Made by a program: the position numbers and the translations under genes. Positions 1 to 64,000 of a stretch of 64,000 bases of DNA are shown here, piece by piece; the stretch's first letter is position 1; every line of letters begins with the position of its first letter. The notes beneath the pieces were generated by a model. It was not told where the DNA came from. It saw only the letters and a program-made list of their open reading frames with translations, and searched no databases. The DNA comes from the human T2T-CHM13v2.0 reference genome, Homo sapiens. The stretch is taken from positions 2,208,001 through 2,272,000 of the forward strand of contig CP068257.2 in the NCBI GenBank assembly GCA_009914755.4, read 5' to 3'.

Positions 1-215
1 TGTCTTATGACCCTGTTATTTTATCCTAGTATGTGCACTAGAGCATATTTTCTAACAGTGTAAATTGAAGGCTCACAAATTAGTTTAGTGAGAGAAAAGA
101 TAACGGATTGGAAGAGAATTACCATATTCATTAGTTGTGTTTTAAAATTTTTAAAGTAAAATAGAGACATTATTTTTTTCATGCTTTCGAATGCATCTAT
201 AAAAAATAGACTTGA

Positions 216-573
<358 letters not shown>

Positions 574-756
574 TTATTTTCACAATGTCCCAGGCTGTGA
601 AACCAGGATTTAATAAAGAACCAGAATGCCACATCTGTGTCACCTGGGTAGGGACCAGTCCTGATACATTAAGTCCGGGTCTCTGGGTAACTGGACTCAA
701 CTGCTGGGCAAAACAGAATGTCCGGCTAGGGTTCCTAACGGGGTACCGCAAAGCCT

Positions 757-782
757 CATGGGAATTGTAGTGTCACCTTCCA
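757..782 (-). promoter_or_regulatory. ZNF143/Staf-binding-site-like motif (minus strand ACTACAATTCCCATGAGGCTTTGCGG)
   Basis: Recalled SBS consensus ACTACAATTCCCAGCAATGC / TTCCCAGAATGCATTGCG: the TTCCCA core, the ACTACA extension and the trailing TTGCG match by eye. It sits at the 5' edge of the CpG island. Confidence 0.4.
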
Positions 783-1260
783 ATGATGTTACCATCAAGG
801 ACCTTGGGAACCAGCTTTTCTCTCTGCGCTTGCGCCGCCCGGCCCACTCCGCCATTTTCCTCCGGAAGTGCGGCACCCAGAGGCGGTCCTGTAGCCGGGC
901 CGGCTTGGGGCTTGGTTCTATGTCCCTGCGGGTCGGTGCAAGGGCGAAGAGGAACCCGTGGGCCTCAGGGGATCCCGGGGGGCCGGACCAGTGTTCCCTA
1001 GTTGTGGGAGCAGACGCGTGGGCACATTGCGGGCGGGCAGGGCCTGAAGTGCAGGTGCGGGCAGTGGACCCTGGCGGGGGCTGGGAGGACAGGCGTGGGG
1101 TCCCGGCAGTGAAACGGGTTCTAGAGGCGCAGGAGCAGGTAGGAGAGGCCGGTGGCCCTGGGCCCGGAGTCTGCAGGCCGCGCTCCTGTCCTGCCGCTGA
1201 GGGACCCGGTTACCAACCTGCATGACGCTCAGTTTGCCCATCTGTCCCAGTGGTAACACA
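780..1260. promoter_or_regulatory. CpG island / putative TATA-less promoter, with GABP/ETS site CCGGAAGTG (868-876) and Sp1-like GC box GGGCGGG (~1031)
   Basis: About 480 bp that is GC-rich and retains dense CpG dinucleotides (roughly 40 CpGs), unlike the rest of the window. ETS core CCGGAAGT and GC boxes are present. Transcription direction cannot be determined from sequence. Confidence 0.7.
1136..1144 (+). other. candidate 5' splice donor (GAGCAG|GTAGGAG) that could close a plus-strand first exon from the CpG island
   Basis: Consensus-like donor CAG|GTAGGA just inside the 3' edge of the CpG island. No convincing downstream partner exon was identified. Confidence 0.2.
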
Positions 1261-4144
1261 CAGTTCTCGGGAGACGTTCCCCATTCCCAGAGGAGTAGTG
1301 TGAAACGCGTGCGCCTCTAGTCTTAAACTTGGCGTTTGTATTAGTTGGGTTTCCTGGTGTCTCTTTAGCAAGTGAAGTTTCTGGTTCCCTCCTTCACTGT
1401 GTGACCTGCCTAGTCCTCCTGGGTCGCATTTACAGAAGTTTATACGAGACCTAGTTTCCAGGGAAGAACTCACTGATTCCGCGAGGGAGATGGCTTAATG
1501 GATGATGGTCGTCAGCCTTAAGGATACTTCAGTCTTAACTGTGTGTTACAAAGTTTGAAAGGGAGGGTTCCCTATGAATAAGAAGCACACTTGAAAGAAC
1601 AGCCATCTGGTCTAACCTCTCACTGGTGCTTCAGAGGAGGAAAAAAGGTCACAGGTGAAGATCCCAGTTTTCCTTGCTCAGGAAATATTAATTCTACTCC
1701 CTAGAATGCACAAGATTTGCAAAGACTAGGTGATAGTAGAAGGTTTGGACGAACTTTCAGAAGGTTGAGGTGAATTCAGCTAAGAAGAACAGGCAAGGAC
1801 TTAGGAAATATTCCTTATTTGAAGGGGCCTGAAAGTGTGGTCTGGGGTACAGCAGTGACCTGTCATACTTGAGAGGATTAAAATACTCTCCAAACACAGT
1901 CCCATTCCTTCAACCTTAGCTCGTTTTTTCCAGCGTCTGAGATATATTAAACCTAGTCCATCCCCAAATTTAACATTAGATTGCGAAGTTCTATTGATTG
2001 TATTTGATTTGTAATTTAAGATTTTCTCCCCCTACGTAATTTTGTTAAAAACACAGAAGTGAATTCTGTTCACTTAGGTGTAACAGTTAATACTTGCTGT
2101 TTAAGGAACTAATTAAAGCTTACTGGCTTATAAAAAACAACCACCATTTTATTTGTTCGAAGTTCTGTGGATCTGCACTTTGGTGTGGTGGGTTAAGCTG
2201 GGTAGTTAATATATTTGTGTTGCCTGGATCACAAAAAGGCCTCAGTCACCTGGTGCCTTGACTGAGCCTGGTTGGTTTAAGATAGTTTCCTTCACAATCT
2301 GGTGGTTTGTGGTGACTCTTGGCTAGGCCCTGTGTCTCCAACAGGGTAGCTCCAGACCTCTTCACAATTTCCCCCAAAAAGGAAAGAACCAATGGATATT
2401 TGCATCACATTTTCCATTTTCCATTCACTGGACAAGTCAGATGGAAAAGCCCAATTTATTGTCAGAGCATAATATGAGGGCTTGGATAGAAGGAAAGGTG
2501 TTATTGAGAAACATGAGTAGAATGGTGTACTGCAGGAAATACATATTATGTACATTTTAAAAAACGTAATTGTAGGCCAAAATTGCTGGTTTGCAAGATG
2601 CATTTTCCATGATGTTCAGGTATAGAAAAGCAAGATGTACTGTCATGGGAACACTCATATGTAGTTATTTGTGGAATCTACATATTAATAGGAAAATAGT
2701 TAATACAGCGCAGTATATTTCTATAACATTTATTTTAGTGAACTTATAATGTTTCTTTGTATTAAATTATTAGATTATATATTTAGATAATATTGTTACT
2801 AAATTAGTAGGTAATATATATTTTTATTCAAAAATAAATTGTGCATCTAATGTCTACCAATTAATGTACTTGTAGATGTATCTTATCTTAACTTGAGTCT
2901 TTGCTGCCCCTAATGAGGTGTGAAGGACTCTTCTCCCCTGGGGAAGTTTTTCTTTTTCAGGAGGGAGGAGGGCTTTCCCAGGTAATGTGTCTAGAGTGTT
3001 GGGCAGAAGAATCTGGGACCACACCACACCAGTTCTCTCCTTAATCCACGTCATTTGCCTTCTATCCCAGGTATGTTTCCAGTGTCCTCTGGGTGTTTCC
3101 AAGAGCAACAAGAAACGAATAAATCTCTGGTGAGTTGTTTATTTGTTCTTCACTTTGTTTTACACTGTATTTTCTGAGTTTATGGGTGTCTGTGAATTAA
3201 AAAGGAAAAGTAGAAATAAGTAAAACTCAGGTTGAAGGAAATATACATAAATAAGATAAAGCTGACCTGTAGATATAGGCAGGTTATAAGAGCTTAGAGT
3301 TGTCTAAGTTGAGTGCAAATTTTCCTCTGATCTTTCTGATGCCGAGACAAAAAAGGCAGTCATGTTTGTTATGTGATTGGAATGGAACCCGAGAAGAGAG
3401 CATGCTGTGTTCTTGTGGGACAGGAAAGCTTGCGTGCACCAAGTCTGAACCACCACCTTCATTGGTGACATAGATTATGTGCTGGAACATATTTCACACC
3501 GGCCTGGCAGTAAACACTTGTAGTGTTGTGCAGTGGAAACGGTCATCTTCCGCTAAATCACGGCGTGTTGTGCAGCGGAAATGGTCATCTGCTGCTAAAG
3601 CACAGCTTCCATCGTAATGTATGCTCCTTGCTCAAAGAGTGTGGTCCCAAACAGCCTTTGGGAGGTCCTCCTTGATTCATGGATGAAACCTGGAACATCT
3701 TGAGGACTGAGTTAACCATAGGTCCTTAAATAACTCTCCACACGTTTTTCTTAGTTTATCTCTACATGCAGGGTGTGCAGCAGCCTGTTCAAAGTCATAT
3801 TTTCTGGGAAATATTTCCAGTGTTTATTTGCACTTTAGCCCACTCTGTGTAGCCTTATTTCTTCTAAACTCACCATTAACCTGAATAATAGTCAAATTTA
3901 GGGGGACTGTATTTGCCTTACTCGAGTCTTCTACCATAGTTGAAACTGTCGTACCCGAGTGAGTTAGAGAGAAATGCCACGCATTGAGACGAATTCAGGA
4001 GTCCTTTACTAGTCAGCGACTGAGACATGGCTAACGCACGAAATTCTCTCGGCCCCGAAGAAGGGACTAGATTTTCTTTTATACTTTGGTTTAGAGAGGG
4101 GAGGGGGGATTCTAGCTGCAGCAACTTTACAGAAGAAAAAAACA

Positions 4145-4462
4145 GGCCGGGCGCGGTGGCTCACGCCTGTAATCCCAGCACTTTGGGAGGCCGAGGCGGG
4201 TGGATCATGAGGTCAGGAGATCGAGACCATCCTGGCTAACAAGGTGAAACCCCGTCTCTACTAAAAATACAAAAAATTAGCCGGGCGCGGTGGCGGGCGC
4301 CTGTAGTCCCAGCTACTGGGGAGGCTGAGGCAGGAGAATGGCGTTGAACCCGGGAAGCGGAGCTTGCAGTGAGCCGAGATTGCGCCACTGCAGTCCGCAG
4401 TCCAGCCTGGGCGACAGAGCGAGACTCCGTCTCAAAAAAAAAAAAAAAAAAAAAAAAAAAAG
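4145..4462 (+). mobile_element. Alu SINE (AluY-like)
   Basis: GGCCGGGCGCGGTGGCTCACGCCTGTAATCCCAGCACTTTGGGAGGCCGAGGCGGGTGGATCA... and a poly-A tail 4434-4461. Confidence 0.9.
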
Positions 4463-4914
4463 AAAAAAACAGACAAAAAACTTAGAAAGACAGATGGTTA
4501 CAGGAAAACAAACTGTTCCTGGTGTAGGGTCTTTAAATTCACCACAAAGTGATAGGTGAGGGGGCTCTGGGCATTATCTGCCGGACAAATGTGGGGGCTT
4601 TATGATACTATCTCTGAGTAAATTGCTGGGAACTGGGGACATCTCTTGTCTCAGCACTTTATCAGTTAATTGCACGCTTTGATATGTTGAAAATCAGCTT
4701 GCACAAGTTAAAGTCCTTGAGGAAAGGGGGTGGGTAAGGAGTCCTTGATGTCTTGTTAATGAAGGAGCCAAATGGAGTTTGTCTGGTTTTCTCAGCTAAG
4801 GGAGAGTCTATTCGTATTAAAAACAAGGTTAGCTGTCTAAGGAAGAGTCTATTCATGTTAATACAACGTTGGGTATTACAAAACGTCTGTTCATGATCTG
4901 GAAATTCTTCTGTG

Positions 4915-5330
4915 TTAGTTCTGTTAAAAGAAAAACTTTAAAGGAGTTTAATTTAGCAATAAACGATTCATGAATCGGACAGTCCCCAGAATCACAGCAG
5001 ATTCACAGAGACTCCAGTGCAGTCATGTGGTGGAAGAAGATTTATAGACAAAAGGGAAGTGGCATACCGAAATCGGAAGTGAGGTACAGAAACAACTCAG
5101 CGTTTGCCTTGTTTGAACACATTTTGAACATTTGGCAGTGCCTGAGTGGTTGAAGTTTGGCCATTGGGATTGGCCAAGATGTAGCTGTTGTTCCAGGTGC
5201 ATACTCTTAAGTTAGTTTTTCATTCTTGTATACCTATTAAGGTAGGTTGCAGTTCACCCACAAGGACTCATATATAGAATTATGGAGTCCTTCTCAGGCC
5301 ATACTTAGTTCACTTTAACAATGCCTTCCC
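4915..5330 (+). repeat. interspersed repeat copy A (LTR-like; family not recognised), homologous to 18700-19190
   Basis: About 80% identity by eye with 18700-19190 in the same orientation, e.g. shared CCCCAGAATCACAGCAGATTC...TTTATAGACAA...GGTGCATACTC...TTAGTTCAC. Confidence 0.5.
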
Positions 5331-5700
5331 TTTGGTTATTTTCTCAATTTTGAGAGATTGGCCGAAACTTCAGTCACTGGTGTCACTATTACCATTGCAA
5401 ATGTACTTACTTGGTTTAGAAACCCACTGGGAAATAGACCAGTGAGATTTGAAAAGGTGGAACAAGGACTTGAGTAGAAGGTATCTTCTTATGCTGGAAC
5501 ATCCTGTTTACAGGAGAAAAACAAAACCTGGTTTGTTCTAGGATTTATGTGTTTCCCTAAAGTCTTAGTTTGATTATGTTACATTTAGCATGAGTGACTC
5601 CATTTTGGTTTGGTTTGGTTTGGTCTGTTGGGACCTATTGCATGAGCTTAGTTCAAAACAATGGCCTCCCATAATTTTGCTTTAAAAATTCCTCCTTTTT

Positions 5701-5990
5701 GCTGGGTGTGGTGGCTCACACCTGTAATCCCAGCACTTTGGGAGCCTGAGGTGGGCAGATCACGAGGTCAGGAGATTGAGACCATCCTTGCTAATATGGT
5801 GAAACCCCATCTCTACTAAAAATACAAAAAATTAGCCAAGTGTGGTGGCGGGTGCCTGTATTCCCAGCTACTCAGGAGGCTGAGGCAGGAGAATGGCCTG
5901 AACCCGGGAGGCAGAGCTTGCAGTGAGCCGAGATCATGCCACTGCACTCCACTCTGGGGGACAGACCAAAACTCTGTCTTAGAAAAAAAA
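5701..5990 (+). mobile_element. Alu SINE
   Basis: GCTGGGTGTGGTGGCTCACACCTGTAATCCCAGCACTTTGGGAG..., A-rich tail about 5981-5990. Confidence 0.9.
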
Positions 5991-6049
5991 AAATCCTCCT
6001 TTTCAGTCAAGTTCTCACTTAGTTGAGAGTGTGACCAAAATGTAGGGCC

Positions 6050-7262
6050 TTAGCATCACTCTTAGTTACCATTGTTTTGGGTTCCAGTTATAGCATGTCA
6101 TTCCCATTGTTTTGGGTTTCTGGTTTAGCACATCACTCCCATTGTTTTGGGTTCCGGTTTTAGCACGTCATTCCCATTGTTTTGGGTTTCTGGTTTAGCA
6201 CGTCACTCTCATTGTTTTGGGTTCCTGTTTTAGCACGTCACTCCCATTGTTTTGGGTTCTGGTTTAGCACGTCACTCACATTGTTTTGGGTTCTGGTTTT
6301 AGCACCTCACTCCCATTGTTTTGGGTTTCCAGGTTTTAGCACGTCACTCCCATTGTTTTGGGTTTCTGGTTTAGCACGTCACTCCCATTGTTTTGGGTGT
6401 CTGGTTTTATCACGTCACTCCCATCGTTTTGGGTTTCTGGTGTAGCAGAACACTCCCATTGTTTTGGGTTTCTGGTTTTAGCACTTCACTCCCATTGTTT
6501 TGGGTTTCTGATTTAGCAGGACCCTCCCATTGTTTTGGGTTTCTGGTTTTAGCATGTCACTCCCATTGTTTTGGGTTCCGGTTTTAGCACGTCACTCCCA
6601 TTGTTTTGGGTTCCGGTTTAGCACGTCATTCCCATTGTTTTGGGTTCAGGTTTTAGCACATCACTCCCATTGTTTTGGGTATCTGGTTTTAGCATGTCAC
6701 TCCCATTGTTTTGTGTATCTGGTTTTAGCACCTCACTCCCATTGTTTTGGGTTTCCAGGTTTTAGCACGTCACTCCCATTGTTTTGGGTTTCTGGTTTAT
6801 CATGTCACTCTCATTGTTTTGGGTTTCTGGTTTAGCAGGACACTCCCATTGTTTTGGGTTTCTGGTTTAGCAGGTCACTACCATTGTTTTGGGTTCCGGT
6901 TTAAGCACATCACTCCCATTGTTTTGGGTTCCGGTTTTAGCACATCACTCCCATTGTTTTGGATTTCTGGTTTAGCAGGTCACTCCCATTGTTTTCGGTT
7001 CTGGTTTAAGCACATCACTCCCGTTGTTTTGGGTTCTGGTTTTAGCACCTCACTCCCATTGTTTGGGTTTCTGGTTTTGCAGGTCACTCCCATTGTTTTG
7101 GGTTCCAGTTTAAGCACATCACTCCCATTGTTTTCGTTTCCGGTTTTAGCACGTCACTCCCATTGTTTTGGGTTCCAGTTTTAGCAAGTCACTCCCATTG
7201 TTTTGGGTTTCTGGTTTAGCATGTCACTCCCATTGTTTTGGGTTTCCAGTTTAGCATGTCAC
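6050..7262. repeat. minisatellite, about 35-36 bp unit (CATTGTTTTGGGTTTCTGGTTTAGCACGTCACTCC variants), about 34 copies
   Basis: CATTGTTTTGGG recurs at 6104, 6140, 6175, 6210 and so on (period 35-36). Units are degenerate, with TTTAGCA / TTTTAGCA and CACGTCA / CATGTCA / CAGGTCA variants. Confidence 0.9.
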
Positions 7263-8535
7263 TCATAGGTTATGGTGGCCTTATGGTTGCACATTTTTTT
7301 TAATCTCTTGTCATTCCAGTTGAAGAGATACCATTTGACATTTTAGAGATGGCTGCATGCAAACTCTTGAAACATTTGAGTAAGTACAGTACACCAGGGA
7401 GACTCTTATGACTATTGGGATAACACCAAGATGTGGTATATGCTCCTTACTCAGGGTCCCCATAAATCAAACCACCAAAAATCAAATAGATTAAAGAATA
7501 AATTAGATAAAGGGTTTACTTGCTTAACTAAGTGGTTTTTTTTGTTAATTCCCTACAACCAAATCTTTATAATACCCCATGTTTTCTCCACATGCTGTAA
7601 GTGTTAGCAGCTGCACAGATACTTAAGATAAGAGTCTCATGATAGTAGAGAAGTCTTGATCTGTGATCTTGGGAAAAGCTGTTCACATTAAGGATGCCAT
7701 CTTCTTCTGGGGGGAACTGTCCGTGTTAGCTTTACCTTAAGGGTTCCAATAGGCATATGGTTCCGAGTGTGGAGGGACCCTTCTGAGTTGTGAGACTATG
7801 AACCCAAAGTTTAAGGTTTTAAAGTTTTGTTGTCATGTGGATGGCGAGGGCAGTCCTTCTCTGATGTTCTCAGAAGATCCAGTCATCAGATTCTAGATTT
7901 TGAAGGGTTTGACTGTCCTCAGTGAACCATAAAAGGCTTTCTTTACCTGGTGAAAATACACTTCAGGGTAATAATCTACTGTTTTAACATCAACTCTCTC
8001 GCATGGAAGAGCTTTTATACAATCAGAAAACATGCACTGAAAATGACAACTGAATGAAATCCCTTTATAAAATGTTTAAATGGCCCATCAGATAACCAAA
8101 TGTACCTGAAGTTTTGATTGTTTTCCTAGGAATATAGGTTTCACAAACCAAACATTGGTTATAAACTATTTTAGCAGTTTAGAAATCACCACACCAATAT
8201 ATTTAATTTGGATCGTTTTCTCTTTCTGTGATGAGTTATGGAATGCAGAACTTTTAATAACAAAAGTTTTTAAGACTTAAGAAGGATAAGGTGGCCATCC
8301 TGGTTCTTCATAGGTCTGTGCTTAATTAACATCAGACTTACATCCTCTTGAATACCAGCTGTTTCTCCAAATTAGGTGCATGGCACTGGTAACTGATGAG
8401 TAGTTATAGGTAATTTGATTTAGACCATGGAGTTTATTTAAATTATATATCTAAACAATTTCAATATTGGTGATTTAGCATGAAAATGTGGCAAAATATT
8501 TCCTTGGTATACAATTTTTGTTTTACTTGGGTTAG

Positions 8536-8868
<333 letters not shown>

Positions 8869-9173
8869 TAACTGTTGAGAATTCTTAGCCAGTCCAATTC
8901 TTGGGGTATCGGGGAACTTATGGGGAATTTTTACCCATGATATTAAAGTTATTAGAAATCTGTGTTCACGAGTGTTTTTCAGGGTCATTTTCATTCTTTC
9001 ATGAATCTTCTAAGAGACACCATACTCTAGAATTTTGCATGCTTGTGAAGTTTTTAGAAACTGCATCACCATTAAGCAATTAACTGTGAAATGACTCTAG
9101 TTATAGTTAAAGACAATTGACAAGGAAATTTGGTTATTTCTGTGGTCTACAATAACTTAATAACCATAATTAG

Positions 9174-9553
<380 letters not shown>

Positions 9554-10027
9554 TTATTTTGACAGTGCTACCCATGTGACTTAACATGTTAAATAGTCCT
9601 GTTTACCTCTCTTTTGGGTGCTTCAGGGGTCTCTGTAGTATCCCAAAATTAGAGGTCAGAAAAGACAATTTTGAAGTTGAAATTTGATTTTGGGAAGCCT
9701 ATTAAATATATTAAAGGTTTAAACACTTGATGTTATGAAATAGAATTCCACTTCACCGTAAGTCATTCATTTACCAAAAATCATGACAAAAAATTTTTAT
9801 TATTTTTTTATTTTTATTTTTTATTATACTTTTAGTTTTAGGGTACATGTGCACATTGTGCAGGTTAGTTACATATGTATACATGAGCCATGCTGGTGTG
9901 CTGCACCCACTAACTCGTCATCTAGCATTAGGTATATCTCCTAATGCTATCCCTCCCCCCTCCCCCCACACCACAACAGTCCCCAGAGTGTGATATTCCC
10001 CTTCCTGTGTCCATGTGATCTCATTGT

Positions 10028-12142
<2,115 letters not shown>

Positions 12143-12196
12143 TTACATCCCAGGGATGAAGCCCACTTGATCAAGTTGCATAAGCTTTTTGATGTG

Positions 12197-13763
<1,567 letters not shown>

Positions 13764-13912
13764 TTTGCCAGTCTGTGTCTTTTAATTGGAGCATTTAGTC
13801 CATTTACATTTAAAGTTAATATTGTTATGTGTGAATTTGATCCTGTCATTATGATGTTAGCTGGTTATTTTGCTCGTTAGTTAATGCAGTTTCTTCCTAG
13901 TCTCGACGGTGT

Positions 13913-14446
13913 TTACATTTTGGCATGATTTTGCAGCGGCTGGTACCAGTTGATCCTTTCCATGTTTAGTGCTTCCTTCAGGAGCTCTTGTAAGGCAGGT
14001 CTGGTCGTGACAAAATCTCTCAGCATTTGCTTGTCTGTAAAGTATTTTATTTCTCCTTTGCTTATGAAGCTTAGCTTGGCTGGATATGAAATTCTGGGTT
14101 GAAAATTCTTTTCTTTAAGAATGTTGAATATTGGCCCCCACTCTCTTCTGGCTTGTAGGGTTTCTGCTGAGAGATCCGCTGTTAGTCTGATGGGCTTCCC
14201 TTTGAGGGTAACCCGACCTTTCTCTCTGGCTGCCCTTAACATTTTTTCCTTCATTTCAACTTTGGTGAATCTGACAATTATGTGTCTTGGAGTTGCTCTT
14301 CTCGAGGAGTATCTTTGTGGCGTTCTCTGTATTTTCTGAATCTGAATGTTGGCCTGCCTTGCTAGATTGGGGAAGTTCTCCTGGATAATATCCTGCAGTG
14401 TTTTCCAACTTGGTTCCATTCTCCCTATCACTTTCAGGTACACCAA
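13913..14446 (-). pseudogene. L1 ORF1p C-terminal portion (N-terminal part is frameshifted, see ORF 14256-14471)
   Basis: Near-identical by eye to the recalled L1 ORF1p segment ...RATPRHIIVRFTKVEMKEKMLRAAREKGRVTLKGKPIRLTADLSAETLQARREWGPIFNILKEKNFQPRISYPAKLSFI... Confidence 0.85.
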
Positions 14447-16061
14447 TCAGATGTAGATTTGGTCTTTTCACATAGTCCCATATTTCTTGGAGGCTTTGCT
14501 CATTTCTTTTTATTCTTTTTTCTCTAAACTTCCCTTCTCATTTCATTTCATTCATTTCATCTTCCATCGCTGATACCCTTTCTTCCAGTTGATCGCATCG
14601 GCTCCTGAGGCTTCTGCATTCTTCACGTAGTTCTCGAGCCTTCGTTTTCAGCTCCATCAGCTCCTTTAAGAACTTCTCTCTATTGGTTATTCTAGTTATA
14701 CATTCTTCTAAATTTTTTTCAAAGTTTTCAACTTTGCCTTTGGTTTGAATGTCCTGCCATAGCTCAGAGTAATTTGATCATCTGAAGCCTTCTCTCAGCT
14801 CGTCAAAGTCATTCTCCATCCAGCTTTGTTCCGTTGCTGGTGAGGAACTGCATTCCTTTGGAGGAGGAGAGGCGCTCTGCTTTTTAGAGTTTCCAGTTTT
14901 TCTGTTCTGTTTTTTCCCCATCTTTGCGGTTTTATCTACTTTTGGTCTTTGATGATGGTGATGTACACATGGGTTCTTGGTGTGGATGTCCTTTCTGTTT
15001 TTTAGTTTTCCTTCTAACAGACAGTACCCTCAGTTTCAGGTCTGTTGGAGTTTTCTAGAGGCCCATTCCCGACCCTGTTTGCCTGGGTATCAGCAGTGGT
15101 GTCTGCAAAACCGTGGATTTTCGTGATCCGCGAATGCTGCTGTCTGATCGTTCCTCTGGAAGTTTTGTCTCAGAGGAGTACCTGGTCGTGTGAGGTGTCA
15201 GTCTGCCCCTGCTAGGGGGCGCCTCCCAGTTAGGCTGCTCGGGGGTCAGGGGTCAGGGACCCACTTGAGGAGGCAGTCTGCCCATTCTCAGATCTCCAGC
15301 TGCATGCTGGGAGAACCACTGCTCTCCTCAAAGCTGTCAGACAGGGACATTTAAGTCTGCAGAGGTTACTGCTGTCTTTTTGTTTGTCTGTGTCCTGCCC
15401 CCAGAGGTGGAGCCTGCAGAGGCAGGCAGGCCTCCTTGAGCTGTGGTGGGCTCCACCCAGTTCGAGCTTCCAGGCTGCTTTGTTTACCTAAGAGAGCCTG
15501 GGCAATGGCTGGTGCCCCTCCCCCAGCCTCGCTGCTGCCTTGCAGTTTGATCTCAGACTGCTGTGTTAGCAATCATCAAGACTCCGTGGGCATAGGACCT
15601 TCCGAGCCAGGTGCGGGATATAATCTCGTGGTGTGCCGTTTCCTAAGCCCGTCAGAAAAGCTCAGTATTAGGGTGGCAGTGGCCCGATTTTCCAGGTGCC
15701 ATCTGTCACCCCTTTCCTTGACCAGGAAAGGGAACTAACTTCCTGACCCCTTGCGCTTCCCGAGTGAGGCAATGCCTCGCCCTGCTTTGGCTAGTGCACA
15801 GTGCACTTCACCCACTGTCCTGCACCCACTGTCTGGCACTCCCTAGTGAGATGAACCCAGTACCTCAAATGGAAATGCAGAAATCACCCATCTTCTGCAT
15901 CGCTCATGCTGGGAGCTGTAGACCGGAGCTGTTCCTATTCGGCCATCTTGGCTCCTCCTCCCATTATTTTTTAATATTTTCTGAAAATCTTCTTTAAAGA
16001 GAGAAAGCCAAATGTCACCCACTTTTTCATAAAACCTTACAGGCAAATCTATTATTCTTTT

Positions 16062-16351
16062 CTTTTTTGAGATGGATTTTCCCTCTTGTTGCCCAGGCTG
16101 GAGTGCAATGGTGCGATCTCGGTTTACTGCAACCCCCTGCCTCCCAGGTTCAAGTGATTCTCCCGCCCCAGCCTCCTGAGTAGCTGGGATTAGAGGCATG
16201 CCCCACCATGCCCAGCTAATTTTGTGTTTTTAGTAGAGACGGGGTTTTTCCTTGTTGGTCAGGCTGGCCTTGAACTCCTGACCTCATGTGATCCACCTGC
16301 CTCGGCCTCCCCAAGTGTTGGGATTACAGCTGTGAGCCACTGCCCTGGGCC
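16062..16351 (-). mobile_element. Alu SINE (antisense)
   Basis: TTTTTTGAGATGGATTTTCCCTCTTGTTGCCCAGGCTGGAGTGCAATGGTGCGATCTCGG ... GGGATTACAGCTGTGAGCCACTGCCCTGGGCC. Confidence 0.9.
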
Positions 16352-18699
16352 ATTTTTTTTTAAAGATAGCGTCTTGCTCTGTCACCCTCCTCACCACATT
16401 ATAGCTCTGGGGGCCAAGCTGCATCACAATGGAAATCATGGAGCCACAGGAAGAATCCACTTAGCTTTGCAAGATGCTGCCCAAGGGGTTGCTTGGAGTA
16501 ACCAAATTAACATTTTTCATTCTGCTCAGAGCAAAATATATGTGACAAAACATAGACACGAGCCACTTTGCTTAGCACCCAGTGTCAAACTGGTAAGACT
16601 CAAACTTGCTCCCAGATATGCCGTGCCATCTCTAAATCTTTTTAGAAGCTTCTGCATGTTAATAGGCATCCCTAGATGAGACTAATTTGGGAGCCATCAT
16701 TTTTAAATGCACTTCAGGGCATTATTCATTTGGAATGTTACACTATAAGTTATCTTTAGTAAGATTTTGCCATTTCTGTAAGACTTTGCTGCTTCCCAGG
16801 CCTAATGAATTAGCCAGAAAGAACTTAGTTTTCCAGAAATTAAGGATCCTATTTTTACCTAATATATTGGCTTTACTCTCAGGCTCCCTTGATTGACTTA
16901 GCCAATGATTTTCTTTCCTACCTAAGCGTGTGAGGAAAATGAAACAAAGGGGCAGAACACAAAAATCCCCGTGAATTTCCAAAAGCCAAATTTTACAACC
17001 CTCCAATATTATCATTTACTACCACTTTCCTTCTGACCCATTCAGATGTAGGAGGCCTCTAACTGGAACTGGATTCAAGCCAGTTAATTACTGGATCAAA
17101 TCTGATCCTGGGCCCGGTCCCGTTTCTGTCATAACTTCTAAAACATCCAGCCAGTCATGGCTGGATAGCAGTTTGGAACAGAAATTTGCTCAGAGAAACT
17201 CAGCTCAAAACACAAATTCATGGAGCTCTGAAATCCGAGAGAGAATTTACCACGATCCCCAGATGCTCTGAGAGGTCAAAGGGCACAAGTGTTACAGAAT
17301 CCTGAGGCGTCACTTTTCTGCCTGAAACCTCTGGCTGGTGGCACCTTTACCTGTGTTTTGCTCGGGCCCACTGGGTTCGTTCTGTCCACTCGGCTCATGC
17401 TAGTGGTCTGGATCCCACACCTGCCAAGGGTGAGCTGGGTACAGAGCAGTGAAGGGTGTGTGAGCAAGCGAGCATGGGATCTGGTCACTGCACACAGCCA
17501 AGCATGCCAGCTGCAGTGGGGTGGGCAGCTCCAGGCACCGCCACAGGTGCCAGCTCCCTGTGAGGCTGCAGCTGGACCAGGCTGACTGCAAACAGCTTCC
17601 ACTGTGGGTATCAGGGAATGCAGCGGTGCCTGGAAGCTTCGAGATGCAGGAACTGCAGAGCCCCAAATAAGGTGTCACAGCCCTGGCTTGGGGAGCTCCT
17701 AGGTCTGGGCTCCCTGAAGGGCCACAGCTCTTCTCTCCTTCTCTCTTCTCTTCTTCTTGCCTGCAATTTGGCAAGCAAGGGGTGCGTTTCAGCCCTGTTT
17801 ATGTTACACCTCTTTCAGCCCTGCTAGTTGGCAGGTCCCGAGTTCTTGTCCTGAGTCCAGGAAGAATGAGGTATGTGGGCAAGTAGAAGGTGAGCAAGGT
17901 GAAGAGGTGCTTTATTGAGCAACAGTACAGCTCAGAGGAGACGTGCAGTGGGTAGCTCCTTTCGGCAGGCAGGTCATCCCAATGTCTGTTCAGCTCTCAG
18001 CAGCTGAGAGAGATGCATGGTGGTTAGCTATGCCCACAGTGCCCAGGCTTTTCGAGCTGAGGAGTGCCTTCAAGCCAGTGCTGAGCCACTCTTAGCCCCA
18101 CCTCAACGTCCCTCCTGTGCTCATCAGTTCCCAAAGTGTGGAGGGGGCCGAGGTGGCAGGGGACTGGCATGTCAGCACTGCCCTGAGCTTGCACAAACTG
18201 GGCTGGGTTGCGACTGTGCCTGGGTTCAACCTCAATTTGGATCCGAAGTTGGAGTGGGCTCTGGGAGCGGAGACATGCCAGGTGGTGGGAGCAGGTATGA
18301 CTGGGCCTGCGGGGGCAGGGGGGCTTGCTGGGCCTCTGAGAGTGCAAAGATGCCCGGGTTTGCTGTCATGGGTGGATGGCTGCAGCTGTGCCTGGGAGGG
18401 TGGGGCTCCTGCCTGCCAATTTAGAAGGGGTGGGTCTCCCACCTGTTCCTGGCTCCCACTAACTTTGAGGAGTTCACAGCCCCAGCCACTCCTCCCCACT
18501 GCAGCCAGTGTCTCCGTAGCAACTGCTCCACATGGGCCACTGCTGCCATCATAGAGCGGTCCTTGCAGGTGCCTTTCTTGTACCTCAGCACTCCTGGGGG
18601 TCATTAGAAGCCCTAGCAACACTGCTCACCACACTATAGCTCCGGAGGCCCTAGCAGTCCTGCTCCCACAGATCCCACTTCTGACACCATCTATTAAAA

Positions 18700-19190
18700 G
18701 AAAATCTTCAGCTGAATTAAATTTAAAGGAACTTAATTGAGCAATGAATGATTCACGAATCAGGCAGCCCCCAGAATCACAGCAGATTCGGTGAGACTCC
18801 AGCACAGCTACATGGTGGAAGATTTATAGACAATAAAGGGAACGTGATGTACAGAAATCTGAAGTGAGGAGTGAGGTCCAGAAGCAACTGGGTCCGTTAC
18901 AGTTCTCAGCAGTGAGGTCCAGAAACAACTGGACTGGTTACAGTGCTCAGCATTTGCCTTATTTGAACACAGCTGAACACTCAGCAGTGTGTGAGTGGCA
19001 GAAGTTTAGCTGTTGGGATTGGCCAGGACTCAGCTATAGTTACAGGTGCATACTCCAAAGTTAGGTTATCAGTCTTTCTACCTATTAAGTTAGGTTGCAG
19101 TTTGTCCACAGGGACTCAAATCTAGAAGTACAGAGTCCTTCCCAGGCCATATTTAGTTCACTGTAACAGTTCCTATTATGACCTCACTGA
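18700..19190 (+). repeat. interspersed repeat copy B (LTR-like), homologous to 4915-5330
   Basis: See copy A. The motifs CCCCCAGAATCACAGCAGATTCGGTGAGACTCCAGCACAG...TTTATAGACAATAAAGGGAA...ACAGGTGCATACTCCAAAGTTAGG are shared. Confidence 0.5.
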
Positions 19191-19579
19191 CAGTTCTTTT
19201 TCTCTGAATTTTCCTTTCTTCTCAACAGCTTGTCCAAATGTTCCATTGGTCCCTGTTCATCCCGCCCTGCAGCTCTCCTTGACTGATTCTGCCCTTTGTG
19301 GTTTGCAGTCCTGTTTCTCTACAGCTTGGACCCCTTCAATCTTTCCATCATAGGTTTAACTCTCTGTTGAATTCTTATTTGTAGCTACACAAATGTTACC
19401 TTAAGCTAAAAAAATTCAAAGTGAAAGCCACATCCTCCTCTCTTCCCTTATGTGTATGGTATTACTACCATGCAGCCAGTGACCCAAAATGGGATTTTTT
19501 CTGGGCTTTTCTTGCTTAGATTCAGGCTCATCTGGTGTCAAGCCTTGTTACTTTTGTTTCCTTGTTCTTTTATTTTTAA

Positions 19580-19872
<293 letters not shown>

Positions 19873-21224
19873 CTGCTTGTTGTTTTCATCTCATCCTGAT
19901 TTCTGAATACAGGAGAGGAGCTGAGTTGGTGTTCACTAACAAGCACAGAAGCTTTGTTACATTTACAGTGTCATTCTTGGCAAAACCTGAATGGTATGTT
20001 TGTGGGGTGATGAGGTTCAGTCCCCTGTGACCTGTGCATCTGGCCAACACTGTGGTGACATCCTTAGGAATCCATGGGGAGAGACAAAGCATTCAGGAGT
20101 TAGTGGGTCACGTTTGACAAGGGCCAATAAAGAAATATGCAAAGACAAAAAACAAGAAGAACATTATCATATTTTATACCTTTTGTTTATATAAATTTAT
20201 GTCAATGATTCTAGCTTATGTTAATATGCAATGTATACAATATGCTAACATATACAATATATGTTTATAGTTTAAACATTTCTGTCATGTTTTCAGATTC
20301 TTTAAAGATTATATTACACTTCCTATTTCAGATAGCTGTTTAAAATGAGTAAGGAAAAACGGATGTGTGCATCAGTTCTAACTGTTTATGGACTAAAACT
20401 AGTTGATTTCTTGGTTAAGAACAAAAAGTGACAACCTAATTAACTGAAAATTTTAAGTAGGCAATTATGGTTTTAGCTTTAATGTAAAATATTAACTATG
20501 CTCCATTCTTGCATTTTTAACCTAATACTCATTATAAATCGCCACATGCCATGTTTCAGATCAAGGTTCTACTTGTGATCTCTCATGAGTTTTTCAAGGT
20601 TTTAATTATCTGAGATGTAACAATGTACCCGTAACCTTACTGGCTTAAACCAGGAATTTATTCTTTTTACATGTCACAATTTTCTGGGTCAAGACACTGG
20701 ACAGAGCGGTGTGGGTTGGTTGCTTCATGATGTCCCTGGTCTCATCTGGAAGGACTCTAGTGGCTGGAGATGTGAAGCAGGCACCCAGAAGGACTCTAGT
20801 GGCTGGGGACACGGAGCAGGCACCCAGCCCTCTCTTTGTGGCCAGCACGGACTTCCTTCCAGTCTGGTAGCATCAGGTAGTCAGGTTTGTCTGGCTTCTC
20901 CCAGGGTGTGTGTCCAAGAGGCCCAGGCAGAAGCTGTAAGGTCTCTCATGATCATCCCTCAGAAGTCCCAGAGCATCTCTCCTGCCACACTGGCCAGTTG
21001 TACTCATCACTGAGACCAGCCATGATTCAAGGGGGAAAGGTGATTAGATTCCACCTCTTGATGAGAAGCATAGTAGGAACCTGCAGCAGTCTTTAATAAA
21101 CCACAGCTTGTCCTCTGGCCACAAACTATTAACGTTTCTCCCACATGCAAATTATGCTTTGCCCCTCTCAAGAGCCCCAGAATGGTTTTCCTTATGGCAC
21201 TGGCTAGTAGCCCAACTGAATCCT

Positions 21225-21400
21225 GAATCAGGTTGTGGTGGCTTGTCATCTGCACCCACACACACTCAGCTGCAGTGAGGACTGAATCAGGTTGTGGTGG
21301 CCTGTCATCTGACCCCCCACACACAGCCACAGTGGGGACTGAATCAGGTTGTTGTGAGCTATCATCTGAGCCCACAAACTCAGCCGCAGAGAGGGGACTG
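21225..21400. repeat. local tandem triplication, about 60 bp unit (GAATCAGGTTGTGGTGGCTTGTCATCTG..CACACAC...CAGTGGGGACT)
   Basis: Three successive copies are visible by eye. A second small tandem duplication (about 35 bp x2) lies at about 20735-20830. Confidence 0.6.
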
Positions 21401-23489
21401 CTGTGAAAACAGTCGACATTTCCCTTTAGAAGCTTTGGTGGGAGGGAAGAGGGAAGTGCTGCTCTGCAGGCCCCGTCTAACAGTTGGCCATTCCCATGGG
21501 GCGCCTGTTACAGTTCTGTGATTAGTGCCCAGTCCTGGTCCCTGAAAACGGCGCCCAGTCCTGGTCCCTGAGAATGGTGTTTGTGTCCTTTTACTCCTCC
21601 CTCTGGGCTTTTGTCATTCTCCATGTTCTTTTTCCTTCAGTGCCTGGGTTGCCGTTGACCAGCTTTCCCTGCCTTTTTCTTATGGTCAATAGGGTATTCA
21701 ATGGCTTCTTTTTCATTTTTTTTCCTTTTCTTTTCTTTTCTTTTTTTTTACTTTGGCCTTTTGAGACAAGAAATTATTTCTTTATATTTTCTCTAAATTC
21801 TGTTTGAAAACTGAACCTTCTTCTTTAGATCATGTCCCTCTCCTGTCATATTTATTCAGTGACAGTTAGGGGAGGCTGGTAGCACTTTCCATGTTCTTCC
21901 CAGATGTCTCCTTAGGCAGATCCCTGAGATGGTGCAGTGCCCTTTCAGTTTCCATGTTGTGGCCATAGTTTTCCCACAGTCCCTCAGCAAGTAACTCTCA
22001 GACCTTTTCTCCAGTTTCCAATGACATTTTCTCACCGTCCTTCAGGCCCTGACCAAGAGTCTTGATGCCCTTCCAGGTTGCATGAATGGTCTCCTTGAGG
22101 CCCAGTTACAGGTCAGCCTCACAGTCGTGTCACATATTGTAGCTTCTGATTACCACAGCAGCTCATTTCCAGCTGCCATATTCTGTTCCAGTTATCTATT
22201 CTGAAGTAAAACAACTCATTATTACTTGTTTTTTGGCTTAGAGAGTCTTGGTGGCCAGCTCATCTCACACACAGTTGCAGCCAAGCTGGATTGTGTGAAA
22301 GCACAGTGGGGTGGTGTGCAGGGTGGCTCACTAGTGGTTGGGAGTGGATGTTGCTGGAGGCTCACTAGTTGTTGGGAGTCGGTGTTGCTGGAGGCTCAGT
22401 GGGGGATGTCAATGCGTGTAGCTAGTCATGGACTGGCCTTGTGGTTTCCATCATGAGGTCTCAGGGGAGTGGGATTTCCTGCCTGGTGACTGGCTTTCTC
22501 CTGGGTAAGTGTTCTGTTTTCTCAGCCTGGCTTCTGAAGTCCCCAAATACCAGCTTTGTCACCTTCTGTTGGCCAAATAAGTCAGTAGTCTGGTCAAGGT
22601 TTAAGGGGAATTGGTTCTCACAGAGAGAGGAGCAGGAAAGAATTTGTCACCTTTAGTCTACCAGAAATGATATTTTTATAACAAGTTTATTCCAAATACA
22701 TTCCAGTTCCCCTTGTGAATACTTTTTTGACTCACAGGGTATTTCAAAGTTTATTACTTGGTTTTCAGACATTTGAGGCTTTTCTGGATATCAATTTGTT
22801 GTTGGTTTCTAATTTAATTTCAAGTGTTCAGACAACATCCTTTGTATACTATTTCAGGCTTGAACCTTTTCTCAATCCATCGACATACAGTCTATCTTGG
22901 CACTGCCAAGTACCATTTGGGTAAGGATTTTGTCATTTAGATCCGTATTTTTCCTATATTTTTATCTGGTTGTTCCGTCAGTTACTGAGAGAGCAGTATT
23001 AATTCACCAGCTATAATTTTGGATTGTCAATTTCCTGCTTTTGTTCTGTTGTTTTTGATTCACATACTTTGAGGCTCTGTGTGTGTGTGTGTGTAGTTTG
23101 TGTGCACTTTGAGGCGCAATTTATAATTGTAACATCATCCTCTCTGATTCTTTTATTTTTATTAAATTACCCTGTTTATTTCTGGTGATATATTTTGTTC
23201 TGAAGCCTCTTTAATCTAGTGTTAACATCTCTGTTGAAGCTTTTTATGATTAGTGTCTGGATAGCATATTTTTATGTTTAGCATCTGCATAGCATATTTT
23301 TTCTCATACTTTGTGTCTTTGTGTTTAAATTGTGTCTCTGTGGATGCCATATTGTTGGGTCTTGCCTTCCTCTCAGGTCTGGCAGTCTCTGTCTTAAGTA
23401 GAGTATTTGTCCACTTACATTGTAACTAATCATTGCTAAGGTTGGATTTAGGTCTGCCATTTTTCTACTTATTTTCTATTTGTTTGTTT

Positions 23490-23778
23490 ATTTTTTTTTA
23501 AGACAGGGTCTTGTTCTGTCACCCAGACTGTAGTGCAATGGTGCAATCTTGGCTCACTGCAACCTCTGCCTCCCAGGCCCAACCAATCCTCACTTGAGCC
23601 CCCTGAGTAGCTGGGACTACAGGTGCATGGCACCACACCTGGCTAATTTTTATATTTTTGTAGAGATAGGGCTTTGCCATGTTGCACAGGCTGGTCTTGA
23701 ACTACTGAGCTCAAGCAATCTACCCACCTTGGCCTCCCAAAGTGTTCAGATTACAGGCATGAGCCACCATGTCTGGCC
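23490..23778 (-). mobile_element. Alu SINE (antisense)
   Basis: TTTTTTTTTAAGACAGGGTCTTGTTCTGTCACCCAGACTGTAGTGCAATGGTGCAATC...CATGAGCCACCATGTCTGGCC. Confidence 0.9.
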
Positions 23779-23890
23779 TTCATCTGTCTTTTGATCTTCT
23801 ATATATTCTTTCCTAACTTCTTTTGGGTTAAATATTTCTAAATATTCCAGTTTGATTAATCTTTTGGCTTTTGGAAATAATTTTTTATAG

Positions 23891-24187
<297 letters not shown>

Positions 24188-24589
24188 TTATAAATAATTT
24201 ATAATTTCGAATTTTGGTAACAAACACATACCTTAAAATTTACCATCATAACCAGTTGTAAGTATACAGTTTTGTAGAGTTAAGAATATTTACATTGTTG
24301 TGTAGCAGATTTCTAGATTTTTTTTATCTTAGAAAACTCTATACCCATTCAACAACTATTAATTTCCCCTTCCTTCCACCTCCTGGCAAGTACTATTCTA
24401 CTTTGTGTTTCTAAAAATTTGGCTTATATACCTAGGGTTATATAATATTTGTTTTTTAAGTAGGTTCCATGTTATGTGCAGATGTGTCAGGATTTTCTTC
24501 CTTTCTATGGCTGAATAATATTTCTTCATATATATATATTTTCTCTCTCTATATATATATGTATATTCTTTTGTTTATCCATCTATTCC

Positions 24590-25010
24590 TGGATGGACGT
24601 TTTGGTTTCTTCCACCTCGTGGCTATGTAATGCTCCTGTGAACATAGGTGTGCACATATCTGTTTGAGGTCCTGCTACTAGTTATTCTGTCTCTGTAGAA
24701 GTTGGATGGCTGGATCATATGGTCATTTTATTTTATTTTTTTGAGGAGCCAGTTAATATTTCCACCAACAGTGTTCAAGTGTTTCAGTTTCACCTGCACT
24801 TGTTACTTTCTGTTGGGTTTGAAGTGATGTCCCATTGTGGTTTCTATTTGCATTTCTCTAATGATTAGTGATGTTACACATCTTCTCATATATCTCATGT
24901 ATCTGTTGGCTATTTGTATATCATCTTTGCATCTTTGGATGAATGTTCTTTGTCCATTTTTTAATCACTTTATTTTGTTGTGTTGTAGCTGGGTTTTTTG
25001 GTCATGAGCA
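24590..25010 (-). mobile_element. old L1 (L1M/L1PB-like) 3' fragment, antisense
   Basis: Antisense L1 3'-region motifs, e.g. GGCTGGATCATATGGTCATTTTATTTTATTTTTTTGAGGAGCCAGTTAATATTTCCACCAACAGTGTTCAAGTGTTTCAGTTTCACCTGCA...CATTGTGGTTTCTATTTGCATTTCTCTAATGATTAGTGATGTT. Confidence 0.7.
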
Positions 25011-26299
25011 TTCATTTATCTCACAGTTCATTCTTGTTACTTGGGCCAGGGTCATGATCATTCATTATCTCTCAGTTCATCCTCATTACGTTGGGCAAAC
25101 AGTCATGCTGCAGGGTATAGATTATGTTATTCTGTTACTTTCAGGTAGAATTGGGGTCTAGGTTCTAATTGTTTCTAAGTTTAGATTCTGAATGAGAATC
25201 AGCAGAGGTAGACCACTGCTGCTGAGGCCTGGGGATTGCTGGGAAAAAGGCAGGAAACAGATACTGACCTGACCATGGAGGGTTTATGTTTCACGGCTCC
25301 CATCTGGGTACCCAAGGAACCTACATGTAGCTCGTGTGTGGAGAGCCTACATTGCCCACTCAAAGCAATTGAGGATGGAACAGTCTTGGGGCTGGAGCTC
25401 ATTATTTGGAATGATAACCACATCTGCACAGAGAGGACCTGATAAGATGTTGTCCTTCCATGTATATCTGGGAATCCTGTGTAGGGTCTCTCTGTAAGGA
25501 CAGGGGCAGTGTTGGCTCCTTGGCCTCTAGTTAGCTTCACAAGTAGTCTAGTAAAGGCTTTGCAAACTTGTCACCATCTGTGGACATTCTGGCCAGCTCT
25601 TGTTTTCACCCTACTGACTTCTTCAGACACTAGGCTTTTGCTTTAGACCATTCATGGTTTTCTTCCTCTTCAAATCAGTAATCAATAAATCGCCTTCAAG
25701 TCAATAAATTTCCACTCCTTTAGGAAACCCTGATCTTCTGGTCACACCAAGGTTTAATTAACTGGTTTGATTGTTTTTCTGTTTTCTTGGATTTTTTTTC
25801 CTTCTTCCTGGGGGTTTCTAGTAATTCTAGTTTGATGTCTCACTTTCTCCATTTTTTATTTCTTAGTTTTCTTCTGTGATTATTTTCACTGCAGCTGCAG
25901 GGCCTAATCCTGGGTTGGCAGAGAACTAGCACTTACTCTGCCCTAATTGGAATCCAGGAGATATAGCAGGTTCCCTAGTGTGAAAATGTGTTTGCTCCTC
26001 TCTGCTTCTGGTAGTCTCTCTGTAGGAGTTCTTTACGCATTCTGAATGTTCACTTCTTATGAGATACATGATGTGCAACTATAGGTTGAATGTCTCTGAT
26101 CCAAAAATCTGAAATCCCAAATGCTCCAAAGTCTGAAACTTTTTGAGTGCCAACATGACACTCAAAGGAAATGCTTATTGGAGCATCGCAGACTCAGGTG
26201 TTTGAATTTGAGATCCTCAACCAGTAAGAATAATGCAAATATTACAAAATCTGAAACACATCCCAAGCATTTCAAATAAGGGACACTCAACTGGTATTT

Positions 26300-27791
<1,492 letters not shown>

Positions 27792-27794
27792 TTT

Positions 27795-29060
27795 TTTTAA
27801 AATTTTATTTGCAGATTGTTCATTGTTAGTTTATAGAAATGCAACTGACTTGTGTGTGTTACTGTATCCTGAAACTTTGTTGAATTTCATTATTCTACCA
27901 GTATTTTGTGGAATTTCAGGATTTTTACACATTACATCATGTTGTCTGTGAACAAAATTTTGTACTTTTTCCTTTCCAATTTGCATGCTTTTTATTACTT
28001 TCTCTTGCCTAATTATTCTGAGTAGAAATTCCAGTACTGTGGTGAATAGAAGTGGCAGGAAGAGATGTTGCTATCTTATTCCTGATCCTAGAGGAAAAGA
28101 TTTTAGTTTTTCACCATTCAGTATGATGTTAGCTGTGAGCTTTTCATGTATAATCTTTATTTACTGAGGAGTTTCCATATATTACTAATTCTTTGAGTGT
28201 TTTTATTACAAAAGGTGTTCATCTGGCTCTGGAACCAGATAAATGTTGACCTGATAGAATGGATTGGAATGTCCCCTTCTGGTTTTTGAACATTTTTGGA
28301 ATATTTTGCAAAGGGCTGGCATTAATTCTTCTTGAAATGTTTGGAAAAATTTTCCAGTGAAGTTATCTGGACCTGGAATTTTCTTTTTTGGGGGGTTTTT
28401 GATTACTGGTTGAATCTTCTTACTAGTTACAGGTCTCTTTGGATTTTTTATTTCTCCATGATGCAGTATGGTGGTTTGTGTTTCTAGGAATTTATAAATT
28501 TATTCTAGGTTGCCCAGTTCTGTGGCATATGGTTGCTCACATTAGTCTCTTGTAATCTTTTTCATTTCTGTGGAATCTGTTGTACTGTCACCTCTTTTAT
28601 TTATGATTTTAGTATTTGAGATTTCTCTTTTTTTCTTAATATAGCTGTGAGTTTTAAAATTTGTATTGATCTTTAAAAAAACAAACTCAGTGGTTTTTTT
28701 TTTTCCTTTTTTTCTGGTCTTATTCTGCTTATCTCTGTTCTAATCTGTTATTTTCTTCCTTTTGCTTGGTTTGTCATTAGTTTTTTTTTTTTTTCCCTTT
28801 AGGTGTAATGTTAGGTTATTGATTTGAGATCTTTCTTCTTTTTAATTTAATCACCTGCAGCTATAAGCTTCCCTTTAGCATGGGTTTGAGATCTTTCTTC
28901 TTTTTAATTTAAGCATCTGCGGCTGTAAGCTTCCCTTTAGCACTGCCTTTGTTGCCTCCTCCTGAGTTTGGGTATGTCATGGTTTTGTTTTCATTTGCTT
29001 AAACATTTTTTTTGTCCTATTGTAATATAATTGTGTTGTTTTTAATAGAGGTAATTAATG
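27795..29060 (-). mobile_element. old L1 ORF2/ORF1-region fragment, antisense
   Basis: Antisense L1 motifs (…CCTGAAACTTTGTTGAATTTCATTATTCTACCAGTATTTTGTGGAATTTCAGG…TCCCCTTCTGGTTTTTGAACATTTTTGGAATATTTTGCAAAGGGCTGGCATTAATTCTTC…). Confidence 0.7.
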
Positions 29061-29144
29061 AAACACATAATGAATTGTGCTTCTGTTTTTATAATATTTT
29101 AAGCATTCTTAACTCAGAAATGTAAATTTTAGAAAAAAATTCCA

Positions 29145-29472
<328 letters not shown>

Positions 29473-29601
29473 TTATTTGTATTTCAATTTAGAAACTATG
29501 ATCTCCTAAGTGTATTGACACAGCAACCTGACATAAAGATAAAGAATAATAAGTATATAACAAAACAGAAACTTGCAAATACCTTTTTTTATTAATTTTT
29601 A

Positions 29602-30594
<993 letters not shown>

Positions 30595-30718
30595 GAATAT
30601 ATACATCTTAATGAGTTTAGAGATAAGTATTCGCCCCAGGACTCATCACAACAAATAATGCCGTAAACTTGACCATCACTCCCCATATATTTCTCATTCT
30701 GACCCTTTTTAAAAAATG

Positions 30719-31053
<335 letters not shown>

Positions 31054-31299
31054 TTATTTTAAGTGTACAATACAGGACGGCCATGCATCAGAGATATATG
31101 TGGGTTTGGTTCCAGACCACTGCAATAAAGTGAGTTATACAATTTCTTTTGGTTTTCCAGTGCATGTAAAAGTATGTTTATACTGTGCTGTATAAAGTGT
31201 GCAATAGCATATGTCTACAAAGTGTTCACACTTTAATTTACAAATACTTTATTGTTAACAAGTGCTAACAGTCATCTGAGCCTTCAGAAAGCTGCAATC

Positions 31300-31566
31300 T
31301 TTTTTTGTGTGCGTGACAGGGTTTTACTCTGTGGCTCAGGCTAGAGTAATTGCAGTCTCAACCTCATGCTCAATCAAACCCCCACCTCAGACTCCTGACT
31401 AGCTGGAACTACAGATACATGCCACCATGACCAGCTAATTTTTGTATTTTTTTTTTTGTAGAGATGGGGTTTTGCCATGTTGCCTTGACTTCCTGGGCTC
31501 AAGCAATCTACCCACCTTGGCCTCCCAAGGTGTTGGGATGACAGGTGTGAGCCACTGCACCTGGCC
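31300..31566 (-). mobile_element. Alu SINE (older AluJ-like, antisense) nested in Tigger1
   Basis: TTTTTTTGTGTGCGTGACAGGGTTTTACTCTGTGGCTCAGGCTAGAGTAATTGCAGTCTCAACC...GACAGGTGTGAGCCACTGCACCTGGCC. Confidence 0.85.
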
Positions 31567-31987
31567 AAGTTTCAGTCTTCTTGCTGATGGAGGGTCTTGC
31601 CTTAATGTAAGGTGGTGGTTGCTGAGCGTTGGGGTGGCTGTGGCAATTTCTTAAAATAAGACACCATTGAAGTTTGCTGTGTCAATTGACTCTCCCTTTC
31701 ACAAAAGAATTATCTGTAGCATACGATGTTGTTTGATAGCTTTTTACCCACAGTAGAACTTTCAAATTGGATTCAATCCTGTCAAACCTTCGTACAGCTG
31801 TACCAACTAAGTTTATGTATTATTGTAAATCATTGTGTCAATCCTTTCAAGCCCTCCTTCTGCTGTACCAACTAAGTTTATTCTAAATCTGTTGTCATCT
31901 CAACATTGTATACACTGTCTTCACCACGAGTAGATTTCATCTCAAGAAACCACTTTCTTTGCTCATCCGTGGAAGCAACTCATCCAC

Positions 31988-32120
31988 TCACGTTTTCTCC
32001 GGAGGCTGCTGCAGTCTCGCCAGATCTTCAGGCTCTGTCTCTGATTCTAGTGCTCTTGTTATTTCCAGCATATCTGCAGTTACCTCCTCCACAGAAGTCG
32101 TGAACCCCTGTGTCATCTGT
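31988..32120 (-). pseudogene. Tigger1 transposase C-terminal fragment
   Basis: The ORF 31988-32239 peptide ...[33 protein letters not shown] resembles recalled Tigger1 ...[37 protein letters not shown]. Confidence 0.7.
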
Positions 32121-32162
32121 GAGGGTTGGAATAATCTTCCCAACTTCTCTCTCTCTCTCTCT

Positions 32163-32449
<287 letters not shown>

Positions 32450-32821
32450 CCAACTTCTCCTAATGTTGCTATTTTGATCTTATTTTTTAAATCATGAATG
32501 TTCTCAATGACATCTAGAATGGTGAATCCTTTCCAGTAGGTTTTCAATTATTTTGCCCAGATCCATCAAAGGAATCACTTTCTAGAGAAGTTATAGCTTT
32601 ATGAAATATATTTTTAAGTGATAAGACTTGAAAGTTGAAATTATTCTTTGATCCAAGGGCACCAGAATGAATGTTGGGTTAGTAGGCATGAAAACAATAT
32701 TCAGCTCTTTGTACATCTCTGTAAAAGCCCTTGAGTACCAGGGGCATTGTCAGTGAGCGGTAATACTTTGAAAGGAATCTTATTTCTTGAGCAGTAGGTG
32801 TCAACAGTGGGCTTCAGATAT

Positions 32822-33067
32822 TCAGTAAACCATATTTGTAAGCCGATAGTATGTCATCCAGGCTTTGTTCCCATTTGTAGAGTACAGACAGAGCTGTGTT
32901 TTATCATAATTCTTCAGGGCCCTTGGATTTTCAGTATAGTAAATCATCATTGGTTTCAAGTTAACATCACCAACTGCATTAGCCCTTAACAAAAGAGTCA
33001 GCATGTCCTTTGAAGCCTTAAAGCCAGGCATCAACTCCTCTCTAGCTGGGAACATCCTAGATGGCAT
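32822..33067 (-). pseudogene. Tigger1 (pogo-like DDE) transposase fragment
   Basis: The ORF peptide ...[59 protein letters not shown] resembles recalled Tigger1 ...[59 protein letters not shown]. Confidence 0.8.
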
Positions 33068-33306
33068 CTCCTTCTAGTAGAAGGCTGTTTTGTCTCCATT
33101 GCAAATCTATTTAGTGTTGCCATCTTAATCAGTTATCTTCTAGATAGCTTTCTGCAGCTTTTCCATCAGTACTTGCTGCTTTATCTTGCGCTTTTATGTT
33201 ATGGAGATGACTTTTTTCCTTAAACCTCAAGAAACAAGCTCTTCTAGCTTCAGACTTTCCTTCTGCAGCTGCCTCACCACTCTAAGTCTTCATAGAATTG
33301 AAGAGA

Positions 33307-33669
<363 letters not shown>

Positions 33670-34594
33670 CTATCTAGACCAATTAAACTTTCTTCATAAC
33701 AGCAGCAAGATTGTTTAGCTTTTTATCATTCATGTGTTCACTGGAGCAGTACTTTAAATTTCTTTCCAGAACACTTCGTTTGCATTCACAACTTGGGTAA
33801 GTGTTTGTTGCATGAGGTCTAGCTACTGGCCTGTCTTGCTTACAGCATGCCTTCCTCACTAAGCTTAATTATTTCTTCCTTTTGGTTTAAAGTGACAGAC
33901 ATGCAACTCTTCTTTCATGAACATATAGAGGCTATTGTAGGGTTATTAATTGGCCACATTTTAATATTAATAAAAAGAAGCCTGAGAAAAAGAGAAAGAG
34001 AAATGACCCGTTGGTTGGGCAGTCAGAACAAACGCATTTGTCAATTGTTTGCTGTCTTATCCTGGTGTGATTTGTGGTTCCCAAAACAATGACAACAGTA
34101 GCATTAAAGATTACTGATTACAGATCACCACAACAGATTCAATAATAAAAATCTTAAAATACTGTGAGAATGACCGAAATGTGACACAGAGACGTGAAGT
34201 GAGCACGTGCTGTAGGAACAATGGTGCCAGTGAGACCTGCTTATTGCAGGGTGGCCACAAACCTTCAATACGTAAAACACATGGTCACAAAACACAATAA
34301 AGCAAAGTGCAGTGAAACAAGATGTGTCTGTCTTTTGATAGACTCTGAAAATCTCTACCTTTGAATTGGTACATTCATACCATTAACATTCAAAGTGATT
34401 ATTGATATCATTGGATTAATATCTACTATATTTGTTACTGTTTTCTATTCATTCTCCTCAGTCTTCATTCTTTTGTCTACCACTTTTTCTGCCTTTTGCA
34501 GTTTTCATTGATGATTTTAGATGACTCCATTTTCCCTGTCTTTCTTAGTACGTACTTCTCTTTTTAAAACTTTTTTTAACTAGTTGCCACAGAA

Positions 34595-34900
34595 TTTGCA
34601 ATATACATTTACAACCAATTCAAGTCCACTTTCAAATAACACTATCCAACTATCCCACAAATAAGACTACCTGCTTAACAAACAAAACACCTAATTCCTC
34701 AGTAACATTTACAACCAATTCAAGTCCACTTTCAAATAACACTATCCCACTATCCCACAAATAAGACTACCTGCTTAACAAAGAACACACCTAATTCCTC
34801 AATATACATTTACAACCAATTCAAGTCCACTTTCAGGTAACACTATCCCACTTCACGGGTGACTACCTGCTTAACAAAGAAAACACCTGATTCCTCCCTC
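34595..34900. repeat. tandem repeat, about 100 bp unit x3 (…ACATTTACAACCAATTCAAGTCCACTTTCAAATAACACTATCC…)
   Basis: ACAACCAATT recurs at 34611, 34711 and 34812. Confidence 0.85.
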
Positions 34901-34904
34901 CCAT

Positions 34905-35210
34905 CCTTCCATTCCATTCCTTGTATTATTGTTCCTTATTTCACTTGTGTATAAGCATGCATAATCTATCTGTGTGTATTTATTATTATCTACAAACTTA
35001 TTGGTCAGATCAATTATGAATAAATACATGTTTTTATTGTACCACAATGCCTCCCTACCATCCTTCCATTCCATTCCTTGTATTAGTGTTACTCATTTCA
35101 ATTGTATATAAGCATACATAATATATCTGTATTTGTTATTGTCTATGATCTTCTTGGTCAGATCAATTAAGAATAAATACATAGGTTTTTATTGTACCAC
35201 AATTCTTTCT
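34905..35210. repeat. tandem duplication, about 150 bp unit x2 (CCATCCTTCCATTCCATTCCTTGTATTA...TATTGTACCACAAT)
   Basis: Two adjacent diverged copies are visible by eye. Confidence 0.8.
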
Positions 35211-36377
35211 TTAATGCTCTTTTTAAAAAAATGTTGATCCAGGTTTCAGTTATATATCTTTTGTTTCCCTAAAGAATTTCATTTAACATTTCTTGCAAGA
35301 CAGGTCTCCTGGCAACAAGTTTCTTGAATTTTTATTTTTCTGAGGAAGGCCTTAATTCTCCTTCACTTTTGAAGGGTGGTTTCAGTGGGTACAGAAACTT
35401 AGGTTGGTGGGTTTTTTCTGTCAACATTTTGAATTTTTCATTTCACTGTCTTCTTACTTTCACAGTTTCTGAAATGTTGAATGCAGTTCTTATCTTTGTG
35501 TCTCTGTAGGTAAGGTGTTTTCTGCCCCACCTCTGGTTTCTTTCAGAGTTTTCCTTTATCTTTTATTACATATAGTTTGAAAATTATATGTCCAAGTGTA
35601 GGTTGTTGGTATTTATTCTGCCTGGTGTTCTCAGAGCTTCCTGGATCTTTGGTTTGGTGTCTGACATTAATACTGGAAGTTCTCAGACATGGTTGTTGCA
35701 GAACTTTCTTCTATTTCTTCTCCTCTTGGTATTCTCATTACTGTTTCACCTTTTGTAGTTGTCCCACAGTCTTGAATATCATCTTCTGTTCTTTTCAGTG
35801 TTTCTTTTCTTTAGTTTTTGAAGTTTCTGATGATAAATCCTCAAGCTCAGAGATTTTTACTCAGCTGAGTCCAGTCTACTAATAAGCCATCAGAGGTATT
35901 CTTCAGTTATTTACCACGTTTTTCATCACTACATTATGTTGAAAGTTCTTACGATGTCTGTCTTTCTCATTACATTACCCATCTACACTTGAATACTGTC
36001 TACTTCATTCATTAGGCCCTTAGCATATTCTCCAGAGGTTTAAAAAAAAATTCCAAGATCATATCTTTGTCTGCTTCTGAAGCTTGCTCTGTTGACACAA
36101 ATTGTATTTTTTTCTTTTTTTGGATTTTAGTATGCCTTGCAATTTTTTCCCTTTATTCTGATGCATGAAGTACCCACTAAAAGTGACTGCTGTTAGTATA
36201 GCTTCAGTAATGCGGTGATGAGGTGACAGGGCAGGTGATGCTCTCTTAGTCTCTTTAGGCTACTATAACAAAATACTTCAGACTGAGTAATTCATAAACA
36301 ACAGAGATTATTGTTCACAGATCTGGAGGCTGGAAAGTACAAGACTAAAGGGCCAGGATATTTGGTGTTTGGTGAAG

Positions 36378-37845
36378 GTCAAACATTCAGACACTCTCAA
36401 CGACTATAGCGACAGCAGCAGTCTTCAGGAATCCTATGTGAGGGACAAACACTCAGAAGCCAGCTGGAGTGTTCTAGAATCCTATGTGAGGGCCAAACAT
36501 TCAGACCCCAGCAGTAGTGTTGTGGAATCCTATGTGATGGACAAACTTTCAAACCCTTGTAGCAGTGTTCTGGAATGCTATGTGAGGGACAAACATTCAG
36601 ACCACGGGAGCAGTGTTCTGGAATTCTATGTGAAGGACAAACATTAAGACTCTCATAGCAGTGTCCTGGAATCATATGTGAGGGACAACCATTCAGACAC
36701 CAGCAGAAGTGTTCTGGAATCCTAGGTGTGGGAAAAACATTCAGAACCTAGTAGCAGTGTTCTGGAATCCTATGTGAGGGACATACATTCAGACCACGGC
36801 AGCAGTGTTCTGGAATGGTATGTGAAGGACAAACATTCAGACCCTTGTAGCAGTGTTCCAGAATTTTACGTGAGGGACAAACATTCAGACCACAGCAGCA
36901 GTGTTCTGGAATCCTATATGACGGACCAACATGCAGACCCTTGCAACAGTGTTCTGGAATACTAGGTGAGGGAAAAATATTCACACCCTTGTAGCAGTGT
37001 TCTGGAATTCTATGTGACTGACAAACATTCAGACTCCAGCAGCAGTGTTCTGTAATCCTATGTGAGGGACAAACATTCAGACCCCAAGAGCAGTGTTCTG
37101 AAATCCTATGTTAAGGGAAACATTGAGACCCCAGCATGAATGTTCTGGAATCCTATGTGAGGGACAAACATTCAGACCACGGCAGGAGTGTTCTGGAATC
37201 CTATGTGAGGAACAAACATTCAGACCACAGCAGGAGTGTTCTGGAATCCTATATGAGTTATAAGCATTCAGACCCTCATAGCAGTGTTCTGGAATCCTAT
37301 GTGAGGGAGAAGCATTCAGAGCACAGCAGGAGTGCTCTGGAATCCTATGTTAGGGACAAACATTCAGAACCTCGTAACATTGTGCTGGAAACCTATGTGA
37401 GGGACAGACATTTAGACCCTCGCAGCAGTGTTCTGGAATCCCATGTGAGGGTCAAACATTCAGATCCTCGCAGCAGTGTTCTGGAATTCTATGTGAGTGA
37501 CAAACATTCAGACTCCAGCAGCAGTGTTCTGTATTCCTATGAGAAGGACAAACATTCAGAATCCAGGAGCAGTGTTTTGAAATCATATGTTAAGGGCAAA
37601 CATACAGACCCTAGCATCAATATTCTAGAATCATATGTGAGGGACATACATTCAGACCCTCACAGCAGTGTTCTGGAATCCTAGATGGGGGACAAACATT
37701 CAGACCCCAGCAGCAGACTTCTGGAATCCTATGTGGAGGACAAACATTCAGACAATGGCAGCAGTGTTCTGGAATCCTATGTGAGGGACAAACACTCAGA
37801 GCCTTGTAGCAGTGTTCTGGAATCCTATGTGAGTGAGAGTGCCTT
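36378..37845. repeat. 48 bp minisatellite, about 30 copies (unit approx. GTGTTCTGGAATCCTATGTGAGGGACAAACATTCAGACCACAGCAGCA), ORF-open on both strands
   Basis: Counted unit = 48 nt. The ORF track shows an in-frame 16-aa repeat SVLESYVRDKHSDxxS (e.g. ORF 37136-37684, 182 aa), and the minus strand is also open. It is AT-balanced, not G/C-skewed. Confidence 0.9.
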
Positions 37846-38184
37846 GAGCCTACCCAACCTGACGCCCCCAAAGCCCTCACAGGGTCTGACCTCCCAGCAT
37901 GCACCTGCCTCTCCCTGAACCCCAACTGCCCACCCTGCCTGTTCCCCGGCCTCCTCCATCCTGTGCAGCCCATAGACTGTGACCATCTCTCCAGCCACTC
38001 TGGCCCTTCCTTTACCTTTGTCCTGTCAGAATCTCTGAGCAGGATCTCCCAGGTCCATCCAAATATGTGCTTTGTCCACTTTTGACTAGGCCCTTGGGCA
38101 TCACTGGGCTATCCCAGCTGTCCACAGGGCCTTCAATAATGCACATTGCACCTGGCTTATCCAAGCAGTGCTCAGCAGCCCACA

Positions 38185-39065
38185 TTGACCAGGTCCCTGC
38201 TGACCAGACCCCGCACATCAGGTCCTCCCTGATGACACCCTCACTGATTAGACCCTCATGACCAGGCCCCACTAACAAGGCCCCCACTGCCGGGCACACA
38301 ATGACAGGGACTCCACTGACCAGGACCTTACTGACAAGGCCTCACGGACCAAGTCCTTACTGACAAGTCCTCACTGACTAGGTCATTATTGACAAGGCCT
38401 CACTGATCAGGTTCCACTGATCATGACCTCATTCCCTGGCCCCAAAGATGAGGCCCCACTGACCAGGCCTCCAGGGAACAGGTTGCCACTGATCAGGCCC
38501 CTAATAACGAGGCCTTAAGTCACCAGATGCCCCTGACTGGGACCCTAGTGAGTAGACCCCACTGAACTGGCACCAAATGCTGAGATTCCCGCTGACCAAG
38601 TCACCCTGTAGACCGCTGCTACAAAAGTCACCACTGACCAAGTCCTCTCTGACCAGGACAATACAGATTAGGTCCCGCTGACAAGGCTGCCCTGACCAGG
38701 GCCCCACTGACAAGGGCCTCACTGATGAGGACACGCCCACCAGGGTCTGCTGACTAGGTCCCATGTGCCCCGTCCTGCACTGAGTAGCACCCCTTGACCT
38801 GGTCACCAGTGCCCCAGCCCATGCTGACCAGACCAGCACTAAGCCCCAGCTGACCAGGTCTCCACTGATCAAGCCCCACAGCCCAGGTTTGCACTGACCA
38901 GACACCAAACAACTGGCAGCCAATAGGTCCCCACTCACCAAAACCCCCACTACTAGACCCCACTAATGAGACCCTCTCTAAGCAGACCCCTGCTGACCAC
39001 TATCCCACTAAATAGTCCTCACTGACCTAGGTCCACTGACCAGGCCCACACTGATCAGGCCCCTC
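38185..39065. repeat. degenerate ~15 bp minisatellite array, proximal copy (CCCCACTGACCAGGC / CTCACTGACAAGGCC variants)
   Basis: CACTGA(C/T)(C/A)AGG recurs about every 15 bp over about 0.9 kb. Confidence 0.8.
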
Positions 39066-39089
39066 CTAACCACACTGGAAATCCAAACG

Positions 39090-40230
39090 GCAATGACATG
39101 TTTCATATGGCAGAAGTTGGAACAAGACAGAGAGAGGAAAGAGGTTCCACAGCCTTTTAAACTACTAGATCTCATGAGAACTCACTCACTATCAGGAGGA
39201 TGGCATTAAGGGCTTGGTGCTTTGCCATTTGTGAAGGATCCACTCCCACTCCTTTATGATTAAAGCTTTTTCCACCTAGGCCCCGACTCTAACATTAGGG
39301 AGTGTACTTTCTCATGAGTTTTGGAAGGGGCATAGAGAAAAACCGTATTATTCTGTCCCTGACCCCACAAATCTCATGTCCTTCTCACATTGCAAGATAC
39401 AGTCATGCCTTGCCAGCAGTCTCCCAAAGTCTTAACTCATTTCAGCATTAACTCAAAGTTACAAAGTGCAAAGTCTCATCTGGGTCAAGGCTACATTCTC
39501 TTTTGCCTACAAGTCTCTGAAATAAAAAGCAAGTTCACTGCGTCTAAGGTACAATGATGGTACAGGCATTGTGTAAGCTTTCCATATCCAAAAGAGAGAC
39601 ATTTTCCAGAAAGCTTCTTATTTTTATCTGAGGCCCCCTCAGCCTGGCCTTCACTGTCCATGTTTTTGTCAGCATTCTTGTCACAGCCATTTAACCAGTC
39701 TCTAAGATGATCCAAAAATGTTCTCATCTGCCTGTCTTCTTTGGAGCCCTCCAAACTCTTCCAACCTCTACCCATTACCCAGTTCCGAAGTTGCTTCCAC
39801 ATTTTTAGGTATCTTTATAGCAGTGCTCCAGTCCTCATTTGCCATTTTTGGTAAGATTTATCTTGAAAAAGAGGTTTAATTGGCTCATGGTTCTGCAGAG
39901 TGGACAGGAAGCTTAGTGCTTCTGCTTCTGGGGGGCCTCAGAAATCTTTCAATCATTGTGCAAGGTAATGAAAGAGTGAATTGTCTCACATGGCAAGAGG
40001 AAATCACGGAGAATAGGGAGTGATATAGAGTTTTCAGTGGCCAGATCTCACGAGAAGTCACTCATGATTGTGAGGACAGTACCAAGGGGATGGTGCTGAA
40101 CCACTCATGAGAAATTTGCCTTCATGATTCAATCACCTTATACCAGGATCCACCTCCAACATTAGGAAGCATAATTCAACAAGAGATTTGGTGGGGACAC
40201 ATATTCGAATTGCCTCATCAGTCTTTGAGT
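39090..40230. mobile_element. ERVL-MaLR (MST/MLT-type) LTR-retrotransposon fragments
   Basis: Motifs typical of MaLR consensus: ...AAATCTCATGTCCTTCTCACATTGCAAGATACAGTCATGCCTTGCCAGCAGTCTCCCAAAGTCTTAACTCATTTCAGCATTAACTCAAAG..., and at 40140-40230 the reverse complement of the MaLR LTR 5' start (…GAGATTTGGTGGGGACACA…). Subfamily not assigned. Confidence 0.6.
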
Positions 40231-40759
40231 ATAAAGACATCCATAGCAGGCTTTATCCAGCCAGCTTCTTTGGGATTCTTTATAGGGTTTCAGATCTATA
40301 GGATATCCACTAAAATATTCCTACTTCAAAAGGCAATAAAGTAAGTGGTATTATCATTCTTCAAAAAGTTATAATGGTAGTGTAGGCATTCATAGTATGA
40401 TTTAGTTCATTTGCTACTGTTTCTATTCTATCACCATATTAACACTTTCGTACACAATTCTATATTCAGCTGGGTTTCAGTTGAGCACAAAGTCATCCTT
40501 GTACTACCACCGATAGCTGGCACCAGCTCTTTGATACTGTTATCATTCTGCTGTAGAAAGTACCCGTGAACTGGAAAAAGTCCACACTCGAATAGCTAGT
40601 CATTCAACACTATCAAATTTTAGGTGACTTTTTGAAAAAATAGTATCTCTTGTTGCAAGAAATGCTCCATCTGTGATTTCAAGTCTCTCACTTGAGTGAA
40701 TTGGATGGAAGTGGTGAATTTCAGCCAAAGTGGCCAAAGAAATCCTGTTCCTGTGATAA

Positions 40760-41550
40760 TGACTCCATCAGCCTCTGCACCTCTGTCTTCCCTTCTGCCA
40801 CATGTTGTCTGTTCTCCGTGACTTTGGTAAGAGCTTCCTTGTGTATGTGAATGATGTCCAGGATGTTTGTCTTGTGTCCCTGAGACAGCACTAACAGGTC
40901 CATGGCTGGGTCCAGGTCCTTCCTGGACTGACTGGCAAAGAGCTCACTGACAGAGTGGAAGGCATCTATACTGAAGTGGATGGCCTGGTCCAGCTCCAAG
41001 GCCTGGCTGAGGCTGAAGAAGAACTGTCAGGCTTCTGATGCTCTTTCTCAAAGCCTGCCACCACTCATTGGCTGTGAAGTTGACCTGAGTGCCCTGTTGT
41101 CCATCTTCTTGGTGAAGCACTTGAAGCCATCAATCTTGCTCTCCAACTCCTAAAAGTTGAGTGTCACACTGGGGGTGGGCTCAGAGCCAGGAAGAATCTG
41201 GCACTCACCATCTCATCCTTCTCAGCCTTCCTCTTGCCCTGTCTCCAGGCTATCTCTTCAGTGCTGGTGGGGCACATCAGGAAGTGACAAAAAATGTGGC
41301 ACTGCACCTGCATCCAGAAGCTGGCTGTGTGGTTCATCTACAAGATTGGGCCCTTTCTGCACTTGAACATAGATCCACTTCACCATAGATGCCTTCCACA
41401 CTGTCAGTGAGCTCTTTGCCCATCAGCCCAGGCAGGATCTGGACCCAGTCATGGACCTGTTAGTGCTGTCTCAGGGACACCAGGCCAACATTCTGGACAT
41501 CATCCACGTACACAAGGAAGCTCTTACCAGAGTCCTCCTCAAGATGGCCT
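40760..41550. repeat. inverted repeat pair, arms about 170-180 bp (about 40760-40935 vs 41380-41550, about 88% identical), spacer about 450 bp
   Basis: Minus-strand ORF 40721-40999 (..[50 protein letters not shown]..) and plus-strand ORF region 41380-41550 (..[50 protein letters not shown]..) encode the same peptide, so the DNA arms are inverted copies. Confidence 0.8.
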
Positions 41551-41699
41551 GTGGTCTGCCTCTTGGCACCCGAGAAGCCCACAGTGCTGTAGAAGCCCCG
41601 ATGCTTGGACTGGAGCCCCAAAGGCGGCACACACCCCAGTTCTGAGCCTGCTGCTCATTTCCTCTATGTGGCTCCATTTGCAGCACATTTGTTGCACTG

Positions 41700-42045
41700 A
41701 GACCTGTGCATGCCAGGCAAAGCCAAGATGGCTCAAAGAGCAACCACCCACCTCTGCAAGGGTGTGCCAGGAGCCAGTGTACCAGCCACCAACGTCACTC
41801 CCTGCCAGTCAGGGTAAATCAGTTATTCTGCCCTGGAGGTGGAGCCCCAGTGCCATCTGCTTTTCCTCAGGCCTCCACTCCATCAGCTGTCAGGTGGTGG
41901 TCACTCAGACTGTGGGAAACTGGCCATCCCTGTTTCCTTGAGTGCGTGACGTTGGTGACTGCTCCACCTGCTACTGGCATACCCTTGCAGAGGTGGCTGG
42001 TTGCTCTTTGAGCCAGCTTGGCCTTGCCTGGTATGCACAGGCCCC
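41700..42045. repeat. second palindrome: about 65 bp arms (41703-41770 vs 41975-42040, about 90% complementary) with an about 200 bp loop
   Basis: CCTGTGCATGCCAGGCAAAGCCAAGATGGCTCAAAGAGCAACCACCCACCTCTGCAAGGGTGTGCCAG vs CTGGCATACCCTTGCAGAGGTGGCTGGTTGCTCTTTGAGCCAGCTTGGCCTTGCCTGGTATGCACAGG. Confidence 0.8.
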
Positions 42046-42984
42046 AGGTACTGAGAAGCTGCTCCGAGTAAGTTTGTCTTGGGCCAAATTCTAAGTCTGG
42101 CCAGGGCCACAGAAGGCCGAGTCCCCTGGGTGGTAATCCTGGCTGCTGCAGGGGGGCCCATGGTCCCCCTCCCCTCCCAGGGCTCAGGATGAGGTCCGAC
42201 TGGGACAGGATGCTTTAGGTATGGGACTTGTGCCCCAGGAGGGGACCTCTGTCACACACGTTGGGTGAGAATATGTATGGCATGCTGCTGGCTGCCAGGG
42301 CTGTTGGGATGCACGTTCACCCTTCCCTTCAGGGACCTCAAAGTGACCAGCTTCCCCTTTATGAGTGACTTCCCAAGGCCCAGGAGCCATTTGGGGCTGC
42401 AGAGCAGCTGGCTGCATGCTGCCCTGGCTTCTTCCATGTTGTGCTGGTCACTACCTACCAAGGGGTGTCAGATGCAGGCACAATGTAGGACGATTGTCTC
42501 TGGGCCTGTGTCTTGGTTATCATGGAGCTAGACTGGGCCTGGTGACAGGGCCCTGATGGGGTTGTCCTGTGTGGTCACGGAGGTGATCAGAAAAGATGCA
42601 GAATGGAATTGCTGCGAGGATGAATGAGATGACTGTCAGCACATAACAGGCAGCTGGTGAGTGTTCAGGGATTACCCTCAGTAGCTGCCCAGAGACCAAA
42701 ACCATCCACCTGATAGTGACTTTTCCCAAGCCAGAAGGAAGAGAAAAGAGCAGGTCCCACTCACCTGAATCTGATCAGTGAGCTGTGTTGAGATGTGCCT
42801 CTCATCTAGAAAATGGTCCTTCACGCAGAGCTACTCACAGACACTGCTGTGTGTCTCTAACTGCTCCACAACACAGAGGCGATGGGGACTCAGCAACAGT
42901 GACATTGTGGGGTGACACAACCCACCACCATGGGAGTCTGCTTGGGTCAACAGGGCCCAGAGTCAGTGTCCTCTATCCCCTGAA

Positions 42985-43065
42985 CTGACATGTGTGTATG
43001 CAATGTATTTGTGTATGCATATGTGCCTGTGTGTGTGTGAGTGTGTATGTGTGTGTTTGTCTTGC
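42985..43065. repeat. TG-rich low-complexity / degenerate (TG)n-(TGTGTATG)n
   Basis: GTGTGTATGCAATGTATTTGTGTATGCATATGTGCCTGTGTGTGTGTGAGTGTGTATGTGTGTGTTTG. Confidence 0.8.
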
Positions 43066-43419
43066 TTCTCTGGACAGGCCTAGCTTCTCCACTCATGGGT
43101 GCACCCAGGTCCTCATCACTGTCACCTTAGAGCATTAGAGCCTCTATAGGTGCTCCCCAATCTCTGCCCTCCCCACCCATGGTGGTCCTGGGGATGCAGA
43201 CAGAGGAGGGGCACTGCATAATGCTGAGAGGGCTGGCACCCTCTCTAGGTGGAACACAGGTCATTTGTAAAGTTCTAGGTCTGCCAAGCAGTATTGGATT
43301 CAACACATCTTCTCACCTTCTCTTTCCAGCCACCCTCCAGGGTGCCCCGACTCACTTTCCCTGCAGATGGAGGCAAGGAGGCTCCACAGACAACCCCCCT
43401 GCCTGAGGTCACATAGTGG

Positions 43420-44040
43420 CCAGCAGGCCAGGTACTGACAAACTGCCCCTGACCAGGTTCCCAGTGATGAGTGATGAGACCCCTAATGACCACTCCTCCA
43501 TTGACCAGGTCCCACTGATCAAGTCCCCACTGACCATGTCTTCCTAACCAGGCCCACACTTAATAGGCCTCATGGGCCAGACCCCACTGACCAATTTTCC
43601 ACTGACCTGGTCCCCATTGACAAGACAGGGTTCCCACTGACAAGACCACAATTTACCAGGTTGCTGCTCAACCGACCCCCCACTGAACAATTCTCCATGA
43701 ACGAGTACCCAGCTGACTGAGCTCCCTCTGACCAGGCCCTCACTGACCAGGCTCCAAGCCACTAAGGCCCCACACTGACCAGGCCCGTGATATATTGTGT
43801 ATGCCCCACCAACCAGTTTTTCATTGTTTATGTTCCAACAGATCAGGCCCCACTAATAAAGCCACCACTGACTAGGTCCCCCCACTGACCAGGCTTCCAA
43901 TGACTAGGTCACCAGGTCCCCACTGATGAGGCCTTTACTGAGGAGGCTGCCACTAACCAGGCCCCTGCTGATCAGGTCCCAAATGACCAGGTCCTGATGA
44001 CCAGGTCATCTCTGACCATGGTCCACTGACCAGGCCCCGG
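43420..44040. repeat. degenerate ~15 bp minisatellite array, distal copy, same unit and orientation as 38185-39065
   Basis: …CCCCACTGACCATGTC…CCCACTGACCAATTTTCCACTGACCTGGTCCCCATTGACAAGAC…CCTCACTGACCAGGCTCC…. Confidence 0.8.
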
Positions 44041-47000
44041 AGCAACGGGGTTCAAAGTCTCATTACAATGTCCCCCTCAGCTCATAGACCCTCCCTCCCT
44101 GCATGTGTGCCCAGAGGTCAGGCCCTGGGGTTTTTTTTTGGGACGTGGCCTTTCCTCCAAGACACAGGGAGAGACAGTTGGCCTCAGGCTCCAGGTTCCC
44201 AGCTCCACACTCACCCCAAAGGCCCTCTGGGCCCGTCTCAAAGGAGAAAGTGAGGTGGCCTGACACTGCCTGGACACACCATCTACCCTATTCCTGAGTG
44301 TCAGGGTGTGAGGAAGGGAGGGACATTTGGCAGATAAGGCACGCTGTGCTGTTGGGTCTCTCAGGGCCCTTCCCACAGAGCCCCGATCTAAAGACAGAAC
44401 ACAGAGGCTACAGGAAGACTAATCCAGAACCTCTGAGACAGCCAGGGACCACATGAGGACTCTCCCCAGACAGCCAGAAGGCCCTTTGCTAGTTTCTTGG
44501 TACTTCAGTGGATGTGGCAGTGGTTCTTCTGTTGGGGACCAGTGAGTACACACTGGGGAGGGCTCACCTGTGCTTCCTCAGTGGCTCCACCTCTGCTTCT
44601 AAAAAAAATGACTCATTCCAGAGCTGGCGCAGAGAAAATACAAGCTGAGCTTAGAACATCTTCTGCCAGAAAGTAAAAAAGTGCCGACAGAGTAATGGAG
44701 ACAAATCAAAGAGACATAAAGTCAGCTTGGAATGTCTACTACTGGCCTAATCTTGGGGAATTGGAGCATCAGAATCATGAGCTTTCCTTCTCCCTTATTT
44801 ATTGGTTTTATTTCTCCATGTAGAACAAAGAAGAGAATAAGAAAATAATCATCTGGTAACCATCATAGTAATAATTGTTCAAACACAAGTCATCCATGAA
44901 ATGCTAAATCTAGTGGGTTCTGAGGAGTAACCAGATATTTACAGAGCCTCAAAGTATCTCCATACAAAATACAGTTGAACTACAAAAAGAAAATTGTAAC
45001 ATTAACATGGACAAACCTGGCAGTTACTCCTTAACTCTCCTAAGTAATAAAAACTGTAAAATGCAAATAAGCCTTCGATGACCTTTACTAACCTTTACTA
45101 AAGTATCAGTGATGACTTGGTTGTTTAAACAGCTGACATTTGGGCAATTTGAGTATGTCAAACTCAATAATACTGGTTTTCATTTGCAAGATCCACTTAA
45201 AACTTAAGGAGGCCAAAAAACATCATTTAAAATACCCTATAAATTATAATCATACATATGATACAAAAATATCCTACTTCAGTAAATATTGGAATGTTAT
45301 ATATTTTATGAGAAACAATTAAAATGTGTAAATAGCCCAGTAATAAAGTTTTATAATCTTTTAAATCATCATAGAATTTTTCCTTAAGACTTTATGGTTA
45401 AATATTCTCTTCATTAGATGTGGCTTACCCGTGGATTCTAGAGAAGAAAGTAGATGGGAGCAAGTGTCCAATACAGCAACAGCTGGAAAGAAAAATAAAG
45501 AATTTTGTTCTTTACCTAAAACACTTCAGTTAACTAAGTGTGAGTTTAAAAACTAAAGACTTGAGAACTTTATCAGAGTTAATAAGAATGAGAAATATGT
45601 ATGTACATTTACAATACAAAATTACTATTTAATAATTTACACATGGCATTAATTGTAATTGTGTTTAAATATCAGAACTTTTTCAGTCTTCATTCATGTA
45701 ATCAACAGCCACATGCTAAGGTACTAGAACCAGCACTGGAATTACAAGATGAAGATGGCATGGTCCACCTCTCAACAGTCATAAGCTATAACCTAAAAAA
45801 CAGACAGGCAGGCAATGTCCATATAGAGTCATAGATACCGTGACAGGTATACAGCAGGGCACTACTGGAACACAGAGAAGGGACATCTACCCACTTTTAT
45901 GTCAATATCATGGGCTTTCTGGTGGAGGAGATAACATAGGTTGATACCTGAAGGACAAGGAAAAGCTTCCCAGATAGAGGAAAGAGGCAAAGGCAAAGAG
46001 CCTGAGGTGAGGAAGAGCCCTGCAGAGTTCCACTCCATCCAGTTTGGTGCTAGAGCAAAGGGCAGAGTGCAGTAAGTGGTGAGAAACAAGGCTGAGTAAC
46101 TTGGCAAGAATTACATTGACATGGGTGTTTTTATTTCATGGTGAAAAATTTGGAACTTTTCCTGAGAACAAGTGTAAGCCAATGACACAGTAAATTAGAG
46201 GAGATTTAAAATGTCACCTGTCAAGTGACTGCTTATGAAGGGTTATTGCTCAGCTAAGTATTTCTGAATGAGTCTTAGGTCTGTTGGCCTTCAATCTCTA
46301 CCGAAACCCTGAGAACTTGATGATGCTTTTGTTTTCTGAGAATCGTTTCAGTGTGCTGGCTGACAGTTCCATGAGGATGGCAAAACTTAAGAAACTGTAG
46401 AGCCAGTGAAAAAGAGATGCACAGACTTCTTGGGAACTGTTTAAGCTTAGGAACATGATGAATTTATGGTGCATAAGTACAGTCTTCTCTGTGAAAGTTT
46501 TTGTTTTCACATCTTTCATTAGATGTGTGTAAGAAAAAAATATTGATGTAGTATCTACTAACCCAAGAATGAAAAGGAATGCCATTTGCTATTTACACTT
46601 TATTTCTAAAATAAACCTAAATTTAATTAATAAATTTTGTCAACGTACTTCTCTTTGTTTCTCTAATTATTTATTCTACACATTCCAGCCCCATCTAAAA
46701 TAAGTAAAAATAATAATAATGTCTAAATTAAACAAGAAACATTATCATGAAAATCATGTATCACTTACAAAATGTGGCCTTCAGTATTTTTAGTGACTAG
46801 ACATAACTTGAAGTTTGCTTAAATAGAAAAATAATCACATAAATAAAATAAAATTTCTACTTATTTTAAGTTTAGATAACAGAGGATGTATATGTGTAAT
46901 GCTGTTTAGAGTAATCTGACAAAAATGCAGTTAATATTGATCTATTGCATATACATGATTTTAGAAAGGTAGTGTTTTATTAGTACAAAGGTTAAACAAT

Positions 47001-47348
<348 letters not shown>

Positions 47349-47559
47349 TTAGAAAACTCTGCCCTTTATAAAAGTTTAATCCATTTTTTACTTCAATAAA
47401 TTTTATCTTAAAAAGAAATTTCTGTTCTCTACTTATAGTAAACTTTTCTTTTTTTTTTCTAGTTTGTATTCTAAATTAACGTGGTACCTCTGTAAGTTTC
47501 TTCCAAAGGCATATTGAGGGATACCGAGGTTTGCAGTACAATTAAACCCATCACACAGG

Positions 47560-48560
47560 TTGTGAGCATAGGACCCAAGAAGTAGTTTTTCAACCCTGGC
47601 CCACTCTGTCCCTCCCCATTCTTATTTCCCAGTGTCTATTATTCCCACCTTTATGACAATGTGCACCCAATATGTAGCTCCCACATGAGTGAAAACATGA
47701 GATATTTGGTTTCTGTTTCTGCGTTGGTTTGCTTAGGAGAGTGGATTCCAGCTGTATTCATGTTGCTGCAAATGATGTGATTTTGTTCTTTTCATGGCTG
47801 CATAGTATTCCATGGTATATATGGAATTTTCCAATCTACCTTGGATTTTCAATCTACCTTGGATGTACCTGGATTGACTCCACATCTTTGCTATTGTGAA
47901 TAGTGCTGCAATGAACATACATGTGTATACATCTTTTTGTTACAATGATTTATTGTCCTTTCGGTATACCCCTAGTATAGTAATGGGGTTGCTGCATCCA
48001 ACAGTCATTCTTAGTTCTTAATTTCCAAACTGCTCTCCATAGTAGCTGAATTAATTTACATTGCCACAAACGGTTTGTGTTCCCTTTTCTCCACAGCCTC
48101 CCCAACATCCTTTTATAAGTTTTTATTTATTATTTGTTTTTAACAAAAGTCATTGTGACTGGTGTGAAATGGTATCTCATTGATGTTTTGTGTGGCATTT
48201 TTCTGATGATTAGCAATGGTAAGCATTTTTTAATGTTTGTTGGCCACTTACGTGTGTTATTTTGAGAACTGTCTGTTCATGTCCTTTGCCCATTTATAAT
48301 GGTCTTATTTATTTTTTGCTTGTTGATTTGTTTAGGTCTCTTATGGATTCTGGATAATAGGCGTTTGCTATATCCATACTTTGTGAATATTTTCTTCCAT
48401 TCTTTTAGGCTTTCTGTTTAATCTCGTGATAGTTTCTCATGCTGTGCAGAAGCTATTTAGCTAAATTAGATCACACTTGTCAATTTTTGTTATTCTTGCA
48501 ATTGCTTTTGAGGACTTAGCCATAAATTAATTGACAAATATGATATCCAGAAGAGTATTT
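47560..48560 (-). mobile_element. L1 3'-end fragment (L1P/L1M), antisense
   Basis: Antisense L1 3' motifs: …CACATGAGTGAAAACATGAGATATTTGGTTTCTGTTTCTGCGTTGGTTTGCTTAGGAGAGTGGATTCCAGCTGTATTCATGTTGCTGCAAATGATGTGATTTTGTTCTTTTCATGGCTGCATAGTATTCCATGGTATATAT… …CATTGTGACTGGTGTGAAATGGTATCTCATTGATGTTTTGTGTGGCATTTTTCTGATGATTAGCAATGGTAAGCATTTTTTAATGTTTGTTGGCCACTTA…. Confidence 0.8.
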
Positions 48561-48625
48561 CCTAGGTTTTTTCCAGGATTTTTATAGTCAGAAGATGTAC
48601 TCTTATGTAAAGAAAGCACAAACCT

Positions 48626-48919
48626 TTTTTTTGTTTTGTTTTGAGACAGAGTCTCCATCACCAAGGCTATAGTGCAGTGGTATGATCTTGGCTTACTGCA
48701 ACCTCTGTCTCCTGGGTTCAAGTGATTCTCCTGCCTCAGCCTCCTGAGTATCTGAGATTACACATGCCTGCCAACACGCCTTGCTAATTTTTGTATTTTT
48801 ACTAGAGACAGGTTTCATCATGTTGGCCAGGCTGGTCTCAAACTCCTGACGTCAGGTGATTCACCTGCCTCGGCCTCCCCAAATTTTGGGATTACAAGTG
48901 TGAGCCACCATGCCTGGCC
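48626..48919 (-). mobile_element. Alu SINE (antisense)
   Basis: TTTTTTTTGTTTTGTTTTGAGACAGAGTCTCCATCACCAAGGCTATAGTGCAGTGGTATGATC...GGGATTACAAGTGTGAGCCACCATGCCTGGCC. Confidence 0.9.
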
Positions 48920-49094
48920 AAGCACAAAGCTTTTAAAATAAAAAGGGAAATGAACATTTTAGTGTTTTGTTTAATTCATAAAATGCAATTATTTTGGATT
49001 CTACTAAATAATAAACATCCATATGTGGCAAAGTGGATGCTAATCATTCAGTTGTGATTATGGGTGGGAAGAATTGAGACGGTGCAAATAAACT

Positions 49095-49400
49095 TTTTTA
49101 ATTTTTTTTTTATTTTCAAGATGGAGTCTTGCCCTGTCACCCAGGCTGGAGTGCAGTGGTGCAATCTCAGCTCCTGCAACCTCCGTCTCCCAGGTTCAAG
49201 CAATTCTCTGCCTCAGCCTTCCTAGTAGCTGGGATTACAGGTGCCCACCACCACACCAGGCTAATATTTTTTTTGTACTTTTAGTAGAGTTGGGGTTTCA
49301 CCATCTTGGCCAGGCTGGTCTTGAACTCCTGACCTCGTGATACACCTGCCTCAGCCTCCCAAAGTGCTGGGATTACAGGCATGAGCCACCACACCTGGCT
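49095..49400 (-). mobile_element. Alu SINE (antisense)
   Basis: TTTTTTTTTTATTTTCAAGATGGAGTCTTGCCCTGTCACCCAGGCTGGAGTGCAGTGGTGCAATCTCAGC...GGGATTACAGGCATGAGCCACCACACCTGGCT. Confidence 0.9.
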
Positions 49401-49427
49401 GGTGCAAAGAAACTTTAAAAGTGGCAT

Positions 49428-49743
<316 letters not shown>

Positions 49744-50107
49744 CTAAACTATAATCAATTAGAGAGTAAGCCAGACCATCTCAAAGTATATCATCACTTA
49801 TCAGGCAATAACATGCAATTTCTAAAACCTAACTTAAATGCAGCTTTTAAAGACATTTCAAACATGTCAGTTTAGTCACGTTTCTTGAATAAAGTTAGCA
49901 AATGGATATCTCTTGAAAATGAGAGCTCCAGGGAATTAAAAAATGTAAAGTTCCCATTTCCTTTCTGTGTTAACACAGCTAATTATGATCTTTACTTCAC
50001 ATGCAAAAGTCAACAGAACAACTCAGTATTTCACCAAATTATAAACAAGAATTACGCTAGAGAAATGAAACCCTAAAGAGAAACGGTCATATAACTAACC
50101 TCAGTCA

Positions 50108-50320
<213 letters not shown>

Positions 50321-51657
50321 CTGTAAAGGTAGCAAAGACAAATGCTTAATATTTCATTTTTCCTTAAATGATTCTTAATGACTTGCAGTTTTTAAAAACT
50401 TACCCTGAGAGTAAACCAAATTACCCACTAAATAGTGTTTTCACACAGAAGATGTGTAAGAGCATACCTGTTGTAAGGAATTATAATTTTAAAATCATTC
50501 TAAAGAAGCACCATTGTTTCTAAGCTGATTTCTACTGAACTAGCAGTTCAAACAAAGTAGACAGGGAAGAGAAATGGCTATCAGTGATGTATGGCTCAAC
50601 AGGTAAAACTTCCTGCCTTCTAAAATGGCTGTACTTGGAAGATTCTGAAGATTCCATTAGAAATACTTGTATTTAAAGGGTAATAATGTGGGAAAATGAA
50701 TATGTTGATTTGCTTGATTATAAGAACCACTTCACTAGAAATAATTATATCAAAACATCATGTTGTACTCCTTAATGTACGTTAAGAAAACTAAAATGAA
50801 CGAAAAAAAATCTAGGAACACTTGTGTTTAGTAAACCAGTTTTAGATTTCACTCTTGTACATTTCACCCATTATCTAGGACCAATTAAACATTTGGCACT
50901 GAGGAATAATTCAGAGCAACAACTCCTAGGGGAGAACTAGATTGTCTGGTTGGTGATCAAAAAGAATTGAAGCATCTCTGAAGGCAATTAGTCCCCAACA
51001 CTGTGACCAAGGCCCCGGAGGTGGGGCATGTTCTTTCTGCCTTCCACACACCGCTTCAGGCTGAACAAGGTGTTATTTTTTTAACCGCTTTGTGAATTAC
51101 ACTTCTTTAAATTCCTGTGATAATTATTCCCTATTTCACAAGGGTGCCTTTCTGTAACATCTTGAATATGTTACACAAATAGTCTTTCTTGAGGCACCCT
51201 CTGGTGATAATACTAAAGATCACAATCAAAAACAATTGTGCCCAGAGTAGAAGTACCACTTTACATTTAGGTTGTGATCCACTGAAAAGTAAATTAAACA
51301 CATTAATATTTCTATTTAGGGAAATTCTGACAAGTAATTTTATAACAAGGTCACTTCATTGATTACAAAGCTTCAAAAATACTTAGTGAAAAAAACTAAC
51401 AGATCAGGTTAATTACATGAGACTTTTCAGGAAAAAAAGCCATACAAAAGCAAAAAAAAAAAAAATGAGAGGAGAGACAAAAACTATCTTTGACTAACAT
51501 TTTAAAGGTAAAATTATTTACTAACATTATTTTTCAAAATTACATTGTCAAATTAGCATTCACTTCCTTCTAATCTGAAGCCATCTCACTAAAAATTATG
51601 CTTTTGAAACAAATTAATGAGCTTAATTCATTTTCTATGAGTGTATGTTTTGACTTA

Positions 51658-51894
<237 letters not shown>

Positions 51895-52364
51895 TTAAAA
51901 CAATTATAACCTAATTATTATGTTTGTTGCCTTTCATTTTGAGTCAGCGATTCAAAGAGTATTTTTGAATATGTTAAAAAAGAGGATGAAGTTTAAAATA
52001 TTTCAGCAATATCAAAACTAATAACTGAATTCAGAATTAAGTCTGATTTGTAAAAATTTGAAATCATAATTATGCTAGTATTAATGTAATCTGGTCATAT
52101 AAAAAGTAATAGAATTCATTCATAGTTTTAAAAAGTGATCAATGAACACTGTAGCTAAAGACCAATTCATAATTATCACATAATTTCTAAATCACAATTT
52201 TTTCCTATGCCAACTGGTCTTAATCATCAAATTACTCCATAATGAGAATCATTACTCTGAAAGATTGATTTTGTTATAATAATAATGGAAATTTAAATAT
52301 TTAAAAGAAAAAACAGATACCATTTTTTTCTAGAACTCTACAAAGCAGATTGCTACAAGAGAGG

Positions 52365-52883
<519 letters not shown>

Positions 52884-53234
52884 TTATCTGTAATGCAGCA
52901 GATTCTTCAAATGTGAACCCTTAAATTACTCAGAATTTTAAGAACAAAGTTAAAGCTACCATGAGTCATAAAAATATATTCTTTACTATCATCATCTTTG
53001 CCACAGAATTTTTGGACTTCATTTTACTTTTATTTTTCTGATAATTCATTTTTGTTCCTCCTTAAATGGCACAAAGTTATCTCCTAGTAAAAAGTGTCTA
53101 ACCCCCTTCCTTCATTATCATTCCCCACAGTATGTCAAAAAAAGTTTCAGAGATATCATATTGAGTTATTTAGGCCAAAGTCAATAAATGGGTCTAGGAA
53201 TAAGACTTTGAAAGTGATATTACACTCTATATTA

Positions 53235-53517
53235 GGCATGGTGGCTCATGCCTGTAATCCTAGCACTTTAAAAAGCTGTGGCAGAAAGATCACTTGAGGC
53301 CAGGAATTTGAGATCAGCCAGAGCAACATAGTGAGACCCCCATCTCTACAAAAAAAAATTTTTTTAATTACCCGGGCATGGTGGCTCATGCCTGTAGACC
53401 CAGCTAGTTGGGATACTGAGGCAAAAGGATGGCTTGTACCCAGAGTTCAGGGCTGCAGTGAATTATTATCGCTGCACTTCTGCCTGGATGACAGACAAAG
53501 ACCCTATCTCAAAAAAC
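53235..53517 (+). mobile_element. Alu SINE (old AluJ-like)
   Basis: GGCATGGTGGCTCATGCCTGTAATCCTAGCACTTTAAAAAGCTGTGGCAGAAAGATCACTTGAGGCCAGGAATTTGAGATCAGCCAGAGCAACATAGTGAGACCCCCATCTC... Confidence 0.85.
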
Positions 53518-53639
53518 AACACAAAATAATGAAATCTATGATTAAGGATTCTGATGCTATAAGCCTTTCCTTAAACTGCAAATGTTTCATGCTAATTTGA
53601 ATTGCATTTTAAGAAGTAATGATTCTTGGGGTAAAGACC

Positions 53640-54762
53640 ATAGAATATGGCACCCAGAAATAAATTCACATATTTCCAGCCAACTGATTTTGGACGAACA
53701 TGCCAAGAACGTACGCTGGGGAAAGGACAGCCTCTTCAAATGAATGACACTGGGAAAACTAAATATCCATATGGAGAAGAATGATATTAGCTTCCTATGT
53801 AACACCATATAACAACATAAACTCAGAATCGATTGAAGACTGAAATGTAAGGCCCAAAATTATCAAACTACTCTAAGTAAATATAAGGAAAAGGCTTGAG
53901 GACATTAGTCTGCACAAAGATTTTTATGGGTAAGACATCAGAAGCATAGGCAAACAACAAATCATAGACAAAAGACACTACATTAAGCTAAAGAGCTTCT
54001 GTCCAGCAAACAACTGAGTGAAGAGAAAACCTGTAGAATAGGAGAAAATATTGTCAAGCTATTCACCTAATGAGGGACTAATATACAAAATATACAAAAA
54101 AACTCAAACAACATCACAGTAAAAAAATCTGAGTTTAAAATTGGGCAAAATATCTAACAATACTTTTTTTTAGAAAAAGAAATACAAATAGCCAATAAAT
54201 AAATTTTAAAATGCTCAGTATCACTAATCCTCAGGGAAATACAAATCAAATCTACAATGTGATATAATCTTGCTTCAATTTGAATAAATTGCTGTCATTG
54301 AAAAGACAAAAAAAATAACAAATGCTGGTGAGGCTCCAGAGAACAGTAAACTCTTACATGCTGTTGGTGGGAAGGTAAATTAGTGCAGCCACTATAGAGA
54401 ACAACAGGAGGTTTTCTCAAAAAAACTAATAATGGGACTGCCGAGGGATCCAGCAACCCCACTACCGGGTATTCAGGCAATAGAAAAGAAAACAATAGAT
54501 CAAAAGGATATCTGTCCTCATATGTTTACTGTAGCACTATCCACAACAGCTTGTGTATGGAATCAACATACATGTCCATCACCAAATGAATGGATGAAAA
54601 ACTGTGGCACACAAACACAGTGGAATACTATTCACCATATAAAGGAATTAAATCCTGTTATTCGTGGCCACGTGGATCAGTCTGATGGATGTTAAGTGCA
54701 GACACAGAAAGATAAATACTGCACATTCTTACTCATGTGTGGGAGCTAAAGGAAAATTGAAG
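53640..54762 (+). mobile_element. old L1 3' fragment (sense), interrupted by the Alu at 54763
   Basis: L1 ORF2-C/3' motifs: …GAACATGCCAAGAACGTACGCTGGGGAAAGGACAGCCTCTTCAAATGAATGACACTGGGAAAACTAAATATCCATATGGAGAAGAATGA… …CAAATGCTGGTGAGGCTCCAGAGAACAGTAAACTCTTACATGCTGTTGGTGGGAAGGTAAATTAGTGCAGCCACTATAGAGAACA…. Confidence 0.8.
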
Positions 54763-55078
54763 GCTGGGCAATATGGCTGATGCCTGTAATTTCCTGGCTC
54801 TTTGTAAGACCAAGGCAAGAGAATCATTTGAGGCCAAAAGTTCCAGAGCTCCCTGGGCAACATAGGGAGATATCTCTACAAAGTCAAAAATCAGACATGT
54901 GCAATGGTGCATGCCCATAATGCCAGCTGCTCAGGAGGCTGAGGTGTGAGGATCTGATGGGCCCAAGAGTTTGAAGCTGCAGTGAACTATGATCAAACCA
55001 CTGTCTCCAGTCTGGGTGACTACAGTTGCCCAGAGCCCAGACTACACTAGCAAGACCCTGTCTCTTAACAAAAAAAAA
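54763..55078 (+). mobile_element. Alu SINE (old AluJ-like)
   Basis: GGCTGGGCAATATGGCTGATGCCTGTAATTTCCTGGCTCTTTGTAAGACCAAGGCAAGAGAATCATTTGAGGCCAAAAGTTCCAGAGCTCCCTGGGCAACATAGGGAGAT..., A9 tail. Confidence 0.85.
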
Positions 55079-55370
55079 GCTCACAGAAGTAGGGGAGGGG
55101 AGGCTGGTTAATGGATACAGAATTACAGTTAGATAAGAGGAGTGAGTTCTGGTGTTCTGTGGCATTGTAGGGTGAATATGGTTAACTATGACTTATTGTA
55201 TATTTTTAAAAAGCCAGAAAATTTTGAATGTTCACAATTCAAAGAAATGAAAAATGGTTGAAGTAGTAAATGTGCTAGTTAGCTTGATCATTACACACTA
55301 TATACGTGTATAAAAATATCACTCTATAGCCCATAATTATGTATATATGTGTCAATTAAAACAAAAGAGA
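55079..55370 (+). mobile_element. continuation of the old L1 3' UTR after the Alu insertion
   Basis: …GGCTGGTTAATGGATACAGAATTACAGTTAGATAAGAGGAGTGAGTTCTGGTGTTCTGTGGCATTGTAGGGTGAATATGGTTAACTATGACTTATTGTATATTTTTAAAAAG…. Confidence 0.7.
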
Positions 55371-56454
55371 AGCTACATTCATCCGATTTAAAAAACAGAA
55401 TATGGGCCAGCCTTACTGACTTCCTTCTAATGAGTAGAATGTAGTGAAAGGGATACCATGTGGCTTCCCTATCTCAGACTGTTTTCCCTTGGAACCCAGC
55501 CCCTATTGTGAGAGCCATCAGGCCACAAAGAGAGCCTGAAAGTGCCTGTGTCAGTGTTCATGCTGCCTGTCCCAACCAAGTTTACAGCCGATGGCCAGCA
55601 TCAACCATCAAACAAGTGGGGGACCAAAGCTTCAGAGGATTCCATTTCCGCAACTGATCAGCTGTTCCTAGGGAAGCTGAAGGGAGCAGAGCAAGCTGTC
55701 CTGGCCAAGTTTTTCCCAAACCACAGGTTCATGAATAAAATAAATGTTTTTCTTTCAAGCCACAAGACTCTGGGTAATTGTTAGGAAAATAAGTTTTAAA
55801 AAGAGACAACAGGAAACATAACTTATGCAGCAGAAAAGAGTCTCCTTTAAAGCAGGATCTAATAAAGGTTGATATTTATTTATTGATGTCAAACATTATT
55901 GAGAAGCAGTAGATAACCAGGAGAGAGACATAAGCTGCTGAGGAGGAATTTTCCTAAAACAACTTCAATAATGAACGCTGATAACAAGGCAAGGGTGTCT
56001 TCTTACAATTTCCCCTCAAGTTAGGAAGTAAGACTGGGAAGCAAGAAGATGTATGATTTGAAAAACAACTAGAAATACTGGGTGACATAGGCAAAATCAG
56101 ACATTTACCTGATTTCAATTAACTAAAATTCTAAAAGAAGAAGTTTTGAGTATTTATTAATCAACCTAGTATTCAATTTTCATTTTCTTTTCTAAATGAG
56201 GAAATAAGGAGAATATTATGGAATGATTTTTATTCTTCACAGAAGTAAAATAAGCATAGTGTGTTTTGAGTGTTAAGACACAAATGCAATTTCTCCTTTA
56301 CCTTACGCCAAGCTTGTTTGTATGGAGAAGTTAAGACCATCCCATCTCTATGTTATGCCACAATGCTTCTCTATAGCACACAACTTGGCTCTGAAATTTT
56401 GAAAGTCAAAATACTAATCTACTATGTGTCTCTGATAAATTGCCTGAACCTTAC

Positions 56455-56596
56455 CTGACTTTGAAGTGCTGCACTCCTAAGACTTTTTCTTGGAATGAGT
56501 TAAACGTTTTATTCCAAGAATCCTCTACTGAGCTAGAAAGCAGAGCTGTGCATCTCTGTTTCAGTAAAAGGAGGTCAATATAGGGAACTGTGGTTT
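56455..56596 (-). CDS. weak candidate exon (142 nt): …ETTVPYIDLLLLKQRCTALLSSSVEDSWNKTFNSFQEKVLGVQHFKV…
   Basis: Minus strand: acceptor TTGCATTCTCAG|AAACCACAG and strong donor TTCAAAGTCAG|GTAAGGTTCAGG, with a single open frame. The phase does not connect directly to the 52500-52781 exon, and there is no compositional confirmation. Confidence 0.25.
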
Positions 56597-57089
56597 CTGA
56601 GAATGCAAGATCTGCACTAATAAAAGGATTAGCCACAGTGCTACCCAAGAGAACCAGCTACCAGGAGAAAAGAGGGTCTGTAAACTGCAAGATGATGACT
56701 TCACTTGATTTCCACTGAGGAAAGCTGGCGGCTCAGACTTAAACTTCTCCTTCCTAGATGGTAAACATCTATGGAAGGTTCTATGAATTATAATGAGTTA
56801 GTAAAACATAATGCACTGAATATTAGACTATGTCAGCAGATCCTGTAACCAAAACTTACTGAAAATATAACTATAGTGGGAGGCAATGGAAAAGAGACTA
56901 AAGGCTTGAATGGAGAAAAAAAGAAATTAAGTGTGTCTTGTAAGCCTGGCGTCTGATCATGTCCTAGAGGAAGTAAGGTATAAGCTGGCCAGAGACTCCT
57001 TTGTGACACAAAAGGTGAAGTTACAGACATTCCACTAAATTTAATTTTTATTATGACATAAGACAACTGGTAATATGCACCATGATTGA

Positions 57090-58180
57090 AAAAAGCTTCT
57101 CATTCAATTCGATTGGGCCTTGACATAAGAATAGACATAAACAAGCTAAGAATTGACAATCTAAAAATAAGCCTGCACTTTTACAGTCAATTGATTTTAT
57201 ACAAGCTTAACAAAAGAACAAAATGGGAAAAGAATAGTCTTTTCAGCAAATGGTGCTGGGACAACTGGGTATCCATAAGCAAAAAATAAATAAATTTCGA
57301 CCAAATATCTTATTTAATAATTAACTCAAAATAAAATAGTTAACTGTAAAAGCTAAAATTATAAAACCCTCAGAAGAAAACACTGGCATAAATCTTTGTG
57401 ACTGCATTTGCCAGTGTTTTCTTAGCTATGACTCCAAAGGAAAAATGGATTCAATGGACTTCAAAATTGAAAACTGCTGTGCCTCAGAAGACAGCATGAG
57501 GAAATGAAAAGGTAAGACGCCAAGTAGAAGAAAGTATTTGAAAAGTGTGTATCTGATAAGGGACTTACATATATAGGAAATATAAATAACTCTTGCAATT
57601 AATAAATAACAAGATAAGCCAATTTTAAAAAATGGGCAAGGATTTTGAATAGATATATCTGCAAAGAAGATATAAAGATGGAAAAGCACATTAATAGATG
57701 CTTAATGTAATTAGTCATTAGGAAAATGTAAATCAAAACCACATGTGGTATCACTTCACACCACAGGATAAAATCTTTGTTCAAGAAAAAAGAGTGTCAG
57801 GAAAAATGTAAAGAAATTAAAACCCTTATCTAATGCTGCTGGGAATGTAAAGTGATGCAGCCACTTTGGAAAACATACTGGCAGCTCCTTAAAGGGTTAA
57901 GCATGAAGTTACCATATGACACACAAATTCCAGTCATAAGTATATACTCCAGAAAAATAAAAACATACGCAAGCACAAAAACTCATACATAAATGTTTAC
58001 AACAGCATTATTAATAGTAGTCAAAAGGTGGAAAGAACCAGAACGTCTGTCACCTTTGGCTGGGAGAGAACCCAATGGTCCATCACCTGGCGAATGGATA
58101 AATAAAATGTTTGATGTATCCATACAATGGAATATTACTCAGCAATAAGAAGAAATTAAGTACAGATACCGTATTAGGAG
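57090..58180 (+). mobile_element. old L1 (L1M-like) ORF2-C/3' fragment, sense
   Basis: …AAAATGGGAAAAGAATAGTCTTTTCAGCAAATGGTGCTGGGACAACTGGGTATCCATAAGCAAAAAATAAAT… …AATGCTGCTGGGAATGTAAAGTGATGCAGCCACTTTGGAAAACATACTGGCAGCTCCTTAAAGGGTTAAGCATGAAGTTACCATATGACACACAAATTCCAGTCATAAGTATATACTCCAGAAAAATAAAAACATACG…. Confidence 0.8.
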
Positions 58181-58184
58181 GAGA

Positions 58185-58500
58185 CAGCAAAATGCCTAGG
58201 CAGATAAGGAAGGGTCCCCGGAGAATCTCCAACGAGCCCCACAAGTGTTTACACCTGATGTTATGTGCAGATAAGGGAACCTGGACTTGTCTTGCCTGGA
58301 CATGCCCACAGCAGACTGGAGGCCCACATGCAGTGGGGGGATGGGGTGGAGTCACCAGGAATTCACACCTTATGCAGAGGAGGAGCCTGGCCGCTTCAGC
58401 TCATGTGCTCCTGGTATTCAATTGTGAGGTGGAAACCTCTTTGCAGGACCCCTCTCTTTGCTGAGAGCTGTGCTTTCACATAATAAATTCTGCCCTCCTC
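58185..58500. repeat. about 0.3 kb insertion splitting the L1 (LTR-like; family not recognised)
   Basis: Non-L1 sequence between two L1 segments. It ends ...GCTGAGAGCTGTGCTTTCACATAATAAATTCTGCC. Confidence 0.3.
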
Positions 58501-58579
58501 AATGTGTCTGCATGCTTAATTTTTCCTGGTCATGAGAGAAGAACACAGATGTAGCTGAACTAAGGAGCAAAAACCCGGC

Positions 58580-58900
58580 ATCAATACCTGCTACAGCACA
58601 GATGCAGCATGAAAAATTATGCTAAGTGAAATAAGCCAGTCCCAGCAGACCACTTGCTTTTTATTTCAGAGGCTTATAGGCAAATCTATACAAAGAAGGT
58701 GGGTGGTTCCCTAGGGCTGAGGGAGGAAGGGAAAACTAGTGAAGATGGCTAAATGATGTGGGGTTTGTTTTTAGGGTGATGAAAATGTTCTAAAATTAAT
58801 TGTAATGATGACGGCATAACTCTCTGAAAATACTAAAGTTAATGAATTCTATACTTTAAATGAGTGAATTGCATGGCGTGTTCATTATTTCTCAATAAAC
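58580..58900 (+). mobile_element. terminal 3' UTR portion of the same old L1
   Basis: …CATGAAAAATTATGCTAAGTGAAATAAGCCAGTC… …GGGTGATGAAAATGTTCTAAAATTAATTGTAATGATGACGGCATAACTCTCTGAAAATACTAAAGTTAATGAATTCTATACTTTAAATGAGTGAATTGCATGGCGTGTTCATTATTTCTCAATAAA. Confidence 0.8.
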
Positions 58901-59594
58901 CTGTTACCCCCCACCCCAAATTAATTTGGTACTAGAGATCTGCAGATAGGTACTGCTTGGTTTCAAATCACTGGCCAGGGTTCAAGGTCTAAGAGAATCA
59001 ACAACATGTCCTTTTTATAGAAAAATAGATTTATATTTTACAAGCTATCCTTTTCATTAGTATCAAGTCTGTAAAATTCAATGAAAAATCTTTCTTTCAC
59101 TGCTTAAAGCACTGACAGATTTATATAGAGGAATAAGACCTTGTTTTCCTTGGCCCTAATTTCTATCTAAAGGGTCTGGGAAACACACCCTTCAAACTAT
59201 CAAATCTCATCAGATGGGTTTTATTAACACTTATAATGTGGCTTCCTTTCTAATCTGATTCTGGTGCAACATCACAGAGAGAAGAAGCTGAAGGAAATCA
59301 AAATAATTTACCCCCAAATATATTGTTTGACGTATTTTGAAATGGCTGCTGCAGGGCCAAGAGATTGAAATGGCCCTCATTAAGGTAGCCCAATCTCCCC
59401 TTCTAGGTCTTCCCAGATCTGGGGAAGATTAACTAAGAGCCTGAGGCATTTAAAGTTTGAAAAGATATATTTACTCTCTATTTTCTCAACATATTTTGGC
59501 AGAATTTGGATTTTTCCATTATCAATATTTTCCAAAATGCATGATTTTTAATACCAAAACTGATTTAAAATTACCATACGTTGGAATATAAATT

Positions 59595-60040
59595 ATTCTA
59601 TTATAAAGATACATGCATTTGCATGTTCACTGCAGCACTATTCACAATAGTAAAGACATGGAATCAACCCAGATGGACATTATCAGTGATAATGGGATAA
59701 AGAAAATGTGGTATATATACACCATGGAATACTATGGAGCCATAAAAATGAATGAGATCATGCTCTTTGCAGGGATATGGATGAACCCGAAGCTGATATC
59801 TTCAGCAAACTAATGCAGGAAGAAAAAACCAAACACTGCATCTTCTCACTTATAAGTGGGAGCTGAACGATAAGAACACATGGACTCGGGGAGGGGAACA
59901 ACAAACACTGGGGCCTGTTGGGGTCAGGAGGGAGAGCATCAAGATCAATAACTAATGCCCACAGGGCTTAATATCTAGGTGATGGATTGATAGGTGCAGC
60001 AAGCCATCATGGAACACGTTTACCTATATAAGAAACTTGT
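59595..60040 (+). mobile_element. young L1PA 3'-end fragment (sense), truncated at both ends
   Basis: High similarity to the L1PA 3' end: CATGCATTTGCATGTTCACTGCAGCACTATTCACAATAGTAAAGACATGGAATCAACCCAGATGGACATTATCAGTGATAATGGGATAAAGAAAATGTGGTATATATACACCATGGAATACTATGGAGCCATAAAAATGAATGAGATCATG…GGGAGGGGAACAACAAACACTGGGGCCTGTTGGGGTCAGGAGGGAGAGCATCAAGATCAATAACTAATGC. Confidence 0.85.
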
Positions 60041-60130
60041 TGGCCAGACTGGTCTTGAACTCCTGACCTCATGATCTTCCTGCCTTGGCCTCCCAAAGTG
60101 CTGGGATTACAGGTGTGGCCACCATGCCTG
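60040..60130 (-). mobile_element. partial Alu (antisense, about 90 bp of the right arm)
   Basis: TTGGCCAGACTGGTCTTGAACTCCTGACCTCATGATCTTCCTGCCTTGGCCTCCCAAAGTGCTGGGATTACAGGTGTGGCCACCATGCCTGG. Confidence 0.8.
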
Positions 60131-60502
60131 GTGGCTATTTCTCTTTTTAAATTCTCTCAGGACTCCTAAAATCTCAAAACTTTGACCTAGATTCCCTAAT
60201 CTACATTTCCAGCTCTGACCATTTTCTTGAGGTCTCTTCCTTCTAGTACCCATATTATAGAAAATATTCTCAACCACATGCTCATACATTGCTAATTGGT
60301 GCAGATTACTTTTGTAGATAGTGAATGTTGTCTATTTTATGTTGGTTCTCATTAATGTTACTTTGAGTATACTGTTATTTTCTAATCTCAAAGGGGGACT
60401 ATCTCACTGTTATGATACTAACCAGTATACTTTGTCCTTTTTTTCTTGCTTTCTTCTTTTTTGGACCAGTATACTTTGTCCCTTTTTTTGTTTTTCTTTT
60501 TT

Positions 60503-60823
<321 letters not shown>

Positions 60824-61214
60824 TGAGAATCATATTATCAATTGTTTGCCTTTGTTTTCTTTTAAAGAAATTCCTTTTCCATAGAGATATGGCATGATGA
60901 AAGTCTTGTTCTAAAGTTTCTTTTGGGGGACATTTAACTATGTCATTGGGAAGCTTCAGTAAGTAGAGATCTCCCTTCTTCTCACTCAAGATTCTTCATC
61001 TCAAAATGGTGTCCACCAAATGTCTTAATCCAGTTAGTCTTTTGTGTAGAAATTCATGAAATAAGAACCTTCTTGAGAAGTTGGAGGCTAGTGATTGAGA
61101 TGGTTTAACGCTGCCCCTTATTATATGTTTTACTCCCAAGGTAGACATCAAAGTGGCTAATAATTCTATGACTGATGTCTAACTCACTTCTAAGGGAATC
61201 TATACAAAACGTTT

Positions 61215-61492
61215 TATTTATGAGACAGAGTCTCCCTCTGTTACCCAGCCTGGAGCGCAGCGGCTTGATCACTGTTCACTACAGCCTCAATATTCCAAGC
61301 TCAAACGACCCTCCTACCACAGCCTCCCAATGTAGCTGGGACTACAGGCGTGCACCACCATGCCTCAGATAAGTGTTTAATTTTTTTTTTTTTTTTTTTT
61401 TTTTTTAGAGACAGGGTCTCACTATATTGCTCTGGCTGGTCTCAAACTCATGGGCTCAAACGATCCTCCTGCTTCAGCCTTCCAAAACCAGG
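61215..61492 (-). mobile_element. Alu SINE (antisense) with an expanded T28 middle linker, 5'-truncated
   Basis: TATGAGACAGAGTCTCCCTCTGTTACCCAGCCTGGAGCGCAGCGGCTTGATCACTG...GGCGTGCACCACCATGCCTCAG then T28 then AGAGACAGGGTCTCACTATATTGCTCTGGCTGGTCTCAAACTCATGGGCTCAAACGATCCTCCTGCTTCAGCC. Confidence 0.8.
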
Positions 61493-62629
61493 TGTTTAAC
61501 TGGGGACTAACATGAAACACTTAGAAGACTACGTGGAACATAGTGAGCTACATAAAATATTTGCTATTAGCATAATAATTTTATTGTATATCTTAACAAA
61601 ATTGTGTATTTTAGGCAGGTGGCATGCCAATGGAAGTACTCTCCTATAGCTGCACTGAATCATTCTTACCACTGAGAGTTGCAGCAAATGGGGGACATAA
61701 TTTATAACTTACTTTTCTCTCTGTATGACTCATTAGGCAATGACTATGTATGTACTACAATGTAAACAGCACCTCCTGGATTGAATAGTACATAACTGAC
61801 ATGACCAGCAGAGACAGGCTAAAGACACTGAGCTGAAAACCCTGGACTCTATTGCTAAATCAAGGCTCCTGAATCCGTTTCCTCTGAGCAACTGTTGCTG
61901 TGATGCTGCCTTCACAAGCACTCTGCTGAGCACTCAGATTGAGGGGCTGTGCTATCCGTCATCGGACAAGCTGCACCCAGAACTGTTCAGCTGACAAACT
62001 GGTAGCAGTCCAGAAACACAGTTCTGCTGCATAGTGAAAAAAGGCCAATTTAGATTATTTTTCATAGAGAGAAAAACATAAACATGTGATTGAACGAGTC
62101 TCCTGTATTAGACTAATTGGGTTGGCTTTGATATTTAATTGCTAAAAACACACTTAGAATACAAACCTTACTGTGTCAAGGTCTCAAAGAAGAAATAATT
62201 GGTATGGTATAAAGTATTGAATTGTATGCTACAAACTTCTAAGCTAAAATATTTTCAATGTATGCAAGGATAGGTGGCATACATATTATATATTATTCCC
62301 CCATTAAGCAAATTTATAATGAGAGAAAACTATCTTCCATAAAAAAATAAAAGCCATGTAAAATTAAGAACTAAGTTTTTCTGCACAGACTAGACAACGA
62401 TTGCTAACACATGAGGTCAATGAGAGAACAATCAGAGAAAGCTTCATGAAAACAATAAATTGTCTGCCACGTCTGAGTGAATGAGGCTAGATGAATAGAA
62501 ACTGAGAAGGCAGAAAGGATAGCATGAGCAAGACAAGTGCTGAAATCTGCCCAATTAACTCTGAGGATAAAGTCCAATGGCAGAGAAATAAAAACGCTTG
62601 TCCACATAATAACCTGTAAGTGAATGTTC

Positions 62630-63085
62630 GCAGCAGCATTTTTCATAAGAGCTAAACAGTGGAAACTAACCTAAAGGTCCATCAACCGATGAATGAATGG
62701 AAAACCAGTATAGACATGGAATAGAATATCACTTAACTATAAGAAGAAATAAACTACCAATGTGTGCTAAAACATTATGCTAAGTGAATTCTGAAAACAT
62801 TATGCTAAGTGAAAAAGCCAGTCACAAAGGACTACGTATTGTATAATTCTATGTATATGAAATAAGCAGAACAGGTAAACATATGGAGACAAAAGTAGAT
62901 AGATGGTGGTTGCCTACAACAGAGGTAGGTGGAGGGACATGGAGGAAGGCTGCAGTCATGCCTAGGAGATGTGGGGTTGCTTTTCAGGTGATGAAAATGC
63001 TGTGAATATACTAATAGATACTCAGTTGTACATTTTAAATGGTTGAACTCTCTCAAATGTGAATGATATCTCAGTGAAACTGTCT
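62630..63085 (+). mobile_element. old L1 3'-UTR fragment, sense
   Basis: …AAACATTATGCTAAGTGAAAAAGCCAGTCACAAAGGACTACGTATTGTATAATTCTATGTATATGAAATAAGCAGAACAGGTAAACATATGGAGACAAAAGTAGATAGATGGTGGTTGCC…GGTGATGAAAATGCTGTGAATATACTAATAGATACTCAGTTGTACATTTTAAATGGTTGAACTCTCTCAAATGTGAATGATATCTCAGTGAAACTGTC. Confidence 0.8.
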
Positions 63086-64000
63086 TTAAAATCCAAAGGC
63101 AGGATCAAGATAATTTTCTCAACTCTCAATTTTTGATGTACATGTTATCTCAAATTTAAATATTTCCACAGTTTTATAGTATATTTTAAATAAAAGATAA
63201 AGAAAATGCCTAACTTTTCAAATAGTTTGTAAATTAACCTAAAACATGCACTTTTAAAAGAATAGTATAATGGCCTTTCTGTACAAGTTAACCTAGAATC
63301 TGTGAAATAAATAGACACAGATTCTGTGTCCACTCACAAAAGTGAAGAAATAAGACAATTTTCTGGAACATTCCATGAAACATTCTTCTCTGATTTAATC
63401 TGGCCTGCCTCATCAGAGCAATACAAAAATTACTTAAAAATACTGTTTTAACAGGACAACAGTCAGTTTTCTATGAGGAATGATGTATAATTCTCAACTT
63501 TTCCAAGGGTACATATTGTAAGAGAAAAGGTATGCAATGGTTTTTCAAAATGGTAGAATGAAAGTCACTATATAAAAAAATAAGTACATTATAGAGATAG
63601 TAAAATGGAAATAATTCATTGTAATGAAAATAAAAAATCAAGCTTCTGCCATAATTAGTGTCCTAAAACATGTTATGTAATTCAACTAGCTACAGAATAA
63701 CCGTTGACATGCTAAGTTCCATACATACTTGACTTTCCACTTGAAATAATTTCTTCTTTGGGACCTGTGTCTCATCCAAATTAATGTGATAATGTGATAT
63801 ACTTCCAGTGGAGACTCTAACATAGTTAATTTTTTTAGGCTGTCAGCTGCTTCTTGCAGAAGTTGTCTCACAACCACCTGAGAAAATAGTTTTGTTACTG
63901 ATTTTATAAATTGCCTTATTATTAAATTATGTTAATAATATTTAACTCTAACATACGTACTTTGAAAATTATCACCACACATATCGATTCACCTTCTTTT

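What the first reader, a model, noticed from the sequence alone, without database searches (positions are those of the whole stretch)
757..1260. CpG-island promoter with ZNF143/Staf, GABP/ETS and Sp1 motifs; target gene and direction unresolved
This is the only CpG-dense stretch in 64 kb. It carries a well-matched extended ZNF143 site (ACTACAATTCCCATGAGGCTTTGCGG, minus orientation) at its edge, a canonical GABP/ETS core CCGGAAGTG, and a GC box. That is the classic housekeeping / bidirectional TATA-less promoter architecture. A consensus donor (CAG|GTAGGA, 1136-1144) could terminate a plus-strand first exon, and a GC-rich 155-aa ORF overlaps but looks like composition noise. The coiled-coil exons 50 kb away are on the minus strand and run towards this island rather than away from it, so this island is probably not their promoter. 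It may be the promoter of a plus-strand gene whose first intron contains much of this window, or of a divergent gene to the left
Basis: partly seen in the sequence, partly recalled or inferred. Interest (0 to 1): 0.55.

Follow-up and report, generated by a model that had tools for sequence, protein, structure and literature searches.

The report
Ordinary human CpG-island promoter, duplicated
This is an ordinary TATA-less CpG-island promoter in human DNA, carrying ZNF143/THAP11, YY1, ETS and Sp1 sites; it most likely starts a spliced, non-coding plus-strand transcript, and the whole block is present in many near-identical copies in the human genome.

Summary
Window 701-1400 is a CpG island and the only place in 64 kb that passes the strict Takai-Jones criteria. 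The other CpG-dense stretch is a young AluY.

Each motif except the GC box is unique in the window. The joint chance under the island's own composition is about 3e-7.

Four things point to plus-strand transcription:
- GC skew flips sign at about 860.
- Good donors lie at 1055 and 1139.
- A canonical 59-nt exon at 3071-3129 matches exon 2 of a marmoset gene model (LOC103791196) whose first exon is this island.
- The minus side meets an ATTAAA and an Alu within 250 nt.

The 155-aa ORF shows no coding constraint.

New here: the island and at least 8 kb around it recur in at least 20 human-derived contigs at 90-98% identity. It is therefore part of a segmental-duplication family that also carries a FAM95B1/PITAR-like exon and an ANKRD18-like pseudogene.

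TSS activity, factor binding and the human gene name could not be tested. The architecture is a well-described type, so interest is low.

The parts
701..1400 (.). CpG island. The core 801-1330 also passes Takai-Jones, and it is the only such place in the 64 kb.
746..771 (-). SBS2-type ZNF143/Staf site with an overlapping THAP11 site: ACTACAA + TTCCCATGAGGCTTTGCG(G). CCCR at SBS positions 3-6 and C at position 12 are present.
   Evidence: motif definitions from PMC3627581 and PMC3082894
835..840 (-). GC box (GGGCGG), a putative Sp1-family site. Expected by chance in this composition.
849..858 (-).
862..870 (+). GABP/ETS core CCGGAAGTG.
1031..1036 (+). Second GC box, inside the putative exon 1.
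870..1138 (+). Putative first exon. The 5' end is inferred only from motif positions and the GC-skew switch at about 860. G-rich on the plus strand, with skew +0.15 to +0.45. Ends at donor CAG|GTAGGA (GT at 1139); alternative end at 1054 (donor CAG|GTGCGG).
   Evidence: GT kept in all 22 haplotypes
3071..3129 (+). Exon 2 (59 nt): pyrimidine tract + CAG acceptor and CTG|GTGAGT donor. Translates to (M/V)FPVSSGCFQEQQ..KSL, matching residues 85-104 of marmoset XP_054114642 (LOC103791196 isoform X3).
758..1225 (+). 155-aa GC-rich ORF overlapping the promoter and exon 1. No coding constraint; treated as non-coding.
609..614 (-). ATTAAA on the minus strand, about 250 nt from the motif cluster and followed by an antisense Alu (218-530). 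Candidate early-termination signal for upstream-antisense transcripts (inference).

Best explanation
Window 701-1400 is a TATA-less CpG-island RNA polymerase II promoter in human DNA.

Inferred mechanism:
1. The island is kept unmethylated in the germline.
2. ZNF143, or THAP11/HCFC1 in mutually exclusive fashion, binds the SBS2 site at 746-771.
3. An Sp1-family factor binds the GC box at 835-840, YY1 binds 849-858, and GABP or another ETS factor binds 862-870.
4. Together these recruit Pol II to dispersed start sites at about 860-900.
5. The productive direction is the plus strand. Exon 1 runs to the donor at 1138|1139 (or 1054|1055) and is spliced over a roughly 2-kb intron to a 59-nt exon at 3071-3129, then to downstream exons that could not be located.
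6. The transcript is most likely non-coding.
7. Minus-strand (upstream-antisense) initiation is plausible given the motif set, but is probably short-lived.

The promoter belongs to a primate segmental-duplication family with at least 20 distinct human-derived haplotypes at 90-98% identity. The same block carries a FAM95B1/PITAR-like exon and an ANKRD18-like pseudogene on the opposite strand.

Shown: island statistics, motifs and their improbability, skew, splice sites, paralogy, the match to the marmoset model, and lack of coding constraint. Inferred: factor binding, TSS position, activity, splicing in human, and germline hypomethylation.
For: - Island statistics, and its uniqueness in the window under strict criteria.
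- Four motifs within 125 bp. Three are unique in 64 kb, with a joint chance of about 3e-7 under island composition.
- The motif set matches published SBS2/TBS definitions and the bidirectional-promoter motif set (PMC3627581; PMC3082894).
- GC skew is -0.16 to -0.20 over 751-900 and +0.15 to +0.45 over 851-1150. This is the mirror composition described for such promoters (PMC3082894).
- Plus-strand donors score 8.0 and 8.4 within 300 nt, with no plus-strand poly(A) hexamer before 1877.
- Exon 2 has canonical splice sites, kept in all 18 paralogue contigs that cover it.
- A marmoset RefSeq model (XP_054114642/XP_054114641) joins the island sequence to that exon.
- CpG o/e of 0.53-0.71 is retained in every copy examined, consistent with germline hypomethylation.
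- No Rfam family, octamer or snRNA-type features lie nearby. SBS2 rather than SBS1 argues for an mRNA/lncRNA-type promoter (PMC3627581).
Against: - There is no direct evidence of transcription initiation, chromatin marks or factor occupancy. None can be obtained with these tools.
- The human annotation of this locus could not be consulted, so the transcript is unnamed.
- The marmoset ORF starts at the equivalent of 758, inside the SBS. That mRNA model therefore begins upstream of the TSS I infer at about 870. Possible reasons are an upstream start, unstranded read support, or model extension.
- The marmoset exon 1/2 junction is in a different phase from the human donors at 1054/1138, and the marmoset 3' exons are not found in the window.
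- Among paralogues the island is more variable than its flanks: 20-37% variable columns against 9-13%.
- Some copies have lost the SBS CCCA core (4 of 21 haplotypes), the ACTACA part (2 of 21) or the ETS core (1 group). There is therefore no sign of purifying selection on the family as a whole.
- Conservation of the splice sites among 97%-identical paralogues carries little weight.
Confidence: 0.72

Rival explanations
1. The island is mainly, or equally, the promoter of a minus-strand gene lying left of the window. That would make it a true bidirectional promoter. Its first exon would start near 870 and end at AAG|GTGACA (GT at 776) or CAG|GTGACA (643).
For: - ACTACAnnTCCC, GABPA and YY1 are the motifs reported as enriched in bidirectional promoters, and an SBS alone can drive both directions (PMC3082894).
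- The composition is mirrored around 860.
- Read on the minus strand, the YY1 motif gives AAAATGG with a good Kozak context and a 26-codon open frame to the 776 donor.
- The marmoset model implies that sequence left of 870 is transcribed.
Against: - Minus-strand donors are weaker (6.6-6.8 against 8.0-8.4).
- An ATTAAA (614-609) and an antisense Alu follow within 250-350 nt.
- No protein in the 5.8-billion-sequence database shares even three 5-mers with the minus-strand ORF.
- Two kilobases further left, read in paralogue L040, there is no other island or recognisable exon.
- The island extends mostly to the right of the motif cluster.
Confidence: 0.15
2. It is a decaying relic: a promoter copied along with a segmental duplication and now silent (methylated or heterochromatic) at this copy. 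Its motifs would be intact only because the copy is young.
For: - At least 20 paralogous haplotypes at 90-98% identity.
- The island is more variable than its flanks, with CpG sites changing 4-5 times faster.
- Motifs are lost in some copies.
- The surroundings are repeat-, VNTR- and pseudogene-rich.
Against: - All copies keep CpG o/e of 0.53-0.71 despite up to 10% divergence. That is hard to reconcile with long-term germline methylation.
- This copy has every motif intact, and its donor (CAG|GTAGGA) is closer to consensus than in most paralogues (CGG|GTAGGC).
- An expressed gene model exists in marmoset.
Confidence: 0.1
3. It is a ZNF143-bound orphan CpG island that acts as an enhancer or architectural element and does not produce a stable transcript.
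For: ZNF143 sites have been linked to chromatin looping in part of the literature (PMC7154149, title and abstract only).
Against: - A more recent depletion study reports that ZNF143 acts as a promoter-proximal activator independently of looping and CTCF (PMC11687419, abstract).
- YY1 and ETS cores lie about 80-100 bp downstream of the SBS, followed by donors and a matching exon 2. This is promoter anatomy.
Confidence: 0.03

Closest known systems
SBS2-type ZNF143/THAP11/HCFC1 promoters (M4 motif ACTAYRNNNCCCR), e.g. the NUP153 and BUB1B promoters
   Same: A 25-bp SBS2: ACTACAA directly followed by an 18-bp Staf site with CCCR at positions 3-6 and C at position 12. It lies in a CpG island about 100 bp upstream of the likely start region (PMC3627581, PMC3082894, PMC5006282).
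   Different: Positions 7-11 and 13 of the SBS depart from the consensus at three places. Occupancy is untested. The site is in a multi-copy primate duplication rather than a conserved single-copy gene, and it is mutated in some paralogues.
Bidirectional CpG-island promoters enriched for GABPA, YY1, NRF1, NFY and ACTACAnnTCCC (as summarised in PMC3082894)
   Same: Three of the five motif classes are present within 125 bp, the G/C composition is mirrored around about 860, and there is no TATA box.
   Different: No partner gene could be shown on the minus strand. The minus side meets a poly(A) hexamer and an Alu within about 300 nt. No NRF1 or CCAAT site was noted.
Staf-dependent snRNA-type and Pol III type-3 promoters (DSE with SBS1 + octamer, PSE, with or without TATA)
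   Same: A Staf/ZNF143 binding site is present.
   Different: The site is SBS2, whereas all 56 snRNA/type-3 sites in PMC3627581 are SBS1 only. The nearest octamer is at 2398. No small-RNA family appears in Rfam within 6 kb, even at E <= 1.
FAM95B1/PITAR locus (chromosome 9 lncRNA, Lnc-ANKRD20A3-51; PMC11415074)
   Same: Published PITAR exon-1 primers map to window 37875-38992 with 1-2 mismatches (one reverse primer with 4). The window is therefore a paralogue of that duplicon.
   Different: That exon is on the minus strand, 37 kb from the island, and convergent with the island's plus-strand transcript. The island is not the FAM95 promoter. FAM95C qPCR primers do not map to the window, so the exact family member is undetermined.

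Membership tests
CpG island | Gardiner-Garden/Frommer: at least 200 bp, GC >= 0.50, CpG o/e >= 0.60 | tested here: met
   701-1400: GC 0.62, o/e 0.64, 42 CpG
CpG island | Takai-Jones: at least 500 bp, GC >= 0.55, o/e >= 0.65 (criteria designed to exclude Alus) | tested here: met
   801-1330: GC 0.66, o/e 0.67. 710-1559 also passes. No other 500-bp window in the 64 kb passes.
CpG island | Unmethylated in germline or soma | not testable with these tools
   Indirect only: o/e of 0.53-0.71 is retained in all paralogues.
ZNF143/Staf SBS2 site | 18-bp SBS with CCCR at positions 3-6 and C at position 12 | tested here: met
   TTCCCATGAGGCTTTGCG at 747-764 (minus), with 3 mismatches to YWCCCRNAATGCAYYGCG at degenerate positions. 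Criteria from PMC3082894.
ZNF143/Staf SBS2 site | ACTACAN immediately 5' of the SBS (the THAP11 site ACTACANNTCCCA) | tested here: met
   ACTACAATTCCCA, exact and unique in the window. Definition from PMC3627581.
ZNF143/Staf SBS2 site | Occupied by ZNF143 or THAP11/HCFC1 in vivo | not testable with these tools
   No ChIP data accessible.
GABP/ETS, YY1 and Sp1 sites | Core consensus sequences CCGGAAGTG, AAnATGGCG and GGGCGG | tested here: met
   The ETS and YY1 cores are improbable by chance; the GC box is not.
Active Pol II promoter | Mapped transcription start sites and promoter chromatin | not testable with these tools
   Only indirect evidence: the skew switch, donors, exon 2 and the marmoset model.
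Bidirectional promoter | Two oppositely oriented genes with TSSs less than 1 kb apart | tested here: inconclusive
   Plus-strand transcript supported. No minus-strand exon or protein found. Only 700 bp of the window, plus 2 kb of a paralogue, lie to the left.
Conserved (housekeeping-type) promoter | Motifs conserved in other mammals | tested here: inconclusive
   Present in a New World monkey gene model and in 88-92% identical contigs that may come from Old World monkeys. No non-primate orthologue was retrieved by the metagenome scan. Motifs are lost in some paralogues.
snRNA-type Staf-dependent promoter | SBS1 with octamer in a DSE, PSE, and a small RNA gene about 220 bp downstream | tested here: not met
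   The site is SBS2, not SBS1. No octamer within 1.5 kb. No Rfam hit apart from Alu/7SL-like ones.
Protein-coding first exon (155-aa ORF) | Excess of synonymous change, with the ORF kept open across copies | tested here: not met
   Synonymous fraction 0.35 against 0.30 expected, p = 0.24, on 144 unique variants. About 11 of 28 haplotypes keep both the ATG and a 155- or 161-aa ORF. No named human protein found.

The most novel reading that the evidence does not exclude
The island family could be the promoter of a primate-specific, duplication-amplified gene family. Its plus-strand transcripts run convergently into, and might regulate, the adjacent FAM95 (PITAR-type cancer/testis lncRNA) units. 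Alternatively, they might encode a young micro-protein from the exon 1/exon 2 ORF, as the marmoset annotation proposes.
Probability: 0.07. Interest if true: 0.35.

Novelty: already known. Interest (0 to 1): 0.1.

Why it matters
It matters little for discovery. SBS2/YY1/ETS/Sp1 CpG-island promoters are a thoroughly described class, and the human genome is densely annotated, so this island is almost certainly already in the CpG-island, cCREs and ChIP-seq tracks.

The useful outcomes are practical:
- The direction question is narrowed to the plus strand, with a concrete exon 2 and testable splice junctions.
- The ORF can be dismissed.
- Any functional-genomics check must allow for multi-mapping, because the promoter exists in many near-identical copies. 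Standard unique-mapping CAGE or ChIP tracks may show nothing here and falsely 'refute' it.

Tried and rejected
- Rfam at gathering threshold on the whole window, and at E <= 1 on 1-6000, gave only Alu/7SL-like hits.
- The octamer search found nothing near the island, so an snRNA-type gene is rejected.
It was replaced by tblastn with an ANKRD26 C-terminal sequence recalled from memory, used only as a probe.
- A protein search with the minus-strand ORF that starts at the YY1 ATG returned no candidate.
- The exhaustive representative-library search with the marmoset protein found no further named relatives.
- A full-text search for peptide and DNA strings from the island gave no paper.
- A search for co-mentions of ANKRD18 pseudogene and FAM95 names gave none.
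- FAM95C qPCR primers do not map to the window. The PITAR exon 2-4 qPCR primers and the cloning primers were also not found at 4 or fewer mismatches, apart from one 4-mismatch hit for the reverse cloning primer at 47717-47736 that I treat as spurious.
- LINC01410 and GLIDR papers held no primers in their main text. This line was abandoned as fishing.
- No KRAB or zinc-finger exons were found on either strand, so a ZNF gene is rejected.
- The marmoset 3' exon peptides were not found in the window. A 'GEFLP' match at 8922 is chance.
- The tail of protein P0059 reflects a paralogue or assembly breakpoint at 1013, not a splice.
- Pairwise pN/pS of 0.37-0.75 in the ORF frame looked like constraint. 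It disappeared under a CpG- and transition-aware model on unique variants.
- The bacterial promoter/terminator scan and the repeat search in the island were uninformative.
- The metagenome scan for the YY1-ETS composite returned mostly unrelated bacterial contigs and no non-primate orthologue.

Full report
**What the window is.** The sequence is human. It contains Alu elements (for example 218-530 and 4146-4459) and an L1 ORF2 (10028-12073, minus). The exact 155-aa ORF of the island is found in contigs from human gut and lung metagenomes, that is, in host contamination.

**Checking the observation: the island.** The interval 757-1260 has GC 0.657, 33 CpG and CpG o/e 0.62, against 0.21 for the whole window. 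By Gardiner-Garden/Frommer criteria the island is 701-1400. By the stricter Takai-Jones criteria, 801-1330 and 710-1559 pass, and no other 500-bp window in the 64 kb passes. The one other conspicuous CpG-dense stretch (4001-4450, o/e 0.83) is a young AluY with a poly-A tail and target-site duplication.

**Checking the observation: the motifs.**
- ACTACAATTCCC is exact at 760-771 (minus).
- CCGGAAGTG lies at 862-870 (plus).
- GGGCGG lies at 835-840 (minus) and 1031-1036 (plus).

The first three motif classes are each unique in the 64 kb. I simulated 40,000 sequences with the island's own first-order composition. The probabilities per 700 bp were 0.001 (ACTACAnnTCCC), 0.028 (ETS) and 0.009 (YY1). 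The three never co-occurred, and the product of marginals is about 3e-7. A GC box alone is expected by chance (0.69). The donor CAG|GTAGGA (GT at 1139) and the 155-aa ORF are as described.

**What the motifs mean according to the literature.** The 18-bp Staf site is defined by CCCR at positions 3-6 and C at position 12, with the remaining positions degenerate (PMC3082894). The site here meets both requirements. With ACTACAA directly upstream it is an SBS2. That form contains the THAP11 site ACTACANNTCCCA and is bound by ZNF143 and THAP11 in a mutually exclusive way (PMC3627581). The same study found only SBS1 at all 56 snRNA and Pol III type-3 genes. Consistent with this, I found no small-RNA family within 6 kb even at E <= 1, and no octamer within 1.5 kb. 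ACTACAnnTCCC, GABPA and YY1 are three of the five motifs reported as enriched in bidirectional promoters. Such promoters also show mirrored G/C composition (PMC3082894).

**Direction.** GC skew on the plus strand is -0.16 to -0.20 over 751-900. It switches to +0.15 to +0.45 over 851-1150 and falls back to about zero after the 1139 donor. From my own knowledge, not tested here, positive skew downstream of a CpG-island TSS marks the sense direction.

On the plus strand there are two good donors: 1055 (score 8.0) and 1139 (score 8.4). There is no poly(A) hexamer before 1877. On the minus strand the donors are weaker (776 at 6.6; 643 at 6.8). An ATTAAA follows at 614-609, and then an Alu in antisense orientation.

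Independent support came from the protein search with the island ORF. The only named hit is marmoset 'uncharacterized protein LOC103791196' isoforms X2 and X3 (XP_054114641/2). Its first ~80 residues are the island ORF. Residues 85-104 (VFPVSSGCFQEQQKVHKSLV) match window 3073-3132 on the plus strand at 80% identity. That segment is a textbook exon at 3071-3129, with a pyrimidine tract + CAG acceptor and a CTG|GTGAGT donor. Both splice sites are kept in all 18 paralogous contigs that cover it. Since those copies are about 97% identical overall, this conservation carries little weight.

There are caveats. The marmoset ORF begins inside the SBS, so that model starts upstream of my inferred TSS. 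Its exon 1/2 junction phase does not fit the human donors at 1054/1138. Its 3' exons are not found in the window. Plus-strand transcription is therefore well supported but not proven, and the first intron is about 2 kb rather than 'much of the window'.

**The ORF.** Pairwise pN/pS in the ORF frame was 0.37-0.75, against more than 1 in most comparisons in the other frames. This could have suggested coding. I then took 144 unique variants from 28 haplotypes and applied a mutation model with separate CpG/non-CpG and transition/transversion rates. The synonymous fraction was 0.35 against 0.30 expected (p = 0.24). About 11 of 28 haplotypes keep both the ATG and a 155- or 161-aa ORF. No human protein matches. 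The minus-strand ORF that starts at the YY1 ATG has no relative at all.

**Multi-copy nature (new).** Contigs recovered through the ORF and through a YY1-ETS pattern scan of metagenome contigs align to the window over their whole lengths, up to about 8.6 kb. The alignments include the shared Alu at 218-530. Identity is 88-99%, and at least 20 haplotypes are distinct. Several come from samples labelled human gut metagenome. This is therefore a segmental-duplication family, although some of the 88-92% copies may come from other primates.

Across the copies:
- The island is more variable than its flanks: 20-37% variable columns against 9-13%.
- CpG positions change 4-5 times faster than other positions.
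- Every copy nevertheless keeps o/e of 0.53-0.71.
- The SBS CCCA core is mutated in 4 of 21 haplotypes and ACTACA in 2.
- The ETS core is mutated in one group of three ORF-retrieved contigs, L013-L015. The pattern-retrieved contigs are ascertained for ETS and YY1, so they cannot be counted for those motifs.

The window's copy has all motifs intact, and its 1139 donor is closer to consensus than in most paralogues.

**Surroundings.** The ANKRD26-family coiled-coil exons lie at 52781-52500, about 51868-51658 and 50290-50138 on the minus strand. The best named match is orang-utan ANKRD18B at 83%. The reading frame is broken between and within these exons, so this copy looks like a pseudogene. Its 3' end is about 46 kb or more from the island, which confirms that the island is not its promoter.

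Published exon-1 primers for the chromosome 9 cancer/testis lncRNA FAM95B1/PITAR (PMC11415074) map with 1-2 mismatches (one reverse primer with 4) to 37875-38992 on the minus strand. A FAM95 paralogue therefore lies between the island and the ANKRD pseudogene, convergent with the island's transcript. FAM95C primers do not map, so I cannot say which family member this is. The chromosomal assignment (chromosome 9 pericentromeric or 9p13) is an inference from the PITAR paper and from memory.

**Mechanism, with status of each step.**
- Shown: island, motif cluster, skew, splice signals, exon 2 homology, paralogy and the absence of coding constraint.
- Inferred from established knowledge of these factor families: ZNF143 or THAP11/HCFC1 at the SBS2, and Sp1, YY1 and GABP at their sites about 30, 20 and 10 bp upstream of or at dispersed TSSs around 860-900.
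- Inferred: productive plus-strand elongation secured by the nearby 5' splice sites, and short-lived antisense transcripts on the other side.
- Not testable here: occupancy, TSS positions, methylation, and expression breadth. The 'housekeeping' label is doubtful given the duplicon context.

**Verdict.** The interpretation as a CpG-island promoter is well supported by anatomy, and the plus strand is the more likely productive direction. It is a standard, well-described promoter type in a heavily annotated genome, embedded in a segmental duplication. Interest is low and novelty is 'already known'. The main practical warning is that unique-mapping functional tracks may be blank here because of the paralogues.

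Noticed in passing
window 4146-4459: A young AluY with the target-site duplication AGAAAAAAACAG. It is absent from all ~20 paralogous contigs that span the site, so the insertion is specific to this copy of the duplicon, or polymorphic. It could serve as a copy-specific marker.
   Followed up: partly
window 37875-38992 (minus), adjoining the 48-bp VNTR at 36413-37833: Published exon-1 primers of the chromosome 9 cancer/testis lncRNA FAM95B1/PITAR map here with 1-2 mismatches (one reverse primer with 4). A FAM95-family paralogue exon therefore lies on the minus strand and runs into a ~30-copy 48-bp minisatellite that is open in several frames on both strands.
   Followed up: partly
window 52781-52500, about 51868-51658, 50290-50138 (minus): ANKRD18/ANKRD26-family C-terminal coiled-coil exons. 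The first is intact with AG/GT splice sites. The next two need frameshifts to keep the family's reading frame, so this looks like a pseudogene copy.
   Followed up: partly
window 3901-4080: A short non-Alu patch with 10 CpG in 180 bp (GC 0.47, o/e 1.0) just upstream of the AluY. Other paralogues have lost several of these CpGs to TpG/CpA. No motif or function was identified.
   Followed up: partly
window 3523-3603 and 6069-7264: A 42-bp tandem duplication (1.9 copies) and a 35-bp minisatellite with 34 copies (85% matches), both downstream of the island. Copy number in the 35-bp array appears to differ between paralogues, judged from BLAST offsets.
   Followed up: no
L001 / L035 (GCA_008917085.1, contig SKEN01003541.1): In a deposited bacterial genome assembly, a PapD-chaperone gene is joined to about 2.8 kb of a human paralogue of this island (95-98% identity). 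This is a chimeric or contaminated contig in a public bacterial assembly.
   Followed up: no
L138 (ERZ1034284 NODE_6173), equivalent to window 371-1013: One paralogous contig follows the window up to 1013 (GGGAGCAG) and then continues into unrelated sequence. This is either a duplication breakpoint inside the island or an assembly chimera.
   Followed up: partly
window 3071: The first base of exon 2 is G in the window and C in all 18 paralogous contigs. The marmoset codon (Ala, G|CT) also implies C. This is a copy-specific variant usable for assigning reads.
   Followed up: no
window 772-826: A CpG-free stretch between the SBS and the GC box is almost invariant across all haplotypes, while the adjacent CpG-rich parts vary. 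This is most simply explained by the lack of CpG rather than by constraint.
   Followed up: partly
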